A model generated the notes under the pieces. That model saw only the letters and a program-made list of their open reading frames with translations. It had not been told where the DNA came from and searched no databases. Both the position numbers and the translations under genes were made by a program. From Bacillota bacterium (GTDB lineage: Bacteria; Bacillota; Bacilli; Alicyclobacillales; SLC66), in the NCBI GenBank assembly GCA_021793015.1, contig JAJYTO010000001.1, positions 7,738 to 71,737 of the forward strand: a DNA stretch of 64,000 nt, in the 5' to 3' direction. Below are positions 1 to 64,000 of this stretch, piece after piece; the stretch's first letter is position 1; every line of letters starts with the position of its first letter.

Positions 1-71
1 TACTGGCCGGAACAGAGGCCGCGTACGGGCCGCCGACCACTGGCCACGGACAGAAACGGAGGCCGCCTACC

Positions 72-1025
72 CTACTTCGCCGGCAGAATTTGCGAAAACA
101 CTCGCAACCAGTTCCCGCCAGCCACCTTGGTCAGCACTTCCGACCCATACCTCCGTTCCAGTTTCTCAAGCAGCAGCGGATAGTCGGATCCATTGCGCAG
201 ATCGGCGAGCGTCGTATCGATCCCGTCAAAGTCGGAGCCAAGCGCCACGCCGTCGGGACCCGCGACGGTCAGCAAATGATCGATGTGCCGAAGCAAATCC
301 TCACTGGCAAGCACGTTTTTGTCGCCGATGAAGCCGGGCACGAACGTGGCGCCAACGATTCCGCCGGTGGCTGCAATGCCCCGCACCTGATCATCGCTCA
401 GATTGCGCCGATGGGCATGGATCGCTGCCGCATTGCTGTGCGACGCGACGACAGGTCCTCCATAAATATCCAGAACGTCCCACACGCCGCGCTCCGCAAG
501 GTGCGACACGTCGACAACCATGCCGAGCGAACGCATGGTGCGAACCACGTCCCGTCCGAACTGGGAGAGGCCTGCGCCCCGCGCCTCGCCCACCCCATCG
601 GCAACGCTGTTGGCGCCATTCCAGGTCAATCCGATCAGGCGCACGCCGAGACGAAACAGAGCATGGAGCACGCCAATCTGCCCGTTTAGCGCATCCGCGC
701 CCTCCAGTGACAAGAGGGCGGCCCGTTGTCCGCTTTGCAGTACGGCCTGAAGATCATGCGCCGAAAAAACCGGAGCGATTATACCGGGTTTTGCCACCTC
801 TCGATAAAATCGATCCAGCGAAGCCAGGACCTTGTACAACTGCTCGCTGGGGGTCAGTCTGGGCTCTACAAAGGTCACAAACACCTGCACGTCAATACCG
901 CTGGCCGCCATATGCGAGAAACTCTGCTGCAACTTCGAATCCGGGTCATAAAATCCTAACCCTTCCCCTTCCATGCGATACAGAATATCCGCATGCCCGT
1001 CAACCACCCATTGTCCGTTATACAT
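72..1025 (-). CDS. Membrane dipeptidase (peptidase M19 family)
   Basis: 317-aa ORF. N-terminal DGHADILYR, HSNA and LGSDFDG motifs are typical of renal-dipeptidase-type M19 enzymes. Confidence 0.8.
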   Translation of the reverse strand: MYNGQWVVDGHADILYRMEGEGLGFYDPDSKLQQSFSHMAASGIDVQVFVTFVEPRLTPSEQLYKVLASLDRFYREVAKPGIIAPVFSAHDLQAVLQSGQRAALLSLEGADALNGQIGVLHALFRLGVRLIGLTWNGANSVADGVGEARGAGLSQFGRDVVRTMRSLGMVVDVSHLAERGVWDVLDIYGGPVVASHSNAAAIHAHRRNLSDDQVRGIAATGGIVGATFVPGFIGDKNVLASEDLLRHIDHLLTVAGPDGVALGSDFDGIDTTLADLRNGSDYPLLLEKLERRYGSEVLTKVAGGNWLRVFSQILPAK

Positions 1026-1040
1026 GGATGTGTTCCCCTC

Positions 1041-1817
1041 CTACTCGGCTACGATTATGCGCTCGATCTGCGTCGCACGCCCTCCCGCCCCTACTGTCAA
1101 TATCACTGCGGATAGTTGCCTGGGTCCGTCCGCGACCGAAAACCGGGCCGGCATCTGATCAATAAACCGCTTCATCACCGTGGAGCGCTCCATGCCAAGG
1201 ATGCCGTCTCTGGGACCTGTCATGCCGACGTCCGTCAGAAACGCGGTGCCATTCGGCAAAATACGTTCATCCGCCGTCTGAACATGCGTGTGCGTGCCGA
1301 CGACGGCTGACACGCGTCCCGTTGCATACCATCCCATGGCCAGTTTCTCCGAAGTCGCCTCGGCGTGAAAATCCACAAATATATGATCGGTGACAGAACT
1401 CAATTGGTCAACCATATGATCCAATGTACGAAAAGGACAATCGGCCAAATTCATAAACGTGCGTCCCACGAGATTCGCAACGGCCACTGGCTGCACCCCG
1501 ACCTGCACCACCGTATAGCCATGTCCCGGAACGTCCGGATGCAGATTGGCGGGGCGGCAGATTCGACGGTCGCTCGCCAGCAGTGAGACGGTCTCCTTCT
1601 GGTCCCATGCATGATTGCCCAAGGTGATGACATCAACGCCGCTGTCATACAAGTGCTCCGCCGCCGTCTCAGTGATCCCGCGCCCATTGCTCGCGGAATT
1701 CTCGCCATTGGCGATGACCAGATCCGGCGCGTAGCTGCGACGCAGATGTGGGAGCAAATCCCTCACATACATGAGACCCTGCCTGCCTGTGACATCTCCA
1801 ATGAACAATATTTTCAT
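1041..1817 (-). CDS. ymdB: YmdB-like metallophosphoesterase (2',3'-cyclic-nucleotide 2'-phosphodiesterase)
   Basis: MKILFIGDVTGRQG, GENSASNGRGIT, LGNHAWD, DFHAEATSEK and GTHTHVQTADE motifs. Lies directly downstream of rny as in B. subtilis. Start moved to the ATG at 1817, preceded by AAGGGGA. Confidence 0.85.
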   Translation of the reverse strand: MKILFIGDVTGRQGLMYVRDLLPHLRRSYAPDLVIANGENSASNGRGITETAAEHLYDSGVDVITLGNHAWDQKETVSLLASDRRICRPANLHPDVPGHGYTVVQVGVQPVAVANLVGRTFMNLADCPFRTLDHMVDQLSSVTDHIFVDFHAEATSEKLAMGWYATGRVSAVVGTHTHVQTADERILPNGTAFLTDVGMTGPRDGILGMERSTVMKRFIDQMPARFSVADGPRQLSAVILTVGAGGRATQIERIIVAE

Positions 1818-1930
1818 CAAACGCATCCCCTTGTCGCTTCCACGAATCATCACCCGGGCACACCCGCTTCGAGGGACGCCACTCATGGCCACCGCTGCAA
1901 AGAAAAATAAGGGCAGCCAATAGGCCGCCG

Positions 1931-3484
1931 TTATTTTGCGTATTCCACTGCTCTTGTCTCGCGGATGACTGTGACCTTGATTTGCCCTGGATAATCGAGT
2001 TCATTCTCAATGCGTTTCGATATCTCCCGAGCCACCCTAACTGACTCAGCATCATCAACCTGCTCAGGTTTCACTATAATGCGAATCTCTCTACCCGCCT
2101 GGATGGCGTACGACTTGTCCACGCCGCTAAAGGAACAGGCGATTTCTTCTAGTCTCTCCAGCCGCTTCAAATATACGTCGAGCGATTCCCTTCGCGCTCC
2201 CGGACGCGCTGCAGACAGTGCATCTGCCGCCCCGACCACAACCGATATGGGAGACGTATACTCGATATCTCCGTGATGAGCGCCGATTGCGTTGATCACG
2301 ACCGGATGCTCCTTGTATTTTCTGGCCAGATCTACGCCGATTTCCACATGAGACCCTTCCACCTCATGCGTGATCGCCTTGCCCACATCGTGCAAAAGTC
2401 CGCCCCGCTTCGCAAGAGCAACGTCAAGCCCCAGTTCGGCCGCCATCAATCCTGCCAAATGCGCCACTTCAATTGAGTGTTTGAGCACATTCTGCCCGTA
2501 GCTGGTGCGATACTTCAGCCGACCCAGAACCTTGATCAGATCAGGGTGGATCCCATGAACACCCGTCTCAAACGTCGCCTGCTCGCCTTCTTCACGAACA
2601 CGTTCATCGACCTCGCGCTTGGCCTTTTCAACCATTTCTTCGATGCGCGCCGGGTGAATCCGTCCATCGGCCACAAGTTTTTCCAGCGAAATCCGTGCAA
2701 TTTCACGACGAATCGGGTCAAATCCTGACAAAATAACGGCTTCTGGCGTGTCGTCGATAATCAAATCCACACCCGTGAGAGTTTCCAGGGTACGAATGTT
2801 TCGGCCTTCACGTCCGATGATTCGACCCTTCATTTCATCACTGGGAAGAGCCACCACAGACACTGTGGTTTCAGCCACATGATCTGCGGCGCAACGCTGA
2901 ATTGCGATAGCGATAATCTCCTTCGCCTTGCGCTCTGCCTCTTCCTTCGCCTGTTGCTCGATTTCTTTCATCAACAAAGCCGCATCGTGTTTACACTCAG
3001 AGCGCACCTGCGTCAAAATCAGTTCCCTGGCTTCCGCACCTGTCAATCCGGATATCCGCTCCAGTTCCTCGGCCTGATGCTTTGACGCCTCTTCCACGCG
3101 ACGCCGCTGCTCTCCGAGAATTCGCTCGTCAGCACTCAGACTCTCACCGCGCTTCTCAAGGGCTTCCGTTTTCCGGTCCAAGGCTTCTTCCTTTTGCAAA
3201 AGCCTGCGCTCAAGCTTTTGAACCTCCATTCGCCGTTCCCGCAACTCACGCTCCGCGTCGTTGCGAATGCGATGGCCTTCTTCCTTTGCCTCCAACACGG
3301 CTTCCTTCATCTTGTTTTCCGCCGTGTGACGCGCAGACTCGACCAACTGCTCCGCTTGGGCCCGTGCCCCAGCCAGGGACAACTCCACTGACCTGGCACG
3401 CGTCGTTATCCAAACAAACATTCCCCCGCCCACCACTACGGCCGTTATAAGGAGCGCAATGATGAACACCAAGGAGGATACCAT
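1931..3484 (-). CDS. rny: Ribonuclease Y
   Basis: N-terminal TM helix, coiled coil, KH motif [12 protein letters not shown] and HD motif LLHDVGKA. Start set at [12 protein letters not shown] (ATG 3484), giving about 517 aa. Confidence 0.92.
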
Positions 3485-3609
3485 ACTTGCATCTGCCCCC
3501 CACCTCACCCGAGAGGGATGCTGAGCAACATTCAGGATGTAACGGACTGCTCCAGACACTTTCAACCGCTATCACACATACAATTGGCACAGCAGGTATA
3601 CGCATCTTA

Positions 3610-3638
3610 ATTATATGATACATGTAAATCCCTGTCAA
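3610..3638 (-). promoter_or_regulatory. Sigma-A type promoter for rny
   Basis: Minus strand reads TTGACA, a 17-nt spacer, then TATAAT. Both hexamers are perfect consensus, about 120 nt upstream of the rny start. Confidence 0.7.
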
Positions 3639-3777
3639 CCACACAATCTGATCCAACTGATCCAGTCTGACCGTCGATTCACTCCTGGTCGATTCGTTCC
3701 TATATGGCATGCGCGACATGTCCCGGGCTTCGCGCGACGCCGTCCCCGATCGCTTCGAGTTCCTGCATGGAGCGCGA

Positions 3778-4527
3778 CTATGTATCGTCATCCTGTCGCA
3801 ATTTACGCAGAGTCGTCCGTACGGTCTCCCCTGCATACCCCTTGCGATACAGATAACCAGCCACAAGTTCCCATCGCTTTTGATTCCGTTCCCTGTCGCT
3901 CCATGTGACAGCATCACGAGCGAGTTTCCTGTCAATCTCTGCAAGCTTACGACGACCGTCCTGAAAAGCCCCCGACGATTCGTCGTATCGACTGGCGCGA
4001 AGGGCCTGGCGCACCTGATCCGCCGAGATTCCGCGAGACAGCATGCGTTGGGCCAGGTCCCGCTTACTCCGCAGCGTTCCGCTGGAAAGCGTCTGTTCGA
4101 CATAACGTTCACTGAGCTCCATATCGTTCAGGAGACTCTGCTCCTTAAGCCAACGCACCACTTCCTCTGCCACCGAAGAATGGTACGAGTGTCTGATCAG
4201 ATGCCGCTTCACCTCGGTCTCCGTACGGGAGCGTCTAGCCAGATAGCCGAGGCTCAGTTCGCGCGCCTCAGACACTGTGTCCGCCCGCAAGAGTTCCTGG
4301 CGCACCGTTTCAGTAAACACCGTCCCGGCATGAATGTTCCGTTGCGACAAACTCATCGCGAGAAAAGGCCCGACGATCGTTCCGTCCGACAGATGCAGCA
4401 ACCGCCGCTGGGGATTTTCTGGATCGAGGTCCTGGCGCACAACCGTCAACTCGCCATGATCAGCCATCTCGACGATCACTCCATCCGAACACTCTGCCAC
4501 ACCCGCGTGACATGGCCTTGGGGACAT
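3778..4527 (-). CDS. recX: Recombination regulator RecX
   Basis: Repeated three-helix RecX-type segments (YLARRSRTETEVKRHL, LSRGISADQVRQAL, GYLYRKGYAGETV). Lies immediately downstream of recA. Start is uncertain: the ATG at 4527 lies inside the repeat terminus, and the ATG at 4467 (MADHGEL) is the alternative. Confidence 0.72.
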   Translation of the reverse strand: MSPRPCHAGVAECSDGVIVEMADHGELTVVRQDLDPENPQRRLLHLSDGTIVGPFLAMSLSQRNIHAGTVFTETVRQELLRADTVSEARELSLGYLARRSRTETEVKRHLIRHSYHSSVAEEVVRWLKEQSLLNDMELSERYVEQTLSSGTLRSKRDLAQRMLSRGISADQVRQALRASRYDESSGAFQDGRRKLAEIDRKLARDAVTWSDRERNQKRWELVAGYLYRKGYAGETVRTTLRKLRQDDDT

Positions 4528-4578
4528 GTGATGAACCCAATTTCGGCAGGCGCAGTGCGGACTTTATCACATGTCCCC
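4520..4578. mobile_element. MITE-like palindromic element, short (59-bp) copy 1
   Basis: GGGGACATGTGAT...ATCACATGTCCCC inverted termini. Aligns with both ends of the longer copies at 12793 and 40611, but the interior is deleted. Lies between the recA stop and recX. Confidence 0.6.
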
Positions 4579-4582
4579 TTGA

Positions 4583-5632
4583 TTACTCTTCAAACTCAAA
4601 GTCTTCATCATCTTCCGTTTGCTGTGGCGTGACCGCGACGCCAGGGGACATGATGCTTAACTCGCGGATCCTGGCGTCAATCTGGTCCGCCATGGCCGGA
4701 TGTTCCTTCAGAAACTGTTTGGCGTTTTCCTTGCCCTGACCCAGACGCTCATCTCCATACGAGTACCATGCACCGCTCTTTTGGATAATCTCAAGTTCCG
4801 TTCCAATGTCGACAATGCTCCCCACGCGAGAAATGCCTTCGCCAAACATGATATCCACTTCAACCTGCTTGAAGGGTGGGGCCACCTTATTTTTGACTAC
4901 CTTGATTTTTGTCCGATTGCCGACGAGGTCGTTGCCCTGTTTCAGGGACTCCCCCCTGCGAACCTCAAGCCTGATCGTGGAATAAAACTTGAGTGCGCGG
5001 CCCCCGGTCGTTGTCTCGGGATTGCCGAACATCACTCCGACTTTCTCGCGAATCTGATTGATGAAGATCGTAATGGTTCTTGATTTATTGATCGCGCCGC
5101 TGAGTTTACGGAGCGCTTGGGACATCAGTCGCGCATGCAGTCCCACATGGGAGTCGCCCATCTCCCCTTCGATCTCCGCTTTTGGCACGAGGGCGGCTAC
5201 GGAGTCGATCACGATAATCTCCACAGCGCCGCTGCGCACCAGCGCCTCCGCGATTTCAAGAGCCTGCTCTCCCGTGTCGGGTTGGGAAATGAGCATCTCA
5301 TCGATGTTGACCCCCAGATTCTGCGCATACAATGGATCGAGCGCATGCTCCGCGTCGATGAATGCGGCCTGCCCACCCTGTCGCTGCACCTCTGCAATCG
5401 CATGCAATGCAACCGTTGTCTTTCCGGAAGACTCCGGTCCGTAAATTTCAATAATCCTGCCCCTGGGCAACCCGCCGACGCCAAGCGCGATGTCAATCGC
5501 CAATGAGCCCGATGATATGGTCTCCACGTTCATCGTCGCGCTCGCCTCGCCAAGCCGCATGATCGAACCTTTGCCAAACTGCTTCTCAATCTGTTTCAGT
5601 GCCTGCTCTAATGCGCTCTTCCGATCCGCCAC
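4583..5632 (-). CDS. recA: Recombinase RecA
   Basis: [19 protein letters not shown] and Walker [10 protein letters not shown]. Start set at GTG 5632 ([10 protein letters not shown]) behind AGAGGGTGGG, giving 349 aa. The longer ORF start lies inside a repeat hairpin. Confidence 0.95.
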
Positions 5633-5681
5633 CCAGATTCCCACCCTCTGCGTTCGATTCAAGCCGATTGTTCGTACTGCG

Positions 5682-5942
5682 CTATCCCGAAAATACGGTG
5701 GTCCCTGCCTGTCAGGACGGATCATGCATGCCGCTGCCGCTCAGACAGCCGCGGCCTAAAGGCCGCTAATACTCGCTGCAGCGGCATGCATGATCCGTCC
5801 TGGCGAGAGTCCCCCGCTGTCGCTAAACTCGCGACGGGCGCAATATATGTCTCCTCCCCGAGCGGGCCTTGCGCCTGTGAAAAAACTACTCGGCACCTTT
5901 TTCATTCCCTGATGGTGCTGCGAAGCAGCATGAATCTCTATC
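5682..5942. repeat. Modular intergenic repeat cluster R1 (hp2 hairpin, 3' half of hp1, T unit)
   Basis: Shares long near-identical stretches with the clusters at 20046, 30204, 53531 and 63369. Contains a 25-bp perfect inverted repeat (5713-5737 / 5778-5802). Confidence 0.9.
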
Positions 5943-5945
5943 ATC

Positions 5946-5985
5946 ATTGTACTAGGTCGCGCTCCAAAACACAAACATTTGTTCG
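5946..5985 (-). promoter_or_regulatory. Candidate SOS-regulated promoter: LexA (Cheo) box overlapping the -35
   Basis: Minus strand reads CGAACAAATGTTTG (5972-5985), matching 13 of 14 positions of the Gram-positive LexA consensus CGAACRNRYGTTYC. It is followed by -35 TTGTGT (5969-5974), a 17-nt spacer and -10 TACAAT (5946-5951). Confidence 0.5.
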
Positions 5986-6033
5986 GACATGTGCGATCGT
6001 ACCAAGCCGGCGACGCAGCCCCGCAAAACGCAC

Positions 6034-6070
6034 AAAACCGCGGCATGCGCAGAAGCGCCGCCGCGGTTTT
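6034..6070. terminator. Bidirectional intrinsic terminator-like hairpin (end of the helicase transcription unit)
   Basis: AAAACCGCGGC, a 15-nt loop, then GCCGCGGTTTT. A GC stem is flanked by A and T runs on both strands. Lies between the helicase stop and the candidate recA promoter. Confidence 0.5.
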
Positions 6071-6240
6071 CGCCGCGAATTCGATCACAGATCACAGGCA
6101 CAGTCTGCCAGCGCACCAACCCCACCAACCGCCCCGCGTCCGGAGAAGCGTCGTTCCCGCCCCGGAGACGGCGCCGCGCCTCTTGCATTCTGCAACCGGA
6201 CGCGGACAACGAAGACAGACGGGAAGAGACGCTGCCCAGC

Positions 6241-6336
6241 GCATGCGGTCACGCATGTCGACACATGCGCGATCACACATGCGCTCGCATGACTAGTCAC
6301 GTGCGTGTCGACGCATGCGGTCACACGTATGGTCAG
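6241..6336. repeat. Degenerate ~12-bp periodic array (CATGCGnTCAC-like, ~8 units)
   Basis: Units are gcatgcggtcac, gcatgtcgacac, atgcgcgatcacac, atgcgctcgc, atgactagtcac, gtgcgtgtcgac, gcatgcggtcacac and gtatggtcag. Lies immediately 3' of the helicase stop. Confidence 0.6.
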
Positions 6337-7946
6337 TCTTGGCGTCCGCCGCCGTAGCGGCGCGAGGAACCTCCCATGCCACGCGGTTTCGCGGGTTCCA
6401 AATTGACCCGATAGCCGTTAACCCGCGCCTGGCGCAGCGCCTCAAACACGAACGGCGCGGACTCCTCCTCGACCTCGACGAACGTGAACTTCTCAAAAAT
6501 GTCGATCTTGCCGACTGCGGCGCTGGGGATTCCCGACTCTTCCGAAATCATCCGCACCATATCGCCAGGGCCCATCCGCGCGCTGCGGCCAATATTGACA
6601 AAGAAGCGAACCATACCCGGCGCTCCGCCGGTGTCTCCGAAATCGTACTGACCCGTTTCTTCCGATTCAAGCTCACCGGCGGAAGCGAGCTTCAACGCCG
6701 CAGCGGCGAGATCAATCGGATCAAGTTCATCCACCAATTTGCCAAGCAGCGCTCGATAGTGCCCCAGCCCGCCCTCCTGAACGGTGGACTGCAGACGATC
6801 GCGCCAAATCTCCGCCTGCCGCTCCGCAACATCCGCCAGCGACGGCACCTCACGCCCCTCAATGGACGCCTTTGTTTCACGCTGAATCGTCTTTAGCAGC
6901 TTGAATTCGCGAGGCGTGACGAGGGTGATCGCCAAACCGCGCTTGCCGGCCCGGCCCGTCCGTCCGACGCGATGGACATACGCTTCAGTGTCCTGTGGAA
7001 TGTCGTAGTTCACAACATGGGTCACGTTGCCGACATCAATGCCGCGAGCCGCCACGTCAGTCGCGACCAAAAGCTCGATCTCGCCGCCGCGGAATTTCTT
7101 CATCACACGATCACGCTGCGCCTGGCTCAGGTCTCCATGAAGGCCGTCCGCCAGATACCCCCGCGATATCAGCGCTTCCGCCAGCTCATCGACGCCCCGC
7201 TTGGTGCGGCAGAAGATGATGCCGAGCGTGACGTCCTCGCTGTCGATGACCCGACACATGCTGTCCAGTTTTGTGCGCTCAAGAACCTTGTAGAACACCT
7301 GGTCGATCTGAGGCACGGTCATCTCGCCATGCGTCATCTGAACGTGTTCCGGCGCCTTCATGTAGCGGTTTGCGAGGCGCCGCACTTCAGGAGGAATGGT
7401 GGCGGAGAACAGCAGTGTCTGCCGTTCTGCGGGAATCGTTTGCAGAATCGATTCGATGTCCTCAATAAAGCCCATGTCCAGCATCTCGTCTGCTTCGTCC
7501 AGCACGACCGTCTGCACTTTGTCAAGCTTGAGTGTTCCGCGGCGCAGGTGGTCGAGAACCCGTCCTGGGGTCCCGATGACGATGTTGACCCCCTGTTCCA
7601 GCGCGCGAATCTGATGACCAATGGACTGTCCGCCATAAATGGGCAGCGTCCGCACACGCTTAAATTTTGCGATCTTGCGCATTTCACCGGCAACCTGAAT
7701 AGCCAGTTCGCGCGTGGGCAACAGTACGATCGACTGGACGTGGCGACCGGTTCCCGCAATCTCCACAAGCGGAATGCCAAACGCGGCCGTCTTTCCGGTT
7801 CCTGTCTGGGCCTGTCCGATGACATCCTTACCGTCAAGAATCAGCGGAATACACGTACTCTGAATCGGAGACGGCTCCTCATAGCCCATCTCATTGATCG
7901 CTTCCTGCAGTTTCTTACTCAAAGCAAATTCTAAAAAAGTCGTCAT
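6333..7946 (-). CDS. DEAD-box ATP-dependent RNA helicase (CshA/DeaD-like) with C-terminal RNA-binding domain and RGG-like tail
   Basis: Q motif GYEEPSPIQ, AQTGTGKTAAF, VLDEADEMLD, SAT and HRVGRTGRAG. C-terminal DbpA-like segment, ending in GMGGSSRRYGGGRQD. Confidence 0.9.
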   Translation of the reverse strand: MTTFLEFALSKKLQEAINEMGYEEPSPIQSTCIPLILDGKDVIGQAQTGTGKTAAFGIPLVEIAGTGRHVQSIVLLPTRELAIQVAGEMRKIAKFKRVRTLPIYGGQSIGHQIRALEQGVNIVIGTPGRVLDHLRRGTLKLDKVQTVVLDEADEMLDMGFIEDIESILQTIPAERQTLLFSATIPPEVRRLANRYMKAPEHVQMTHGEMTVPQIDQVFYKVLERTKLDSMCRVIDSEDVTLGIIFCRTKRGVDELAEALISRGYLADGLHGDLSQAQRDRVMKKFRGGEIELLVATDVAARGIDVGNVTHVVNYDIPQDTEAYVHRVGRTGRAGKRGLAITLVTPREFKLLKTIQRETKASIEGREVPSLADVAERQAEIWRDRLQSTVQEGGLGHYRALLGKLVDELDPIDLAAAALKLASAGELESEETGQYDFGDTGGAPGMVRFFVNIGRSARMGPGDMVRMISEESGIPSAAVGKIDIFEKFTFVEVEEESAPFVFEALRQARVNGYRVNLEPAKPRGMGGSSRRYGGGRQD

Positions 7947-7967
7947 TCCATCACCCTCATCATTGTT

Positions 7968-9212
7968 TTAACTGTGTTTTACCTGTTGCAGCAGCAAATG
8001 CAGAGCCGCCTTGGCCGACCGAATCCGGATCTGCGTCCGGTCGCCCGAAAATACGCGTTTCTTCACGACAACGCCGCGTTCACTGGCAACAGCCAGATAC
8101 ACGAGACCCACCGGTTTGTCAGGTGTGCCTCCGGACGGCCCGGCTATGCCCGTGACGCTCACCCCGTAATCAGCGGCCATAAGACGGCGAACTCCGATGG
8201 CCATCTCCCCGGCAGCCTCACCGCTGACGGCGCCGTGGGTCGCGAGAATTTCGGGCGGCACGCAAAGCAGGCGCTCTTTCACGTCATCGTCATAGGCGAC
8301 AACGCTCCCATGGAGACAGTCAGAACTGCCGGGAATGTCCACCAACAGGGAGGTCAACAGGCCCCCCGTACAACTCTCGGCGCATGTCACGCGCGCACGC
8401 CTGGCGCGCAGCGCCTTAAGGACCGTCTGCGCAAGTGAGTCATCGTCAAACCCATAGACGTATTGTCCCAGCCGTTCAAGCAACGCGGACTCCACGGGAG
8501 CGATCATCTCGCGGGCCGCCTGTTCGCTTGCGGCGCGAGCCGTGATGCGCAGCGCCATCTCGCCTTCAGACGCCAGAGGCGCAATGGTGGGATTGGACTG
8601 CCCGCGCAGGATGTCTTCCACCCGCTGATGCGCCTCAGACTCGCCGATTCCGTAGAGGCGAATCATGCGGCTGACAATCGCGTCGCCGCCTCCGAGCGAG
8701 AGGAGCACAGACCGCACCGACTCCCGGTACATGGGCTGCATCTCAAGCGGCGGTCCGGGCAGCAGAAAAATATGTCGGCCCTTCCACTCCACATGCTGAC
8801 CCGGCGCCGTACCCCGAGCGTTTGGAATAAATACCGCCGAACCGATGCGCATAGCCTGCTGCCGATTCGAATCGGTCGGCACGCGACCCAGACGCGTGAA
8901 ATATGGAGCGACATACGCGTCAAACGCTTCCTGGGAAAACACAAGCGGCAATCCACAAGCGTCCGCAACCGCGGAGCGCGTCAAATCGTCGTCCGTAGGC
9001 CCCAGTCCGCCGGTTACGATGATCACTTGAGATCGCTTCAAAGCAAGCGTCACGGTGTTCATCAGACGTTCTCTATTATCGCCAACGGCAGTGTGAAAAT
9101 AGACAGCCACTCCCATCGCCGCCAAATCAAGCGACAGATGCCGGGCGTGCGTGTTGTCGATCTGACCAAGCAAGATCTCTGTGCCGACAGCGATAATTTC
9201 AGCGGTGATCAT
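7968..9212 (-). CDS. cinA: Competence/damage-inducible protein CinA (MoCF-binding plus PncC-like domains)
   Basis: MITAEIIAVGTEILLGQIDNT N-terminus and C-terminal CAESCTGGLL. Start set at ATG 9212 behind GGGGGTGGCGGGAG. The pgsA-cinA order matches B. subtilis. Confidence 0.9.
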   Translation of the reverse strand: MITAEIIAVGTEILLGQIDNTHARHLSLDLAAMGVAVYFHTAVGDNRERLMNTVTLALKRSQVIIVTGGLGPTDDDLTRSAVADACGLPLVFSQEAFDAYVAPYFTRLGRVPTDSNRQQAMRIGSAVFIPNARGTAPGQHVEWKGRHIFLLPGPPLEMQPMYRESVRSVLLSLGGGDAIVSRMIRLYGIGESEAHQRVEDILRGQSNPTIAPLASEGEMALRITARAASEQAAREMIAPVESALLERLGQYVYGFDDDSLAQTVLKALRARRARVTCAESCTGGLLTSLLVDIPGSSDCLHGSVVAYDDDVKERLLCVPPEILATHGAVSGEAAGEMAIGVRRLMAADYGVSVTGIAGPSGGTPDKPVGLVYLAVASERGVVVKKRVFSGDRTQIRIRSAKAALHLLLQQVKHS

Positions 9213-9250
9213 CTCCCGCCACCCCCGAGCCGTACATTTCGCGCCCTGAA

Positions 9251-9832
9251 CTACCAATGTCCCGCGCCGATCACACGCCGATTCTGGACAAAATAGTCGA
9301 CGCCGCTGACGATCGTCATCAAAACGGCCGCATACAGGGCCAACATGGCGAATGGAAACCCAATGTATACAAATGGCCAGTTGCCGATCATGATCGCAAC
9401 CAAGGCAACCATTTGCAAAGCGGTCTTCCATTTGGCCAGTCCGCTCGCCGCAATCACATGACCCTGCGTCGATGCAACCGTGCGCAGACCCGTAACCGCA
9501 AACTCGCGGGCGATCACGACGACCGCGATCCATGCCGGAATGCGCTGCATCGCGACGAGCGAAATCAGAGCCGTAGACACAAGCAGCTTATCCGCGAGAG
9601 GATCCATGAATTTCCCGAAGTCAGTAATCAACTGATGTTTGCGCGCAATATATCCATCCAGGCTGTCTGTGCCGGCAGCGATCACAAAGACCAGAGCGGC
9701 CATGATCTCTCCGCCCGAGATCGTTTCACCCGCCGCGCGCACTTGAAAGAGGGGCAAGGGCGCGAGCAGAAACAGCATGACCACGGGCACCAGGATCATT
9801 CTGGCTATGGTGATCCGGTTAGCCAGATTCAC
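9251..9832 (-). CDS. pgsA: CDP-diacylglycerol--glycerol-3-phosphate 3-phosphatidyltransferase
   Basis: CDP-alcohol phosphatidyltransferase motif DSLDGYIARKHQLITDFGKFMDPLADK. Multi-TM protein with a GTG start abutting the rimO stop. Confidence 0.92.
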   Translation of the reverse strand: MNLANRITIARMILVPVVMLFLLAPLPLFQVRAAGETISGGEIMAALVFVIAAGTDSLDGYIARKHQLITDFGKFMDPLADKLLVSTALISLVAMQRIPAWIAVVVIAREFAVTGLRTVASTQGHVIAASGLAKWKTALQMVALVAIMIGNWPFVYIGFPFAMLALYAAVLMTIVSGVDYFVQNRRVIGAGHW

Positions 9833-11155
9833 CTACACGACCTCCCCCACAAGGTCAAATTCAAAGGCATGTGAAATGAGAACAGGCACGATCGATCCGA
9901 CCGTCAAACCGCTCCCCGCTACATATACGACACCGTCGATTTCCCGCGCGTCATAGGGTGTGCGACCGATATACCCCGACTCCGCCGCCTCGTCCATACT
10001 CTCAATGAGCACAGGCACGGTCCGTCCCACAAAACGGGCCAGACGCCTGGCGGCCACTTCGCGAGCCGCTTCCATGAGTTCGCTCGCGCGCCGCTCCTTC
10101 GTCTGCTCCCCCACTTGCCCCGCAAACGCTGCGGACGGCGCCGTGTCCTCCTGCGAGTAGGTGAACACACCGACATGGTCGAATTCCAGTTCCCTGATAA
10201 ATGACTTCAGCTTCTGGAACTCCTCTTCCGTCTCACCCGGAAACCCGACGATAAAGGAAGTGCGAATGACGACTTCCGGAATCCGCGCCCGCATTTTCGT
10301 CAGCAGGTCGCGAATGTGCCTTTGTCGGCCAGGTCGTTGCATCGCCCGCAAGATGCGGTCTTCGGAGTGCTGCAACGGCAGATCGACATACTTCACCATC
10401 TTGTCCAGATCCCGGAAGGCGTCGATCAATTCGTCGCTGAAGTAACCGGGATACGTATAGTGCAGGCGGATCCATTGCAGATCCGGAACATCGTTCAGCG
10501 CCCGCAACAAATCCGGGAGACATCTGCGGCCGTACAGGTCCAGCCCGTACTGCGTCGAATCCTGCGCGATCAGGTTAACCTCCCTGACGCCGACGGCCGC
10601 GAGGTTGCGCGCTTCCTGAACCACGCTCTCGATGGAGCGGGAGCGGAATCCACCCCGCATCTGAGGGATGACGCAAAACGAGCACTTGTGATCGCAACCC
10701 TCCGCGATCTTGATGTAGGCAGAGGGTGCGTCAGGCGCCTTGCGCGGGGTCAATTCATCGTAAATGTAGGCCGGATTGCCTATCCACTTCGGGCGCTCGC
10801 CCCGTCCCGCCCTTTCGATGAGTTCGGTGATGCGCGGAAATTCACCCGTTCCCACGAGTCCGTCGATTTCCGGAATCTCCTCCAGCAACTGATCCGCATA
10901 ACGCTGCGCCATGCAGCCAGCCACAAGCAACGTTTTGCCACCCGCTTTTCTGCTCGCTGCACCCAGAATCGCATCCACCGATTCCTGTTTCGCCGCGTCA
11001 ATGAAAGCGCACGTGTTTACAATGACGACATCCGCGTCGTCGGGATCATCTGTTAAGGTATAGCCTTTTTGTTCGATCAATCCGACCATAACTTCAGAGT
11101 CAACCGCGTTTTTTTCGCATCCGAGCGTGATGATCGATACTCGTCGAGCCGTCAT
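9833..11155 (-). CDS. rimO: Ribosomal protein S12 methylthiotransferase RimO (radical SAM)
   Basis: N-terminal MTTase domain (ITLGCEKNAVDSE, VVIVNTCAFID), radical-SAM CDHKCSFCVIP, and a C-terminal TRAM domain with EIDGVVYV. Start set at ATG 11155 (MTARRVSII). Confidence 0.85.
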   Translation of the reverse strand: MTARRVSIITLGCEKNAVDSEVMVGLIEQKGYTLTDDPDDADVVIVNTCAFIDAAKQESVDAILGAASRKAGGKTLLVAGCMAQRYADQLLEEIPEIDGLVGTGEFPRITELIERAGRGERPKWIGNPAYIYDELTPRKAPDAPSAYIKIAEGCDHKCSFCVIPQMRGGFRSRSIESVVQEARNLAAVGVREVNLIAQDSTQYGLDLYGRRCLPDLLRALNDVPDLQWIRLHYTYPGYFSDELIDAFRDLDKMVKYVDLPLQHSEDRILRAMQRPGRQRHIRDLLTKMRARIPEVVIRTSFIVGFPGETEEEFQKLKSFIRELEFDHVGVFTYSQEDTAPSAAFAGQVGEQTKERRASELMEAAREVAARRLARFVGRTVPVLIESMDEAAESGYIGRTPYDAREIDGVVYVAGSGLTVGSIVPVLISHAFEFDLVGEVV

Positions 11156-11297
11156 TGCACCTGTCCCCCACATCACGTCAAGGCAAAAAAATTGCAGCGG
11201 AAGAGTCCCGCTACCAAACCATGCGCCCATTTCACTCTGTTAGAATTATATAGCTTCCCTCGCCGTCTGTCAAAGCAGGCGCCGCTCCGGACGACCC

Positions 11298-11795
11298 TCA
11301 GCGGTAATTCACAAATTGGAGATCGGCGGGAAAATCGCGTTCCCGCAATGTCTGAATGACCATCTGCAGATCGTCCCTGTTTTTTCCGGTTACGCGAACC
11401 TGATCCGCCTGTATCGAAGCCTGCACCTTGAGTTTCGCGTCTTTGACGGCTTTGACGATCTCCCGCGCCAATTCCTGATCCAATCCCTGTTTCACCTTCA
11501 CCGTCTGCCTGACCGTTCCCTGCGCGGCCGGTTCAATCGCCCCGTATTCAAAACTCTTTAAAGACACGCTGCGCTTGACCAGTTTTGTCTGCAAGATGTC
11601 CACGACGTTCGACAACTTGAACTCATCGTCGCTCACGATGACAAGTTCATCGTCCCGCAGAGAAATTTCACTCTTGCTGCCCTTGAAATCAAAACGCGTC
11701 TCCAATTCCTTCTGAGCCTGATGAACAGCGTTTGTCACCTCCTGCATATCGGTCTTTGACACAATGTCAAACGACGCTTCCTTGGCCATCGGCAA
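11298..11795 (-). CDS. YajQ-family nucleotide-binding protein (UPF0234)
   Basis: MAKEASFDIVSKTDMQEVTNAV...ETRFDFKGS is a typical YajQ N-terminus, and the ~163-aa size fits. Start is either 11795 or 11789. Confidence 0.8.
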   Translation of the reverse strand: MPMAKEASFDIVSKTDMQEVTNAVHQAQKELETRFDFKGSKSEISLRDDELVIVSDDEFKLSNVVDILQTKLVKRSVSLKSFEYGAIEPAAQGTVRQTVKVKQGLDQELAREIVKAVKDAKLKVQASIQADQVRVTGKNRDDLQMVIQTLRERDFPADLQFVNYR

Positions 11796-11807
11796 GCACC
11801 CCTCCCT

Positions 11808-12800
11808 TTATTTGCGCGCAAACGAGTACGTGTATCCACCCGGCGCGCTCGCAACAATCGGCACCGGCAGCCCATCGATCGTCATGGAGATGTAGCGGCT
11901 GGCGCCGGCGTCTATGGACAGAGAATTGACCGCCCGGAACGTTTGCACCTGCCCCTGCGTCACAAACGCGCTCGGAACGATTTCCCGACCATCCGCATAG
12001 ACCTGTATCCAACACCTTCCAGATGTTCCCGTCACTTTTAAAACCAGGGGCGCGTTGGCTGTAACCCGAAAATTGGATGTGTTTCCCGATGAACCCAGGC
12101 TGGTTAACGACGCCGTCGTTGCCTGCTTGGCGCGCGATGCATTCGTGTGCGGCTTTGCCTTTCCCGTCGTCTTCGCTGATCCTGGAGACGACCCGGACGA
12201 TTGGGGCGTCGTCACGGATCCCGCTCCCGGAGGGCTGCCAGGATGTTGCGCCAGATTCGAATAAACCACCACGGCAATCGTAAATACCACCAAAACGAGC
12301 GCCGTTGCGCCAATGGCGTTGTTAAAGACGGATCCACTCCCGCGCGCGCGCCGTTTGGCGGAGCGACGCGCTGTCTGCGAAGCTGTGCGCTGCTCGCCGT
12401 TCGCCGCCGGCTTGCGCTCCCGGCCCTGCCCCGCAACGTGTGACGCCCCCGACGGGACACCGTCCTCTGCGGATGCGGGCCCGAGGTATTGGGCAGCTAA
12501 CTTGCGGCCGTCCAGACCCAGGAAATCCGCATAACTGCGTACGAACCCGCGAGCGTACACGACCCCCGGCAACACTCGCATGTCCCCCTGCTCGATGGCC
12601 TGCAAATAATGACCTCTCACTTTGGTGGCCTCCACAGCCTGTTCCAGAGTAATGCCCCGAAACTCTCGCGTGCGGCGGAGATACTCTCCCAATTCACGCA
12701 GACGCGCCGCTTCTTGGCCGGCTCCCGATGATGAACCAGATCCATTCGCTTGCAATGCGATACCCCCCTGAAACTGCTGAACGCTGCGGCTGGGGGACAT
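11808..12800 (-). CDS. rodZ: Cytoskeleton protein RodZ (HTH-XRE, TM, DUF4115)
   Basis: HTH segment LGEYLRRTREFRGITLEQAVEATKVRGHYLQAIEQGD, a central TM helix and a C-terminal DUF4115-like beta domain. Residues upstream of 12800 are encoded by the MITE-like element, so the start was set at ATG 12800, which is itself in the element terminus. Start is uncertain. Confidence 0.75.
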   Translation of the reverse strand: MSPSRSVQQFQGGIALQANGSGSSSGAGQEAARLRELGEYLRRTREFRGITLEQAVEATKVRGHYLQAIEQGDMRVLPGVVYARGFVRSYADFLGLDGRKLAAQYLGPASAEDGVPSGASHVAGQGRERKPAANGEQRTASQTARRSAKRRARGSGSVFNNAIGATALVLVVFTIAVVVYSNLAQHPGSPPGAGSVTTPQSSGSSPGSAKTTGKAKPHTNASRAKQATTASLTSLGSSGNTSNFRVTANAPLVLKVTGTSGRCWIQVYADGREIVPSAFVTQGQVQTFRAVNSLSIDAGASRYISMTIDGLPVPIVASAPGGYTYSFARK

Positions 12801-12988
12801 GTGATAAACCAGAGTTTCGGCAGGCGCACTGCGGTCCATGTAGTGTTTGACTAAAGCCTCAAACACTAGGTTTGACTAAAGCCTCAAACACTAGGTTTGA
12901 CTAAAGCCTCAAACACTAGGTTTGACTAAAGCCTCAAACACTATGTTGGATCATAGCGCCTGCTGTGCGGACTTTATCACATGTCCTC
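12793..12988. mobile_element. MITE-like palindromic element, copy 2 (196 bp, with internal tandem expansion)
   Basis: Termini are GGGGACATGTGATAAA and TTTATCACATGTCCTC, with subterminal GCAGGCGC / GCGCCTGC. The central hairpin is TAGTGTTTGA-ctaaagcc-TCAAACACTA. Collinear with the copy at 40611. Confidence 0.65.
12851..12950. repeat. 4 x 25-bp perfect or near-perfect tandem repeat inside MITE-like copy 2
   Basis: The unit ctaaagcctcaaacactaggtttga repeats at 12851, 12876, 12901 and 12926. The copy at 40611 carries a single unit. Confidence 0.9.
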
Positions 12989-13767
12989 TAGCGTTCCATG
13001 ATGTCATGTTCCAGCCCTTCATAAGTGATTTCCTCATCCGGGGTGTTGCGAAGTTCAATGACGCGATCAAACAGTTCCCAGGAAAATTCCGACCGTCGCA
13101 CAAAGATGTCAGGATGCTCGATGATCTTGGGAGCGTTCAGCCGGAGGATGCGGCGGACAAGACGCAGATGCTCCTCGCTGCCCCTCATTGTCGACACGAT
13201 GCCGTCAATGATATACACATGATCGCCCAGATCAAATTCATCATCGTCCAGGTCCGTGCGAAGCGTTTGTTTTAACAGCGTGGAGGAAATGAAGGTCCAG
13301 CGTTTTCCTGCATACACACTGGCTGCGACAAGGGACTCTGTCTTGCCGACTCGCGGCATGCCGCGAATGCCCATGATCTGATTGCCGGGTCGCTTCAGAT
13401 GTTCGCCGATGAAGTCGACAAGAAGACCCAAATCGTCGCGAGTGAATTTATATGTTTTGCAATGCCCAATCTCCGTCTCCCGTTCAATGAGGCGCCCGTG
13501 ACGGAGCGCCAGACGATCCAACAGCGTCGGCGGCCGCAACGCGGTCACCGTGATATTGTCCACCTGACGCAACATATCCTGCAGAGTGTCAATCCGCGCG
13601 GTGTCTTCCACTTGCAGCAAGAAGCCGCGCCTGCGATCTTCGACGCCGCTCAGCTTGACGATGTTGATCGACAGCATTCCCAGCACTGAAGCGATATCAC
13701 CCAATAGCCCAAACCGATCCTTATAGATATAATACTCGAAATACCACTCACCCATGTGATCAGCCAT
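12988..13767 (-). CDS. Conserved uncharacterised protein, YmfK-like (ACT-like N-terminus plus P-loop GMPRVGKT)
   Basis: N-terminal ACT-like segment (KDRFGLLGDIASVLGMLSINIVKLSG) and a Walker-A-like IRGMPRVGKTES. Sits directly upstream of rodZ, as ymfK does in B. subtilis. Start set at ATG 13767. Confidence 0.6.
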   Translation of the reverse strand: MADHMGEWYFEYYIYKDRFGLLGDIASVLGMLSINIVKLSGVEDRRRGFLLQVEDTARIDTLQDMLRQVDNITVTALRPPTLLDRLALRHGRLIERETEIGHCKTYKFTRDDLGLLVDFIGEHLKRPGNQIMGIRGMPRVGKTESLVAASVYAGKRWTFISSTLLKQTLRTDLDDDEFDLGDHVYIIDGIVSTMRGSEEHLRLVRRILRLNAPKIIEHPDIFVRRSEFSWELFDRVIELRNTPDEEITYEGLEHDIMER

Positions 13768-13798
13768 TGGCGCCGTTCGCGCGCTGGTGCGCGGGAAC

Positions 13799-13880
13799 TC
13801 TAACACCCCTATCCCAGAAAATCGCCGCAGGCGCATTTTCTTCCCGATTTTTGGTGGCGCGTCAGCGCCATGAAAGTCTA
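13799..13880. repeat. Modular intergenic repeat cluster R2 (single A unit)
   Basis: ctatcccagaaaatcgccgcaggcgcattttcttcccgatttttggtggcgcgtcagcgccatgaaagtctatcc is near-identical to the A units at 20046 and 63369. Confidence 0.9.
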
Positions 13881-13899
13881 TCCTGTGAAATCGAGTTGG

Positions 13900-14958
13900 T
13901 TACCCAGAATGGTTGGTCGAGCGGCTCGCTGTCTGCGCGCCTGACCCCTTCTGCTGCGCGGCCGGAACAGGAAGACCCAGCGCAGCCGCGCTCGCGGGTG
14001 AAGGCGCCGCCGCCGTAAACTGGTCCGGCGTGATGTTGCCCTGAGCCAACGCCGCCTGATAAGCGGTCACCCCGGCGACTCCCTGCCAGCCGCCATAGCC
14101 CGGCGCCGTCAGATCCCGCGCCGAACCGCTGATCAACTGTCGGGGCAATGCGCCCCCTTGATCCAAAATCGAAAACACGCTCGCCAACCCTGAGGCCACA
14201 AACCGTCCATTCGCACTGCGTCCGAGTTCCAAGCCCGAGAGTGGAGCGCCCGTTCCCAAATCCAGCGGGATGAAGGGAACGCCGCTTTGCTGGACGTCAA
14301 GCAGCGTTTGGGTCGACACCCGTCCAACCACAATGTACGCCCGTACCCCGGAACCGACAATACCTGTTGCCGGCGTTTGCGGACCTGCGTTGATAACGGC
14401 GGCCGCGACACTGGAGTAGGCGCTGTGGATTCCGGAATAGACGGCTGCCACAACGGTGCCGGCATTGAAACTGGTCGGAAGTTGACCCAGCACCACTGCC
14501 ACCGGTCGCCCGTAACCCTGGATGCCGCCCGCCAAGTATCCCGCAACCGAAGCCAGAGGCAGGACATTGGGGAGCACCCATGTCACGTTGGGAGCAACTG
14601 GCGCAGGGCCGCCATAGCCAATCCATACGAACCGCTTGTGCGGCATCCGCGTCGCCAGTTCCCGCATCGCCAACGTCGGGGCCACAAACACGGCCACTTG
14701 TGCATGCGATTTTTGCAGATCGCTCATGATCGCAGTCAATGAATCGGCAGAAAACCCAACAATGCTGACGCCGTGATGAGTCGTCGATATCATCGCGTCA
14801 ACGGTGGCGGACGTCAGTACTGAGGCCGGGGCGAAAACCGCCACACCCGTCTTTACAATATCGGGGGTCAGCGTACGAACGCTTACAAACCCGCAACCGG
14901 TCAGACACATGCCGATCGCGCCGCAAAGCCACACGGACAAAACGCGAAACCTGTTCAT
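13900..14958 (-). CDS. Putative lipoprotein (function unknown; periplasmic-binding-protein-like is a guess)
   Basis: Signal peptide with a lipobox, MNRFRVLSVWLCGAIGMCLTGC. Coding-like composition. Start set at ATG 14958. Confidence 0.6.
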   Translation of the reverse strand: MNRFRVLSVWLCGAIGMCLTGCGFVSVRTLTPDIVKTGVAVFAPASVLTSATVDAMISTTHHGVSIVGFSADSLTAIMSDLQKSHAQVAVFVAPTLAMRELATRMPHKRFVWIGYGGPAPVAPNVTWVLPNVLPLASVAGYLAGGIQGYGRPVAVVLGQLPTSFNAGTVVAAVYSGIHSAYSSVAAAVINAGPQTPATGIVGSGVRAYIVVGRVSTQTLLDVQQSGVPFIPLDLGTGAPLSGLELGRSANGRFVASGLASVFSILDQGGALPRQLISGSARDLTAPGYGGWQGVAGVTAYQAALAQGNITPDQFTAAAPSPASAAALGLPVPAAQQKGSGAQTASRSTNHSG

Positions 14959-15091
14959 AAATTCGCCTGCACCACTCCATGCGTTGCTGATTTTCTTATT
15001 GTACCATGTACGCGAATGGGCGCAACTCAGTCTTCTTCCACTCTTGCGGGAAAGCGTTCGAACAATCATAATAGGTGCGAGGTGTATTGGC

Positions 15092-15433
15092 ATGAGTTCG
15101 AATAGTGATCATCGCTCGGTAGCACAGGCGCTCTACCAACTGGATTTTTATCTGCATACCATCCACGCCCCTTTTTCGATCAAGGACCTGTACCGCGGGG
15201 CTTACAAAGAACGCCGCGGAGACAGGTACGACGACGCCTGGCTGGATCATCTTGAGGATGATCCGCATATTCCGGCGTGCCTGGAGCAGCCGTTTACCGC
15301 GCATACGATCGTAGAAACTCTCTTACGGACTGGACACGAGGCTATTTTACGACAATTGATAAAGCGGATTCGCAAAGAAGGCATCGGCTTTACCCAAGCC
15401 TATATTTCCGGGGCCGGCCGTCGCAGACCGTAA
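15092..15433 (+). CDS. Hypothetical small protein (113 aa), the only credible plus-strand gene
   Basis: ATG at 15092 preceded by GAGGTG with a 7-nt spacing. Balanced, non-repetitive amino-acid composition. Divergent from the lipoprotein gene. No family recognised. Confidence 0.45.
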   Translation: MSSNSDHRSVAQALYQLDFYLHTIHAPFSIKDLYRGAYKERRGDRYDDAWLDHLEDDPHIPACLEQPFTAHTIVETLLRTGHEAILRQLIKRIRKEGIGFTQAYISGAGRRRP

Positions 15434-15469
15434 CATGCGCGGGTCGCTTCACAATCGTTCCCGATGCGT

Positions 15470-16123
15470 TCACAACCCTTGGTACTGCGCAAACGCCTGT
15501 GTCGCATAGGGGGACGCGAAACGATTGATGCGCTGCAAATCGCGCGTGAGGGCGAGCCCTTCATCCGGGGCAAAGGTTTCCAGGGAAATCGCTTTCGCCT
15601 CCTTTGCGCCCAGCCCGACGGCCATGACGTATCTGCCCTGCTCCTCTGTGTAAAGCGCCGCAAAATCCACCTTGACCCCCGGCAACCGATAGGCAGCCAA
15701 CAAAAAACGGCTTGAAGCGTCTGCGGCCACAGCGTAGATGTGCGGAAATCCCCGCATTGTGGCTGTCGCCACAATGGTCACCCCGCCCATGGCGAGTCTC
15801 TGGACATACACTTCTTCCAATCCGGGCACTGCCGTTTTGAGCGTCAGGGCTATTACCCGTTCTTCACTGTTGCTGATCGCCCGCGCGCTGAGGCGGTCAC
15901 CCGCCGGGAGAGACGTCCCCGCCGCCCCCGCAAAAGCGGTCGCCCCTCCCCGGACGGAAAGCGGCGGCGCGCTGCGCCCATGTCTTTGCGTGGCTGGCCA
16001 TCGCTGCTCCATCCACACGACTGCCAGCGCCAGCGCAATAATCCCGATCCAAAGCGCCAACAACCGTCCCGATCCCGGCCTTCTCGACGCACTGTGAAAC
16101 CGCGCCCGTCGTTTCATCGCCAA
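15470..16123 (-). CDS. Hypothetical membrane-anchored protein
   Basis: Basic N-terminus followed by a TM helix (LLALWIGIIALALAVVW) and a ~170-aa extracytoplasmic domain. Lies downstream of ftsK. No family recognised. Confidence 0.55.
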   Translation of the reverse strand: MAMKRRARFHSASRRPGSGRLLALWIGIIALALAVVWMEQRWPATQRHGRSAPPLSVRGGATAFAGAAGTSLPAGDRLSARAISNSEERVIALTLKTAVPGLEEVYVQRLAMGGVTIVATATMRGFPHIYAVAADASSRFLLAAYRLPGVKVDFAALYTEEQGRYVMAVGLGAKEAKAISLETFAPDEGLALTRDLQRINRFASPYATQAFAQYQGL

Positions 16124-16194
16124 ACACCCCTCGCGACTGATGTTGAGGTTGTCCTCATTTCATCTTACGCCGCAAAGGGCAGATCATGTCCGGG

Positions 16195-18801
16195 TCATTC
16201 GTCAAGCGGCGTCTGGCGCGCCAACCATTCTTCCCTGGTCATCAATACTTCACGCGGCTTGCTGTTTTCAAACGGTCCCACTATACCGAGCTGTTCAAGT
16301 GAATCCACCAACCTGGCCGCACGCGCGTAGCCCACTTTCAGTTTGCGCTGCAGATACGACACCGAGGCTTGTTCAGCCTCCACAACCAGTCGCACCGCCT
16401 CTTCAAACAGCGGGTCCAGGTGGTCGACGCCAGACGCCCGCTCGTCAGCGAGCGCACTGAAATCATCCACATACTCCGCTTCCTGTTGACGGCGTGAAAA
16501 ATCCACAAGCCGTTCGACCTCGGGTTCTGACAGAAACGCTCCCTGCAAACGTACGGGTTTGGATGCGCCGACAGGCAAATACAGCATATCGCCGCGGCCC
16601 AGCAGCTTCTCCGCGCCCGTACTGTCGAGAATGGTGCGCGAATCGACCCCGGATGAAACGGAGAAGGCGATCCGCGAAGGAATATTCGCCTTGATCAGAC
16701 CCGTGATAACATCGACGGAAGGCCGCTGCGTGGCGACAACCAGATGGATCCCGGACGCACGGGCCATCTGCGCAAGACGGCAGATGGCATCCTCCACGTC
16801 GCCGGGCGCCACCATCATCAAATCGGCCAGTTCATCGATGATGACAACGATCAGCGGCAACGGCCGCTTCCCCTGTTTTTCCGCATAGGCGTTGTAACGT
16901 TCCAGATCGCGCACCTTGGCTTGGCTGAAAAGTTCATAGCGGTGTTCCATCTCCGCAATGACCTTGCGCAGCGCCGCCGCCGCTCTGCGGGCCTCTGTCA
17001 CCACAGGGGCAAACAAATGCGGAATTCCATTGTAGACGCCTAGTTCCACCATTTTCGGATCGATCAGGATGAATTTGACTTCGTCTGGCTTGGCCCGAAA
17101 GAGAATACTGGCAATGATGCCGTTGATGCACACGCTCTTTCCGGAACCGGTCGCACCCGCGACCAGAACATGCGGCATCTTCGCCAGGTCGCCAACGACA
17201 ACATGGCCTGCGATGTCCTTGCCGAGCGCAAAAGAGAGCAGACTCTTGGCGTTCGTAAACGCGTCAGTCTCCACGACCTCACGGAAGGCCACGACGGAGA
17301 TCTCCTTGTTGGGCACTTCGATGCCGATGGCGGATTTGCCCGGTATCGGCGCTTCGATGCGGATATCGCGCGCGGCGAGCGCCAGGGCCAGATCGTCCGC
17401 CAGGCTCAGTATCCGCGCCACCTTGACGCCGACGGCGGGTTGAATCTCATAGCGTGTGACCGTAGGTCCCCGACTGTACCCCAGCACCCGAACCTCAACG
17501 CCAAAACTTGAAAATGTGTCTCCCAGCTTCTTGGCGTGCGACTGCAAGTCCCTTGTCGCAGCGGCCCCGTCTCCGCGCTTCGCACCGGACCGGTCCAGCA
17601 GACGGGGATCGGGAAGACGATACGGTTTGGTCCCCTCCGCGACAGCGCCTGTGGTCAGTCTCTGATCCGCCGCCACCACGGGGAGCGGATCAGGGGCGAG
17701 TGGACTCTGCGCAGGCTCGGAGAGACGCACAGTGACCCGCGCCTGCGCAGGATCCACGGTGATGCCCGAATGGTTCTCGCGATCCGCCGTTCCGCCGTCC
17801 AGAGGAAAAACCGGCTGCACAGTTCCCCCTACCAAAAATTCTTCAAACTGTGGGTCGTCCGTATACGGTGCGCCAAAGTCGGGAAAGGGAAATGCGTCCG
17901 TATGGGCCGCCTGCCCTTCTGCCGACAGCGTGTCGAGTTGCGGATCCGGCGCAGGCGTCTCGTCCTGTTGGGAAGGGCGTCCCCGCCGGCGCCGACGGCG
18001 CCCTTTGACAGCCGGATGTTCACCACCGTCCTTATCGCCCGCGATCGAAAATTCATCAGACTGCCCGTCGCCGACAGGTTCCCCATCTGCATTGCCGTCC
18101 TTGCGGCGCGAGTCAGCGCGTCTGCCCAGACGCCTGTCGGGCGACAGCGCCGAGGATCCCGCAAGAGCGCGGGCCGCGATGCGCATGGTTCGCGCCCAGC
18201 CGCGCTCAAAGCGCGTTTCGAAAAACTGGGACCCTTTCTCGATAGTGCCCACCAGCGACTTTCGCGTCATGAGAACCAACGCGATGAGCGCGGTGACAAT
18301 GAGAACCAGCAGTGTTCCCGAGACTGCGAACAAATACCTCAGTCCCGCAAACAGTGCGTAGCCGACCATCCCTCCACCGGCGTTCGCCGGAGGGAGGACG
18401 GTCGAACGGGTGATGACCAGCACTCGCAGAGATTGGCTCAATGAGGTGATTCCGAGTTGAGTGAGATGCAGCAGATCGGGATGTTGAGTCCCATATTGGA
18501 TGACACCCTCCGAATACAGATCGAGTTCGCTCCACACCAACAGTGCGAAGAGGAGCATGGCGATGCCAACCTGAAAGCTCGTGTATCGAAATCTGTTTCT
18601 GCGCACCATCGTGATGACAGCCATCCAGATGAGATAGAGGGGTACGATAAAATGCCAGTTGCCGGCCAGCATGATGCACAGGTCGTCAAGAGCCTGGCCG
18701 ACCGCTCCCAGATCGCCGAGCGTGACCAAACTCAGGGCCATCAGCAGCAACCCCAGAATCTCATACTGTAACACGCGTCTTGCATGGTCCAACTTAGCCA
18801 T
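16195..18801 (-). CDS. spoIIIE: DNA translocase FtsK/SpoIIIE
   Basis: N-terminal multi-TM domain, Pro/Arg-rich linker, motor domain with Walker A GATGSGKS and [11 protein letters not shown], and a C-terminal winged-helix gamma domain. Start taken at ATG 18801 (MAKLDH). Confidence 0.92.
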
Positions 18802-18925
18802 ATCTCCTAAAGCCTCCAAATGCGAACTCCAATGCGCGCAGGCGCCCCATTTGCATGGTCTTTGCAGCGATACCTTGCGCTTTACAGATTCGCCTTGTCC
18901 GGCGATTTATCCTGCTTGGCGAACG

Positions 18926-18956
18926 CAAAAACGGATCCACAGCGGGGTGGATCCGT
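18926..18956 (-). terminator. Intrinsic terminator after ylzJ
   Basis: Minus strand reads ACGGATCCAC-cccgct-GTGGATCCGT followed by TTTTGCGTT. Confidence 0.7.
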
Positions 18957-18987
18957 CTCTTGTTGCACGCAGCGGCATAGCGCCCGT

Positions 18988-19206
18988 TCAGGTGAATGTG
19001 ATCATCTGCCCCGGAGCCCATTCCGGGCGCAGATAGTCTGCCGCATGAGGGGAGATCAGCCGGTGCAGACGAGCCTGACCTGGACCCAGCCACTCCACAA
19101 CCATGGTCACTCCATCCCGTTCGATCGTCTGCAACGGCGGCGTGCTTCCAGGTTCGCCGAACCCTGCGAACACCGTCTCCTCGGGCACTACGGACCAAAA
19201 AATCAT
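18988..19206 (-). CDS. ylzJ: YlzJ-like small protein
   Basis: 72 aa. N-terminus [13 protein letters not shown] resembles the YlzJ family. Overlaps the tepA stop and precedes spoIIIE as in B. subtilis. Confidence 0.55.
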
Positions 19207-19991
19207 TGGATCACCCCTGGCGGGCGCTGCGCCCGATAGCCGTCGATCATCTGGCGCAGTTGCCGCATCGCAGCTCCGAGTCCGCCGATGTCATCGATCA
19301 AGCCGTGCAAAACGGCGTCCCGACCGACGACGGTGCTGCCTATGTCCCGCGCCAGTTCCCCCGTGGTCAGCATCAGATCCCGCAGAGCCTGTTCTGAGAT
19401 ACGCGAATGGGCAGTGATAAACTTGGTCACCCGCTCCTGCATCTTTTCCAGATACTCAAAACTCTGCGGCACCCCGATGACCAGGCCATTCAGCCGGATC
19501 GGATGAATGGTCATCGTTGCACTCTCCGCGATCAGCGAGTAGTTGCTCGCGACTGCGATCGGCACCCCGATCGAATGCCCGCCGCCAAGCACCAGCGTCA
19601 CCGTCGGTTTTGACATGGAGGCGATCATCTCCGCGATCGCCAGACCAGCTTCGACATCGCCGCCCACGGTGTTGAGAATGATCAGCACGCCCTCAATCTT
19701 GTCGCTCTGTTCTGCCGCCACCAATTGCGGAATGATGTGCTCGTATTTGGTTGTCTTGTTTTGCGGCGGCAACACGATATGCCCTTCAACCTGACCAACG
19801 ATGGTCAAACAGTAGATGTTCGACTCATCCACTACCGGATTCGTCTGGCCGAGCCGTTCGATATTGTCGGCAATGACGTTCTGTGTCTGCGGAGGCCCGC
19901 CGGGTGCGGCGGGCAGCTCGTGGTTCGGCGGTTGCTGGTTCAGGAACCCCCCGGCCTGTCCATTGCCAGAAGGCAGGATGGTACGGCTCAT
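19203..19991 (-). CDS. tepA: ClpP-family translocation-enhancing protein TepA
   Basis: ClpP-like core ([35 protein letters not shown]). The rnj-tepA-ylzJ synteny is preserved. Start set at ATG 19991 behind GGGAGTGA. Confidence 0.82.
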
Positions 19992-20045
19992 GGTTGCGTC
20001 ACTCCCACATATGTCTCGCTGGTAGTATGTCGCAACCATGGGGGG

Positions 20046-20445
20046 CTATCCCGGAAAATCGCCGCAGGCGCATTTTCGACCCGGTTGTTGGTGGCGCGCA
20101 AGCGCCATGAATGTCTATCCCGGAAAATTGATGGTCCCTGCCGGTCGGAGTCGTATATTGCGCCCCTGCTCAGACACCGCTGTCGCTAAACTCGCGACGG
20201 GCGCAATATACGACTCCTCCCTGAGCAGGCCTTGCATTCGTGAAGAACACTGCCGACGCCTTTTTCATTCACTGATGGCGGCGCGCAACGGCATGCATGA
20301 TCCGTCCTGGCGGAAGCCCAGCGCTGTCGCTAAACTCGCGACGGGTGCAATACAGGACCCGTCCCCGAGCAGGCCTTGCATTCGCGAAAAAACTTTGCGG
20401 CGCCTTTTTCATCATGATGTTTGTGGCGGGCCTTGCATGGGTCTA
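20046..20445. repeat. Modular intergenic repeat cluster R3 (A unit, full hp1, T unit, 3' half of hp2, hp1 fragment, T unit)
   Basis: A unit at 20046-20120. The hp1 stem is GGAGTCGTATATTGCGCCC (20147-20165) paired with GGGCGCAATATACGACTCC (20199-20217). Other parts are collinear with R1, R4 and R6. Confidence 0.9.
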
Positions 20446-22113
20446 CACTTCCATGATGATGGGGAGAACCATGGGGCGTCTGCGCGTCTGTTCATACAGA
20501 TACCGGCTCAGCGAGTCCCTGACGCCGGTCTTTAATCCCGACCAATCGCTGACGTTGTCTGTCATCAGCCGCTGCAAAGTGGCGGAAACAATCCGGCTCG
20601 CTTCATCCAGCAACTCCTCTGACTCGCGAACGTACACGAATCCCCTGGAGATGATGTCGGGACCCGAGAGAACACTGCGTGTCTGTTTGGACAGCGTGAC
20701 TACGACAACGAGTATCCCATCCTGCGACAGCAGCTTGCGGTCGCGCAGCACGATATTGCCGACGTCGCCCACGCCAAGACCGTCAATCATGACGGCGCCC
20801 GCCTGAACTTTTCCGCCGAGACGCGCAGCTCCCCCCTGCAACTCAAGCACATCGCCAATATCCATGATAAAGATGTTGTCAGGGTTTATACCGGTCGCCT
20901 CCGCCAGTTGCGCATGCCGATTCTGCATCCGAAACTCTCCATGGACAGGCACAAAATATTTGGGGCGGATAAAATTCAACATCAGTTTCAATTCTTCCTG
21001 GCTGCCATGCCCTGACACGTGAACGCCCGACACAGACTGATAGATCACATGAGCCCCGATCCGGAACAAGAGGTCGATTGTCCGGGAAATTGATTTTTCG
21101 TTGCCGGGAATGGGCGATGAAGCGATGATCACGGTGTCGCCAGGGTAGATTTCCACCTTCCGGTGCGTCGCGCGGGCCATTCGCGTGAGCGCCGACATCG
21201 GTTCACCTTGCGAGCCCGTCGTCAGCAACGCCACTTCTTTGGCATCGTACCGCGACAGGTCGTCCGGATCGATGAGCGTGGACGGCGCCACCTGCAAGTA
21301 CCCCAAGTCTTTGGCCACAGTGATGTTATTGACCATGCTGCGCCCCACCACCGCCACCTTACGGCCTGTCCGTTCCGCGGCGTTGATCACCTGCTGCAGG
21401 CGATGGATATTGGATGCGAAGGTGGCCAGAATGACGCGGCCAGAGGCGGCACGAAACACATCGTCAATCGTCGCGCCCACCGTGCGCTCGGACATCGTGA
21501 ACCCGGCGCGTTCCGCGTTCGTGCTGTCCGAGAGAAGCGCCAGCACGCCGCGCTCCCCGAGCGCCGTCATCTTCGCATAGTCGGCATGGCGTCCATCGAC
21601 CGGCGTCTGATCGAACTTGAAGTCGCCTGTCTGTACGACGAGACCCTCCGGGGTGTCGATGGCGAATCCCACCGCGTCCGGAATGCTGTGGTTCACGTAA
21701 AAACAGGTCACCGTAAAGTTGCCCAGCGTGATCTCGCTTTCGTTGGTGATCGCAATCAGCTTCGCCTGGTCCAGAATCCCGTGTTCGCGCAGCTTGCCTT
21801 CGACCAGGCCCAGAGTGAGTCTGGTCGCATACACCGGCACCTGCAGAGTCTTTAACACATACGCCAATCCGCCAATGTGATCCTCGTGTCCATGGGTCAA
21901 AAACAGGCCGCGAAATTTCTGTTTGTTCTCCACCAGGAACGTAATATCGGGGATGACAATATCAACGCCAAGCATTTCTTCTTCCGGAAATTTCAGACCC
22001 GCATCCACGACAATCATGTCGTTGCCGTACACGTATGCGGTCATGTTTTTACCGATCTCCCCCAATCCCCCGAGAGGAACGATCGACAACTTATTTGTGT
22101 AATTCCTGTTCAA
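20443..22113 (-). CDS. rnj: Ribonuclease J
   Basis: Metallo-beta-lactamase motif HGHEDHIGG, with beta-CASP and C-terminal domains. TTG start behind GGAGGTG. Confidence 0.92.
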   Translation of the reverse strand: MNRNYTNKLSIVPLGGLGEIGKNMTAYVYGNDMIVVDAGLKFPEEEMLGVDIVIPDITFLVENKQKFRGLFLTHGHEDHIGGLAYVLKTLQVPVYATRLTLGLVEGKLREHGILDQAKLIAITNESEITLGNFTVTCFYVNHSIPDAVGFAIDTPEGLVVQTGDFKFDQTPVDGRHADYAKMTALGERGVLALLSDSTNAERAGFTMSERTVGATIDDVFRAASGRVILATFASNIHRLQQVINAAERTGRKVAVVGRSMVNNITVAKDLGYLQVAPSTLIDPDDLSRYDAKEVALLTTGSQGEPMSALTRMARATHRKVEIYPGDTVIIASSPIPGNEKSISRTIDLLFRIGAHVIYQSVSGVHVSGHGSQEELKLMLNFIRPKYFVPVHGEFRMQNRHAQLAEATGINPDNIFIMDIGDVLELQGGAARLGGKVQAGAVMIDGLGVGDVGNIVLRDRKLLSQDGILVVVVTLSKQTRSVLSGPDIISRGFVYVRESEELLDEASRIVSATLQRLMTDNVSDWSGLKTGVRDSLSRYLYEQTRRRPMVLPIIMEV

Positions 22114-22183
22114 CGGTACACCTCCACAATTTTCCGATCAACAAAAAGAGGGCATTACTTGGCCGCACCCGTCTGGTAGTCCG

Positions 22184-22213
22184 ATTATACATGACCGCAA
22201 GGTGCGTTCACAA
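22184..22213 (-). promoter_or_regulatory. Candidate sigma-A promoter for rnj
   Basis: Minus strand reads TTGTGA, an 18-nt spacer, then a perfect TATAAT in the dapA-rnj spacer. Confidence 0.5.
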
Positions 22214-22245
22214 GAATGCCCCCGTTGGTTTCCGAGAGCCGCCTG

Positions 22246-23133
22246 TCAGTGCACCGGGGCCAATTCGACGATAGCGCCCAGCGTGCGCCGCAGTTCCCTT
22301 CGTTCCTCGGATGTAGCCGGAGCCAAGGGCAGCCGCACTTCGCCGACAGGTACGCCAAGCATGTCCAGGGCAACCTTCGTGAGTACGGGATTCGATGTCT
22401 TGAACAAACCTTCAAAGAGCGGCATCAGGCGATGATGGATCTGCCGCGCCGCCGCCAGGTCGCCTTCAAAAAAAGCCTGCAGCATGCTGGTTATGTGATC
22501 TCCGACAACATGCGACGCCACGCTCACCACGCCGGCCGCCCCCAATGCCAGCATTGGCAACGTGTACTTGTCGTCTCCACTGTAGACAAAAAAGTCTTCC
22601 GGCGTTTCCCCGATCATTCGCGAAATCTGCGTGAAATCTCCCGACGATTCCTTGACGCCGACAATCTGCGACGACTGCGCCATGCGGCAGAGTGTCTCCG
22701 GCTGAATGTTGACGGCTGTCCGGCCGGGGATATTGTACACGATCACCGGTTTTTGCACCGCGTCTGCCACTGCGCTGAAATGCTGGTACAGTCCTTCCTG
22801 GGACGGTTTGTTGTAGTAGGGCGCCACCACCAGAAACCCGTCCACAAGCAACTGCTCCGCCTCGCGGGTAAATTCCGCTGTGGCGGCGGTATCGTTCGTG
22901 CCCGTTCCCGCAATGACGGGAATACGGCCTGCGCACAGGCGGACCGTCTCCTCGATCAACAGCAGCTTTTCACGGTGGGACAGCGTCGATGATTCCCCCG
23001 TCGTGCCGCACACCACCAGGCCTGTCGTTCCCGTGGCGATCAGATGGTCAATCAGTCGCGGCAATCTTGCGAGATCCAGCTGCAGCGATGAATCATAGGG
23101 CGTCACCATCGCTGTAAGCAGATGACCGAACAT
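22246..23133 (-). CDS. dapA: 4-hydroxy-tetrahydrodipicolinate synthase
   Basis: TAMVTPY and CGTTGES motifs, 295 aa. Start overlaps the aspartokinase stop. Confidence 0.92.
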   Translation of the reverse strand: MFGHLLTAMVTPYDSSLQLDLARLPRLIDHLIATGTTGLVVCGTTGESSTLSHREKLLLIEETVRLCAGRIPVIAGTGTNDTAATAEFTREAEQLLVDGFLVVAPYYNKPSQEGLYQHFSAVADAVQKPVIVYNIPGRTAVNIQPETLCRMAQSSQIVGVKESSGDFTQISRMIGETPEDFFVYSGDDKYTLPMLALGAAGVVSVASHVVGDHITSMLQAFFEGDLAAARQIHHRLMPLFEGLFKTSNPVLTKVALDMLGVPVGEVRLPLAPATSEERRELRRTLGAIVELAPVH

Positions 23134-24359
23134 CAGTCTGCGCCTCCCATCGAGTGCAAATCGAACTTATTGTGAATGGCTCTCATCGCGCGCACCATGT
23201 CGCGTTCGTGCACAAGACACCAGATTGTGGTGTTGGAGTCGGCGGACTGCAGAATCTCGACGCCGACATCGGAGAGTGCCTCCACGATGCGCGCCATCAC
23301 GCCCGGCACACCGTGAATTCCCGCCCCAACCGCCGCGATCTTCGCCACGTCCGGCACAGTGCTCACCGTGAGATCCAGGTTTTCAAGCGTGCTCACAGCC
23401 CGCTTTGCTTCAGCCGTCGGCACCGTGTACACGACTTCCTCCAGAGTGACATTGAAGAAATCCACCGAGATGCCGATCCTCGCCATGGTTTGAAAGACCA
23501 GAGTCTGAAACCCGCGCTGCTCCCCGGAAGGCCGCACACGAATCTGCGTGAGCTGAGAACTGTGCGTCACGCCGGTGAGTATGCGGTCATTGGCGGGACG
23601 CGTTTCAAGCGAGTGCGCACCATTTGTGACGAGGGTGCCGGTATCCTTGGAATGCGTGCTGCGCACGCGAATGGGAATATTTTTCTGCATCGCCAATTCA
23701 ACCGCCCTCGGATGGATCACTTTGGCTCCCGAAGAAGCAAAATTGCTCATCTCCGCATAGGTCACGCGCCGCAACCGGGCTGCGTCGTCAATGATGCGCG
23801 GATCCGCTGTCATGATGCCGTCCACATCCGTGAAGATGTCGATGAGTTCGGCGTCGAGCGCGATGCCGAGCGCCGTCGCGGAAGTGTCGCTGCCGCCTCG
23901 CCCGAGGGTCGTCGTCTCGCCTGTGGCGGTAACCCCCTGGAAACCGGTCACCACCACCACGCGCCCCGCATGGAGTTCCGTGAAAATACGTTCCGGACTG
24001 ATCTCCTCAATCCGGGCGTTGCCAAAGTTCGCGGTCGTTCGTATGCCGGCCTGCGCTCCGGTCAATACACTGACTTGGCGGCCGCGAGCGCGCAGCATCC
24101 CGGCAAAAACAACGGCCGAGATGGTCTCCCCGCAAGACAGCAGCAAATCCCGGTCGCGCGCCTCGACCGCATCTTCCCCGTTTATCAGCGACAGCAGAGT
24201 ATCGGTCGCATACGGTTCCCCCGACCGCCCCATGGCGGAGACCACCACAACCACCGCATAGCCGTCGGCCAGCGCCTGTTCGACATGCTCCATGGCCAGT
24301 TGCCTGACAGAACGGCTGGACACAGACGTTCCGCCGAATTTCTGTATGATGACCTTCAT
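23133..24359 (-). CDS. dapG: Aspartate kinase (DapG-type)
   Basis: MKVIIQKFGGTSV N-terminus and C-terminal tandem ACT domains. ATGA overlap with the asd stop. Start set at 24359. Confidence 0.9.
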   Translation of the reverse strand: MKVIIQKFGGTSVSSRSVRQLAMEHVEQALADGYAVVVVVSAMGRSGEPYATDTLLSLINGEDAVEARDRDLLLSCGETISAVVFAGMLRARGRQVSVLTGAQAGIRTTANFGNARIEEISPERIFTELHAGRVVVVTGFQGVTATGETTTLGRGGSDTSATALGIALDAELIDIFTDVDGIMTADPRIIDDAARLRRVTYAEMSNFASSGAKVIHPRAVELAMQKNIPIRVRSTHSKDTGTLVTNGAHSLETRPANDRILTGVTHSSQLTQIRVRPSGEQRGFQTLVFQTMARIGISVDFFNVTLEEVVYTVPTAEAKRAVSTLENLDLTVSTVPDVAKIAAVGAGIHGVPGVMARIVEALSDVGVEILQSADSNTTIWCLVHERDMVRAMRAIHNKFDLHSMGGAD

Positions 24360-25399
24360 TGCCCACGGGCCTCCTGTTGGAGCCATAATTCCGCGATCTG
24401 CACTGCGTTTAGCGCCGCTCCTTTCAGGATGTTGTCGGCCACGATCCACAGGGAGAGGCCGTTTTTTACAAACAGGTCTTCCCGCAGGCGTCCAACGAAA
24501 ACTGGGAACTGTCCGGCCGCGTGAAGCGGTTGAGGATAGATCTGCCGCTGCGGATCGTCCTCCAGAACAACGCCCGGCGCCTCAGCCAACAGCCGGCGCA
24601 CGTCCTCGACGGCAAACGGACGGTCCGTCTCGATATACACCGCTTCGGCATGTCCATACACAACCGGCACGCGGACAGCGGTGGGCGTAACCTGAATGCG
24701 GTCATCGCCGAAAATCTTATGCGTCTCGCGGACCATCTTCATTTCTTCGCGGCTGTACCCATTCTCTTCAAACACGTCGATTTGCGGCAACACGTTAAAC
24801 GCGAGGGGATAATGACGCTCCAGCCGCGCCACAGGCAGCAGTTGCGGCTGCGGATCGCCGCCGGAAAGCATGGCCGCCGCGCCCTGCTTCAACTCATCGA
24901 CGGCCCGCTGTCCGGCTCCCGATGCGGCCTGGTACGTCGACACCACGATGCGTCGGACGCCGTACTCGCGATGGATGGGGTTTAGCGCCACGACCATCTG
25001 GATTGTCGAGCAGTTCGGATTGGCAATGATGCCCCGATGCTTCGCGATCTCCTGCGGATTAACCTCTGGCACGACAAGCGGAACGTCTTCGCGCATGCGA
25101 AAGGCGCTCGTGTTGTCAATCACAAGCGCGCCCCTGGCCACCGCTTCCGGAGCGAGCGCCAGCGACACATCGCCCCCCGCGCTGAAAAGCGCGATATCGA
25201 TGCCGGCAAATGCGTCGGGAGTCGCCTCCTCCACTCTGTGCACGACGCCGCGAACGACGACCTCTGTTCCTGCTGAACGCTTCGAGGCGAGCAACCTCAG
25301 CGACTGCAGGGGAAACTCCCTGCGCATCAGCGTTTCGACCATCGCCTGGCCAACTGCGCCCGTAGCGCCGACGACGGCAACTCGCGCCCCCTGAATCAC
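24356..25399 (-). CDS. asd: Aspartate-semialdehyde dehydrogenase
   Basis: VAVVGATGAVGQ Rossmann motif and active-site NPNCSTI. Start set at GTG 25399 behind GGGAGAGGGTGG. Confidence 0.92.
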   Translation of the reverse strand: MIQGARVAVVGATGAVGQAMVETLMRREFPLQSLRLLASKRSAGTEVVVRGVVHRVEEATPDAFAGIDIALFSAGGDVSLALAPEAVARGALVIDNTSAFRMREDVPLVVPEVNPQEIAKHRGIIANPNCSTIQMVVALNPIHREYGVRRIVVSTYQAASGAGQRAVDELKQGAAAMLSGGDPQPQLLPVARLERHYPLAFNVLPQIDVFEENGYSREEMKMVRETHKIFGDDRIQVTPTAVRVPVVYGHAEAVYIETDRPFAVEDVRRLLAEAPGVVLEDDPQRQIYPQPLHAAGQFPVFVGRLREDLFVKNGLSLWIVADNILKGAALNAVQIAELWLQQEARGQ

Positions 25400-25428
25400 G
25401 ATCCGACCACCCTCTCCCAAATCCCGTA

Positions 25429-26028
25429 TCAGGAAGTCCGCCTGTACCGCTCGACGAGCAGCGGCTGGATCTGCCTCTTTTCCAAAGCCGCCGCGACTGT
25501 GGACACAATGAGGTCCATCCTGGCAACCAGTGAATTCATTTTGACAAATGGATCATCTTGACCAAAGGGCACAAAAAATATGTTCTTCGCAACCAGGAGA
25601 CGCGCGATGTTCGCCGCATTGAACCCCAGTCCGTCATTGGTAGAAATCGCCACGACGACGGGTCTGTCATTGCGCATGGTCGCCTTGGCCGCCATCAGCA
25701 CCGGCGAATCGGTCTGCGCATTCGCCAGACGGCTGAGGCTGCTGCCAGTACACGGGGCAATGACCAGACAGTCCAACAGCCGGGACGGACCGAGCGGCTC
25801 CGCCTCAGGCAATGTGGTGAGCGCCCGTTCACCCGTGAGCGTCTCAATGCGCGAAGCCCACTCGCCCGCTTCTCCAAAGCGAGTGGACGTGCCGGTCACC
25901 GTCTGGGAAAAAATCGGCACAACACGAGCTTCCGCTTTCACTAACCGTTCAATTTCCGGAAACACTTCAGCGTAGGTGCAATGCGATCCTGTCACAGCAA
26001 AACCGATCGTCTTGCCCTTGATGTCCAT
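25429..26028 (-). CDS. dpaB: Dipicolinate synthase subunit B
   Basis: Flavoprotein-family N-terminus KTIGFAVTGSHCT, ~199 aa, downstream of dpaA. Confidence 0.88.
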   Translation of the reverse strand: MDIKGKTIGFAVTGSHCTYAEVFPEIERLVKAEARVVPIFSQTVTGTSTRFGEAGEWASRIETLTGERALTTLPEAEPLGPSRLLDCLVIAPCTGSSLSRLANAQTDSPVLMAAKATMRNDRPVVVAISTNDGLGFNAANIARLLVAKNIFFVPFGQDDPFVKMNSLVARMDLIVSTVAAALEKRQIQPLLVERYRRTS

Positions 26029-26029
26029 A

Positions 26030-26926
26030 TCACATTCCTCCAGGGCTTACGGCGCGGTCCTGCATCAGCCGCACAATGGTCTGCGCGATGATGCGTCCCG
26101 CCGTTTTGGGTGCCACGATCCCTGGTAGGCTGGGCGCCAGCAGCGCCTTGATCCCGCGTTTCTCCGCGTAGCGAAAGTCTGTGCCGCCGGGCGCCGACGC
26201 GATGTCGATAATGACGCACGAGCGCGGGACCCGCGCGAGCACATCCGAAGTCAGGATGGGCGCCGGCACCGTATTGAAGACAACGTCTGCGTCGGCAAGG
26301 GCGCTTTCCAGTTCGGCAAGCGGATACGCGGCGAGTCCCATCTCCCGGATCCGCGCCAAATCAGACGGTTTGCGCGCGCACACCCTGACCTTGGCTCCGA
26401 TGCCTGCGAGCATCCGGGCCAGCGACGCGCCGCACCTACCCATGCCGAGCACAACGCAGGCGGACCCGTGCAGTGTGATATCCGTCTTTTCCATCGCCAA
26501 AGCGATGGCTCCTTCTGCGGTTGGGATGGAGTTGAGTATCGCCACTTCGTCGAGTTCCATCAGACGGATGAGTTCAAGACCGTGCTTGGCGGCCATGGAC
26601 CGCAAGCCCTGCCGCGCGATTCCGGAAAACAGCGGAGTCGTCTTTGCGACAGCGGCAAAGTGCTCGTCGCCAAGGCGCAAAGGCGTCTGCGCAAATGTCG
26701 CGTCCACCAGTCCCTCATCATCCATGCCGGCAATCGGCAACACCACAACATCCATACCGCTGAGCGCTTCCGGCGTCAATTCAAGTTTACGCGTGTCCGG
26801 AAACGAAACCGGCAGCCGCTCAAAACCAAACAGATACGCCGATGCGTCCAGGTCGCTGACGTAGCGCACTACCTCACCGATGCGCGCGTCACCGCCAACA
26901 AACGCCATCCTGATCCCCGTGAGCAT
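26030..26926 (-). CDS. dpaA: Dipicolinate synthase subunit A
   Basis: MLTGIRMAFVGGDAR N-terminus resembles B. subtilis SpoVFA. NAD-binding GMGRCG motif present. Start set at ATG 26926. Confidence 0.88.
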   Translation of the reverse strand: MLTGIRMAFVGGDARIGEVVRYVSDLDASAYLFGFERLPVSFPDTRKLELTPEALSGMDVVVLPIAGMDDEGLVDATFAQTPLRLGDEHFAAVAKTTPLFSGIARQGLRSMAAKHGLELIRLMELDEVAILNSIPTAEGAIALAMEKTDITLHGSACVVLGMGRCGASLARMLAGIGAKVRVCARKPSDLARIREMGLAAYPLAELESALADADVVFNTVPAPILTSDVLARVPRSCVIIDIASAPGGTDFRYAEKRGIKALLAPSLPGIVAPKTAGRIIAQTIVRLMQDRAVSPGGM

Positions 26927-27133
26927 TGCCCGGGTACCCCTTTCCCCCATTATTACGCCAAGCCGCGAAAATTACAAGGCGCCCAGTGCTGACGCGAAGC
27001 CTACTGAGTCTTGAACTGTAGCATCATATGCGAACGCCTCGGTTGCGGTGAGATGGGGAGTCGTTCGTTCATCAGCCCGTGGATTCGAAAAGGGCCGCGG
27101 AATGAGCCATCGCAAAGCCGGCGCGCCCGCTCA

Positions 27134-27574
27134 TCAGCCCGTGGATCCGAAACCGCCCTGGCGGGAGGGAAACGAGGAACCCTCGTCGTCGGTGGTTCCC
27201 GCTTTCATGATGATCCCTTGCGCAATTCGTTCTCCGCGCCGCAGAGTCGCAGGAGAGGAGCCAAAGTTCCAGAGCGGAATCATGATATGACCGCCGTTTC
27301 CAGGATTGCCAAAGTAGTCGGCGTCAATTACGCCGACGCTGTTCGCCAACATCAGCCTGTATTTCACAGCCAGGCTGCTGCGCGCGAAAATAGCCAGAAA
27401 CTCTCCCTCTGGCAGCAGGATGCGCAGGCCTGTTCCCACCAGTTCGATACAGTCAGGGGCGATCTCCACATCCGCAATCGCGCACAGATCATAGCCCGCC
27501 GATCCCGCCGTCTGCCTGGCCGGCAGGACCAGTCCGGCGTGGGGGGCGTCCGGCATCCACTCGAACCGCCTCAT
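27134..27574 (-). CDS. dut: dUTP diphosphatase
   Basis: Trimeric dUTPase motifs (GSAGYDL, IDADYFG) and a Gly-rich C-terminus. Tandem TGA TGA stops. Confidence 0.88.
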   Translation of the reverse strand: MRRFEWMPDAPHAGLVLPARQTAGSAGYDLCAIADVEIAPDCIELVGTGLRILLPEGEFLAIFARSSLAVKYRLMLANSVGVIDADYFGNPGNGGHIMIPLWNFGSSPATLRRGERIAQGIIMKAGTTDDEGSSFPSRQGGFGSTG

Positions 27575-28863
27575 CGGATCACACCGCTGGCCAGATGCAG
27601 GGAATGCGTTTGCGGCCCCATCGCGACAAACGAGAACGGGCCCGAGAGCACCGATTCCGTAGTCAACGCCATATCCTTCGCGGTCACGCCGTCAATATCG
27701 GCGATCGTCTCATCCAATTCAATCTGACGCCCCAGCAGCAATTCGTTTTTGCCGATGCGGGTCATCCGGCTTGAAGTGCTTTCAAGGCTGAGCAGCAGCG
27801 ACCCCTTCACCTGATTCTTGGCTTTCTCCAGCTCGGCCTCCGTCACGCCCGCCTCAAGGCACTCGCGAACGACGCCGCCCACCAGTTCAAGCACCTCTTC
27901 CGCCTTGGCAGGCGACGACCCAAAGTAAATGGTGAACAGTCCCGTATCTCGAAATGACGTGTGATAGGAGAATACATTATAGGCCATGCCGCGTTCCTCG
28001 CGAATTTCCTGAAACAGCCGCGAACTCGAACTCGAACCCAGGATATTGTTCAGCAACAAAAGCGGATAGCTGCGCTCGTCCGCAAAGGAGAAACCCTTCA
28101 CGCCGAGACATACATGCACCTGTTCGATCGGTTTGACCTGATAGACGTCGGCGTCGGTAAAAACGGGCGCTTCCGTCACATACTCGCGCCCATCTCGCGC
28201 AAATGAACCAAACAGCGGTTCGATCACACGCAGAAGCGCCCCGGCGTCCACCCGTCCGGATAGGGCAATCACCATCCTGTCCTGCGTATACCGCGCCTCG
28301 ATATAACTCTGTAGATCGGCTTTGGAAAAGCTCCGCAGATGCGCTTCCGTCCCCAGGATGTTCGCGCCGAGCGGATGGCCGGAAAACGTCTCCTCCAGAA
28401 TCGCATCGTGCACGGATTCCTCAGGATTGTCTTCGTACATTTTGATTTCTTCGATGACAACGCCCTTTTCCCGCTCCATGTCCTCCGGCGCGAACACCGA
28501 ATCAAACAGCATGTCCGCGATCGTCTTCAGCGCCAGACTCACATGTTCATCCAGCACCTTGGCGTGAAAACAGGTGTATTCCTTGGTGGTGAAGGCGTTC
28601 ACCTGCCCGCCGATATTATCGAAAACCTCCGCCAGTTCGCGCGCAGACCGCGTTGCCGTACCCTTAAAAAACATATGCTCAAGAAAGTGCGAGACGCCGC
28701 AATAGTGGGGCGGTTCATCCCTTGATCCGGTTGCGACCCACACCCCCAGGCTCACGGAGCGAACAAAGGGAATCTCTTCGATGACAACGCGCACTCCATT
28801 GTCAAGTGTATGTCTGTAAATCAACGGTTGCCTCCTCCGTGAACTGCCGATTCCATCGTCCAC
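27571..28863 (-). CDS. M16-family zinc peptidase (YmxG/MlpA-like)
   Basis: Inverted zinc motif HFLEHMFFKGT, ~430 aa, in the same position as in Bacillus. Confidence 0.88.
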   Translation of the reverse strand: MDDGIGSSRRRQPLIYRHTLDNGVRVVIEEIPFVRSVSLGVWVATGSRDEPPHYCGVSHFLEHMFFKGTATRSARELAEVFDNIGGQVNAFTTKEYTCFHAKVLDEHVSLALKTIADMLFDSVFAPEDMEREKGVVIEEIKMYEDNPEESVHDAILEETFSGHPLGANILGTEAHLRSFSKADLQSYIEARYTQDRMVIALSGRVDAGALLRVIEPLFGSFARDGREYVTEAPVFTDADVYQVKPIEQVHVCLGVKGFSFADERSYPLLLLNNILGSSSSSRLFQEIREERGMAYNVFSYHTSFRDTGLFTIYFGSSPAKAEEVLELVGGVVRECLEAGVTEAELEKAKNQVKGSLLLSLESTSSRMTRIGKNELLLGRQIELDETIADIDGVTAKDMALTTESVLSGPFSFVAMGPQTHSLHLASGVIR

Positions 28864-28902
28864 TCAAACTGAACCCACTATATCAGAATACGGTGCGCCC
28901 GC

Positions 28903-29964
28903 TCAACTGTGCAACGCGTCCTGTACAGTCGCAGGCACGGGTCGAACCGGACTGAGAAGTTGCGACACCGTGACCAGACTGTAGCCATCCTTGCGCAGGA
29001 CTGCGATCAGTTCCGGAAGCGCCGCCACTGTGGGCGCAGTCGGATGCATCAGCACAAGCGCTCCCGGCGTTCTCTTTCCAGCCACGCGGGAGACGATCAC
29101 GGCCGGGCTCGGCTTGCGCCAGTCAATCGTGTCGATCGTCCACAGAATCGTCCTCATGCCAAGACCCGCAGCGACGCGCACCACCATATCATTGTAATCG
29201 CCGGAGGGAGGGGCAAATAAATCCGCCTTCACGCCTGTCGCCCGCCAGATCGCCGTGTTGGTGCGCTCGATTTGGCTGATCATCGAAACGCGCGACAGTC
29301 TGCTCATGTTTGGATGAGTGTACGCATGATTCCCCAGTTCCATGCCCGCCGCGGCGATCATTTTGGCGATCGCGGCGCTCTTTGCTGTCCAACTTCCGTC
29401 GAGAAAGAAAGTCGCCCGCACATGCTGGCGCTCGAAAATCTTCAGGATCTCCGGCACATACTCGGCGCCCCACGCCACATTGACCATCAGCGCCATCTGC
29501 CGTTTTTGCGGATTGCCGCGATAGATCGGCTGCGCAACAAAATCCTTGCCGCTGACGGCGGGAGGAATCTGTTCAAACACGAGCGGCGCTTGGTAGCCCT
29601 GCACTGCCATCCTTTTTGCTGTCTCCTGGATATTGAGACGAATTCCATTCAATCCAGGGATCAATTTCCACACCGGGTCGATGCGGGCGTCAATGGGCGG
29701 CGCGTCGTATCGCCTTGCAATCTCTTGCAACTGCGCCTCTGCGGAAAGCGGGGACGGCAGCGCTGTCCCGCCAACCGCCATGCGCGTCGACTGCGCCACA
29801 GGGACCGCGGGGACCGCCTGGGACAGACTGCCCCACACAGTCGCGAGAGCGGACGCTGAAGGTTGCCACTCCCGCAGGAACAGCACACTCGCCAAGCACA
29901 GCACGATGATGGCCGAGTTCTTGGAAATTAACACTACGTGCCACCTGGAGCGTTTGCGCGACAT
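28903..29964 (-). CDS. ylxY: Polysaccharide deacetylase (NodB domain; YlxY-like, sporulation-associated)
   Basis: NodB motifs (FFLDGSW, GNHAYTHP) and an N-terminal TM helix. Start set at ATG 29964 behind GGGGAGGGG. The longest ORF start would lie inside the pnp terminator hairpin. Confidence 0.8.
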   Translation of the reverse strand: MSRKRSRWHVVLISKNSAIIVLCLASVLFLREWQPSASALATVWGSLSQAVPAVPVAQSTRMAVGGTALPSPLSAEAQLQEIARRYDAPPIDARIDPVWKLIPGLNGIRLNIQETAKRMAVQGYQAPLVFEQIPPAVSGKDFVAQPIYRGNPQKRQMALMVNVAWGAEYVPEILKIFERQHVRATFFLDGSWTAKSAAIAKMIAAAGMELGNHAYTHPNMSRLSRVSMISQIERTNTAIWRATGVKADLFAPPSGDYNDMVVRVAAGLGMRTILWTIDTIDWRKPSPAVIVSRVAGKRTPGALVLMHPTAPTVAALPELIAVLRKDGYSLVTVSQLLSPVRPVPATVQDALHS

Positions 29965-30157
29965 TCGGCCACCCCTCCCCGGATCCCATCCAGCCCCACT
30001 CGGACCCTGGATCCACGCCATGAAGCGCATCTGCAAATAACCGTGGGAAGACGCTTCTTGGACAAGAGTATGCCGGCCGTCGTTATTTAAGACCTCGGCC
30101 ATCGCAATTCGCCGTTCACCGGATCTGCGCTCTGCGGCCCATGCCGGGCGGACAACC

Positions 30158-30188
30158 AAAGAAGGCCGGCGCTTCGCCGCCCTTCTTT
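30158..30188 (-). terminator. Intrinsic terminator closing the pnp transcription unit
   Basis: Minus strand reads AAAGAAGGGCGGCG-aag-CGCCGGCCTTCTTT followed by GGTTG. A long GC-rich stem with one mismatch. Confidence 0.6.
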
Positions 30189-30203
30189 ATCCTGGCCTCT
30201 GTC

Positions 30204-30482
30204 GTGAAAATACGGTGGCCCGTGCCGGTCGGAGTCATATATTGCGCCCCTGCTCAGACAGCGCTTCGCACAACTCGCGACGGTCGCAATATATGACTCC
30301 TCCCTGAGCGGGCTTTACGTCCGTGAAGAACGCTGTCGACGCCATTTTCATCCTGCTGATGGTGGCGCGTCAGCGCCATGACGGGCTGTCCCGGAAAATC
30401 GCCGCAGGCGCATTTTCGACTCGGTTGTTGGTGCTGCGCAAGTGAGATTTTGCTTCACAAAACTCAGGCATGACAGTCTATC
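30204..30482. repeat. Modular intergenic repeat cluster R4 (hp1, T unit, A unit with H insert)
   Basis: The hp1 stem is GGAGTCATATATTGCG (30231-30246) paired with CGCAATATATGACTCC (30285-30300). The A unit carries the insert gtgagattttgcttcacaaaactcag. Confidence 0.9.
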
Positions 30483-30557
30483 AAGAAGGAGTACAAGCTG
30501 AAACTGTTCCCGGTTACGCCGGGAGATCGTATATACCGCATCGCGTCCCGATGATCG

Positions 30558-32810
30558 TCAGCGGTCGGCAGGCGTTTTGCGTTCTGCGAAAGCTCCCTGG
30601 CGAGGTCCGGGACCGCGATCGCGGTCCCGGGGCCTGTCTCCCCGGTCGGAGCGATCCCCTCCGCGCCCGCCCCGAAACGGCGGTTTGCCGCGCTCTCCCT
30701 CCGGGCGAGGAGGCAATTCGACGATGGCAACCCCTTCGTCGCGAAGCACTTCACGGTGGGACAGGTTGAGACGCCCTTGCGCGTCCACCTCAGTCACCTT
30801 CACGCGCAGGGAATCGCCGACTTTGACGACGTCTTCCGTGCGTCTGACCCGGTCCGCCCCAAGCTGCGACACATGAACGAGCCCCTCTTTTCCCGGCAGC
30901 ACCTCGACAAAAGCGCCGTAGCTCTCCACGCGCATCACTCTGCCCACGTACGTCTGTCCGACTTCCACCTCGCGCACAATGCCCTCAATGATGTTCTTCG
31001 CCGTCTCTCCGGCCGTGACGTCCGTCGCAGAGATGAAGACGCGGCCATCCTGTTCAATGTCGATCTTGACGCCTGTGTCTTCAATGATCTTGTTGATCAC
31101 CCGGCCGCCTGGTCCGATCACCTCGCGAATCTTGTCGGGACTTATGCGCAAAGTGATAATGCGGGGCGCGAATCTCGACAATTCCGCGCGCGGACGATCG
31201 AGCACCGCCAGCATTTTGCCAAGGATGAACATGCGGCCAGCGTGCGCCTTCTCCAGCGCCTTCTCCAGAATCGAGCGATCAATGCCGCCGATTTTGATGT
31301 CCATCTGCAACGCCGTCACACCGTTCGCCGTGCCGGCAACCTTGAAGTCCATGTCGCCAAGGTGATCCTCCATGCCCTGGATATCAGTCAGCACAGCCAC
31401 AAGGTCGCCTTCCTTGACAAGGCCCATGGCGACGCCCGCAACCGGGGCCTTGATGGGTACGCCGGCGTCCATCAGCGCCAGCACGGATGCGCAGATTGAC
31501 GCCTGTGATGTGCTGCCGTTTGATTCCAGCACTTCCGCGACAAGCCGAATCGTATACGGAAAGCTCTCCTCGCTCGGAATGATCGGTTCGATCGCCCGTT
31601 CGCCCAAAGCCCCATGTCCGATATCCCGACGGCTGGGGGGACGAAGCGGACGCGCCTCGCCCGTTGAAAAAGGCGGAAAGTTATAGTGGTGCATAAACCG
31701 CTTGCTCTCTTCCGGACTGATGCCGTCCAGGATCTGAACATCGCCGAGCGCGCCCAGTGTGCATACAGAGAGAGCCTGCGTCTGTCCGCGGGTAAACAAC
31801 CCGGAGCCGTGCGTGCGCGGCAGCACTCCCACCTCCACGCTGATCGGCCGAATCTCGTCCAGGCCGCGCCCATCGGGCCGCTGTCCATGCAAAACAATGG
31901 CTTTGCGCACTTCTTCCTTCACGATGTCGTGCAACACTTCAGCGATATCCGCCGAACCCTCGGGAAACCGTTCAGCCAATGCGCTCTGAGTCTCGTCGAT
32001 CACCGCGTCCATCGCCGCTTCCCGGGCCAACTTCTCCTCGGTTTGCACGGCGTTCCGAAGCTTGTCCGTTGCATACTGGCGCACACCCGCGTCAATCGCG
32101 GCATCGGGCGCGTGCAGCGTGACTTCCATCTTCGGTTTCCCGGCCTGTGCAGCCAGGAGATCGAGATTCGCGATGACTCTCCTGATTTCTTCGTGGCCAA
32201 ACATGATCGCCTCAAGCATGACGGCCTCAGGCACTTCCTTCGCGCCCGCTTCAACCATCATGATGGCGTCGCGCGTCCCGGCCACGACCAGATGCATGTC
32301 GCTCTGCTCGGCTTGCGCCGCCGTTGGATTGATAATAAACCGTCCGTCCACCCGCCCGACAATCACCCCGGCGATGGGACCGTCAAACGGCACGTCAGAG
32401 ATGCTGAGGGCTGCCGAAACGCCGATCATGCCAGCGATTTCCGGCGCGCAATCCTGGTCCACCGACATGACGAGCACAACGACCTGAACATCGTTGCGAA
32501 AACCGTCCGCAAACAGCGGCCGGATCGGCCTGTCGATCAATCGGCTTGCGAGAATGGCCTTCTCGCTTGGCCTTCCCTCGCGTTTAATGAATCCGCCAGG
32601 GATCTTGCCGACGGCATAGAGCCGCTCCTCGTAGTTCACCGTAAGCGGAAAAAAGTCTAGCGGCTTCGGCTCCGACGATGCTGTCACCGTGGCCAGCACG
32701 ACGGTTTCCCCGTACTCGACAAGCACCGCTCCGTTGGCCTGTTTGGCCAAACGCCCCGTCTCCAACCGCAGGCGTCGACCGCCCAGCATCATGTCCTGTT
32801 CGTGAATCAA
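30558..32810 (-). CDS. pnp: Polyribonucleotide nucleotidyltransferase (PNPase) with Arg/Gly/Asp-rich C-terminal tail
   Basis: Two RNase PH domains ([14 protein letters not shown]) plus KH and S1 domains. About 50 aa of extra tail, [24 protein letters not shown] start behind GGAGGG. Confidence 0.95.
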
Positions 32811-32900
32811 GCGTCAGAACCCTCCTCTGAGAAACGGGGGACCTCTCGTCGCATGCCCCGTAAAGCGCTGCCAAGCTATGTGGATGGCGCCACTGATGGA

Positions 32901-32936
32901 AATACCAAAGAAGGAGCGGGGCGCCCCGCTCCTTCT
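32901..32936 (-). terminator. Intrinsic terminator/attenuator between rpsO and pnp
   Basis: Minus strand reads AGAAGGAGCGGGGC/GCCCCGCTCCTTCT, a palindrome that starts inside the rpsO stop codon, followed by TTGGTATTT. Confidence 0.75.
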
Positions 32937-33204
32937 AGTGGCGAAGTCCTAACCGAGTGATCAATGCCCGATAGCGGTTGATGTCGTGTTCACGCAGGTA
33001 ACGCAGCAAATGCGCGCGCTTGTACACCATCTTGAACAGCCCTCGCCGAGAGTGGTGGTCTTTCTTGTGCGTGCGAAAATGCTGGTTGAGGTAGTTGATC
33101 CGCTCTGTCAAAAGGGCGACCTGGACCTCTGGAGATCCTGTGTCTCCCTCGTGAACCGCGAATGATTCGATGAGTTCCTGCTTGCGTTCCGGCGTCAGCG
33201 CCAT
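32935..33204 (-). CDS. rpsO: 30S ribosomal protein S15
   Basis: 89 aa. [15 protein letters not shown]...HDHHSRRGL is a canonical S15. Confidence 0.97.
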
Positions 33205-33402
33205 GTGATTCCCTCCATAATATCCCTAGCCATCGCCGACAGCACAGTGTCCGGCGGAGCACCGCGACACCAAGCTGCTGCTACACTTGCATACGAGTGC
33301 AAGCCCGGGTAGATTCGTGCAACATCGTGCGCAACCAATGTTCAGTATGGCACAACCGATATCAGTATACACACGGCGCAGGCAGTAGTAAAGGAATTGG
33401 CA

Positions 33403-34371
33403 TTATTTTTTATCATCCCGTTCGGGAGCGGCGGGCCACAACACCGCCGCCTCGCGGTCCCTGAACAGTTGCGTCCGCAGTTCGTCAACATCGGCAAACT
33501 TGCGTTCTTCGCGGACATAGCCCAACAGATCCACCGCCATTTCGCAGCCGTACAGGTCTTGCGCATAATCCAGCAGGTGCACCTCAATGGTCAGGTCGCC
33601 CTGCTCGTACACGGTCGGCCGCCGACCCACGTTCATCATCCCCCGCGCGCTCGCCCCCCCCACTTCGCACTGCACGGCGTACACTCCCACGCGAGGAAGG
33701 ACGAACGATTCGGCCAACACGAGGTTGGCGGTGGGAAAACCGATCGTCCTTCCGCGCCGGTCCCCGACCACGACGGTTCCACGCAGCCGGTAGGGTCGCC
33801 CCAGCATGGCCGTGACCGACGCCACCTCTCCCGCGGCGAGGTGACTGCGAATGGCGGAACTGCTCACCGGCGCATCGGCGAAGTCCACGTGCGCGATCGT
33901 GTCCACGGCAATTCCGAGCGTCTGCCCGATGCGGGCCAGATCGTCTGGACCATACGCCCCGCGGCGGCCCAGACGGAAATCGTATCCGACGACCAGGTGA
34001 CTGGCCTTCAAGGGCAGCAGATAATTCACGACAAATTCATCTGCTGTCTGATTACGGAAGATTTCGTCGAATGTCGCCACAAACACGTCCCGCATCCCGT
34101 AGGCGTGCGCGGCGCGGGCCCGCTCGCAAAGCGGGGTCAACAGCCGCTCGTAGGCAGTGTCTCCCGTGAGCGCAAAGCGCGGATGCGGTGTAAAGGTGAA
34201 CAGACACGGATCGGCGTCTGTGTCGCGCGCAACGGCGACAGCCCGTCCCAGCACTGCCTGATGGGCGATGTGCAGCCCGTCAAACTTGCCAATCGCAAAT
34301 ACCCGCCTGGATGTGGCGCGGTCCGCCTCAGGAGGGCAAGACAGCAGATGGAACGACCCGTCCAGATCCAT
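33403..34371 (-). CDS. ribF: Bifunctional riboflavin kinase / FMN adenylyltransferase
   Basis: AIGKFDGLHIAHQ and GFPTANL motifs. Start set at ATG 34371 behind GGGGTGA. Confidence 0.9.
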   Translation of the reverse strand: MDLDGSFHLLSCPPEADRATSRRVFAIGKFDGLHIAHQAVLGRAVAVARDTDADPCLFTFTPHPRFALTGDTAYERLLTPLCERARAAHAYGMRDVFVATFDEIFRNQTADEFVVNYLLPLKASHLVVGYDFRLGRRGAYGPDDLARIGQTLGIAVDTIAHVDFADAPVSSSAIRSHLAAGEVASVTAMLGRPYRLRGTVVVGDRRGRTIGFPTANLVLAESFVLPRVGVYAVQCEVGGASARGMMNVGRRPTVYEQGDLTIEVHLLDYAQDLYGCEMAVDLLGYVREERKFADVDELRTQLFRDREAAVLWPAAPERDDKK

Positions 34372-34375
34372 GAAC

Positions 34376-35368
34376 TCACCCCGCGTCACAGAATACTTTT
34401 TTGGCTCGCAGCCACACTCTGTCCTCATGCGCCTCCACAAGCTCATAGAGAGCGCACAGGCGGCCGTCCGGCGCAACCATGCGCACGAATTGACCCCGCG
34501 CGCCCTCGCCGACGGCTGCGCCGCCGCAACCCGCATCCGGCGCCTCCTGCGCGCCGACGGCCATTGTTCCCATCCCTGCTTGCGCAGGATGAAGATCCCC
34601 GCAAGGACAGTCCACCGGTTGTCCGTGTCGAACCGCCGTCATCTGCTCTGCGGTCAGGGTCAGGACCGACAGATGTTCGACCGCCGCGTCCGGCGCGAGG
34701 ACCAGGTTCCACTTCTCCTGCGCCACTTCTTCAAGGAGGTGGGCGTCGGCAAGCACAAACGGGCCAGAGCATGTCCTCACAAGGCTGCGCATGTGAGCTG
34801 GAACGCCCACCGCCGCGCCGATGTCATGACAGATGGTGCGAATATAGGCGCCTTTCCCACACTCAATCGAAAAACGCACACAATAATCCCCCGGATATAG
34901 ATGCACGTCCCTTATAGACAGGTCAAATACGGTGATGGGCCGCGGTTGCAAGTCCACTTCCCGCCCGGCCCGCGCCAGTTCATACGCCCGCTTGCCGGCG
35001 ATCTTTCGCGCCGAGTACGCCGGCGGTTTCTGCAGCAGGACGCCGCGAAAGCGCGCAAACGCGTTCCTGACGGCGCGTTCATCCAGACCGGCGGGGTCTG
35101 CCCTGGCGACGATCGCTCCCGTCGCATCCTGCGTATCCGTGGCTGTACCAAACTCCAGCACCGCTTCATAGCACTTGCGACGATCCGTCACATACTCGGC
35201 CAGGCGGGTGGCGCTTCCGAGAAAGACAGGCAGCACACCGGTTACCTGCGGATCCAGGATGCCTGAATGCCCTGCTTTTTTGACGCCCAGCAATCGTTTG
35301 ACCGCCGTCACCGCCTGTTGCGATGTCATGCCGGAAGCCTTATTTAAGATGAGAATGCCGCTGTCCAT
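34376..35368 (-). CDS. truB: tRNA pseudouridine(55) synthase TruB
   Basis: GILILNKASGMTS and catalytic GHSGILDPQVTGVL motifs, with a C-terminal PUA-like region. Start set at ATG 35368. Confidence 0.9.
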   Translation of the reverse strand: MDSGILILNKASGMTSQQAVTAVKRLLGVKKAGHSGILDPQVTGVLPVFLGSATRLAEYVTDRRKCYEAVLEFGTATDTQDATGAIVARADPAGLDERAVRNAFARFRGVLLQKPPAYSARKIAGKRAYELARAGREVDLQPRPITVFDLSIRDVHLYPGDYCVRFSIECGKGAYIRTICHDIGAAVGVPAHMRSLVRTCSGPFVLADAHLLEEVAQEKWNLVLAPDAAVEHLSVLTLTAEQMTAVRHGQPVDCPCGDLHPAQAGMGTMAVGAQEAPDAGCGGAAVGEGARGQFVRMVAPDGRLCALYELVEAHEDRVWLRAKKVFCDAG

Positions 35369-36353
35369 GTGCTGCAAAAGCCTCATTCACCGCCTGTTCC
35401 ACGCGGCTCACAAGATCGCTGATCGCCGCCGCCAGCGGACCGTCATGCTCGCAGCCCGCAGCGCGCACATGCCCGCCGCCGCCAAAATGAACCGCAATCG
35501 AGGACACATCGACAAATTCGCGAGACCGCAAACTCACCTTGATGGAGCCGTCATTTCGCTCCCGAAAGAGCAGTCCAACCTCGATTCCGGACAGCGACCG
35601 GGTATACGGAAGGAGCACCTCCACATCCCCTTCGGTCGCCCCGGAGGCCGCGAGCATCGCCTGATCCACAGCGACATAGGCGATGCGGCCGCTGTCATGA
35701 ACCGTCAGCGTCGCCAACCCCAGACGGACAAGTTCGGCCTGCTCACGGCTCATCGCTTCAAGCACCCTGTCCGCGACAAGAAACGGTTCAATATCCCGCG
35801 ACAGGAGATCCGCTGCGGCCAGATGGATTTCTGGAGTCGTGTTGTTGTAGCGGAAACCGCCCGTATCAAACACAATGCCGGTGTAAAGCGCCAGCGCGAT
35901 AGATTTGCCGATCGCCGCGTCGCCCGCGCGAAACAGGCGGTAGAGCACGAGACAGGTGGCCGCCGCCTCTGGCTGCACCAGATTGAGGGAGCCAAATCCG
36001 TCATTGGTCCCGTGGTGGTCGATGTTGATCAGGCTCGCGTCCGCCGCGACCAGCCCGCGGCTCTTGCCCATTCTCCGGACATCCGCGCAATCCAGCGCCA
36101 CCACCGCAGAAAACGGATCGGAGAGCGAATCCGTAAGCACGAAACGATCCGCGCCGGGCAGAAAATCATACCGGGATGGTATGGGATCGTCGTTGACGAG
36201 CGTGCAGGCGCGCCCGATGCCATCGCAATAATAGGCGACCGCCAGGGCCGCGCCGATCGCATCCCCGTCGGGGCTGACGTGGCAAACGATCAGAAGCGGA
36301 TCTGCGCTGTCGTCAAGCGCTTCCAGCACATTCGCATACAGACCGTTACCCAT
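35340..36353 (-). CDS. nrnA: DHH/DHHA1 phosphoesterase (NrnA-like oligoribonuclease / pAp phosphatase)
   Basis: DHH-family motifs (HVSPDGDAIGA, NIDHHGTND) and DHHA1 GGGGH. Confidence 0.8.
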   Translation of the reverse strand: MGNGLYANVLEALDDSADPLLIVCHVSPDGDAIGAALAVAYYCDGIGRACTLVNDDPIPSRYDFLPGADRFVLTDSLSDPFSAVVALDCADVRRMGKSRGLVAADASLINIDHHGTNDGFGSLNLVQPEAAATCLVLYRLFRAGDAAIGKSIALALYTGIVFDTGGFRYNNTTPEIHLAAADLLSRDIEPFLVADRVLEAMSREQAELVRLGLATLTVHDSGRIAYVAVDQAMLAASGATEGDVEVLLPYTRSLSGIEVGLLFRERNDGSIKVSLRSREFVDVSSIAVHFGGGGHVRAAGCEHDGPLAAAISDLVSRVEQAVNEAFAAHGQRHSHLK

Positions 36354-36753
36354 CCCCGCGCTCCCCTTTATCCTGGACCGGCATAATCTCGCTCAGCACC
36401 CGACCGATCTTTACGCTGTAGTCCATGGATTCGTCCAGTTTGAAGTGCAGTTCCGGCGTGATGCGCAACCGTATCCGGCGGCCGATTTCGCTGCGGATAA
36501 ACCCCTTGGCGCGTTCCAGGGCGATCAGACTGGCCTGTTTCTCTTCGGCGGAACCCATGACGGACACGAAGATCTTCGCGTGCGTCGCATCGCTGCTGAT
36601 TTCTGCGCCAGTCACGGTGACAAAGCCGATTCCCGGATCCTTGACGTGCTGATGAATCACGTCGCTTGCCTCCCGCTGGATCTGCAGGGCTATGCGTTCA
36701 TTGCGAACTTTCACACGTTCACCTACCAAATGCGGAGTGGTTGTCTGTCCCAT
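36346..36753 (-). CDS. rbfA: Ribosome-binding factor A
   Basis: KDPGIGFVTVTGAEISSDATHAKIFVS is a typical RbfA segment. Lies downstream of infB. Confidence 0.9.
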   Translation of the reverse strand: MGQTTTPHLVGERVKVRNERIALQIQREASDVIHQHVKDPGIGFVTVTGAEISSDATHAKIFVSVMGSAEEKQASLIALERAKGFIRSEIGRRIRLRITPELHFKLDESMDYSVKIGRVLSEIMPVQDKGERGDG

Positions 36754-36792
36754 CGCCTGCGCCTGGAAACTCCCGTCAGTCGATGCGCAGAC

Positions 36793-39700
36793 CTACTCGG
36801 CTTTAATGGCCTCCATCTTAAACGCTTCAACGATGTCGCCTTCCTTGATGTCATTGAACCGTTCAAGCGTAAACCCACATTCATACCCGAAGGACACTTC
36901 ACGCGCGTCATCCTTGAAACGCTTCAGAGAATCCAGCTTCCCTTCATACACGACCACCCCGCCGCGGATGACCCGAACATCGGCGTCACGGACCAATTTG
37001 CCGTCCTGCACCATGCCGCCGGCAATCGTTCCGACTTTCGACACCTTGAACAACTGCCGAACTTCCGCGCGGCCCAGCACAACTTCCTTGTAGACGGGAT
37101 CGAGCATGCCTCGCAGCGCAGCCTCAATCTCTTCGATCAGGTTGTAGATCACGCGATAGAGGCGGATGTCCACCTTCTCAGACTCTCCCATTTTGACCGC
37201 GTTTACTTCCGGGCGCACGTTGAATCCGATCACGATGGCGTTCGACGCAGAGGCGAGCAAAATGTCGGACTCCGTAATGGCCCCCACGCCATTGTGGATG
37301 ACGCGGATGCGCACACCGCTCACTTCGATTTTCTGCAGGGCTCCGAGCACCGCTTCCGCGGAGCCGTGAACATCCGCCTTCAGGATGAGATTGAGGTCCT
37401 TGACCTCACCCTCCTGAATCTGCTTATACAGATCATCGAGCGTGACGCGGGAGGTCACCCCGAGTTCTTCCGCGCGCTGGCGCATCGAACGGCGTTCCGC
37501 CACGAGGCGCCCCTGGCGTTCGTCGTCATACACCACAAACAGATCGCCGGCGCTTGGCACATCGGACAGACCCACGATCTCGACCGGCATGGACGGCTGC
37601 GCCTCCTTCACCCGCCGCCCACGGTCATTCACCATGGCCCGCACCTTGCCAAACGTGTGGCCCGCAACCACCACATCGCCGATGCGCAGGGTGCCGTTTT
37701 GAACGAGGATGGTCGCAACCGGGCCCCGCCCCTTATCCAACTGGGCCTCGACAACCGTTCCCCGCGCACGCATCGACAGACTGGCTTTCAGATCCGCCAC
37801 CTCCGCCACAAGCAGGATCATCTCCAACAATTCTTCGATCCCCTGCTTCTGCAGTGCAGACAGCGGCACGAAGATCGTATCGCCGCCCCACTCCTCCGCA
37901 ACGAGGCCGTGTTCGGTCAGCGCCTGCTTGATGCGATCCGGATCCGCTCCCGGTTTGTCCATCTTGTTGATGGCCACGATAATCGGCACGTTTGCCGCTT
38001 TGGCGTGGTTGATCGCCTCCACGGTTTGCGGCATCACTCCATCATCCGCGGCAACCACGAGAACTGTGATATCAGTGACCTGTGCGCCGCGCGCACGCAT
38101 CGTGGTGAATGCGGCGTGACCGGGAGTATCGAGAAACGTGATTCTCTTCTGGTTGATCTCGACCTGATAGGCGCCGATGTGCTGCGTGATGCCGCCCGCT
38201 TCGGAGGCCGTCACATTGGTCTGACGAATGGCGTCAAGCAGCGTGGTCTTGCCGTGATCGACGTGCCCCATGATCGTTACCACGGGCGGTCTGTGTTCAA
38301 GAGTCGCCTCGTCGATGTCTTCCGGAAGCATCTCCTCCGCTTCGAGATCGCGCGGCGCGTCCACGATAACCTCGGTGCCAAACTCCGCCCCCACCAACGC
38401 CATCGCGTCGGTGTCGAGCTCCTGGTTGATCGTCACCGGCATGCCGAGAAACAACAGTTTTTTAATAACCTCTGACGCCTCGCGACGAATATAATGGGCA
38501 AACTCGCTGACCGTCATAGGAGCGTCGACATGAACCTGTTTCGGGCCTTCAGGCGCCCTGACCACCATGGTCCGCCCCTGCGAGCGCGAGCGTGGAGGTT
38601 GCAGCTTGCGGTTATTCTCACGCCTGTCAGACAGATTCGAACGGTTGTTGCCTCCTCGGTCTCCGCCGCGTCTGCGCTGCTGGCCCTGGCCTCCCGTTTG
38701 CCCGCTGCGCGCCGCGTCGGACGAAGTCTCAAAACGCGGCGGCGCACTGGAAAATCCACCTCCTGATTCTCCAGAATAACGCGCAGGCCGCGATCCTCCT
38801 TGCGGTCCACGTCTGTTATCCCCGGAACGCGCCGGTGCAGCGCCGCCATACGAACCCGTCTGGGCAGATCGAGCCCCGCCGCCCTGATAGCCGCCCCGCG
38901 GTCCGCCCGCACCGCCTGCCGATTGCGGACGGCCACCTGCCGACGGCGGACGGCCACCTGCCGACGGCGGACGGCCTCCCGTCGATTGCGGACGGCCACC
39001 TGCCGATTGCGGACGGCCACCTGCCGATTGCGGACGGCCACCTGCCGATTGCGGACGATTTCCGTCGCCCGCTCCCTGTCCCGGACGGCGATCGTACCCG
39101 GCGGACGCAGGCCGCTGATTGTATCCACCACCCTGACTCGTCCGATTTGGCGCTCCCTGGCGCGGCGGATACTGTCCGGGGCGGCGATCCGCTCCGCCCG
39201 CGGCGCCTTCATACGGCCGCGGCGAGCGCTCTGCGCCGTCTCCGGTTGACCGTTCAGAATATCCGCCGCGAGCGTGGGCGCCCTGCGCCGTTCTGTCCCC
39301 CTCCGGCGAACCAGGCGCGCGTTCCCGAAATGGACGATCGTTGCGCCCGCCCTGATTGGTCGCGCCCTCCGACCGATAGCCGCCTCCATATGACCGCCGC
39401 TGATGCGTGGAGCCTGTGCGCGCCGAGTACGGTTGCGATGGTCGCGCACCCGTGATCTGCGCGGCGGCGTCATCGGCGTTTGCGGCGCCGCGCGCGCCCG
39501 GAACCGCCGCGGGCGGCGCCCATTCTGCGTCCTGGGCCGGCGGCGTTCTCCGCTCCGGCGCTTGTTCCGACGGTCCGCGCGTTTCCGTCTGCGTTGCATT
39601 GCCCTCTGTCGTATGCCCCGTAATAGTTCCCTCTCCCTCGCTTACACTCGCTGTCCGCGCGACTGTCCGGCGGTCCGGGTCGCGCTCCTGCTTGCGCTCC

Positions 39701-39894
39701 TGCATGGCCGCGGTACGCGCGGCCGCGCGGGCCTTCACATCAGAAAAGAAGCCCTCCACCGCCTGCACCATATGCGGTTCCATCACACTCATGTGATTAT
39801 TCACCGGAATGCTCAATCGGCTCAGTATTGTAATGATTTCCTTGCTCGACATATTGAGTTGCTTGGCGTACTCATACACACGCAATTTGGTCAA
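36793..39894 (-). CDS. infB: Translation initiation factor IF-2 with a greatly expanded low-complexity N-terminal region
   Basis: [22 protein letters not shown]-terminus and G domain [21 protein letters not shown]. 1033 aa, with a long Gly/Arg/Pro/Ser/Gln-rich stretch. TTG start overlaps the ylxQ stop. Confidence 0.95.
38916..39062. repeat. 7 x 21-bp in-frame tandem repeat within infB (encodes GGRPQSA heptads)
   Basis: ctgccgattgcggacggccac-like units run back to back. The protein reads [51 protein letters not shown]. Confidence 0.9.
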
Positions 39895-40211
39895 ATATCT
39901 TCACCCCCGACACTGTCTTTCACAATCTGCGCGATTTGTGCGGCGAACCGTGCGTTCGTAACGGCAACGACCGCCCGTTCGTCCTTTCCCAAAGCCCTCC
40001 CCAATTGACCCTTTGTCAGCGCGCTCACCAGCGGTATCCCGTAGTAGAGGCATTTGTCCCGCAGCTTCTTCATGCCGTTTGCCCCTGCGTCGCAAGCGAC
40101 GATCACCAGCGCCGCCTTGCGAGTCCGAATCGCGCGCATGCAGGCGTCGTCTCCCGAGACCAGCGCACGCGCTCGCGCCGCGAGGCCGAGCAATCCATCG
40201 AGGTTAGCCAT
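39891..40211 (-). CDS. ylxQ: L7Ae-family RNA-binding protein YlxQ
   Basis: ~106 aa with an L7Ae-like core ([19 protein letters not shown]). Lies between ylxR and infB. Start set at ATG 40211. Confidence 0.8.
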
Positions 40212-40479
40212 GCTCCGCACCCGCCTCGACAAGCCTCGCCAACTCATCGTACACCTCCGGGGCAAGCTCGGTTTTTAGTCCGCGTTCCAGCGCCTTGCGC
40301 TTGCGCGCTTGGTCGAAACAGGTGCGCGAATTGCAAATATACGCTCCCCGGCCGGCGCGTTTTCCCGTGGGGTCAATCACCACTTCGCCCGTCGGCGTAA
40401 GCACAACGCGTAACATACTACGCTTGGGCTTTTGTTCTTGACAACCCACGCACTGCCGCTCCGGAATCCTTTTGACCAT
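40204..40479 (-). CDS. ylxR: YlxR-family (DUF448) RNA-binding protein
   Basis: MVKRIPERQCVGCQEQKPKRSMLRVV is the DUF448 signature. 91 aa from ATG 40479 behind GGGGGGA. Upstream residues of the longer ORF are encoded by the MITE-like element. Confidence 0.85.
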   Translation of the reverse strand: MVKRIPERQCVGCQEQKPKRSMLRVVLTPTGEVVIDPTGKRAGRGAYICNSRTCFDQARKRKALERGLKTELAPEVYDELARLVEAGAEHG

Positions 40480-40610
40480 GGCCCATCCCCCCACGTGGAA
40501 ATCCAAACCAGTCTGTAATCTCCCGTATCCGCGTCTCCATGAACCCGGGTGTTCAGGAAACGCCGACGGTTCGCAGACGCCGGCCATGCTGGCCCAGTCA
40601 TGTTGGCCTA

Positions 40611-40732
40611 GGGGACATGTGATAAACTGAAATTTGGCAGGCGTGGCGCGGTACATATAGTGTTTGATTAAAGCCTCAAACACTATATGTGGGATCATAA
40701 CGCCTGCTGCGCGGACTTTATCACATGTCCTC
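40611..40732. mobile_element. MITE-like palindromic element, copy 3 (122 bp)
   Basis: GGGGACATGTGATAAA...TTTATCACATGTCCTC termini. The inner hairpin is ATATAGTGTTTGA-ttaaagcc-TCAAACACTATAT. Flanked by TA on both sides. Its last base is the first base of the nusA stop codon. Confidence 0.65.
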
Positions 40733-41817
40733 TAGTCATCCAGAAACGCGGCGCGGTCAAGATCCGCGAACACGGAGGATGTCCGTCCCATCTGGCTCTC
40801 GCTCTTGATGTCGATCTTCCAGCCTGTCAATTTGGCGGCCAGACGGGCATTTTGCCCCTCTTTGCCGATGGCGAGCGACAATTGGTAGTCAGGCACCACC
40901 ACCCGCGCCATTTTCTCGCCCTCAAACACCTCCACATCGACTACCTTCGCAGGCGATAGAGCGCTCGCCACGTAAATGGCGGGATCGTTGCTCCACTCGA
41001 TGACATCGATTTTTTCGCCCTGCAACTCGGCCACGATCGACTGAATTCGCATGCCCCTCGGCCCCACGCAGGCGCCGATCGGATCCACATCGTGGTTTCG
41101 TGAAAATACGGCAACCTTGGACCTTGCTCCGGCCTCGCGCGCCACCGCCTTGACCTCGACGATCCCGTCATAAATCTCCGGCACCTCAAGTTCCAGCAGG
41201 CGGCGCAACAGTCCCGGGTGAATGCGCGACAGGAGGATCTGCGGTCCCTTTGTCGTCTTTTCCACGCGCAAAATGAAGGCGCGGATGCGATCACCCAACT
41301 GCAGGCGTTCACCGGGGATCTGTTCGGACAGCGGCAGCAGACCCTCGGTCCGTTCCAGATCCACATATGAATAACGCCCGTCCTGTCGCGCGACCACACC
41401 CGACACGATGTCCTCTTCCAGATCCGCGTAGGCTGTGTAGATGATGCCGCGCTCCGCTTCCCTGATGCGCTGCGTCACAACCTGTTTGGCCGTCTGGGCC
41501 GCGATGCGGCCAAATTCTCGCGGCGTAACCTCAAGTTCCACGATGTCGCCCAGGCGATAGTTTGGATTCATTTCCATGGCGGCGTCCAGCGACAACTCCA
41601 GACGCGGATCGTGCGGACTCTCCACCACGGTCTTGCGGGCGTACACAAGAATGTTTCCCGACAGTCTGTCGACTTCGACGCGAACATTTTGCGCGGAACT
41701 GAAATTCCGCTTGTACGCCGAGATGAGCGCCGCCTCAATCGCCTCGATCAGCACACCGCTGCTGATGCCGCGCTCCCGTTCGAGTTGGTCCAGCGCTTCG
41801 ATAAAGTCCGCATTCAT
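40732..41817 (-). CDS. nusA: Transcription termination/antitermination factor NusA
   Basis: N-terminal domain [19 protein letters not shown], an S1 domain and two KH domains ([34 protein letters not shown]). Start set at ATG 41817. Confidence 0.93.
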
Positions 41818-41993
41818 ATGAACCGATTGCCCCCTCCAACCAATTTGTACTGCGTGGATCCCCCCGCCGTCCATGTCCGGGCCAATTCGCCAGTCGCCTG
41901 ATCGGCGTCCCGGCCTGTCGCATGATCGGCGCCCCGGTCAACTCGGATGCCTGCCGTTTCCTGGTGTTTCGCAAGCCGCGAGTCACGCGAATC

Positions 41994-42461
41994 TCACCAG
42001 GCAATGGCCAACCGCGCGGTTGCCACCTTGTCGCGCGGCACTTGAATTTTGTCAGCGTCGATCTCTATATCCAACAATCCGTCGGCATAGCCTAACAGTA
42101 TACCTTCGAGCGTCTTGCGTCCCCCAAAAGGCTCATAGAACGAAACAAATACACGTTTGCCAAGCGCACGCTCAAAGTCCCGTTCGGTCTTGAGCGGTCG
42201 TTCCGCTCCCGCCGACGACACCTCAAGAAAATAGGCGCTCGGAATCGGATCTGCTTCGTCCAGAGCGGTCGACAGCGACTCGCTCACATGCACGCAGTCA
42301 TCGAGGTCGACAACACCCAAAGGGCGATCAATAAAGACGCGCAAAATCCAGTTGGCGCCTTCTTTCTTATACTCAACCTCAACCAGTTCCAGCCCAGCTT
42401 CCTGCAAAACAGGCGTCGCCATCTCGGCCACGAGATCGGTTACCCTTTGCTTTGCGGCCAT
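41994..42461 (-). CDS. rimP: Ribosome maturation factor RimP
   Basis: ~155 aa. LELVEVEYKKEGANWILRVFID is a typical RimP segment. ATG 42461 lies behind AGGAGGGTG, and the gene sits upstream of nusA. Confidence 0.88.
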   Translation of the reverse strand: MAAKQRVTDLVAEMATPVLQEAGLELVEVEYKKEGANWILRVFIDRPLGVVDLDDCVHVSESLSTALDEADPIPSAYFLEVSSAGAERPLKTERDFERALGKRVFVSFYEPFGGRKTLEGILLGYADGLLDIEIDADKIQVPRDKVATARLAIAW

Positions 42462-42504
42462 AAACACCCTCCTGAAACCCTGCTTCACAGGGGTCGTACA
42501 AATC

Positions 42505-42536
42505 ATACAAACGAAAGAGTGGGGAAACCCCACTCT
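42505..42536 (-). terminator. Leader terminator/attenuator upstream of rimP
   Basis: Minus strand reads AAGAGTGGGG-ttt-CCCCACTCTT followed by TCGTTTGTATGATTT. Lies between the candidate promoter (42646-42674) and the rimP SD. Confidence 0.55.
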
Positions 42537-42645
42537 TGTAGAGGTTGTTCAGAAGGAATATCTGAACCGACAGCGCAGTTCCGATCCTGTTCCCGTCTGA
42601 ATACGCACTTATCGCGTACGAGAAGCGTCGCGTTCCAATACGTTG

Positions 42646-42674
42646 AGTATACCACGCGGCATCCTGATTTGCAA
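42646..42674 (-). promoter_or_regulatory. Sigma-A promoter of the rimP-nusA-infB operon
   Basis: Minus strand reads TTGCAA, a 17-nt spacer, then TATACT with an upstream TG (gTGgTATACT). Confidence 0.65.
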
Positions 42675-42716
42675 TGACACCCGCCGGCCCACCCAGACCT
42701 GCGGTCAACAGCCGCT

Positions 42717-45700
42717 TCAGAACAGGCTCAGTTGATTCGACGCCGGCAGGTCCACCAGGCAGCCATAGCCGCCCAGCAGTTCGACGACGGTTTTTGTCAA
42801 CCGGGCCCGCTCTTGCAGATCCTGCACAGAGAGAAAAGGCGTCTCGGCCCGCGCGGTCGCGATATTGCGCGCAGCCGCATCCCCGATTCCCGCCGCAGCC
42901 GCAAATGGAGGCAGCAGACTTCCGTCCTTGACGAGAAACCGGGTGGCGTCCGACCGATATAGATCCAGAGTCTGAAATGCGAATCCGCGCCGGGTCATTT
43001 CCAGGGCCAACTCCAGCACGGTCTGCAGTGACTTCTCCTTTGGCGACGCCGTCACGCCCTTGCCTTCAATCTCTTCGATGCGCATGGCGATCGCGTCGGC
43101 CCCGCGCTCCATGAGCGCAAGATCGAAGTCCTCGGCGCGCACCGTAAAGTACGCGGCATAGAATGACAGCGGGTGATGCACCTTGAAGTAGGCGATGCGC
43201 ACCGCGTTTAGCACGTAAGCGGCGGCGTGCGCCTTCGGAAACATATACTTGATCCTGCGGCAGGATTCCAGGTACCAGTCCGGCACCCCAAACGACGCCA
43301 TGTACTCTTCGTCAGCTTCCGTCAGCCCTTTGCCCCTGCGCACCGACTCCATGATCTTGAAAGCGCGCGCGGGCTCCAGACCCCGGTAAATGAGATAGAC
43401 CATGATATCGTCTCGACAGCAGATCACCTCTTGCAGCGGAGCAACGTGTTGCCGAATCAGTTCCTGCGCGTTATTGAGCCACACATCGGTGCCGTGAGAG
43501 AGTCCGGAAATCCGGACCAAATCGGCAAATGTACCCGGCTTCGTATCCTCCAGCATCTGACGCACAAATTTCGTTCCAAACTCAGGGATTCCATAGGTGC
43601 CGGTCTGCGAGCGGATATCGGCCGGCGCGACTCCGAGCGGCTCGGTGCCGCGAAAGAGAGCGTACACCTGGGGGTCGTCGACCGCAACCTGGCGCACGTC
43701 CACACCCGTGATGTCCTGCAGCATCCTTAGCACAGTCGGGTCGTCGTGGCCGAGGATGTCGAGCTTGAGCAGATTGTCGTGGATGGCGTGAAAGTCAAAA
43801 TGCGTGGTGCGCGTGCCTGAACTTCGATCGTCCGCCGGATGCTGGATCGGACAAAAATCGTAGATGTCGTGGTCGCTCGGCACGATGATCAGGCCGCCGG
43901 GGTGCTGGCCAGTGGTGCGTTTGATGCCCGTGCAACCTGCGACCAGACGCGCAATCTCGGCGTTGCGAAGATGTTTCCCGTGATCGTCCGCCCATTTGCG
44001 CACGTAGCCAAATGCGGTCTTGTCCGCGATCGTCGAGATCGTGCCCGCACGGTACACATAATCGGACCCAAACAACTCTTCCGTATATTTGTGGGCGCGC
44101 GCCTGATACTCGCCCGAAAAATTGAGATCGATGTCGGGCACCTTGTCGCCCTCAAACCCGAGAAACGTTTCAAACGGAATATCCTGGCCATCCTTGTGGC
44201 ACTTCTGACCGCAACGCGGGCAGGGTTTGTCGGGCAGATCAAAACCGGACCCGATCGAGCCGTCAAGCACAAATTCGGAGTGCTGGCAATCCCGGCATAC
44301 GTAATGCGGCGCCAGCGGATTGACCTCCGTGATGTCGAGCATCGTCGCGACCAGCGACGAGCCGACCGAACCGCGCGAACCGACGATGTAGCCGTCGTCC
44401 AGAGACTTTGTCACGAGTTTATGGGCAATCAGATAGTTCACGGCGAATCCATGCGTGATAATGCTGTGCAGTTCCTTTTCCATACGGTCCGCAACGACCG
44501 GCGGCAGACTTTCTCCGTAGAGGCGGCGCGCCCGCTGCATGGAAAGCGTCCGCACCTGTTCGTCCGCCCCTTCCATGATGGGCGGGTAGACACGGTCGGG
44601 AACTGGACTGATGGACTCGATCTGGTCGGCTACGGCGCGCGGATTGCGAACCACAACCTCCTTCGCGCGCCCGCCCAGATGCGAAAAAGCCGCAAGCATC
44701 TCGGCGGTGGTCCGGAATGTCAGGGCAGGCTGGAGAAACGGACGTCCCGCTTCTTTGCGGCTGTTGGCGCTGTGCAAGATGATCTCCCGGAACACGCCGT
44801 CGGCGGCGTCAAGAAAATGAACATCGCCTGTTGCGACCACGGGCTTTCCCGCCTCATCCGCCAACTCCAGCAGTTGCCTGTGGTAATTCGCCACCGCGTC
44901 GGTTCCGCTGATCTCGCCTGACTCCAGAAGAGGTTCATAGTGGTCCAACGGCTGCAACTCTATAAAATCGTAAAACTCTATGATGGTCCGCAGTTCATCG
45001 CGGGTCTTCCCCCGCAACAGGGCCTGAAACAGCTCGCCCGCTTTACAGCCCGAACCGACCAGCAATCCAGCCCGGAGTTCACGGAGCATTGACCGCGGGA
45101 TTCGCGGCTCGCGATAATAGGATTCGATATGCGAATGGGACACGAGTCGATACAGATTCTTAAGTCCGGTCTGCGAACGCACCAGAAGGGTCGTGTGATA
45201 CGACCGGTTCTTCGCAGAGTCGCCCGTCCGCAGTCCAAAGGCCGTCAGATCCGCCAAGCTGGCGACCGCCGCTTCCTTCGCGAGGTCATCGAGCAGCCCG
45301 TAAAATACGCGGCCTGTCGCCTCCGCGTCGGCCAGTGCGCGATGATGCTGCGTGAGTGTCACATTGTATTTTTGCGTCAAGGTCTTCAGGCGGTGATTGC
45401 GGTCGCCGGGAAAAACCGCGCGGGCCAATGCCAGCGTGTCTATCACCGGTTGCGAGAATCGCTCCACGCCGATGCGCGCAGCCTGTACGGACAGAAAGCC
45501 CATGTCAAATTCGGCGTTGTGGGCGACCAGCACAGCCCCTTCGCAAAACTCCCGAAAGCGCGGCAATACAGCGCGGACATCAGGCTTGTCCGCCACCATC
45601 TCATTGGTGATGTGGGTAAGCTCGGTGATCTTCGCGGAAATCGCGTGCTCCGGCCGGATCAGTTCGGCAAACGTGTCCACGATCTCCCCGCGCCGCATCT

Positions 45701-47087
45701 TGACCCCGGCGATCTCTATCAACTCGTGCTCCGCCGCGGACAGCCCCGTCGTCTCAGTGTCAAAGACGACATACACGGTGTCCGAATCCAGCGCCATATC
45801 CTGCGTTTGGTGCACAATGGCGAGTCCGGCGTCGACCACATTCGCCTCTACGCCATACAGAATCTTGATTCCGTGCTTTTTGCCCGCGGCGTAGGCGTCA
45901 GGGTACGCCTGCGCGACCCCATGGTCCGTGATTGCCACGGCGGCATGGCCAAACTCTTTGGCGCGCAAGACGAGATCAGCCGCCGGCACGACGCCGTCCA
46001 GCGCGCTCATCTGCGTATGGGCGTGCAGTTCCACACGTTTTTCCGGCGCGTCGTCGCGACGGACGACCGCCGCGAATGAATGCAGGTCGGTCACCTGCAA
46101 CACCAATTCTTTCGCGTAGGTATCGTACTGCACGGCGCCGCGCACGCGAAGATGCATGCCATCCGCCAGGGGAGGGAGCGCAGCCTCGCGTTTCCCCGGT
46201 TTCGAGAACAGTTTGCAGGTGATTGAATCCGTGCCGTCAGAGATGTGAAATTGGCACAACTGCCTGCCGCTCGACAGCTCCCGCAGTTCAACGCCAAACA
46301 GACGGCCGGCCACACATACGCGCCGCATCTCATCCTGAATCGCCGCAATGTCCGTCGCGGCGTCCGTGAAAGACTGGCCCAGCTCCAGGCGCTCCACAGG
46401 CTCTTGCGAATGATCGCCAGCCTCCGGCGTCGGCCTCTGGGCGCGACCGGCGTCCGCCGCCTCTTTCAGGACCTCATCATGAAACGCCTGAAACCGATGC
46501 GCACGTCCGGTTCTCTCCACGATGTTGCAGGGCCACGGCCATTCTCCCGACAGCGTGGTCAAGATCGTGCACAGCCGCCTTTCCACCTGCCGGGAAGCGA
46601 GCATCTCCGCTGAAGTCGCGATGTGCACATCGAGTCGACGATCCTCCGCCAATGTCCACATCGCCGTCTGCAGATCTCCGCGCAGCGCCGGTTCGCGCTC
46701 CATGAGCAGCCATGCGGCGGCTGTCAGATAACGCGTCATGAGAGCGCTGCGAACGGCCCCGCGCTCTCTGAGGCGTTCATCCGCAGGACGGATGAACGCA
46801 ATCTGCACATCAGGCAGTTGCAATTCCAGCCAGCGAAGGGCGCCCGCCAACTGTTCCGGCGCCAGTTCGCCGACCGTCCCGTCCACGTTCAGGCGGATCG
46901 TCCGGGCGCGCTCCCCCAGCCTTGCGACGAGGCCGTGTCGATGAAGAGACGCAAAGACCGCACGGTCGCATTCGATCGGCGCCATGCCTGTATCGTACAG
47001 CGGAACCAGGTCCATGGGCTCCTCGATGGAGTCCATGGACCCCTCATCGCGCCAGCCCTCTGCAGCCTGATCAATCCCCAAATGCAT
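42717..47087 (-). CDS. polC: DNA polymerase III PolC-type (Gram-positive replicative polymerase)
   Basis: 1456 aa with PHP, a 3'-5' exonuclease insert (VVFDTETTGLS), and polymerase and OB domains. Typical PolC architecture and position. Confidence 0.95.
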   Translation of the reverse strand: MHLGIDQAAEGWRDEGSMDSIEEPMDLVPLYDTGMAPIECDRAVFASLHRHGLVARLGERARTIRLNVDGTVGELAPEQLAGALRWLELQLPDVQIAFIRPADERLRERGAVRSALMTRYLTAAAWLLMEREPALRGDLQTAMWTLAEDRRLDVHIATSAEMLASRQVERRLCTILTTLSGEWPWPCNIVERTGRAHRFQAFHDEVLKEAADAGRAQRPTPEAGDHSQEPVERLELGQSFTDAATDIAAIQDEMRRVCVAGRLFGVELRELSSGRQLCQFHISDGTDSITCKLFSKPGKREAALPPLADGMHLRVRGAVQYDTYAKELVLQVTDLHSFAAVVRRDDAPEKRVELHAHTQMSALDGVVPAADLVLRAKEFGHAAVAITDHGVAQAYPDAYAAGKKHGIKILYGVEANVVDAGLAIVHQTQDMALDSDTVYVVFDTETTGLSAAEHELIEIAGVKMRRGEIVDTFAELIRPEHAISAKITELTHITNEMVADKPDVRAVLPRFREFCEGAVLVAHNAEFDMGFLSVQAARIGVERFSQPVIDTLALARAVFPGDRNHRLKTLTQKYNVTLTQHHRALADAEATGRVFYGLLDDLAKEAAVASLADLTAFGLRTGDSAKNRSYHTTLLVRSQTGLKNLYRLVSHSHIESYYREPRIPRSMLRELRAGLLVGSGCKAGELFQALLRGKTRDELRTIIEFYDFIELQPLDHYEPLLESGEISGTDAVANYHRQLLELADEAGKPVVATGDVHFLDAADGVFREIILHSANSRKEAGRPFLQPALTFRTTAEMLAAFSHLGGRAKEVVVRNPRAVADQIESISPVPDRVYPPIMEGADEQVRTLSMQRARRLYGESLPPVVADRMEKELHSIITHGFAVNYLIAHKLVTKSLDDGYIVGSRGSVGSSLVATMLDITEVNPLAPHYVCRDCQHSEFVLDGSIGSGFDLPDKPCPRCGQKCHKDGQDIPFETFLGFEGDKVPDIDLNFSGEYQARAHKYTEELFGSDYVYRAGTISTIADKTAFGYVRKWADDHGKHLRNAEIARLVAGCTGIKRTTGQHPGGLIIVPSDHDIYDFCPIQHPADDRSSGTRTTHFDFHAIHDNLLKLDILGHDDPTVLRMLQDITGVDVRQVAVDDPQVYALFRGTEPLGVAPADIRSQTGTYGIPEFGTKFVRQMLEDTKPGTFADLVRISGLSHGTDVWLNNAQELIRQHVAPLQEVICCRDDIMVYLIYRGLEPARAFKIMESVRRGKGLTEADEEYMASFGVPDWYLESCRRIKYMFPKAHAAAYVLNAVRIAYFKVHHPLSFYAAYFTVRAEDFDLALMERGADAIAMRIEEIEGKGVTASPKEKSLQTVLELALEMTRRGFAFQTLDLYRSDATRFLVKDGSLLPPFAAAAGIGDAAARNIATARAETPFLSVQDLQERARLTKTVVELLGGYGCLVDLPASNQLSLF

Positions 47088-47236
47088 TTGACGCTACGCC
47101 CTCTCCCGTGAACAATCTTTCGCGCTGTGAACCAAACGCCCACGCGCCCATGGTGCACAAAATGGCGGCCAGTTCCCCCGTCACTACAGCTTGCGGCTGT
47201 TACCCCGCCAAAGCGGCCTGGCGGCCAGTTTCCCCG

Positions 47237-48496
47237 TCAAAACAATTGCGTTACGTCCAGGTACGTGCGAAAGACGGTCAGCGCGATGATCAACACAAAA
47301 CCGATCGCATGCACGAGATACTCCTTGCGCGGATCAATCCGCCGCCCCCGAATCAACTCGACGGTCAGAAACAGCATCCGGCTGCCATCGAGTGGCGGAA
47401 TCGGCAGCAGATTCAGGATCGCCAGATTGAGGCTCAAAAGCGCCGTCAGATTCATCAGGTTGAGCAGCCCCAATTGCGCCTGCTGGCTGATGATGGCCAC
47501 GATCTTCACAGGTCCCGCCGAATCTTTGACAAACGCGTTCTTGTGGGTGAACAGTTGGCCAAAACTGTTATAGATCAGTTGCGTATAGGCAACCGTCTGC
47601 TGAAATCCGCCTGAAATTGCCGGTATCGCGCCGTGCGTCACAGTGGGCGTGATGCCGACAAACCCGACTCCGTCCTTGCGCTTGCGCGGGGTGACATACA
47701 GAGTCTGCTGGAGTTGCTTTCGATCCACGGTCACGGCCAGACGATCCAGCGGATGTCCCTCGATGACCGCAACGAGCTGCATCCAGTTATTGATCGCCTT
47801 CCCATTGATCGCTTCAATCACGTCGCCGGATCGCATCCCGGCGGCGAAGGCCGGCGAACCGGGCAACACAGTCGCGACTTGCGGCGGGGACGCCGCGATG
47901 CCTATGGATCCAATCACGATCGCAAACAGCACAATGGTAAGGACGACATTCATCAGCGGCCCCGCCAGGGTGATCAGCATGCGCGCCAACAATGATTTTC
48001 GCGCCATCTGACGATCCGGCGGCGCAAGGGCGATCCGCTCCTTGCCATTGATCAAAAAGGCGCGCCGGGCGATCGCAAACTCCCGCACTCCCTCGCCGGT
48101 GTCAAGCGCAATCGTATAGGACCGCTCCGTGTCCACGCTGACAAGCGTTCCTGTGACGCCGTCGGAGACGTCCCCTTCATCGCCCAGCTCTGTAACCTCA
48201 TGGTGTTCATCAACCCGGACGGTCAACGCTTCTCCAACGCGGAAAAAACTGTCCTGCGGCAAGTCGCCGGCCAGTTGCACAAAACCGCCGAGGGGGAAGA
48301 TCCGCAGCGAATATTCTGTTTCTCCCTTCCCCCAGCGAAAGATGGGGGGTCCAAAGCCAATGGCGAACTTGGGCACCAACACGCCCGCTTTTTTGGCAAC
48401 GATAAAGTGGCCAAACTCATGAATGGTCACAAGAACAAGAAATACGACCACAACACTGGCCACAGACTGCAGTCCGCCGGCGAGAATCGATCCCAT
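47237..48496 (-). CDS. rseP: RIP site-2 metalloprotease RseP/RasP (M50)
   Basis: HEFGHF zinc motif in the first TM region, a PDZ domain and a C-terminal LDG motif. ATGA overlap with dxr. Confidence 0.92.
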   Translation of the reverse strand: MGSILAGGLQSVASVVVVFLVLVTIHEFGHFIVAKKAGVLVPKFAIGFGPPIFRWGKGETEYSLRIFPLGGFVQLAGDLPQDSFFRVGEALTVRVDEHHEVTELGDEGDVSDGVTGTLVSVDTERSYTIALDTGEGVREFAIARRAFLINGKERIALAPPDRQMARKSLLARMLITLAGPLMNVVLTIVLFAIVIGSIGIAASPPQVATVLPGSPAFAAGMRSGDVIEAINGKAINNWMQLVAVIEGHPLDRLAVTVDRKQLQQTLYVTPRKRKDGVGFVGITPTVTHGAIPAISGGFQQTVAYTQLIYNSFGQLFTHKNAFVKDSAGPVKIVAIISQQAQLGLLNLMNLTALLSLNLAILNLLPIPPLDGSRMLFLTVELIRGRRIDPRKEYLVHAIGFVLIIALTVFRTYLDVTQLF

Positions 48497-49695
48497 CAGG
48501 CGCCCCGCCCCCTCTCCGTAATCAGTGCGCGCGCCCGCACCCTTGCCCAGTCGTCAACGGCCAGCACGTCATCGAGTGTCAGCGGAGTCACGGACTCATG
48601 ACCGTCAATCACCCGTTCCACGATGTCCACAATGCCGAGAAAATCCAATTGACCCGCGGCAAACGCCATCGCAGCGACTTCATTGGCCGCATTCATGACC
48701 GCCGGGTAACTGCCCCCCGCCTCTCCGCAGCGATATGCCAGGCTCAGGGCGGGAAAACGGACCGTGTCCGGCGCTTCGAAGGTGAGCGACGCCACCTGGG
48801 TGAGATCAAGGCGCTCCCAAGGCGCCTCCACTCGCCCGTCCCGCCCGAAGATGGCGTATTGGATCGGCAGGCGCATGTCGGGCACGCTCAACTGAGCCAG
48901 CATCGAGCCGTCCCGAAACGCCACCAAAGAGTGAATGATGCTCTGCGGATGCACGACCACATCGATGTTGTCATATGGAACAGAAAACAGAAAATGCGCT
49001 TCGATAACCTCCAGCCCTTTATTCATGAGCGTGGCGGAATCAATCGTGTTCTTTGCGCCCATTCTCCACGTGGGGTGGGCAAGCGCGTCAGCCACAGTCA
49101 CTGTGCGCAGCCTTTCCGCCGACACGGTCCGGAACGGACCTCCCGACGCGGTGAGAAGCAGTCCGGCCACATCGTCGCGACGATATCCCTGCAAACACTG
49201 CGCGATGGCCGAATGCTCAGAGTCAATCGGTATCAGGCGAGCGCCGGAACGCTCTGCGGCGGCGACCACCATGCGCCCCGCCGCGACCACGGTCTCTTTG
49301 TTGGCAAGGGCCACATCCACTCCCGCGTTCAGAGCCGCAAGAGTGGGCTTGATTCCCGCAGCTCCCACCACCGCATTGATCACCAGATCGACGCCGGTCG
49401 AAAGAGCGGCCTCGGCCAATGCGCCGTCGCCCCACAATACGTGAACGGCGGGCAGGGCGGCCCGTACAATCTGCGCCTGCTGTTCATCGCGAACTGCAAC
49501 GCGACGGACGGAAAATTCTCTTGCAATCGCCACAAGCGCGTTGACATTGCTGTAGGCAGAAACCACCTCTATGCGCAAACGTTCTGGATGCGCTCGCACC
49601 ACATCCAGCGTCTGCCTCCCGATCGACCCTGTGGCGCCAAGGATCGCCAATCCACGAACCACGGCCTCCAACTCCTTCTCACACATGTCACGCAT
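48496..49695 (-). CDS. dxr: 1-deoxy-D-xylulose-5-phosphate reductoisomerase
   Basis: LGATGSIG NADPH motif and a conserved Dxr core. The exact start is uncertain; it may be a few codons downstream. Confidence 0.9.
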   Translation of the reverse strand: MRDMCEKELEAVVRGLAILGATGSIGRQTLDVVRAHPERLRIEVVSAYSNVNALVAIAREFSVRRVAVRDEQQAQIVRAALPAVHVLWGDGALAEAALSTGVDLVINAVVGAAGIKPTLAALNAGVDVALANKETVVAAGRMVVAAAERSGARLIPIDSEHSAIAQCLQGYRRDDVAGLLLTASGGPFRTVSAERLRTVTVADALAHPTWRMGAKNTIDSATLMNKGLEVIEAHFLFSVPYDNIDVVVHPQSIIHSLVAFRDGSMLAQLSVPDMRLPIQYAIFGRDGRVEAPWERLDLTQVASLTFEAPDTVRFPALSLAYRCGEAGGSYPAVMNAANEVAAMAFAAGQLDFLGIVDIVERVIDGHESVTPLTLDDVLAVDDWARVRARALITERGRGA

Positions 49696-50473
49696 GCGGA
49701 AATAGCCAGGTAATTAAATGATATGCGATAGGGGCAGCCAAGAGCAAGCTGTCGAAACGATCCAGAATACCTCCATGCCCCGGCAATATCCATCCCGAGT
49801 CCTTGACCGCATAGTGTCGTTTGAGTGCGGATTCGACCAAATCGCCGAGTTGTCCGGCAATCGAAATCATGGCGCCAAGAAATGCGAGTTCAGGCCAGTT
49901 GTGAGCTCCCCCGCGGATCATGAACGAACCCGCCAGCGGAGTCAGGACTGTGGCAAACACAAATCCGGCGAACGCCCCGGACACCGTCTTTTTGGGGCTC
50001 ACTTCCGGGAGCAGCTTGCGGCCTCCGAACGCCCGACCGACAAAAAAAGCCCCTGTATCCGTTGACCAGATGCCCACAAACACGATGAGCACCCAACCGA
50101 TCCCATCCGACAGCGAACGCAGGTCAAGCATCATGCGAAAGGCGTAACTCGAATAAAGCGCCGCCGCAAACAGAACCCCCGCCCCGGAAAAGGAAAATTG
50201 CTCCCGCCTCAGTATGGTCACGACGAGCAGCGCATAGAACAGGACGTACCAGAACTGCTCGAAGGGCGTCCACATGACCATCAGGATCGTGAAGGCGACG
50301 GCGATGATATTTTCCGCGCTCGCCGCGCGCACTTTCATCATAGCGCCAATTTCGAGTACGCTGACGACAGCGATCGCGGCAAAGAGCAGAGCGGTCCACA
50401 CTCCTCCCAGAAGCGTGGCCCCCACCACCAAGATAGCGCCCAAAATCGCCGTCACCACTCGCTGACGCAGCAT
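49688..50473 (-). CDS. cdsA: Phosphatidate cytidylyltransferase
   Basis: Multi-TM protein with the C-terminal signature SALKRHYAVKDSGWILPGHGGILDRFDS. Confidence 0.92.
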   Translation of the reverse strand: MLRQRVVTAILGAILVVGATLLGGVWTALLFAAIAVVSVLEIGAMMKVRAASAENIIAVAFTILMVMWTPFEQFWYVLFYALLVVTILRREQFSFSGAGVLFAAALYSSYAFRMMLDLRSLSDGIGWVLIVFVGIWSTDTGAFFVGRAFGGRKLLPEVSPKKTVSGAFAGFVFATVLTPLAGSFMIRGGAHNWPELAFLGAMISIAGQLGDLVESALKRHYAVKDSGWILPGHGGILDRFDSLLLAAPIAYHLITWLFPHA

Positions 50474-50482
50474 GCGTACACC

Positions 50483-51253
50483 TCACTTCAATCCGCCAAA
50501 CCTGCGCTCCCTGGTCAAGTACATCCTGATTGATTCTTCAAAGTGAGTGCGGGAGAAATTCGGCCACGTCTCGTCGACAAACACAAATTCCGTATATGCG
50601 ATTTGCCACAGGAGAAAGTTGCTGATTCGCTGGTCGCCCGCAGTGCGGATGAGCAGGTCCGGATCCGGCAGGCCCGCCGTCTCAAGCGCAGCCGCGATGG
50701 CGTCTTCCGTTATGTCGCAGGCGCGCAGTTCGTGCTTCTCCACCTCGCCGGCCACCGTCTGCACCGCTTTGACGATCTCACTGCGACTGCCATAATTCAG
50801 GGCAAACTGCACCACAAGGCCCGTATTGTCCATCGTCCTGATTCGCGCCTTCTCTATGGTCGCCCGTGTGGCGGCGGGCAATTTGCCCGCATCGCCGATG
50901 ATTTTGATGTGAACGTTTCGTTCCGCCAGTTCCTCGATGTCAAGCTGGAAGAACTCATCGACCAAATGCCACAGATAATCGATTTCCTGGCGCGGCCGTA
51001 TCCAATTTTCAGTGGAAAATGAGTAGAGAGTCAGTACTTTTACGCCCCAGTCGTCAGCGGCGCGTATGACCTCCCGCATGGCCAGCATGCCGGCGTGATG
51101 GCCCGCGGAACGAGGCAAGCCCCGACGTCGCGCCCACCGCCCGTTGCCATCCATAATGATCGCAATGTGCGCAGGAATATGCTCTGCAAGAAGCGGCTGA
51201 TCGTAGGAACGCTTGCCTCTAAGCTTACGGAACAGGGTGGTCCAGACTCCCAT
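50483..51253 (-). CDS. uppS: Isoprenyl transferase (undecaprenyl-diphosphate synthase)
   Basis: HIAIIMDGNGRWA motif. Start set at ATG 51253 behind GGGGGAGAGG. Confidence 0.9.
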   Translation of the reverse strand: MGVWTTLFRKLRGKRSYDQPLLAEHIPAHIAIIMDGNGRWARRRGLPRSAGHHAGMLAMREVIRAADDWGVKVLTLYSFSTENWIRPRQEIDYLWHLVDEFFQLDIEELAERNVHIKIIGDAGKLPAATRATIEKARIRTMDNTGLVVQFALNYGSRSEIVKAVQTVAGEVEKHELRACDITEDAIAAALETAGLPDPDLLIRTAGDQRISNFLLWQIAYTEFVFVDETWPNFSRTHFEESIRMYLTRERRFGGLK

Positions 51254-51387
51254 ACTCGCCTCTCCCCCATCACACACACCCCAAACTTTCATCCCGATCG
51301 GTGGTTTGTGAAGCGGCAAAAACTCCGCGCTGTCCTGCTTGCCCGGGCCCTCAAGGGACTCGGTCACGCACCTTCATGTGCGCTCCC

Positions 51388-51945
51388 TCACACCTCCATG
51401 AGTTCGCGCTCCTTTTGCGCCAGCAGGCGGTCAACCTCAGCGACAGCATGGTCCGTGACATCCTGAATCCGCTCCTGCAGCCGACGGCTCTCATCCTCAG
51501 GCAGCACTGACTGCTTCTCGGCCTTCTTGATCTCTTCATTCGTGTCGCGTCGCACATTGCGCACCGCGACTCGCGATTCTTCGGCGATTTTCTTGATCAC
51601 CCTTGTCAACTCCACACGGCGCTGTTCCGTGAGTTGGGGAATGCTCAAGCGAATCACGATGCCGTCGCTAGACGGCGTCAAGCCGAGGTCAGACTTTTGA
51701 ATCGCCCGCTCGATCTCGCCGAGCGTCCCCTTGTCCCAAGGCTGGATAACGATAAGCCGGGGGTCCGGCGCTGTGATATTCGCCAACTGGTTGATCGGCG
51801 TCAACGACCCGTAGTAGTCGACGGCGATCTTGTCGAGCAGCGCAGGCGTTGCGCGACCAGCCCGTATCGTCGCAAAATCCCGTTTTAACGAAGACAGGCA
51901 CTTCTCCATTCTGTCTTCCGCAGTCTTGATATAGTCTGCGCTCAC
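51388..51945 (-). CDS. frr: Ribosome recycling factor
   Basis: 185 aa with a canonical Frr sequence. GTG start overlaps the pyrH stop (GTGA). Confidence 0.95.
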
Positions 51946-52670
51946 AATTCATCCCTCCGCACAATCGTGCCGATTGCTTCACCCAAAACGGCGCGGCGAA
52001 TATTACCGGCCTCCGTAATAGAAAACACAAAAATAGGGATATTGTTATCCATGCACAGTGATGTCGCCGTAGAGTCCATGACGCCCAAGCCCAAACTCAA
52101 AACAGTCATGAAACTGAGCGTTTCGTATTTGGTGGCGGTTGGAACCTTTTGCGGATCCGCCGAATAAACTCCATCCACGCCGCTCTTGGCCATCAGGATA
52201 ACCTCCGCTTCGATCTCGGCGGCGCGCAGTGCTGCGGTGGTGTCCGTGGTGAAAAAGGGGTTTCCCGTGCCCCCCGCAAAGATCACGACCCGGCCTTTTT
52301 CAAGGTGCCGAATGGCCCGTCGGCGAATATACGGTTCCGCCACCTGCCGCATCTCAATGGACGTTTGCACGCGCGTGACGACGCCCGCACGTTCCAGCGC
52401 GTCCTGGAGAGCCAAAGCGTTCAGGACGGTGGCGAGCATCCCCATGTAATCCGCATGCGCTCGATCCATCCCCTCAGCGCTGGCAGAAACCCCACGCCAG
52501 ATGTTTCCGCCGCCGACGACAACCGCCATCTGGACTCCGAGTGCAGTCACATCGCGGATCTGCTGCGCCACGGAATGCAGAACGTCCGACGAGATGCCAA
52601 AACCATCGGTGCCAGCCAACGCCTCGCCGCTCAATTTTAACACTACACGCTTATACTTGATCCCGCTCAT
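51942..52670 (-). CDS. pyrH: UMP kinase
   Basis: [13 protein letters not shown]-terminus and a conserved amino-acid-kinase fold. Start set at ATG 52670. Confidence 0.93.
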
Positions 52671-52698
52671 ACAGTCCCCCCAAAGTACATGGCCGACG

Positions 52699-52725
52699 CG
52701 AAAAGGGAACACATCATGTGCTCCC
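52699..52725 (-). terminator. Terminator/attenuator hairpin between tsf and pyrH
   Basis: Minus strand reads GGGAGCACA-tga-TGTGTTCCC followed by TTTTCG. Confidence 0.5.
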
Positions 52726-52731
52726 CGGACA

Positions 52732-53385
52732 TTACTGTTTAACCTGCGCCATCACTTCCGCAACAAAATCATCCTGCCGCCGTTCGATCCCTTCGCCCAT
52801 CTCGTAGCGGACAAATCGACGAATGGAGATATTCTCCCCAATCTTGGCGATCTTCGAGGCGACATGGGCGGCGACCGTGACGGACGGATCCTTGACGAAC
52901 GGCTGATCAAGCAGGCACTGCTCGCGCAGAAATTTATCGACCTTGCCAGCCACGATCTTATCCACAATGTGCGCCGGCTTGCCCTCATTCAAAGTCTGCT
53001 GGCGGAAAATCTCGGTCTCACGCTGCACGATATCGCCGGCAATATCCTCGCGCCGCAGATACTCCGGCCTGGAGGCGGCAATATGCATGGCAATGTCGCG
53101 ACACAAGGCGCGAAACTCGTCGGTTTTGGCCACAAAGTCCGTCTCGCAGTTGACCTCGACAAGCACACCGATGCGGCCGCCCCCGTGAATGTATGACTCG
53201 ACGACACCCTCGGCGGCCACTCTTCCCGCTTTTTTCGCCGCCGACGCCAGGCCCTGCTCCCTCAGGAACTCAATGGCTTTCTCCATGTCGCCGCCTGTCT
53301 CTGTCAAGGCCTTTTTGCAGTCATTCACTCCGGCTCCCGTTTTTTCGCGCAACTGCTTTACCGCTTCTATCGTTACTGTTGCCAT
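52732..53385 (-). CDS. tsf: Elongation factor Ts (short form)
   Basis: [30 protein letters not shown]-like N-terminus. 217 aa from ATG 53385. Confidence 0.93.
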
Positions 53386-53530
53386 GTTCAGTCCGCTCCT
53401 TATGCTGCTTGTATGTACCCAATCGGCCGCCACGGCAGCGGCATCGCCGTCGTTTCAAAAATATGGTGCAGGCAAGGCGACCGCCGCTTGACTCCACCGC
53501 GCTATGCCCACCCTGCGTCTTTGAGTCAAT

Positions 53531-53880
53531 CTGCCGCGAAATATCGCCGCAGGCGTATTTTTCTTCCCGGTTGTTGGTGGCGCGAAGCGCTGAGATTTTG
53601 CTTCGCAAAACTCAGGCATGAAAGTCTATCCCGAAACCAACATGGCCTGACGGCCACCGCCAACCATGGCAACATCCCAGACGCGCTTGGCAAGTTGCCG
53701 TATAAAAATAACGATGGTCCCTGCCGGTCGGGATCATATACTGTGCCGCCGCTTGAACATGTCTGCGCCAAACTCGCGACGGGCACAGTATACGACCCCG
53801 GGCGAGCGGGCTTTCATCCCCTGAAAAACGGCGCTGGCGCTTTTTCAGGGAATGGCGCCGCGCAGCGCCATGGGGGGTCT
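53531..53880. repeat. Modular intergenic repeat cluster R5 (A unit with H insert, unique spacer, divergent hp1, T-like unit)
   Basis: The A unit with the H hairpin CTGAGaTTTTGC-ttc-GCAAAACTCAG is at ~53531-53635. The hp1 variant is at 53731-53797. The T-like unit has CCCTGAAAAA...TTTTTCAGGG and ATGGCGC...GCGCCAT stems. Confidence 0.85.
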
Positions 53881-53964
53881 GCTCCGAACATGCGGCGGCC
53901 CTTGCGGGCCAGCATGCCGACTCTTTCAGGCTCTTTCAGGCTCGTCAAGGTTTTACCGGATCTT

Positions 53965-54666
53965 TCAGGACGCCGTTTCTTCTCCGCCCTGGTTGCCCTC
54001 GACGACCGCGTCCGCCATCTTGTTGCACAGCAATTTCACTGCGCGAATCGCATCATCGTTGCCGGGAATGATATAATCGATCTCATCCGGGTCGCAGTTT
54101 GTATCCACGATGGCCACGATGGGGATGCCCAGTTTGCGCGCCTCTGCGACTGCGATGCGTTCTTTGCGCGGATCGATGATGAACAACGCGCCGGGAAGTT
54201 TCTTCATGTCTTTGATCCCGCCGAGAAATTTCTCCAGCCGCTCCTGTTCCTTGCGCAGCAAGATCACTTCCTTCTTGGGCAGGACTTCAAACGTTCCGTC
54301 CATCTCCATGGTTTCAAGCGCGCGGAGTCGCTCAATGCGCTTTTGAATGGTGCTAAAGTTGGTCAGGGTGCCGCCCAGCCACCGTTGATTCACGAAATAT
54401 CCGCCACAGCGGCGCGCTTCATCGCGCACCGAGTCCTGAGCCTGCTTTTTTGTCCCTACAAAAAGAACGGATTTCCCTTCAGAAGCAATTTGGCGGACAA
54501 AGTTGTACGCCTCTTCCACTTTCTTTACTGTCTTTTGCAAGTCGATGATGTATATGCCGTTACGCTCCGTGAAAATGTAGCGATCCATCTTCGGATTCCA
54601 GCGTCTGGTCTGGTGGCCAAAGTGCACACCGGCTTCCAGCAATTGTTTCATTGAAATGACGGCCAT
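53965..54666 (-). CDS. rpsB: 30S ribosomal protein S2
   Basis: [27 protein letters not shown] is a canonical S2. Confidence 0.97.
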
Positions 54667-54775
54667 CTAACGGTAATCCCCCTTCAAGTTTGTCCTCCGC
54701 CCGCTTCACCGAAGGGACCCCTGCTCCAGGCAGACTTGACCCTTCTCCGCGGACGTGCGAATTTTCACCTGCAAG

Positions 54776-54805
54776 AGTATACCACTAAATCGCGGGTCCC
54801 GGCAA
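54776..54805 (-). promoter_or_regulatory. Candidate sigma-A promoter for rpsB
   Basis: Minus strand reads TTGCCG, an 18-nt spacer, then TATACT with an upstream TG (gTGgTATACT), ~110 nt upstream of rpsB. Confidence 0.5.
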
Positions 54806-54869
54806 GCAAGAAGAACAGTTCGCCCCGACAGATTGGCGGATCCTGCCCCAAAGCCAAGCACGCCTCTCG

Positions 54870-55367
54870 TCAGGAGGTTGTCAACACATAGAGCAACTCC
54901 GGCAGCGGTTCATTCCGCTGCAATTCATAGGCGCCCGCACGCAAAAACGGCTCTCGCGCAGCCATCGCGACAAATTTGCCGCGATTCTGGATCACGCCAG
55001 CCCTGGCCAGTTGGTCTGCAATCGCCTGCACCGACTGACCGGCAACGATGACGACGCGCACAGGCGTCCTCCTGGTGGCGGCCGAAGTGCGGCCCTTTGA
55101 AGTGGATGCCGACGTGGCGGACGTGGCCGGCGCACCCGTCGTCCGCGTGGCTGACGCTGACCGGGTCGACGCTGGCGAGAGACGGTCGAGGGATTCTGCG
55201 CCTTGAACGGAGCGCGGCGCATCAACCGCCGCAGCAAGCGTCCCGGTCGCGGTTCCCGATTGCGGACGATTCGGACGCGCATGCGTCTGTCCAGCGTTCA
55301 TGGCCCCGTACAGAATGGCCGCAAGCAGCAGTCCGACCCCCAGACCCGCCGTAAACGGGCGTTTCAC
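54870..55367 (-). CDS. Hypothetical membrane-anchored protein with an MltG/YceG N-terminal-like (LysM-like) C-terminal domain
   Basis: N-terminal TM helix and a Ser/Thr/Ala-rich linker. The C-terminal VRVVIVAGQSVQAIADQLARAGVI...LRAGAYEL resembles the N-domain of YceG/MltG. GTGA overlap with the upstream gene. Confidence 0.45.
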   Translation of the reverse strand: MKRPFTAGLGVGLLLAAILYGAMNAGQTHARPNRPQSGTATGTLAAAVDAPRSVQGAESLDRLSPASTRSASATRTTGAPATSATSASTSKGRTSAATRRTPVRVVIVAGQSVQAIADQLARAGVIQNRGKFVAMAAREPFLRAGAYELQRNEPLPELLYVLTTS

Positions 55368-55852
55368 GAGAGAGCACTCCCATTCTCAAGCACACAAGTC
55401 ACCAGGTCGATCTCCCCTTGACCGATGTTCAGATCCCGCATGATTTGATCGCGTTCCTGGCCTTCCAGCAGTCTGACAGCCACTTCCCGGTACTTTCCCG
55501 ATAGCTGGTCAGGCGCCTGAGTTGCTGATTTCCATCCGGCGCCGAGCGCAGACGGGGACGATCGGACTGTTTCCAGCCGCGCCACCCTGTCTGCCAGTTC
55601 CATGATCCCATCGTTCACTGATTGCAGAGTGCGCTCTCCGATCAGTTGTTGGCTGTCAAATTTGTTCCGCAACGAAGCAATCAGTTCGACGATTCGATCA
55701 TTCTCGGCCTCCATTTGGCTCACAAATGCCTCCACAGCTTCCACGACATCGGCCTGTTCCCGCGTATTGCCCCGTTTTGCGCCCGCCGCAAAGGAGTACG
55801 CAAGCGCCAGAATACCGATTGAAATCAACAGAGCCACGTACAACTCTATCAC
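55364..55852 (-). CDS. Hypothetical membrane-anchored coiled-coil protein; positional equivalent of SwrB
   Basis: N-terminal TM helix, a coiled coil and a short C-terminal HTH-like segment (ERDQIMRDLNIGQGEIDLV). Near the end of the fla/che cluster, where B. subtilis has swrB. Start is GTG 55852 or TTG 55843. Confidence 0.4.
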   Translation of the reverse strand: MIELYVALLISIGILALAYSFAAGAKRGNTREQADVVEAVEAFVSQMEAENDRIVELIASLRNKFDSQQLIGERTLQSVNDGIMELADRVARLETVRSSPSALGAGWKSATQAPDQLSGKYREVAVRLLEGQERDQIMRDLNIGQGEIDLVTCVLENGSALS

Positions 55853-55976
55853 CTCCGGTATATGCGTTCCATAGATTTTTTAATCGACACCCGCCCGCCG
55901 CTCCCGACAAGTGGCCATGTTTGGCGGGGACCTCTGCGCCGTGTGAGTTTCGGGACCCCCATCTTATGTTTGCGGC

Positions 55977-57383
55977 TTATGTTCGCGACCGTTTCGTCCA
56001 GCCATTCTCAGTGACAACAAACGTACAGCGAGAGACGGCTTCCTGCAATTGATGCTCGATATGGCCAACGGCCAGATGCACGCCCGGATGCGCAACGTCT
56101 GCAACGTCGACCGCAGGAGACAGCAGGCTGGCCTCCTGCGCCGCGCGATCCCTTTCCTTGCGCAGGCGGACAGATTCCATATGCAACTGCGTGTACGTGG
56201 CTTCCAGGCGCTCTTTCGTGGCGCTCTGTTCGGCGGGCAACGCTCCCAGTTGGCGCTCGATGACCTGCAAGCGAACCAGCGCCTCTCCGATTTTCGCAAG
56301 CGTGTCCAACCCCTCCTGCAACAGTTCTGAACACCGGTATACTTTCAAATTCAGTTCTTCATCGGGCCAGAATTCAAGACGCGTGGGAACGGACAGTTGC
56401 GAGCCCGCCGTACGCACGGAAATGCGCGTCTTTGCCTGGGTGACGCCGCCCACCAGAAGTCCACGCTTCCCGGTCAGGAAAATGCCGTATCCGGAAACGC
56501 TGCTGTTCATAATACTGTCTGACACGGTCACGTTTCCCTCTGCCTCGACCGTCGCATTCTGCAGATACTGCGCCTTCACAGACGCGCCCGCCGCGATTTT
56601 GCACCGGGAACTCCCCTGCACGCCGCCCCGGATCACGATGCTTCCCGAAGCCTCCAGCGATGCCGCTTCCACGATGCCCTGCACGTCGATGTTGCCCTTG
56701 GCTTTCACCGTAAAGCCAGACCGCACACTGCCGTCGATGCGAACGCTCCCCACAAAATCGATATTGCCTGTACTGAAATCCACATCGTGATGAACATGAT
56801 ATACAGGAAGCACGGATACGTTTTGATGTCTATCAAATACGATCTGACCCGCTTCGATTGCCTGCAGGGACATGCCGTCCTCACTGATTTCCGTGCCCGG
56901 ACCCCGGGGCAACGTCACCGTCCTCGGCGGCGCTGCGGGCACTTCACGGCCATACACGTCGCGGCCAGAGCGGCCCCGTTCCCCAGGAGTCCGGTACGCA
57001 ACCACCTGACCCGCGACAACGTCCTGAAGAATTCCCAGTTCCCGATAGTCCACCGTATCGTCCTCGCGCAAGAGCGGAGTCGGCTTGCGATCGGTGTCAA
57101 AGAGAAAGACAAGGGTTTCATCGACCGAATCCTCAGCGGAACTCCCCCGGGCAAGAACGATCACAGCGCCGACGAGCGAGTCGTCCGTCAGCATACTTCC
57201 AAGCTCTGCGTCGGTGATCAACCCATGCACGATTCCTTGCTGACCCAACCAGGTTTGAAAGGCCGGAAGTTCCTCTTGTCCAAGCGGCGAGACGAGTTCC
57301 GCCGTCACAATCATGGCGTCCGCGCTCACCACTGGCTTCAAACGCTCCGCAAATATCTCAGACTCCTGGATATCAGCGTCCAC
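55977..57383 (-). CDS. DUF342 (FapA-like) beta-helix protein
   Basis: Repetitive beta-helix segment (GNIDFVGSVRIDGSV...GNIDVQGIVEA...SGSIVIRGGV...GNVTVSDSI) and a C-terminal coiled coil. Start set at GTG 57383 behind GGAGGTG, just after the cheD stop. Confidence 0.7.
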   Translation of the reverse strand: MDADIQESEIFAERLKPVVSADAMIVTAELVSPLGQEELPAFQTWLGQQGIVHGLITDAELGSMLTDDSLVGAVIVLARGSSAEDSVDETLVFLFDTDRKPTPLLREDDTVDYRELGILQDVVAGQVVAYRTPGERGRSGRDVYGREVPAAPPRTVTLPRGPGTEISEDGMSLQAIEAGQIVFDRHQNVSVLPVYHVHHDVDFSTGNIDFVGSVRIDGSVRSGFTVKAKGNIDVQGIVEAASLEASGSIVIRGGVQGSSRCKIAAGASVKAQYLQNATVEAEGNVTVSDSIMNSSVSGYGIFLTGKRGLLVGGVTQAKTRISVRTAGSQLSVPTRLEFWPDEELNLKVYRCSELLQEGLDTLAKIGEALVRLQVIERQLGALPAEQSATKERLEATYTQLHMESVRLRKERDRAAQEASLLSPAVDVADVAHPGVHLAVGHIEHQLQEAVSRCTFVVTENGWTKRSRT

Positions 57384-57397
57384 TGCGTTCACCTCCG

Positions 57398-57874
57398 TCA
57401 GATGCAGCGTTCTCCACACTGAACAGAACGAATCCATAATTTTCCCGTCAGACACTCCAGCGTCACGGTTCGTCCATAGCGTCCCCCCACATCCGCCGCG
57501 ACCAGCGGAATACCCAGACTCCGGAGCGCTTCTTGCGCCGCCTCCACATTGCGCGGGCCCACCCGGATCAGATCGATCCCGCTCGCCATCGCGAACATCT
57601 GCGCCCCGCCCGCCAACTTTGCGCACAGCCTCCTTTTCGTCGCGCCCTGCTCGATCAACAGACTGGCAAGCCGCGGCACCGCCGTATTGACATATTTGGC
57701 GACGTGAGGAGGGGCCGCGCTCGGCGAAGTCGGAAGCATGATGTGCGCCAAACCTGCGATGTGCGCCCGTTCATCGTACAGGGCAAGACCCACGCAGGAA
57801 CCGAGGCCAAACGTCCGCAACTCGTTCTCTTCTGTTGCGATCTTCAGATCGGCCATGCCGACTAGATGAATCAT
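57398..57874 (-). CDS. cheD: Chemoreceptor glutamine deamidase CheD
   Basis: GLGSCVGLALYD and GLAHIMLP motifs, 158 aa. ATGA overlap with cheC. Confidence 0.9.
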   Translation of the reverse strand: MIHLVGMADLKIATEENELRTFGLGSCVGLALYDERAHIAGLAHIMLPTSPSAAPPHVAKYVNTAVPRLASLLIEQGATKRRLCAKLAGGAQMFAMASGIDLIRVGPRNVEAAQEALRSLGIPLVAADVGGRYGRTVTLECLTGKLWIRSVQCGERCI

Positions 57875-58491
57875 AAGCCGCCCTCGACGCCCAGAGATCT
57901 CAACAACACGCGCTCCGTCCCCGGCGAAGGAAACAGGAACACATGCGCTCTCCCCTGTTCCTCCGGAACATTGATGGCGGTGTGGATAACAAGCGCGAAG
58001 TCGCCCAGCGGATTCTCCTCCAGCATTCCCATGGTCAGGATTGCCTGGGCCATGTCGACCGCGACAGACGGAACGGACGGTCGCAAGGCAAGCTGCGTAA
58101 AATCGGTCAGAGAAGACAGAAAATGGGCCGCCATAATATTCCCCAGTTCCTCCAGCACAGACTCCGCCACGGCGTCAAGCGGCAACTCATCGCCCGCTGC
58201 GGGCGCCAGCGAGGACAACAATCGCCGCGCGGCAGAGAGCGGCTGAATCACGAACAGATGCCCCGTCATATCGCCCGAAACTCTGACGTACGCCGCCGCA
58301 ACAGGCGCCTCGGGTCCTCCCAACGCTTCCGTAACGGCGTCAAACGATACCAGTTCGACCAGCGGCACCCGCATGGTCACGGGTTCGCCAACAAATTCTG
58401 AAAACGCGGCTGCGGCGTGTCCCGCTCCGATGTTCCCGAGTTCGCGCAGCGCGTCGGCAATCCTTTCCTCCATGTGCAGCCGCTGCGTCAC
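57871..58491 (-). CDS. cheC: CheY-P phosphatase CheC
   Basis: Duplicated (D/S)xxxE(x2)N(x22)P-type motifs (DALRELGNIGAGHAA, ESVLEELGNIMAAHF). ~206 aa. Confidence 0.88.
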   Translation of the reverse strand: MTQRLHMEERIADALRELGNIGAGHAAAAFSEFVGEPVTMRVPLVELVSFDAVTEALGGPEAPVAAAYVRVSGDMTGHLFVIQPLSAARRLLSSLAPAAGDELPLDAVAESVLEELGNIMAAHFLSSLTDFTQLALRPSVPSVAVDMAQAILTMGMLEENPLGDFALVIHTAINVPEEQGRAHVFLFPSPGTERVLLRSLGVEGGL

Positions 58492-58946
58492 GGCGTCACC
58501 TCCCCGTCATGGTCCATCTGCCGCTCCCGCGACGCCACATACTGACACAGATCAAGAACGAGGAGCATTCTGTCTCCGAGCGTAATCACGCCCCGCAACC
58601 ACCGCGGCGTTTCCCTTGCAATGGCCGCAGGCAATGGTTTGACACCGGCGTCATCGACAGGCACGACGCTGATCACGTCGTCCGCGACAAAACCCTTGGG
58701 CCCCGTTTCGCTGTACGTAACGATGAGACGGGTTTGCGCAGTCACTGTCATTGACTGCAGGTCCAGCAGGGCAAACGGAACAAATACGCTGATCGCCGTC
58801 CCGTTCACCTCTGCTACGCCGTCCGCTCCCTGCGGCGCTGGGGCGGACGCCCACGCCGGCGGCAGCCGCAGTACGGACTCCACCTGCGACGCGTCGGCCG
58901 CGTACTCTTCCGATCCGATCCGAAACAAGAGCGCTTCGATCGGCAA
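58488..58946 (-). CDS. cheW: Chemotaxis coupling protein CheW
   Basis: 152 aa with a CheW-like SH3 double barrel (LLFRIGSEEYA, LRGVITLGDRMLLVLDL). TTG start behind GGGAGGGA. Confidence 0.88.
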   Translation of the reverse strand: MPIEALLFRIGSEEYAADASQVESVLRLPPAWASAPAPQGADGVAEVNGTAISVFVPFALLDLQSMTVTAQTRLIVTYSETGPKGFVADDVISVVPVDDAGVKPLPAAIARETPRWLRGVITLGDRMLLVLDLCQYVASRERQMDHDGEVTP

Positions 58947-58987
58947 TCCCTCCCTTCATGGAACATGCATTGGTTTTGTATCGACCG

Positions 58988-59848
58988 CTATGTGGTGAAT
59001 CGGCGCAACAGAGCACCGATGCCATGGCGAACGTTTGGCTGGAGAGGTTGATCGCAGAGCGCGTTCTTTGCGATCTGCACCACACACCGGGTGGCGAGCG
59101 AGTGCGGTTCAGACAGCACAAACGGATGCTGTTTTGCCACGGCCCGCTGCACAGCGGCGTCCTCCAGCAGGTAGCCAAGCAATTCCATGTCTAGCCGCAA
59201 GAACTGCCGGACAACGAATTGCAGTTTGCGACTGGCGTCCATTCCGGCCGTCACGCTGTCAGTCCTGTTCACCAACAGCCGCGTTCGCGGCGTCCCCCCA
59301 GACTGCAGCACCAATTTCAGCAGCGTATACGCGTCGGCCAGCGCGGTGGGTTCAGGGGTCGTCACCAGCAACAGCTCGTCGCAAAGGCCAATGAGTTCCG
59401 CCGTATGCCTTCCAAACCCCGCTCCGAAATCAATGAAAATGCGATCGAATTGTCCGGAGATTTCCGCCAGTTGTTCGACCAGCCGTCTCAGTTGCCAGTC
59501 TGATTGGTTCTCCAGAAGCGTTTCGCCGCCGCCCGATACAAACGATATGCCCCGCGGCCCTTCGGTCAGGGCGTCCGCCAACTCTATCCTGTTGTCCATA
59601 ACGTCCTGCAGACCATACTTCGGGCACAATCCCAGCAGGATGTCGAGGTTGGAGAATCCAAGATCACCGTCGATAATCGCGATTGAGTTCCCGTAATCAG
59701 CTAAAGCCAGAGCCAAATTCAGCACGATGTTGGATTTGCCGACGCCTCCCTTGCCGCTGGCGACGGCGACAAGTCTTGCAGCCCCCGCGCCCCTATCGCG
59801 AGTCGATGCTTTCACCAACTGCCGCAAAGGTTCAGCCTGATCGGGCAT
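58988..59848 (-). CDS. flhG: Flagellar number regulator FlhG (MinD/ParA-type ATPase, YlxH)
   Basis: Deviant Walker A VASGKGGVGKSN and a MinD-like core. Start set at ATG 59848, overlapping the flhF end. Confidence 0.88.
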   Translation of the reverse strand: MPDQAEPLRQLVKASTRDRGAGAARLVAVASGKGGVGKSNIVLNLALALADYGNSIAIIDGDLGFSNLDILLGLCPKYGLQDVMDNRIELADALTEGPRGISFVSGGGETLLENQSDWQLRRLVEQLAEISGQFDRIFIDFGAGFGRHTAELIGLCDELLLVTTPEPTALADAYTLLKLVLQSGGTPRTRLLVNRTDSVTAGMDASRKLQFVVRQFLRLDMELLGYLLEDAAVQRAVAKQHPFVLSEPHSLATRCVVQIAKNALCDQPLQPNVRHGIGALLRRFTT

Positions 59849-61316
59849 GCCGTTCACCTCCCGTGAAGCATGAGGAGAGAAAATCGGAATCAACGACCAT
59901 GATGTCGTCAGGCACGCGCTGACCTGTTGTCAGATACGACAATGGTTTTTGCAACGTGTGTGCGGCAGCCAGACAGAGGGTTGGCAGAACCGTCTCGTCG
60001 AGCTTTGTGAACAGCAGGGCGTCGTAGCCGACGGAGGCGAGCACTTCAGCGACCTCCTTTGCTTCCAGCCAACGTGACGACAGGCTGAGCACCAGGTATC
60101 TGAGATCGATGGATATACCCCCCAACAGCGTGTCGATCTCCTGCGCATGTGAGTGATCAAGAAATGCCCTGCCCGTTGTGTCCACAAATACGAGATCGAG
60201 CTTCGACATGCTGTGCAGGCGTTCCTCCACTTCCGCAGCCGACCGGGCCACAGCAAGCGGTATACTTAGAATGTCTGCGTACGTCTTGAGTTGCTGCACA
60301 GCCGCCATGCGAAATGTGTCCACGGTCAGCAATCCCACCGATCGCCCGTCGCGCAGCTTCGCCTGGGCGGCCAATTTGGCGATCGTCGTGGTCTTGCCCA
60401 CTCCGGTGGGACCAAAGAACGCCACAACTCGGTCACTGCCGCCAATCGTTCTGACAGGTCCCGTTTCTTGCAGCAGAGTCCGGGAAAACCGAGTCAGCGC
60501 GGCATCCACCGCCCTAGGGTCGCGAATATCCGAGTGCGCCGCCTCGGTCATGAGAAAACGCTCCAGAAGCGGAGCAGGCAACTGCGCGTGCATGAGTCGT
60601 TCGACTACGCGCCCCAACGCCGTGCGATCCAGACCAGGAAGGCCGCCCGGCCCAATCAGCGCAGTGAGCAGGCTGCGGAGATCGCGCAGTTCACGCTCCA
60701 CCGCGACGGCGCCAGCGCCCGTTGCACCCGCCGCCAGACCGTCGCCGCTGACCGCGTATCCCGCGCTGGACGCATGGCCGACGACGACCCGCTTCCCCTT
60801 GGCATCCGCTGGCGCGTGTCCGGCTGTGGGGGCGCGTTCCGGGTGAAGCGCCGCAGCTCGTCCGCCTGCCGGCGCGCTTTCCCGGTGAACCGCCGCAGCT
60901 CGTCCGCCTGCCGGCGCGCTTTCCCGGTGAACCGCCGCAGCTCGTCCGCCTGCTGGCGCGCTTTCCGGGTGAAGCGCCGCAGCTCGTCCGCCTGCCGGCG
61001 CGCTTTCCCGGTGAACCGCCGCAGCTCGTCCGCCTGCCGGCGCGCTTTCCCGGTGAAGCGCCGGAAATCGTGGATCCGGTCCGAGCGACGCCTGAAAACC
61101 CGGTGATGCGCCCAGGGCGTTCACGGGCGCTTCTCTGGCGTAATCGTCATACTCGCGCCCCGCCACGACTTCGTATACCTTCACTCCGAACAGTCCAGAC
61201 CAGCCAACGGCCCGAATTTTCCGCTTTGACAGAATAACCGCCTCAGATCCCAATTCCGCCTTGATGACAGTGAGCACCTGAGGCAAGGACTTGGCGACGT
61301 AACGCTTGATAAACAC
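59832..61316 (-). CDS. flhF: Flagellar biosynthesis SRP-type GTPase FlhF with a repeat-expanded B domain
   Basis: N-terminal MFIKRYVAKSLPQVLTVIK and an NG domain with FFGPTGVGKTTT and DTTGR. The internal 14-aa repeat HRESAPAGGRAAAV occurs ~5 times. Confidence 0.9.
   Translation of the reverse strand: MFIKRYVAKSLPQVLTVIKAELGSEAVILSKRKIRAVGWSGLFGVKVYEVVAGREYDDYAREAPVNALGASPGFQASLGPDPRFPALHRESAPAGGRAAAVHRESAPAGGRAAALHPESAPAGGRAAAVHRESAPAGGRAAAVHRESAPAGGRAAALHPERAPTAGHAPADAKGKRVVVGHASSAGYAVSGDGLAAGATGAGAVAVERELRDLRSLLTALIGPGGLPGLDRTALGRVVERLMHAQLPAPLLERFLMTEAAHSDIRDPRAVDAALTRFSRTLLQETGPVRTIGGSDRVVAFFGPTGVGKTTTIAKLAAQAKLRDGRSVGLLTVDTFRMAAVQQLKTYADILSIPLAVARSAAEVEERLHSMSKLDLVFVDTTGRAFLDHSHAQEIDTLLGGISIDLRYLVLSLSSRWLEAKEVAEVLASVGYDALLFTKLDETVLPTLCLAAAHTLQKPLSYLTTGQRVPDDIMVVDSDFLSSCFTGGERHARSG
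60842..61065. repeat. ~5.3 x 42-bp in-frame tandem repeat inside flhF
   Basis: ggtgaa(g/c)cgccgcagctcgtccgcctgccggcgcgctttccc units run head to tail with only a few substitutions. Confidence 0.9.
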
Positions 61317-63352
61317 TAGACATTCACCACCCCTCCACTCTCAATCGGCGCGTCCGGATCAAGCTCCGCATAAGAGAGCACGAACACATCCGGAAGCGAG
61401 CGCTGCAACAATTTGCGTACGTGAGCCCGGATATTTGGCGACACAAGAAGAACGGCGGACTTGCCGAGCGCCGCCAGTCTGCCCATGTGATCGGCGACGC
61501 CCTTTAGCAACTGCTGCGCCACGCGCGGATCCAGCGCAAGATAGGTCCCCTGGTCAGTGCGCGACAGGTGTTCTTCGATGCTCCGTTCCGTTGCCTGGCT
61601 CAGCGTGATGGCCGTAATGGGCGCGGCGCCTGCAGCCCGGATCTGCGCCGTGATCTGCCTGCTGAGCCGCTGCCGGACGGCTTCGGTCAGCAGGTCCACA
61701 TCCTTTGTGAAGCGGGCCTGGTCGGAGAGCGCTTCCAGGATCGAAGGCAAGTCCCTGATGGACACTCGTTCATCGAGCAGGTTGGCGAGTACTTTCTGAA
61801 TCTCGCCAACCGTCAGCAACTGCGGAACAAGCTCTTCCACCAACACGGGCTGCCTTTCTTTGACAGAGTCCAGCAGTCCTTTGACCTCCTGACGGCCAAC
61901 CAGGCTGCCGGCGAATCGCTTGATCAGTTCTGTCAAATGCGTGGCGATCAGCGAAGGGGGATCCACCACCGTGTATCCGGACATCAGCGCCCGTTCGCGG
62001 ACAGACTCCCCAATCCACTCGGCGGGAAGTCCGAAAGCGGGTTCCTTCGTGGAGATCCCTACGACATTCGGATCGGCGACAGCTCCGGCCATGGCCAGAA
62101 AGTGCCCGGGCAGCAGTTCATAGCGCGCCGCTTCAGTGCCGTGAATACGAATGACATATTCATTCGGGCGCAATTGGATATTGTCCCGGAAACGGATCAT
62201 CGGAACGACAATTCCCAGATCCAGCGCAACCTGCCGACGAATCAAGGCCACACGCTCCAACAGATCGCCGCCCTGACTCGCATCCGCAAGCGGCACAATC
62301 GCATAGCCAAATTCAAACTCAATGGGTTCGATCTGAATGAGTCTGTACATGCTCTCCGGACTCTTCGTCGTTTTTGCCTGCTCCTGTTCAGCCTGCTGGC
62401 GTTCCCTAACCTCCAAGGCAGCACGCCGTCTTGACATGCTGTACGCAGAGTAGGCCAGCAGCAACGCAACGGGACCCGTGACGAAAATGCCGATGGGTGA
62501 GAACAGTCCCAGCACGGTCAGCACACCGGCCACTATGTACAGAGTCACAGGGTAGGAGAGCAGTTGATCGAGCATGTCAGACCCGAAATCCTGATTGGTT
62601 CCAGAACGCGTCACGATCAGACCCGTGGCGGTCGACAAGAGCAGTGCGGGCATCTGGCTCACCAGCCCGTCGCCTACCGACAGCAGGGTATAGGTGGACA
62701 GCGCTGTCTGAAATCCCATGCCCTGCTGCACCATGCCGATCACGAACCCGCCGAGGATATTCACGGCGACGATGATCATTGTTGCAATTGCGTCGCCCTT
62801 GACGAATTTGCTGGCGCCGTCCATGGCCCCATAAAAATCGGCCTCCTGCTCAATCGTGCGCCGCCTCGTCCTCGCCTCCGCCTCCGTGATCAGTCCTGAG
62901 TTGAGATCCGCGTCGATGCTGATCTGCTTCCCCGGCATCGCGTCCAACGTGAAACGGGCCGCCACTTCGGCCACCCGTTCGGCGCCTTTCGTGATCACGA
63001 TAAACTGGACGATGACCAGAATGATAAACACGATCATGCCGACCACCACATTACTTCCAATCACGAAGCTGCCAAATGTCTCGATCACTTGCCCTGCGTA
63101 TCCCTGCGTCAGAATGAGGCGCGTGGAAGAGATGTTGAGGGCGAGGCGAAACAGGGTCATGATCAGCAAAAGCGAGGGAAACGCCGAGAACTGCAGCGGT
63201 TCTTTCGTCGTCATGGCCACCAGCAGGACGGTCAGCGACGTCGCCAGATTGATGATCAGAAGCAGGCTGAGCAGGACTGGCGACATGGGAATGACCAGCA
63301 TGGTGACGATGGAAATCACGCCAATAATCGGCAGCAGGCTTAGACTTCTCAT
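61316..63352 (-). CDS. flhA: Flagellar type III export protein FlhA
   Basis: 678 aa with an N-terminal 8-TM domain, the FHIPEP motif region (FVKGDAIA) and a C-terminal cytoplasmic domain. Confidence 0.95.
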   Translation of the reverse strand: MRSLSLLPIIGVISIVTMLVIPMSPVLLSLLLIINLATSLTVLLVAMTTKEPLQFSAFPSLLLIMTLFRLALNISSTRLILTQGYAGQVIETFGSFVIGSNVVVGMIVFIILVIVQFIVITKGAERVAEVAARFTLDAMPGKQISIDADLNSGLITEAEARTRRRTIEQEADFYGAMDGASKFVKGDAIATMIIVAVNILGGFVIGMVQQGMGFQTALSTYTLLSVGDGLVSQMPALLLSTATGLIVTRSGTNQDFGSDMLDQLLSYPVTLYIVAGVLTVLGLFSPIGIFVTGPVALLLAYSAYSMSRRRAALEVRERQQAEQEQAKTTKSPESMYRLIQIEPIEFEFGYAIVPLADASQGGDLLERVALIRRQVALDLGIVVPMIRFRDNIQLRPNEYVIRIHGTEAARYELLPGHFLAMAGAVADPNVVGISTKEPAFGLPAEWIGESVRERALMSGYTVVDPPSLIATHLTELIKRFAGSLVGRQEVKGLLDSVKERQPVLVEELVPQLLTVGEIQKVLANLLDERVSIRDLPSILEALSDQARFTKDVDLLTEAVRQRLSRQITAQIRAAGAAPITAITLSQATERSIEEHLSRTDQGTYLALDPRVAQQLLKGVADHMGRLAALGKSAVLLVSPNIRAHVRKLLQRSLPDVFVLSYAELDPDAPIESGGVVNV

Positions 63353-63368
63353 AACGCGGCCTGACCTC

Positions 63369-63787
63369 CTATCCCGAAATATCGCCGCAGGCGTATATTT
63401 TTCCCAGTTGTTGGTGGCGCGTGAGCGCCATGAAGTCTATCCCCGAAAATCGCCGCAGGCGCATTTTCTTCCCGGTTGTTGGTGGCGCAAAGCGCCATGA
63501 AGTCTATCCCGAAAATACGGTGGTCCCTGCCTGCCAGGACGGATCATGCATGCCGCTGCCGCTCAGACAGCCGCGGCCCAAGGGCCGCTAATACTCGCTG
63601 CAGCGGCATGCATGATCCGTCCTGGCGGGAGTCCAGCGCTGTCGCTAAACTCGCGACGGGCGCAATATATGACTCCTCCCTGAGCGAGCTTTACGGCCGT
63701 GTAAAACTTCGCGACGTCTTTTCATCCTGCTGACGATGCCGCGCAGCGGTGAGATTTTGCTTCCCAAAACTCAGGCATGGCCGTCTA
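63369..63787. repeat. Modular intergenic repeat cluster R6 (two tandem A units, hp2, 3' half of hp1, T unit with H insert)
   Basis: A units at ~63369-63442 and ~63436-63509 are joined by gtctatcccc-gaaaat. The hp2 25-bp perfect stem is 63535-63559 / 63600-63624. Collinear with R1. Confidence 0.9.
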
Positions 63788-64000
63788 CAGAGCCCGATTG
63801 CGCAGACGGTACACGTACGCCAGCACCTCGGCGACCGCTCCGAACAGCTGGTCTGGCACGTAGTCCTCCAGTTGGACCAATTGATACAGAGAGCGTGCGA
63901 GAGGTTGATTCTCCACGATCGGCACATCATGGAGAAGCGCAACCTCGCGAATCCTGCGGGCGGTGTCGTCGACGCCTTTCGCCACAACCTGAGGGGCGTG
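63785..64000 (-). CDS. flhB: Flagellar export protein FlhB, C-terminal part (partial, continues beyond the window)
   Basis: APQVVAKGVDDTARRIREVALLHDVPIVENQPLARSLY is the typical FlhB C-terminal domain. The ORF is open to the window edge. Confidence 0.85.
   Translation of the reverse strand, partial: HAPQVVAKGVDDTARRIREVALLHDVPIVENQPLARSLYQLVQLEDYVPDQLFGAVAEVLAYVYRLRNRAL

Follow-up and report, generated by a model that had tools for sequence, protein, structure and literature searches.

A hairpin repeat inserted between a predicted LexA-controlled promoter and recA in a Bacillota bacterium

How does the SOS response reach recA when a block of repetitive DNA separates the gene from the SOS promoter predicted for it? 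This question is raised by a 64,000-nucleotide stretch of DNA from a Bacillota bacterium (the whole of which is called the window here), in which a 700-nt gap on the minus strand has a DEAD-box/DbpA helicase gene on one side and recA on the other. The original prediction placed a LexA (Cheo) box and an overlapping promoter about 315 nt upstream of the recA GTG, with a repeat cluster filling nearly all of the intervening sequence. An SOS-induced recA mRNA would thus begin with a long, structured leader; alternatively, the repeat might have uncoupled recA from LexA. The features on which our evaluation of these possibilities depends are collected in Table 1.

Table 1. Features of the recA region by window coordinate, followed by predicted recA leader lengths in the family
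Feature	Position or length	Strand	Basis or remark
recA, 349 aa, GTG start at 5632	4583-5632	minus	N-terminus aligns with RecA homologs
SD GAGGGTGGG	5640-5648	minus	within displaced proximal leader
Displaced ancestral proximal leader, CGCAGTACGAACAATCGGCTTGAATCGAAC...	5633-5681	minus	aligns with L087 and L090 post-promoter sequence and with L097 recA-proximal leader
Inserted 256-nt composite unit, AGATTCATGC...ATTTTCGGGATAG on gene strand	5682-5937	minus	absent at orthologous site in L090 and L098-L102
Long hairpin, arms 5713-5740 and 5775-5802, 34-nt loop	5713-5802	minus	repeated at 63530-63629 and in L083
Promoter-proximal 6-bp hairpin TGCTGC-TTC-GCAGCA, the family's left-end hairpin on gene strand	5916-5930	minus	folding and copy comparison
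GATAG pentamer, insertion target; predicted start A5939	5938-5942	minus	empty sites carry a single (G/A)ATAG; start from sigma-A spacing
-10 hexamer TACAAT	5946-5951	minus	relaxed scan; invariant in 9/9 orthologous recA promoters compared
-35 hexamer TTGTGT	5969-5974	minus	relaxed scan; position kept in relatives
Predicted LexA operator (Cheo box) CGAACAAATGTTTG	5972-5985	minus	sole strict-consensus match in window
Terminator-like hairpin and T-run, CCGCGGC...GCCGCGG TTTTGTGCGTTTTG	6024-6066	minus	scan match 6052-6038, stem extended by reading
DEAD-box/DbpA helicase gene	6333-7946	minus	Pfam
recA leader, L098-L102	~33 nt		empty
recA leader, JA6.bin5	~36 nt		empty
recA leader, A. pomorum	~107 nt		
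recA leader, F. organovorans	~119 nt		
recA leader, JA1.bin52	~203 nt		156-nt insert between 21-nt direct repeats (L087 3199-3375)
recA leader, S. ferrooxidans	~292 nt		155-nt element, 23-nt terminal inverted repeats (L104 1284-1438)
recA leader, window	~307 nt		256-nt repeat unit

The gene order on the minus strand is cinA, helicase gene, recA, recX, rny, and ymdB, and the order from cinA through rny is as in relatives. Almost every gene of the window is carried on this strand, and the plus strand has a negative GC skew over the whole window; thus, the genes are co-oriented with replication. An identical RecA protein is encoded by ENA contig L085 and by the MAG GCA_027421465.1 (L086), and, among named genera, RecA is closest to that of Sulfoacidibacillus (91% identity), followed by Ferroacidibacillus (85%) and Alicyclobacillus (about 80%). 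The terminator-like hairpin separates the helicase gene from the recA promoter and lies upstream of the Cheo box. Directly 3' of the helicase stop (6240-6335), CGCATGCGGTCAC-type motifs recur at a distance of 72 nt amid a series of GCATGCG/CGCATGTG motifs. In both JA1.bin52 and JA6.bin5, an ECF sigma factor gene and a small zinc-finger-like ORF are found between the helicase gene and recA.

The repeat has a consequence for annotation. In one public assembly, RecA (call P0002) is a protein of 380 aa that starts at an ATG at 5725, inside the 3' arm of the long hairpin. We regard this start as a mis-call; the 31-residue extension (5725 to 5633) has no counterpart in relatives. The large ORFs on the plus strand of the window, those of the 5786-6292 type included, returned nothing from Pfam and are shadows of minus-strand genes.

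The predicted positions of the box, the -35, the 17-nt spacer, and the -10 all agree with an exact coordinate look-up; the recA GTG lies 313 nt beyond the end of the -10, and the Cheo box shares 3 nt with the -35 (5972-5974). As a motif match alone, the box is weak. A loose Cheo pattern (CGAACN4GTTCG, one mismatch) was found four times in the 64-kb window against an expectation of 4.06. The strict consensus, CGAACRNRYGTTYG, has a single match, at the recA box, against 0.13 expected, and 12 of 100 shuffled windows held at least one. The significance of the box therefore derives from its position and its conservation. CGAAC half-sites at 5652-5681 were also considered as a second LexA box and were rejected, having no GTTC partner at 4-nt spacing. 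A generic promoter scanner called nothing in the region, passing over the recA promoter because its -35 matches the consensus at only three of six positions. A relaxed scan (at least 8 of 12 matches, gene strand, 5600-6100) returned this site, TTGTGT-17-TACAAT, and no other.

Conservation was assessed at orthologous recA loci, fetched via RecX, via the 21-mer spanning the box and -35, and via RecA homologs. The box, -35, and -10 are identical to those of the window in JA1.bin52 (L087/L103), in JA6.bin5 (L090), in a relative with 94% RecA identity (L098), and in four assemblies of a relative with 93% identity (L099-L102). In S. ferrooxidans (L104), F. organovorans (L106), and A. pomorum (L001), the box takes the form CGAACAnAyGTTTG and TACAAT is retained. 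The distance from box to TACAAT is 19-20 nt in nine orthologous recA promoters, out to Alicyclobacillus pomorum, and across the family the spacer and flanks diverge while the box, -35, and -10 stay. In the close relatives, a conserved upstream block (TACGAT.G.A.ATGTC-CGAACAAATGTTTG-TGTTTT) and a conserved downstream block (CTAGTACAAT-(G/A)AT(G/A)ATAG) are separated by a diverged spacer. Because this layout is kept across the family, the promoter assignment rests on a phylogenetic footprint, beyond consensus matching. Further, the predicted operator has the traits of a LexA/Cheo box: it matches the consensus, overlaps the core promoter of an SOS gene, and is conserved in orthologs.

The control of recA by LexA (DinR) in B. 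subtilis and clostridia employs a GAAC-N4-GTT(C/T) operator in the promoter region (PMC4234289), a feature shared here, and the likeness extends to the overlap of operator and core promoter, the placement of recX after recA, and the retention of the cinA neighborhood. Unlike in those organisms, the operator-promoter here is 313 nt from the start codon, and a DEAD-box helicase gene intervenes between cinA and recA. The box/-35 21-mer also precedes addB-like and parE/gyrB-like genes in other Firmicutes; scans of JGI metagenomes gave no match to it and none to the recA 5' end. In Aquibacillus albus, the identical 21-mer (L089 2911-2931) lies about 50 nt upstream of a TnpB-like (IS605 OrfB-type) ORF, which suggests SOS control of a transposon-associated gene in that organism.

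What, then, is the material between promoter and gene? Three close lineages, with RecA proteins 93-96% identical to that of the window, lack it, and their start codons are only 39-42 nt from the -10. Downstream of the -10, L090 has aatGATAGtcgaatccagtatggacaaccttgcagaaggtgggaatgtgtGTG (about 42 nt in total) and L098-L102 have gatGATAGtataatttgcttgtagaaggtgggaatgtgtGTG (39 nt). In the window, the -10 is followed by GATGATAG, then by 256 nt (5937 down to 5682) ending in ...TTTTCGGGATAG, and then by CGCAGTACGAACAATCGGCTTGAATCGAACGCAGAGGGTGGGAATCTGGGTG, the homolog of the sequence found directly 3' of the promoter in JA1.bin52 and JA6.bin5. The unit adjoins GATAG on its 3' side, and its own end is GGGATAG. 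In L097 (RecA 99% identical), the same junction is filled by a variant unit of the same family, GGGGTAG being followed by TGCAG...; the junction common to the window and L097 is thus GGG(A/G)TAG, then (C/T)GCAG. The L097 contig ends inside the unit, short of the promoter. By these comparisons, the 256-nt unit is a mobile insertion between an intact recA promoter and its gene.

A start of transcription under sigma-A is placed at the seventh base after the -10. With +1 accordingly predicted at A5939, the insertion junction would fall at +2/+3, and the predicted leader is about 307 nt at the filled site of the window as opposed to 33-36 nt at the empty ones. The comparison with relatives lacking the insertion, which had been proposed as a check, has thus found the empty sites (L090 and L098-L102) and upholds the prediction of a long, structured leader created by an inserted repeat. 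The gap is indeed mostly repeat, and the predicted 25-bp-stem hairpin is present with 25 contiguous pairs. The term "cluster" was correct as to the repetitive nature of the DNA and needs refinement in detail: at recA there is one composite unit, belonging to a head-to-tail family with a GATAG target.

Repeats invite the suspicion that promoter and gene were united by a mis-join in assembly, and the assemblies L086 and L108 do break inside the repeat, so that the contigs of both end there; their recA-side junction is the same as that of the window. Over 7 kb, L085, a second assembly of the species, shows four mismatches to the window and a single 9-nt gap, yet spans the entire recA leader with a sequence identical to that of the window. 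The gene order from cinA to rny and the place of the promoter are also the same in relatives. Given two non-identical assemblies with an identical leader, we consider a mis-join excluded for practical purposes.

The same comparisons bear on whether 5682-5942 might be a conserved, single-copy regulatory leader of recA, akin to a riboswitch or sRNA, a finding that would have overturned the original prediction. The leader is highly structured, as such a reading would have it: a 340-nt leader sequence folds at -149.5 kcal/mol, against -122.9 +/- 5.5 for shuffled sequences (z = -4.8). However, the unit is multi-copy in the window and absent from orthologous leaders, and the empty sites refute this reading, to which we assign practically no likelihood. 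A search of the whole window against Rfam returned no family at its gathering score. A permissive search of 5550-6400 gave isrG (24 bits, where the gathering score is 100) and two families of miRNA precursors; these sub-threshold matches are hairpin-driven, and we judged them to be due to chance.

The recA unit has many relations in the window. Positions 5682-5884 are 93% identical to 63504-63706, its closest relative, and parts of the unit recur at 20141-20412, 30207-30471, 53537-53800, and 13809-13894. These sequences belong to a family, termed CTATCCC here after the unit start, with five other clusters in the window in the same orientation as the recA unit. The clusters extend over 63353-63784, 53434-53964, 30160-30557, 20040-20442, and 13837-13899. 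They occupy gaps between co-directional genes, including flhB-flhA, rpsB-tsf, pnp to a polysaccharide deacetylase gene, and RNase J to a ClpP-like gene, as well as a gap beside a DUF3388 gene. The flhB-flhA gap is filled in its entirety (63353-63784) by CTATCCC units, the closest homolog of the recA unit among them. All eight CTATCCC unit starts are on the plus strand, none being on the minus strand, and all lie inside clusters. On the gene strand this start reads GGGATAG; only the L097 copy differs (GGGGTAG). At the other end, also on the plus strand, units terminate in ...CATGAA(A)GT, after which the next CTATC begins. Short units (59-69 nt) have two small hairpins, and long units (150-290 nt) have a 19-bp or 28-bp hairpin. 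The arms of the hairpins vary in concert: TGGCGC/GCGCCA in some copies corresponds to TGCTGC/GCAGCA in others, amounting to two compensatory changes across copies, and the c53 copy of the 19-bp arm likewise carries paired substitutions.

The CTATCCC family is also found in JA1.bin52 and JA6.bin5; the latter (L083) has a near-identical long-hairpin unit, yet its recA site is empty. A 59-nt unit adjoining GATAG is present in L100 and L101 (around 1745-1830), upstream of the helicase-gene terminator hairpin, and is absent from L099 and L102. In L100, this minimal unit reads GATAG, ACATCCA[TGCTGC TTC GCAGCA]...[GAAAATTCGCC TGC GGCGATTTTTC]GGGATAG. Its presence or absence among assemblies with the same RecA protein indicates that the family has been recently mobile.

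Other repeats occur in the window. A second dispersed family, with GGGGACATGTGAT(A/G)AA...GTCCGCA ends, is represented at 4513-4580, 12807-12998, and 40604-40742. One of its copies directly follows the recA stop codon, between recA and recX, and the copy at 12845-12969 encloses four to five tandem 25-nt palindromic units, GTTTGACTAAAGCCTCAAACACTAG. In-frame tandem repeats with a 21-nt period (38891-39078) are found in a minus-strand ORF of 1033 aa (36793-39894), and others with a 42-nt period (60764-61099) in the minus-strand ORF 59832-61316.

To which class of mobile DNA might the CTATCCC units belong? The IS200/IS605 elements offer several likenesses. They have subterminal hairpins at both ends, as do the CTATCCC units, whose end hairpins differ from one another and which have no terminal inverted repeats. 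Their insertion point lies 3' of a short, constant sequence with which the element itself also ends, a behavior that the GATAG pattern resembles. They are found in one orientation, with the top strand on the lagging-strand template, and the CTATCCC units are alike in the one replichore segment sampled: because the plus-strand GC skew is negative throughout, the gene strand, on which GATAG comes first, is the lagging-strand template. A difference is that the fixed sequence of the CTATCCC units is a pentamer that is identical at both ends. The recA and L100 sites are filled directly after GATAG, and in arrays CTATC then follows; the empty/filled pairs are not base-perfect, and the GATAG pattern could instead reflect a strictly preferred target that is duplicated over 5 bp. 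Neither the window nor the fetched loci of the clade revealed a Y1 transposase, and a tblastn search with an approximate IS200 TnpA query returned only an unrelated Selenomonas locus. Nonetheless, the pentamer at both ends, the differing end hairpins, the head-to-tail arrays, and the single orientation match, as sequence features, mobility of the IS200/IS605 or REP-RAYT type, for which a single-strand mechanism has been described (PMC6006769).

The units share with REP/BIME sequences their extragenic location, their hairpins, their high density in mosaic clusters, and a short conserved tag beside the hairpins. In REP elements, however, the tag, located at the base of a palindrome of 20-40 nt, is GT[AG]G or CGTC (PMC3733652, PMC6006769), as opposed to CTATC/GATAG here. 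Further, BIMEs alternate in orientation (PMC2817692), whereas the CTATCCC units, of 59-290 nt and with two or more different hairpins, run head to tail. Membership of REP/BIME was rejected on both the tag and the orientation, eight of eight starts being CTATCCC on the plus strand. The Correia (CREE/NEMIS) elements of Neisseria are similar in being small, non-autonomous repeats located between promoters and genes, with long hairpins and co-transcription (predicted here). RNase III can bind the hairpins of CREE or cut them, and expression of the neighboring gene is thereby altered (PMC2649163). CREE are bounded by terminal inverted repeats, duplicate a TA target, and contain IHF sites, whereas the CTATCCC units lack terminal inverted repeats, adjoin GATAG, and run in one direction. 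Assignment to the MITEs with terminal inverted repeats was likewise rejected, since the two ends of the unit (AGATTCATGC... and ...TTTTCGGGATAG) do not form inverted repeats and the flanking pentamer is constant at every locus. The CTATCCC repeats are probably an undescribed family of GATAG-targeting hairpin repeats. With its fixed target and strict orientation, the family is a candidate for a new family of non-autonomous, single-strand transposons.

We now return to the consequences of the insertion for recA. One possibility, the alternative raised in the original prediction, is that the insertion uncoupled recA from LexA, with an unrecognized promoter within the element or at its recA-proximal end rendering the SOS promoter irrelevant. 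There is precedent for outward promoters created by repeat elements, Correia being an example (PMC2649163), and in the recA copy the foot of the hairpin carries a -35-like CTGACA, whereas the 63.5-kb copy reads CTGGCA there. However, the sole -10-like hexamer after CTGACA, TATTTT, is 14 nt off, which is too close. The relaxed scan of the leader (5946-5632, gene strand, spacers of 16-18 nt), using a consensus that may not fit an uncultured, GC-rich lineage, returned no second promoter-like site of at least 8/12 and no extended -10. Loose and strict pattern searches found no complete LexA box between the recA promoter and the GTG, in agreement with the original failure to see a convincing promoter or complete box between repeat and gene. 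Uncoupling is thus disfavored, and we consider it improbable.

Our preferred reading is that recA is probably still LexA-controlled and transcribed through the inserted element. By this account, which draws on the sequence comparisons above, recA would retain its ancestral, LexA-repressed sigma-A promoter, with the Cheo box over the -35 and TACAAT as the -10, and a non-autonomous 256-nt unit would have entered directly 3' of GATAG, at the predicted +2/+3. Upon DNA damage, LexA would be cleaved and transcription would begin at about 5939. It would then proceed through the element, and the leader of the recA mRNA would measure about 307 nt in place of the ancestral 33-36 nt.

Would transcription in fact pass the element? 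In both B. subtilis and E. coli, flhB is co-transcribed with flhA, and rpsB with tsf. Here, the gaps within both gene pairs are filled by units oriented like the one at recA, which indicates that the units generally permit read-through, and by analogy read-through of the recA unit is plausible. The contrary view is that the element is an attenuator, in which the long hairpin, or an A/U-rich stem followed by a U-run (5878-5904), stops or pauses most transcripts and damps the induction of RecA. The leader is indeed very stable (z = -4.8) and contains a stem with 28-nt arms, and an association of REP-type repeats with termination and with the stability of mRNA has been described (PMC3733652). A terminator scan, on the other hand, found no terminator-like site in the recA leader on the gene strand, where no GC-rich stem is followed by a T-run; the U-run at 5878-5884 comes after an all-A/U stem. 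Further, strong termination would come at a cost between flhB and flhA and between rpsB and tsf, yet near-identical units reside there, and the insertion has been kept in at least two strains. Attenuation is thus unlikely, if somewhat less so than uncoupling.

If the element is transcribed as the preferred reading holds, its long duplex would be the most probable site of post-transcriptional action. The 28-nt arms of the long hairpin are 96% complementary, with 25 contiguous perfect pairs, and its 34-nt loop contains a small GCGGCC/GGCCGC hairpin (5751-5766). A duplex of 28 bp is a textbook substrate of RNase III. By analogy with the Correia elements (PMC2649163), the long hairpin is a probable RNase III target, and its cleavage would be the likeliest functional outcome of the insertion; a cut within it would give a processed recA mRNA that starts in or after the hairpin. 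The level of RecA may also be affected. An effect on translation through the accessibility of the SD is not supported by modeling. The minimum-free-energy structure does pair the SD with a CCACC motif of the element (5696-5705). However, the unpaired probabilities of the SD are similar in the long leader (0.17-0.34) and the short ancestral one (0.18-0.6), and the CCACC motif varies among copies independently of recA. Sequestration of the SD was rejected on these grounds.

An important question is whether such a leader is exceptional. The predicted leaders of Table 1 span a wide range, and the short recA leader has evidently been expanded several times independently. Since long recA leaders are not unusual in the family, that of the window is less surprising. 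Among the papers covered by a literature search, none connects miniature inverted-repeat elements with the promoter of recA or with an SOS box. Small mobile repeats that change the fate of an mRNA from within its 5' UTR are nonetheless well known (PMC2229807, PMC10969869); the recA insertion is an example of this phenomenon, not a new kind of regulation. A bolder proposal would combine an undescribed, single-strand-transposed GATAG family (IS200/IS605- or RAYT-like, and hosted by an uncultured lineage related to the Alicyclobacillaceae), a short recA leader that has GATAG at +1 and serves as a recurrent landing site, and an RNase III-dependent layer of the SOS response; we hold this to be conceivable but doubtful. 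Three different expansions of the recA leader occur in sister lineages, namely those of the window, of JA1.bin52 (156 nt), and of S. ferrooxidans (155 nt).

The locus thus presents a master SOS gene that tolerates a structured, mobile insert of 256 nt at its predicted transcription start while its operator is left untouched. The empty (33-36 nt) and filled (307 nt) alleles of close relatives constitute a natural pair for the study of how a long leader with a duplex affects the kinetics, stability, or translation of an SOS mRNA.

Follow-up and report, generated by a model that had tools for sequence, protein, structure and literature searches.

The long hairpin hp1 is a module of a mosaic family of intergenic repeats and not a stand-alone RNA gene, and the pairing of its stem is maintained through many double substitutions. 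The first-pass annotation of this DNA had described hp1 as one of two interleaved helices with a pseudoknot-like topology, in which a box directly after the 5' arm (B) pairs with its complement after the 3' arm (B'). The second of these helices is not borne out: B is part of a conserved loop motif, B' belongs to a poorly conserved trailer, and together they do not form a pseudoknot helix. In what follows, the window is the whole 64-kb stretch of DNA that was analysed, the arrays in it are numbered R1 to R6 along its length, and the annotated strand is the one on which hp1 was originally read (+ in the window).

Units and arrays of the repeat family

Seven arrays of the family were found in the window, where they occupy 1.6 kb of the 64 kb (~2.5%; Table 1). 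Read on the annotated strand, a unit starts with CTATCCCGGAAAAT and ends with a GC-rich terminal hairpin followed by CATGAAAGT, and successive units are joined head-to-tail at a CTATCCC junction. The plan common to all units is an A-tract, a hairpin, a T-tract and the GC-rich terminal hairpin. The unit types are told apart by the middle hairpin, which is tiny in the short unit and is otherwise either hp1 (19-23 bp) or a second long hairpin, hp2 (25 bp). Short units measure ~69 nt and carry a 4-bp hairpin; hp1 units measure ~150-190 nt. R1 and R6 contain a composite unit: hp2 comes first, then the mini-hairpin otherwise seen in the hp1 loop, and finally an orphan hp1 3' arm. R3 combines a short unit, a complete hp1 unit and a degenerate third unit, so that its second half holds 3' arms only.

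Table 1. Positions of the repeat arrays in the window and of the parts of the R3 array.
Feature	Position	Strand	Content or context
R1 array	5682-5950	+	hp2 with 25-bp arms (5713-5737/5778-5802), mini-hairpin, orphan hp1 3' arm (5836-5854)
R2 array	13809-13890	+	single short unit without hp1; two same-strand genes on either side
R3 array	20046-20412	+	three units, as listed in the next rows
R3 first (short) unit	20046-20114	+	CTATCCCGGAAAATCG, hairpin CGCC-GCA-GGCG, ATTTTC, terminal hairpin TGGCGCG-CAA-GCGCCA
R3 hp1 unit, leader	20115-20146	+	CTATCCCGGAAAAT...GGTCCCTGCCGGTC; contains CCCTGCC, the alternative nested partner of B'
R3 hp1 5' arm	20147-20165	+	GGAGTCGTATATTGCGCCC
R3 hp1 loop, 33 nt	20166-20198	+	conserved box CTGCTCAGACA; B CTGCTCAG (20166-20173); mini-hairpin GTCGC/GCGAC (20182-20186/20194-20198); invariant AACTCGC
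R3 hp1 3' arm	20199-20217	+	GGGCGCAATATACGACTCC
R3 hp1 unit, trailer	20218-20290	+	TCC, B' CTGAGCAG (20221-20228), GCCTTGCATTCGTGAAGAAC...CTTTTTCAT, terminal hairpin region
R3 third unit, degenerate	20289-20412	+	hp2 3' arm alone (20289-20309), mini-hairpin, decayed orphan hp1 3' arm GGGTGCAATACAGGACCC (20343-20360), B'-like CCGAGCAGG, tail
R4 array	30206-30482	+	hp1 unit, then short units; between the pnp stop codon and the pnp terminator
R5 arrays	53534-53632 and 53705-53820	+	rpsB-tsf spacer (53534-53820); short unit with long terminal hairpin (53534-53632), diverged hp1
R6 array	63369-63779	+	upstream of flhA; two short units, hp2 (63535-63559/63600-63624), orphan hp1 3' arm (63658-63676), tail with long terminal hairpin

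The individual hairpins described in the first-pass annotation were confirmed. The 19-bp stem of R3 is exact, its 5' arm facing a perfect reverse complement across the 33-nt loop, and B and B' of this copy are likewise exact complements over 8 nt. The hp1 arm occurs seven times in the window at three mismatches or fewer, against a chance expectation of 0.02. In R4 (arms 30231-30249/30282-30300), pair 7 is A:T in place of the G:C of R3, as had been noted, and a C.T mismatch at pair 17 leaves 18 of 19 pairs formed. R5 (arms 53730-53748/53781-53799) indeed carries compensated changes, at pairs 3, 12 and 15, together with three mismatches, so that 16 of 19 pairs form. The mini-hairpin GTCGC...GCGAC was found in R1, R3 and R6, again in agreement with the annotation.

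None of the familiar identities for such a hairpin fitted. Rfam 15 gave no match at the gathering threshold over the whole window, and permissive searches of positions 20000-20460 returned chance-level matches alone (E 0.88 and 7.3). A small ORF initiated at ATGAAAAAGG runs in three different frames over 19 copies, with products of 38, 31 and 26 aa, and the repeat was taken as non-coding. A promoter scan of the R3 array found no promoter-like site, and R3 was not taken for a stand-alone transcription unit. A terminator scan of the same array yielded one weak site outside hp1 and no enrichment; hp1 itself is not an intrinsic terminator, as no U-tract follows it on either strand (flanks TCCCTGAGC on + and GACCGGCAGG on -). 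UUCG and GNRA tetraloops, which would have hinted at RNA on the annotated strand, were also discarded, since the apparent 'TTCG' is a TTC triloop within a bulged stem and the loop sequences vary.

Covariation in the hp1 stem and the proposed B/B' helix

When hp1 copies were aligned and tested for covariation, the signal in the stem strengthened as copies were added. Among 34 copies, both sides had changed at 7 of the 19 pairs and one side only at none, and 98.1% of cells were paired. A larger set, made up of 49 distinct copies taken from the window and from contigs related to it, was aligned with the help of a covariance model and scored at 18 stem pairs. Here both-side changes were seen at 10 of the 18 pairs, one-side-only changes again at none, and 97.8-98.6% of stem cells were paired. 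These values were matched by 0 of 500 shuffles, and controls in which the partners were slid out of register were 31-48% paired. The roughly 50 full hp1 copies resolve into 24 distinct stem variants, and the stem is perfect in 33 of 49.

The variants group into subfamilies, each with a fully paired stem; they include GGAGTCATATATTGCGCCC, GGATTCATATGCTGTGCCC, GGAATCGTATGCTGCGCCG and GGGGTTGTATACTGCGCCC as well as stems beginning GGAACCG and AGAACCG. The stem pair next to the loop is C-G in some copies and G-C in others, and covariation extends to as many as four flanking pairs (GGTC/GACC, CGCC/GGC, GGCT/GGCC). Arms that have lost their partner behave differently: orphan 3' arms deviate from the consensus at a mean of 2.4 positions (n=5), compared with 0.53 for paired arms (n=30). 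Since stem pairing is kept by way of double substitutions, the hairpin probably matters in a single-stranded state, be it RNA or ssDNA.

The arms of hp1 and hp2 are unrelated in sequence, and hp2 has compensated pairs of its own. Their loops have three elements in common: CTCAGACA lies towards the 5' side, ACTCGC lies towards the 3' side, and there is a small hairpin within the loop. The extended form AACTCGC is invariant in 49 of 49 hp1 copies. A paired but variable stem combined with conserved loop motifs is what would be expected of a hairpin that is read by a protein. It is conceivable, but in our view doubtful, that hp1 and hp2 are interchangeable stems that display one loop signature (CTCAGACA...ACTCGC) to a dedicated single-strand-specific protein, which might belong to a REPIN-RAYT-like system or to a sequence-specific RNA-binding or processing system. 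A survey of REP elements describes no such repeat-protein partnership for Bacillota (PMC3733652).

The proposed B/B' helix does not share in this pattern. Although most copies retain some complementarity between B and B', with a mean duplex energy of -10.7 kcal/mol, pairing in a fixed register holds in 67% of cells, as against 98% for hp1. Variation in the two segments is mostly one-sided, and the rare 'double' changes amount to single cells or shifts of register; one subfamily-level change, from GCTC/GAGC to GCTT/AAGC, looks compensatory. B is nearly invariant, and pairwise identity is 0.87 in the loop as compared with 0.51 in the trailer that bears B', the least conserved segment of the unit. 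Duplexes formed within a copy are hardly more stable than those formed between copies (-10.7 vs -10.2 kcal/mol). A matched-versus-shuffled permutation on the annotated strand gave p=0.003, a value that overstates the support because members of a subfamily are not independent.

B and B' also have other relations. B' pairs about equally well, and in a nested arrangement, with the B-like leader sequence CCCTGCC, and the minimum-energy fold picks this nested leader/B' extension on both strands. The nested helix was itself not retained, its covariation support being no better than that for B/B'. In hp2 units, the same box (CGCTCAGACA) follows the hp2 5' arm without an adjacent B', which indicates that B is conserved for another reason. 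The co-variation of B/B' that had been reported in R6 stems from such a unit: the B-like box there follows the 5' arm of hp2 and not that of hp1. In R1, too, the box comes after the hp2 5' arm, and in both arrays the hp1 3' arm is an orphan.

Energy and geometry speak against the second helix as well. The combination of hp1 with the mini-hairpin is worth -42.4 kcal/mol, compared with -16.9 for B/B' with the mini-hairpin. B follows arm 1 with a linker of 0 nt, and 3 nt separate arm 2 from B'. A 3-nt linker reaches ~20 Å at most, and a 19-bp A-form helix measures ~50 Å. By established pseudoknot geometry, linkers of 0 and 3 nt across a 19-bp helix mean that the two helices cannot coexist, so the H-type pseudoknot fails on covariation and on geometry alike. 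Taken together, the idea of a structured RNA or nucleoprotein fold survives in part: the selected hp1 stem with its conserved loop motifs stands, and possibly constitutes a protein recognition fold, but the interleaved second helix falls away.

Distribution, turnover and orientation of the family

All predicted genes of the window lie on the minus strand, and those that flank the repeats are core Bacillota genes, coding for RecA, a DEAD-box helicase, RNase J, a Clp protease, PNPase, RpsB, Tsf and FlhA. MAG GCA_027324545.1 contains an identical FlhA protein, and Sulfoacidibacillus thermotolerans is the closest named relative when RNase J is compared (89% amino-acid identity). The family is known from the MAG of the window, from two sister MAGs and from two metagenome contigs, every one of them from a Sulfoacidibacillus-related lineage. 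In pattern scans over one genome per species for 185,579 species, MAGs JA6.bin5 and JA1.bin52 were the only carriers, three other matches being attributable to chance; two genuine contigs (L039 and L040) came from a scan of metagenomes. No copy was seen in the viral contigs, plasmids and phages scanned, nor by nhmmer and a covariance model in ~240 kb from 14 related genomes, S. thermotolerans included. In total, 67 arrays were mapped across 448 kb of lineage DNA. Two sister contigs stop ~260 nt upstream of flhA, at the repeat; because MAG assemblies break at repeats in this way, the census of copies is incomplete.

Comparison of orthologous loci shows presence and absence of whole arrays. The rnj-clp spacer is ~70 nt long and empty of units in S. 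thermotolerans and ~450 nt long, filled with units, in the window. The pnp spacer that bears R4 is free of repeats in the sister MAGs, and in the window the array precedes a conserved terminator. Differences are also seen inside arrays. Some orthologous arrays of the sister MAGs (L001/L009) differ by one whole unit bounded by CTATCCC, and in one pair (L042/L043) a short unit takes the place of an hp1 unit. Two further pairs (L031/L027 and L032/L127) carry different hp1 subtypes in flanks that are otherwise 93-96% identical. These unit-sized and subtype differences show that the family turns over unit by unit and that copies exchange sequence; the subtype differences could reflect gene conversion instead of transposition. 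A clean target-site duplication or empty-site junction could not be defined, as junctions are either too diverged or bounded by CTATCCC, which occurs at both ends of arrays and may merely belong to the unit.

No source of mobility was apparent in the lineage DNA covered. A crude regex search of all ORFs in the 448 kb, which represent a fraction of fragmented MAGs, detected no Y1/HUH transposase motif, and no autonomous IS with the same ends as the units was seen in the lineage DNA examined. One array (L017) has an IscB pseudogene at a distance of 24 nt, a single instance in 2.4 Mb. A link to IS200/IS605 elements was rejected, since the ends of this relic and of its intact relatives are unrelated to the repeats.

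With one putative exception, the arrays are intergenic. None of the 41 hp1-anchor copies falls inside a predicted gene, and 1 of 67 arrays (L126:246-340) was flagged as lying within one. Between co-directional genes, 38 arrays are oriented opposite to both neighbours and 5 in the same direction; 14 lie between convergent and 3 between divergent gene pairs. The arrays thus favour gene 3' ends. REPs are placed in the same manner, extragenically after genes and between unidirectional or convergent ORFs (PMC3733652). The orientation opposite to the genes means that the transcribed sense strand is the reverse complement of the annotated strand. Array orientation also agrees with local GC skew to about the same degree as with gene direction, and discordant loci split both ways. 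As the two fit alike, transcription and replication are inseparable as causes.

A further asymmetry concerns the imperfect stems. The 18 broken stem cells include 13 that read A.C or C.A on the annotated strand and none that read G.U. On the gene-sense strand, the same 13 are G.U or G.T, and they stem from at least eight separate loci or events. One subfamily holds a series of C-G, C.A and T-A, which on the sense strand is suggestive of the classic route through a wobble intermediate. As a pointer to the strand on which selection acts, the one-sided wobble asymmetry is suggestive but not decisive, because the sense strand is G-rich and mutation bias acts in the same direction; where genes are co-oriented, it moreover serves as the template for the lagging strand. 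Folding energy was discarded as evidence for a strand: the advantage of the sense strand is 3.25 kcal/mol for arrays but 5.4 kcal/mol for random coding segments, which makes it a compositional artefact.

Proposed selection on the hairpin and relation to known repeats

The copying mechanism, the enzyme behind it and any effect at the RNA level are what we infer from here on. We consider it probable, if not strongly so, that the family is a REPIN/BIME/MITE-like non-autonomous repeat whose hairpin is selected in single-stranded form. The split into subfamilies, each with a fully paired stem, would on the most economical reading arise because only copies able to fold as a single-stranded hairpin are copied or survive. 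The hairpin and the loop motifs CTCAGACA...ACTCGC would then be the cis-acting substrate of a putative copying or recombination enzyme, with the loop supplying sequence-specific contacts, and orphan or mismatched copies would be decaying remnants. Owing to their location in operon spacers and 3' UTRs, the elements are also transcribed into mRNA, as the reverse complement of the annotated strand, and a perfect duplex of ~20 bp in an mRNA would be a likely landmark for RNase III or exonucleases.

Selection could instead act on each copy as RNA, the 19-23-bp duplex of the sense strand serving as an RNase III site or an exonuclease barrier; we regard this as a serious but on the whole unlikely account. 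The duplex would then determine how stable the flanking cistrons are relative to one another, an effect described for REP, Correia and ERIC elements. Transcription of the sense strand is certain, given the arrays within operons (rpsB-tsf, upstream of flhA, rnj-clp) and in the gap between the pnp stop codon and its terminator. Orientation relative to genes is biased (38 vs 5), and each of the 13 transition-type imperfections reads as G.U when the sense strand is considered. These two biases fit RNA selection equally well. There is also a precedent in the Correia elements, which bind RNase III and are cleaved by it (PMC2649163). On the other hand, orphan arms and mismatched copies are tolerated at several loci, among them R1, R5, R6 and the second half of R3 (R3b), and the swaps of subtype or of short units at orthologous loci run contrary to a function tied to each locus. 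A purely structural role would leave the conserved loop motifs superfluous, orientation follows GC skew about as well as it follows genes, and the more stable folding of the sense strand is an artefact of composition.

The stem might also be a plain DNA palindrome without selected function, its arms homogenised by template switching, by mismatch correction within the hairpin or by gene conversion between copies. Quasi-palindrome correction is an established mutational mechanism, and subtype replacement at orthologous loci is evidence of sequence exchange between copies. We nevertheless find this improbable. The imperfections are wholly one-sided between the strands (13 A.C vs 0 G.U), the loop is conserved over unrelated stems, and orientation and placement are strongly biased. 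Moreover, long perfect palindromes have been amplified here, and such sequences are normally unstable in bacteria. The interleaving of hp1 with B/B' as an H-type pseudoknot, whether in a structured RNA or a nucleoprotein fold, is highly improbable, despite the exact 8-bp complement in R3, in view of the pairing, conservation, energy and linker data given above.

The preferred reading, a non-autonomous repeat selected as a single-stranded hairpin, introduces no new category of biology, and the most striking claim made for this DNA, the pseudoknot, is unsupported. It adds an undescribed structured repeat family from an uncultured acidophilic lineage related to Sulfoacidibacillus; the kind of element is known elsewhere. 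The family matters in practice because its repeats break metagenome assemblies, as in the sister contigs that terminate there. Its location in core operons (rpsB-tsf, pnp, rnj, flagellar) means that a 20-bp RNA duplex could affect mRNA processing. The clean covariation of the stem, together with loops common to two unrelated stems, makes it a natural data set on the spread of hairpin repeats.

Among known systems, the layout recalls BIMEs of E. coli and RIMEs of Rhizobium, which are intergenic modular mosaics of palindromic units and linkers, often arranged in arrays after genes or inside operons. The family shares this modular intergenic layout but has no sequence relation to either, and it is built of 19-25-bp hairpins with loops of 33-40 nt in place of REP pairs.

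The REPINs of Pseudomonas and Enterobacteria, which are associated with RAYT transposases, resemble it in the hairpin itself (PMC3116915). They consist of two inverted arms of ~20 nt around a spacer, which in ssDNA or mRNA fold into a long hairpin. Its pairs often show compensatory changes, and single arms (singlets) are more decayed (PMC3116915). Like the present family, they are extragenic, multi-copy and lineage-specific and occur in tandem clusters. Unlike REPINs, however, the family has no GTAG/CGTC tag of the REP kind, and its arms are not small palindromic REPs. GTAG is present in neither hp1 arm. CGTC does occur at the arm/loop junction on the sense strand, next to a palindrome with a 5-bp stem and a 7-nt loop, but this misfits the CGTC families of REPs, which have 8-9-bp stems and 4-5-nt loops (PMC3733652). 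On this comparison of motifs, the repeats fall outside the REP/RAYT family for want of the tag. Other differences are that the regex scan of 448 kb of lineage DNA found no RAYT/Y1 gene, that the best-conserved motifs lie in the loop and not in the arms, and that the host lineage belongs to Bacillota, which is not among the phyla covered by the REP survey (PMC3733652).

Correia elements (CREE/NEMIS) of Neisseria, ERIC, RUP and bcr1 (PMC2649163; PMC3184786) are similar in being ~100-200 nt long and co-transcribed with their neighbours, in having long hairpins, which in those elements are cleavable by RNase III, and in showing insertion polymorphism between close relatives. Such MITE-like elements have paired terminal inverted repeats and a target-site duplication (TA in Correia), whereas hp1 is internal to the unit and the complementarity between leader and trailer is weak and imperfect.

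Elements recognised as folded ssDNA provide the remaining parallels. No TnpA was found in the lineage DNA scanned, and the ends of the nearby IscB relic and its relatives are dissimilar to the repeats; PATEs, which derive from IS200/IS605, and the subterminal hairpins of IS608 are nonetheless alike in being ssDNA hairpins whose recognition depends on structure and allows G.T pairs, and whose orientation is linked to the replication strand. Integron attC sites differ in context, since the repeats described here are flanked by core housekeeping genes and come without cassettes, R'/R'' core sites or an integrase. They share with the family the precedence of structure over sequence, and both are imperfect palindromes that act, or in our case would act, as folded ssDNA downstream of genes and in one orientation.

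Hairpins within the mosaic repeat units

The hairpin hp2 belongs to the same mosaic family of intergenic repeats as the 19-bp hairpin hp1. The stems of the two hairpins are unrelated, and the loop motifs of hp2 are homologous to those of hp1 (CTCAGACA ... ACTCGC). A mini-hairpin, GCGGCC/GGCCGC with a variable tetraloop, lies inside the hp2 loop. Besides the window copies, hp2 was found in the related contigs L006 and L035, and the L006 copy carries two compensated pairs.

The terminal GC hairpin of the units probably co-varies, as hp1 does. Its stem is variable among copies (TGGCGC, TGCCGC, TGCTGC, CATCG) with pairing kept, and the hairpins of orthologous units on contigs L001 and L009 are one compensated pair apart (TGGCGCG..GCGCCA vs TGCCGCG..CGCGGCA).

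Hairpins and repeats in the window, and an IscB pseudogene in a related contig
Feature	Location	Remark
hp2 hairpin	window 5713-5737/5778-5802	25 bp
hp2 hairpin	window 63535-63559/63600-63624	25 bp
Second repeat family	window 12797-12990	copy
Second repeat family	window 40610-40735	copy
Second repeat family	window 4513-4560	partial copy
IscB pseudogene	L017:6400-7104	MAG JA1.bin52

Array ends, neighbouring genes and assembly breaks

The repeat-free rnj-clp spacer of Sulfoacidibacillus thermotolerans (L044:11660-11740, compared with window 19990-20045) contains ATAGATGCCATG, which is similar to the unit junction GATAGAC(N3-4)CATG at array ends. With a single case to go on, ATAGATGCCATG could mark a preferred target, or it could be an ancestral motif.

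The IscB pseudogene comprises the HNH and C-terminal part with an in-frame stop, and its end lies 24 nt from the following repeat array. This closeness is probably a coincidence, because the ends of intact relatives are unrelated to the mosaic repeats; the closest database relative of the pseudogene has only 60% identity. Separately, in L140 (ERZ27233557, from a sample shared with the window's lineage), a DDE_Tnp_1 transposase gene is inserted in an IscB gene, with the RRXRR part on one side and the HNH part on the other.

Two independent assemblies of the same organism (L024 and L025) carry the window's flhA, and both stop ~260 nt upstream of it, at the R6 array. MAG assemblies are fragmented by the mosaic repeats, and MAG-derived copy numbers are therefore underestimates.

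Other repeats in the window

Tandem repeats lie in frame within genes at 38891-39078 and 60764-61099; the N-terminal region of infB (IF-2) has a period of 21 nt (7 aa) and that of flhF a period of 42 nt (14 aa).

The window also holds a second repeat family, unrelated to the hp1 mosaic family, with one copy in the nusA-ylxR interval. Terminal inverted repeats of 14 bp, without a mismatch (GGACATGTGATAAA ... TTTATCACATGTCC), bound the element, and its centre holds the palindromic 25-mer GTGTTTGACTAAAGCCTCAAACACTAG, present singly near 40654 and four times in tandem at 12845-12944. This second family looks like a classic MITE.

Follow-up and report, generated by a model that had tools for sequence, protein, structure and literature searches.

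What are the hairpin-rich sequences that lie between flhB and flhA at positions 63369 to 63787 of the 64,000-nt stretch of Bacillota DNA analysed here (the window), and how did similar sequences come to occupy five further gene junctions of the same stretch? The sequence-only reading of this DNA had proposed that six co-oriented clusters, about 1.7 kb in all, are assembled from a few common modules and wedged into conserved operons. By reading the regions and by repeat search, we recovered the six clusters, all on the + strand and in one orientation, with a total length of ~1.8 kb, or 2.8% of the window, at a density of one per ~10 kb (Table 1). The A-core pattern GAAAWWTCGCCGCAGGCGYATWTT (at most two mismatches) matches the window six times, always on the + strand, where shuffles give an expectation of 0.00, and the hp1 apical motif AACTCGCGACGGKCRCART matches six times against 0.03 expected. 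We argue that the clusters probably represent a lineage-restricted family of small non-coding, non-autonomous elements spread by insertion, a mosaic interspersed repeat of the BOX/BIME-like kind.

All coding genes of the window are on the - strand. As a result, the clusters are antisense to their operons, and the mRNAs carry the reverse complement of the units as first written. Pfam assignments confirmed the flanking pairs deaD/recA (5.7 kb), rnj/tepA (20 kb), pnp/ylxY (30 kb), rpsB/tsf (53.5 kb) and flhB/flhA (63.4 kb), which the sequence-only reading had listed in the reverse of coordinate order; the neighbours of cluster 2 (13.8 kb) are a 397-aa ORF without a Pfam match and DUF3388. About 40 of the ~53 ORFs in the window could be annotated in this way. 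They are all housekeeping genes with no transposase among them, as had been claimed, and the rest of the window is a conserved housekeeping block.

Table 1. Position and composition of the six clusters and of their parts in the window.
Feature	Position	Strand	Location and composition
Cluster 1	5682-5942	+	deaD/recA spacer; single large unit, 3' end CTCTATC
Cluster 1, hp2 hairpin	5713-5802	+	
Cluster 1, right half of hp1 with apical motif AACTCGCGACGG	5826-5844	+	
Cluster 1, A/T-closed T hairpin	~5881-5905	+	
Cluster 1, hairpin 2	~5912-5926	+	TGCTGC/GCAGCA variant
Cluster 2	13809-13885	+	397-aa ORF/DUF3388 spacer; solo A unit between CTATCC direct repeats
Cluster 3	20046-20445	+	rnj/tepA spacer; A unit, B unit with hp1, 5'-truncated second large unit
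Cluster 3, A unit	20046-20122	+	
Cluster 3, hp1 stem-loop	20147-20217	+	in B unit
Cluster 3, second large unit	20285-20445	+	5'-truncated
Cluster 4	30204-30482	+	pnp/ylxY spacer; B unit (hp1, hairpin 2), then A unit with H
Cluster 4, hp1	30231-30300	+	
Cluster 4, H hairpin	30443-30467	+	in A unit
Cluster 5	53531-53880	+	rpsB/tsf spacer; A unit with H, linker, B unit with hp1; CTG(C) at both flanks
Cluster 5, H hairpin	53590-53616	+	in A unit
Cluster 5, unique linker	53637-53700	+	
Cluster 5, hp1	53730-53799	+	in B unit
Cluster 6	63369-63787	+	flhB/flhA spacer (flagged region); A unit twice in tandem, then a large unit (hp2, right half of hp1, H)
Cluster 6, tandem A units	63369-63444, 63437-63512	+	
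Cluster 6, hp2	63534-63625	+	in large unit
Cluster 6, H hairpin	63750-63774	+	in large unit

The modules proposed from the sequence (A, T, H, hp1 and hp2) are present as described, and comparison of the copies shows that all of them fit one common frame, CTA/TCCCGAAAAAT - cargo - (A)TTTTC - TTCCCGGTTGTTGG - hairpin 2 - CATGAAAGT/CTA, where TCCCGAAAAAT is the left end of the unit, TTCCCGGTTGTTGG the linker and CATGAAAGT the right end. The cargo position is closed by an A-run/T-run stem. Hairpin 2 is a short GC hairpin, TG-GCGC-N3-4-GCGC-CA, followed by TGAAAGT/CTA. Three types of cargo occur in this frame, namely a 4-bp mini-hairpin (CGCC-GCA-GGCG) in the A unit, the 70-nt hp1 and the 90-nt hp2. 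The A unit is ~75 nt long with two hairpins, and its T variant is closed by a GAAAAA/TTTTTC stem; the large units carry either hp1, with a 19-bp stem, or hp2, with a ~26-bp perfect stem. The H hairpin (TGAGATTTTGC-TTC-GCAAAACTCA) is nearly invariant and always substitutes for the 3' arm of hairpin 2. Within every cluster the units are direct repeats arranged head to tail, with tandem periods of 67-69 nt and, in an alignment of 39 copies, the junction GTCTATCCCGAAAAAT.

Alignment of the copies shows that the stems are free to change while their pairing is kept, and that the apical motifs are constant. In hp1 (13 copies, 19 pairs), 93% of cells are paired and 9 of the 19 pairs have changed on both sides; none of 500 shuffles scored as high, and slid controls were 31-46% paired. 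The A unit (39 copies) is 97.9% paired with three covarying pairs, its hairpin 2 occurring as GGCGC/GCGCC, GCTGC/GCAGC and GCCGC/GCGGC and its A/T stem as AAAAT/ATTTT and AAATAT/ATATTT, while the invariance of the hairpin 1 core carries no information because this core was fixed by the search pattern. Covariation thus persists after alignment in both hp1 and the A unit, and the compensatory variants first noticed by eye (TGGCGC/GCGCCA vs TGCTGC/GCAGCA, and AAAAT/ATTTT vs AAATAT/ATATTT) are both real. The stems of hp2 (8 copies) differ wholesale at many positions, with pairing retained and the apex conserved. hp1 and hp2 are homologous versions of one module: their stems have no sequence in common, and the apex of both retains GCTCAGACA and A(A/T)ACTCGC together with a small internal hairpin. 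A pseudoknot or alternative helix between CTGCTCAG and CTGAGCAG was also considered; it is 78% paired with zero double changes, and we regard it as unsupported.

That the clusters are insertions and not conserved leaders came from the comparison of orthologous sites. The rpsB-tsf spacer is 579 nt long in the window vs 68, 57, 97, 35, 174 and 303 nt in six relatives with a Tsf identity of 84-94%, and the flhB-flhA spacer is ~430 nt long vs 54, 53, 45 and 30 nt in relatives. No family module was found by nhmmer or blastn in the syntenic rpsB-tsf and flhB-flhA loci of the relatives; the six related species lack the family at the orthologous sites. In the window species a cluster occupies the 3' end of typA (L003), a site that is empty, with ~20 nt, in JA6.bin5 (L022) at 86-88% identity. 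JA6.bin5 and JA1.bin52 are 93-95% identical to each other, yet at a common site one of them has a whole unit that the other lacks. Among strains of the window species, which are at least 99.8% identical, the clusters do not differ.

Could the clusters instead be artefacts of metagenome assembly, arising where the contig was joined chimerically or repeats were collapsed? Contigs of window-species strains do often break inside clusters (L038, L057), and contig L003 appears chimeric at a unit, since it jumps between two clusters within an A unit. Against this, clusters 3 and 5 are identical to the base in independent assemblies of different samples (L001, L002, L055, L056), and the family is also found in other genomes and in metagenomes. 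An artefact is therefore scarcely credible.

The window species is an uncultured acidophile known from the MAGs GCA_027421465.1 and GCA_027324545.1 and from ENA assemblies; among named organisms, its Tsf is closest to those of Sulfoacidibacillus thermotolerans (88%), S. ferrooxidans (84%) and Ferroacidibacillus (82%). A scan of one genome per species with the exact A-core pattern returned two MAG species, JA6.bin5 with 13 loci and JA1.bin52 with 10 loci, together with a 44-nt fragment in Alicyclobacillus sp. SP_1 and one chance match, and the same pattern found 15 loci in two samples of the JGI metagenomes. As the exact pattern matches just two of the six window copies, these locus counts are lower bounds. 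Profile searches of the fetched DNA yielded ~60 A units and ~30 large units, and the window species has further copies elsewhere, for example at the typA locus (L003). The family extends beyond the window to other sites of the same species, to two related MAG species and to two JGI metagenomes, and is present in at least three species-level genomes and two metagenomes.

No known family was matched in the collections searched. Rfam gave no hits at gathering thresholds in the whole window, and at E<=1 clusters 6 and 3 yielded just generic long-hairpin matches far below threshold. Plasmid, phage and IMG/VR viral collections gave zero matches to the family, and nothing relevant was found in the full-text literature on Sulfoacidibacillus, Acidibacillus and Ferroacidibacillus combined with repeats. 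Measured against these collections and this literature, the family appears undescribed. Taken together, our results show that the modular repeat family is real and structured, is confined to a small clade and was recently inserted in compact operon junctions. The family is young, as empty sites survive in sister species.

It is possible to ask whether the units are primarily host RNA elements of polycistronic mRNAs, which would adjust the ratio between adjacent genes as stabilisers, processing sites or attenuators. In the window, the operons that house clusters are conserved and highly expressed (rpsB-tsf, pnp, rnj, recA, flhBA); the copies are biased in orientation relative to transcription, and their hairpins are kept by compensatory change. 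For REP, BIME, ERIC and BOX elements, effects on the fate of mRNA have been reported (PMC3049150). However, six relatives have the same operons without clusters, so the clusters are not needed there, and a primary RNA function is unlikely because sister species lack them at the same sites. On raw energies, folding favours the - strand by 4.5 kcal/mol, but this asymmetry is gone after composition control (p=0.1-0.18), and the mismatches in hp1, a wobble test for the strand of action, are 6 G-T vs 9 A-C; neither strand is favoured by folding or by wobble pairs.

That copies also occur in convergent and divergent spacers, and inside an ORF, argues against a host RNA role. Outside the window, 14 copies between co-directional genes are antisense and 4 sense, and a further 7 lie in convergent and 6 in divergent spacers, so that the co-orientation claimed from the sequence is complete in the window (6/6) and merely a bias in other genomes. 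Strictly intergenic placement did not hold either. One A unit lies in frame within a NuoC/NuoD-like ORF in both JA genomes (L009/L026), and its flanks score as coding. Its substitutions fall 3, 5 and 1 on the three codon positions, compared with 15, 14 and 62 downstream in the same ORF, and we count this in-frame copy without third-position bias as selfish behaviour. Two specific functions were examined and found no support. With an intrinsic terminator defined as a T-run behind a GC-rich stem of 5 bp or more, a scan of 53.3-64 kb gave 8 sites vs 9.7 expected, and hairpin 1 was not called. MIRU-like repeats have a small ORF through each unit that overlaps the stop and start codons of the neighbours; here, a 20-codon ATG...TAG frame on the mRNA strand is in frame in just ~18 of 31 copies, which supports neither a MIRU-like operon repeat nor translational coupling by a mini-ORF, and we rejected the latter. 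We consider it very unlikely that the units serve primarily as host RNA elements.

Terminal inverted repeats are absent from the units, the left end TCCCGAAAAATCGCC being unrelated to the reverse complement of the right end ACTTTCATGGCGC, and a classical DDE/MITE route is thus unsupported. Direct repeats of CTA(TCC), which vary from 3 to 16 nt in length, enclose the units. We show that units land at short CTA-like sites, often at the TAG stop codon of the upstream gene. In three cases (rnj, flhB and typA) the terminal CTA is the complement of this stop codon, as at 20443-20445 in cluster 3 and 63785-63787 in cluster 6; the left CTAT of cluster 6 abuts the flhA ribosome-binding site (TAGGAGG, - strand). 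The flanking direct repeat of 3-4 nt, sometimes longer, carries target-specific variants. Deviations common to both ends of a copy were observed 8 times vs 1.4 expected, and shared deviant 3-mers 5 times vs 0.3 expected (p<1e-5, 28 independent clusters). In the 6 of these 28 clusters where the right 3-mer is not CTA, it repeats the left one in 5 and parallels it in 1. Such co-variation within a copy is what target duplications would leave. In L059, the flank alignment with the empty site of cluster 5 ends exactly at one CTGC, a sequence that the window has on both sides of the cluster. The signal of a target duplication is partial, as ~10 copies have a deviant left 3-mer and the consensus CTA on the right. 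Also speaking against a simple duplication are the 19-nt direct repeat that a search for long flanking duplications found at one site only (L003) and a right-hand homology that fades at variable points.

Part of this pattern would fit a spread without any dedicated enzyme. Units would spread and rearrange when replication slips or switches template at microhomology (CTATCC), and when clusters undergo ectopic recombination or gene conversion with one another. The homology on the right-hand side fades at variable points inside the junction sequence, the direct repeats are of variable length, and unit-sized indels are bounded by repeated sequence. The switch of contig L003 between clusters within an A unit points the same way, and the double change from AAAAAT/ATTTTT to AAATAT/ATATTT between orthologous copies looks like conversion from another copy. 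However, slippage alone can hardly explain exact insertion at stop codons or dispersal to dozens of sites that are unrelated apart from a common short target, and the strictly conserved apical motifs, as opposed to the free stems, suggest recognition by a factor. An enzyme-free origin is, in our opinion, very improbable.

The clusters had been likened to REP/BIME or BOX-type mosaics, and the comparison with BOX is the better one. BOX elements of Streptococcus have the structure boxA-boxB(n)-boxC, with boxD/E/F also found in S. suis (PMC3049150). Like the units described here, they are modular composite repeats of a Firmicute with variable tandem internal modules and strongly base-paired folds; they lie between genes, follow coding bias in orientation, vary in length between strains and can modify gene ends (PMC3049150). 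The likeness is architectural only, and on reading PMC3049150 the unit sequences do not look BOX-like. BOX has terminal inverted repeats (boxA/boxC) that have been related to ISSpn2, whereas the terminal repeats of the present units are direct and inverted ends are lacking, and a variable tandem boxB stands against a nested cargo hairpin with conserved apical motifs.

The analogy with REP/BIME is functional only. Elements of the REP/BIME/REPIN group (PMC2817692, PMC3116915, PMC3733652) are likewise short GC-rich extragenic palindromes in mosaics without an internal transposase, in high copy number within a lineage and with stems kept by compensatory change. A REP is a palindromic unit of 20-40 nt with a GTAG or CGTC tetranucleotide at one end (PMC3733652). 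This tag is absent from hairpins 1 and 2 in the alignment of 39 copies, where GTAG arises only from the flank, at the rnj and flhB stop codons. In BIMEs and REPINs the REPs form doublets in alternating inverted orientation (PMC2817692, PMC3116915), in contrast to the head-to-tail units here, which are also larger, contain 2-4 different hairpins, have apparent short flanking duplications and are without a RAYT in the DNA searched. BOX is the closest known system in modularity and gene-following orientation, and REP/BIME/REPIN the closest as extragenic palindromes in mosaics.

A related suggestion is that a single-strand HUH (Y1) transposase, namely a RAYT or a TnpA of the IS200/IS605 type, acts on the units as REP- or PATE-like substrates. 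The two subterminal hairpins would then be the recognition structures, the left CTA the target and the right CTA the cleavage motif of the element, and arrays would form because the right end recreates the target. The absence of inverted terminal repeats, a hairpin near each unit end, stems that covary equally well on either strand and a biased orientation are all consistent with this scheme. Also in keeping with it, the left 3-mer is variable and the consensus CTA prevails on the right, as expected if just the left is flank. PATE elements, which derive from IS200/IS605 and depend on TnpA, have subterminal hairpins and no inverted ends, and insert 3' of a fixed short motif without duplication. 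The units here resemble them in lacking inverted ends, in the subterminal hairpins at both ends, in insertion beside a short motif and in fixed polarity, but differ in having a target-like duplication: deviant right 3-mers copy the left ones in 5 of 6 cases, which an HUH route without duplication does not predict. Nor is orientation tied to GC skew, which is mixed for the element strand across loci.

A RAYT (Y1 transposase) gene is typically flanked by REPs in the same genome. A regular-expression search of the window and fetched loci, ~0.4 Mb in all, found no Y1/RAYT motif and no TnpA, the tetranucleotide tag is missing, and the units are direct repeats rather than inverted doublets. Pfam analysis of ORFs in gene-poor gaps beside clusters returned ordinary genes and one IscB-like remnant, a cargo gene of the IS200/IS605 superfamily. 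This pseudogene ends 26 nt before a cluster in L019, which favours an HUH link, but by tblastn against all loci (~0.55 Mb) it occurs in L019 only and is a single case. Mobilisation by an HUH transposase is therefore unlikely.

Coming back to non-autonomous elements spread by insertion, we suggest how the arrays could have formed. The preferred target, CTA followed by TCC, resembles the left terminus of the element itself, so that new units would often insert at the border of a unit already in place. Such self-targeting would build chains of units that run head to tail in one orientation and are composed differently in close relatives. The enzyme would be trans-acting, encoded elsewhere in the genome, and would read hairpin shape and the constant motifs. 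Between co-transcribed genes, selection may mainly keep the T-rich tail (TATTTTTCTT after hairpin 1) on the non-transcribed strand, which would produce the antisense bias; a terminator-based account of this bias is not supported by the consensus scan described above, and we keep it only as a possible reason.

A more specific proposal concerns the cargo. The hp1/hp2 hairpins combine any stem with the invariant GCTCAGACA and A(A/T)ACTCGC, and might be the recognition or guide module of an undescribed mobilisation system, the candidates being a recombinase, either structure-specific or guided by RNA, that would insert small units at CTA/TCC sites with duplication of a few bases. We regard this as quite unlikely. 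If true, a new class of bacterial mobile element would have this family as its non-autonomous partner, and the absent inverted repeats, direct terminal repeats, self-targeting arrays and cargo swapping would have a joint account. A new mobilising enzyme would mean that the elements mark a new transposition route.

As they stand, the clusters are a new example of bacterial "junk-like" mobile repeats and not a new kind of biology. Their constant frame, swappable hairpin cargo, short co-varying flanks, youth and density make the insertion mechanism experimentally approachable, in a compact test system from a Gram-positive lineage. They lengthen the spacers of core operons (rpsB-tsf, pnp, rnj, recA, flhBA) and may alter operon polarity. 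Units can also enter coding sequence in frame, and metagenome assemblies of these acidophiles are broken or wrongly joined at the clusters.

Other small repeats share single features with the family. Rickettsia palindromic elements are tolerated as in-frame insertions within protein-coding genes, as is the copy in L009/L026; that copy is a single case in an otherwise intergenic family, and there is no homology. Integron attC sites have a core of the form RYYYAAC/GTTRRRY and adjacent intI and attI. Like the units here, they form co-oriented head-to-tail arrays with a short conserved junction, and they are imperfect palindromes with free stems that are recognised by shape. They conserve the base, whereas the units conserve the apex, and the clusters are scattered through housekeeping operons; the GTTRRRY core is absent from the alignment of 39 copies, and no integrase lies nearby, the neighbours in the window being housekeeping genes.

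In L051, two inverted units lie 3.3 kb apart with ordinary genes between them, and we rejected a composite transposon. MITEs, such as Correia elements, RUP and a second family in the window, resemble the units in being small and non-coding, in using short TA-containing targets, in having short flanking direct repeats and in a presence that varies between relatives. The units differ from them in lacking terminal inverted repeats, in being GC-rich and in building co-oriented arrays. A different element, a MITE, is housed in the 303-nt rpsB-tsf spacer of one relative (L033).

The rpsB-tsf spacer has a portion common to the window and its relatives that includes a conserved hairpin with a T-run after it (GGTG.AG...C.CACC ATATTTTTGA). 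This element upstream of tsf appears to be an old attenuator or terminator inherited from an ancestor. In the sister species represented by L033, the spacer is occupied by a relative of a second repeat family, which is a classical MITE unrelated to the modular hairpin family and is bounded by terminal inverted repeats of ∼19 nt, CTAG(R)GGACATGTGATAAA. The spacer of the related species L059 is without the MITE relative present in L033. Three further copies of the MITE lie in the window.

Features and their coordinates in the window and in loci of other contigs and genomes (L-handles)
Feature	Location	Description
MITE copy	window 40604-40742	
MITE copy	window 12807-12998	four internal tandem repeats, 25 nt each (GTTTGACTAAAGCCTCAAACACTAG)
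MITE copy	window 4513-4579	internal deletion
MITE relative	L033 9697-9830	rpsB-tsf spacer; TAG/CTAG flanks
Conserved hairpin and T-run	window 53385-53500; L059 5104-5226	
IscB-like C-terminal fragment	L019 6400-7101	HNH and RuvC-III region; interrupted by in-frame stop
Repeat cluster	L019 7127-7454	
A unit inside ORF	L009 5570-5645; L026 2607-2682	in frame; two species
Lone A-unit match	L007 6891-6934	left half, 44 nt
flhF tandem repeat	window 60764-61099	42-nt unit, at least 6 copies, in frame
infB tandem repeat	window 38891-39078	21-nt unit, ∼7 copies, in frame

In contig L003 (4031-4110 and 6008-6192), from assembly GCA_027324545.1 of the window species, the sequence leaves the rpsB cluster within an A unit and the typA locus comes next, a switch that reflects either chimeric assembly or unit-unit recombination. 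A 19-nt stretch from the 3' end of typA occurs as a direct repeat on both sides of the cluster that follows the gene in this contig.

In both JA genomes (loci L009 and L026), the ORF of a NuoC/NuoD-like hydrogenase large subunit contains an A unit, and its stretches to either side of the unit score as coding. Substitutions by codon position number 3, 5 and 1 in the ORF-borne unit, compared with 15, 14 and 62 downstream.

One repeat cluster, in L019, begins 26 nt past the end of an IscB-like fragment, which among PDB sequences matches TbaIscB and HfmIscB best; this is the sole case of such adjacency in ∼0.55 Mb. In a different genus, Alicyclobacillus sp. SP_1 has a lone match to the left half of the A unit (CCCGAAATATCGCCGCAGGCGTATTTTCTTCCCG). 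This fragment may be a relic or the result of a transfer, or it may hint that hairpin 1 originated from an ordinary terminator-like hairpin.

Tandem repeats are found in frame within two genes of the window, flhF and infB, the latter in the N-terminal region of IF-2. At the flhF repeat, the same-species contig L038 is shorter by 168 nt, equal to four 42-nt units, either by copy-number variation or by assembly collapse.
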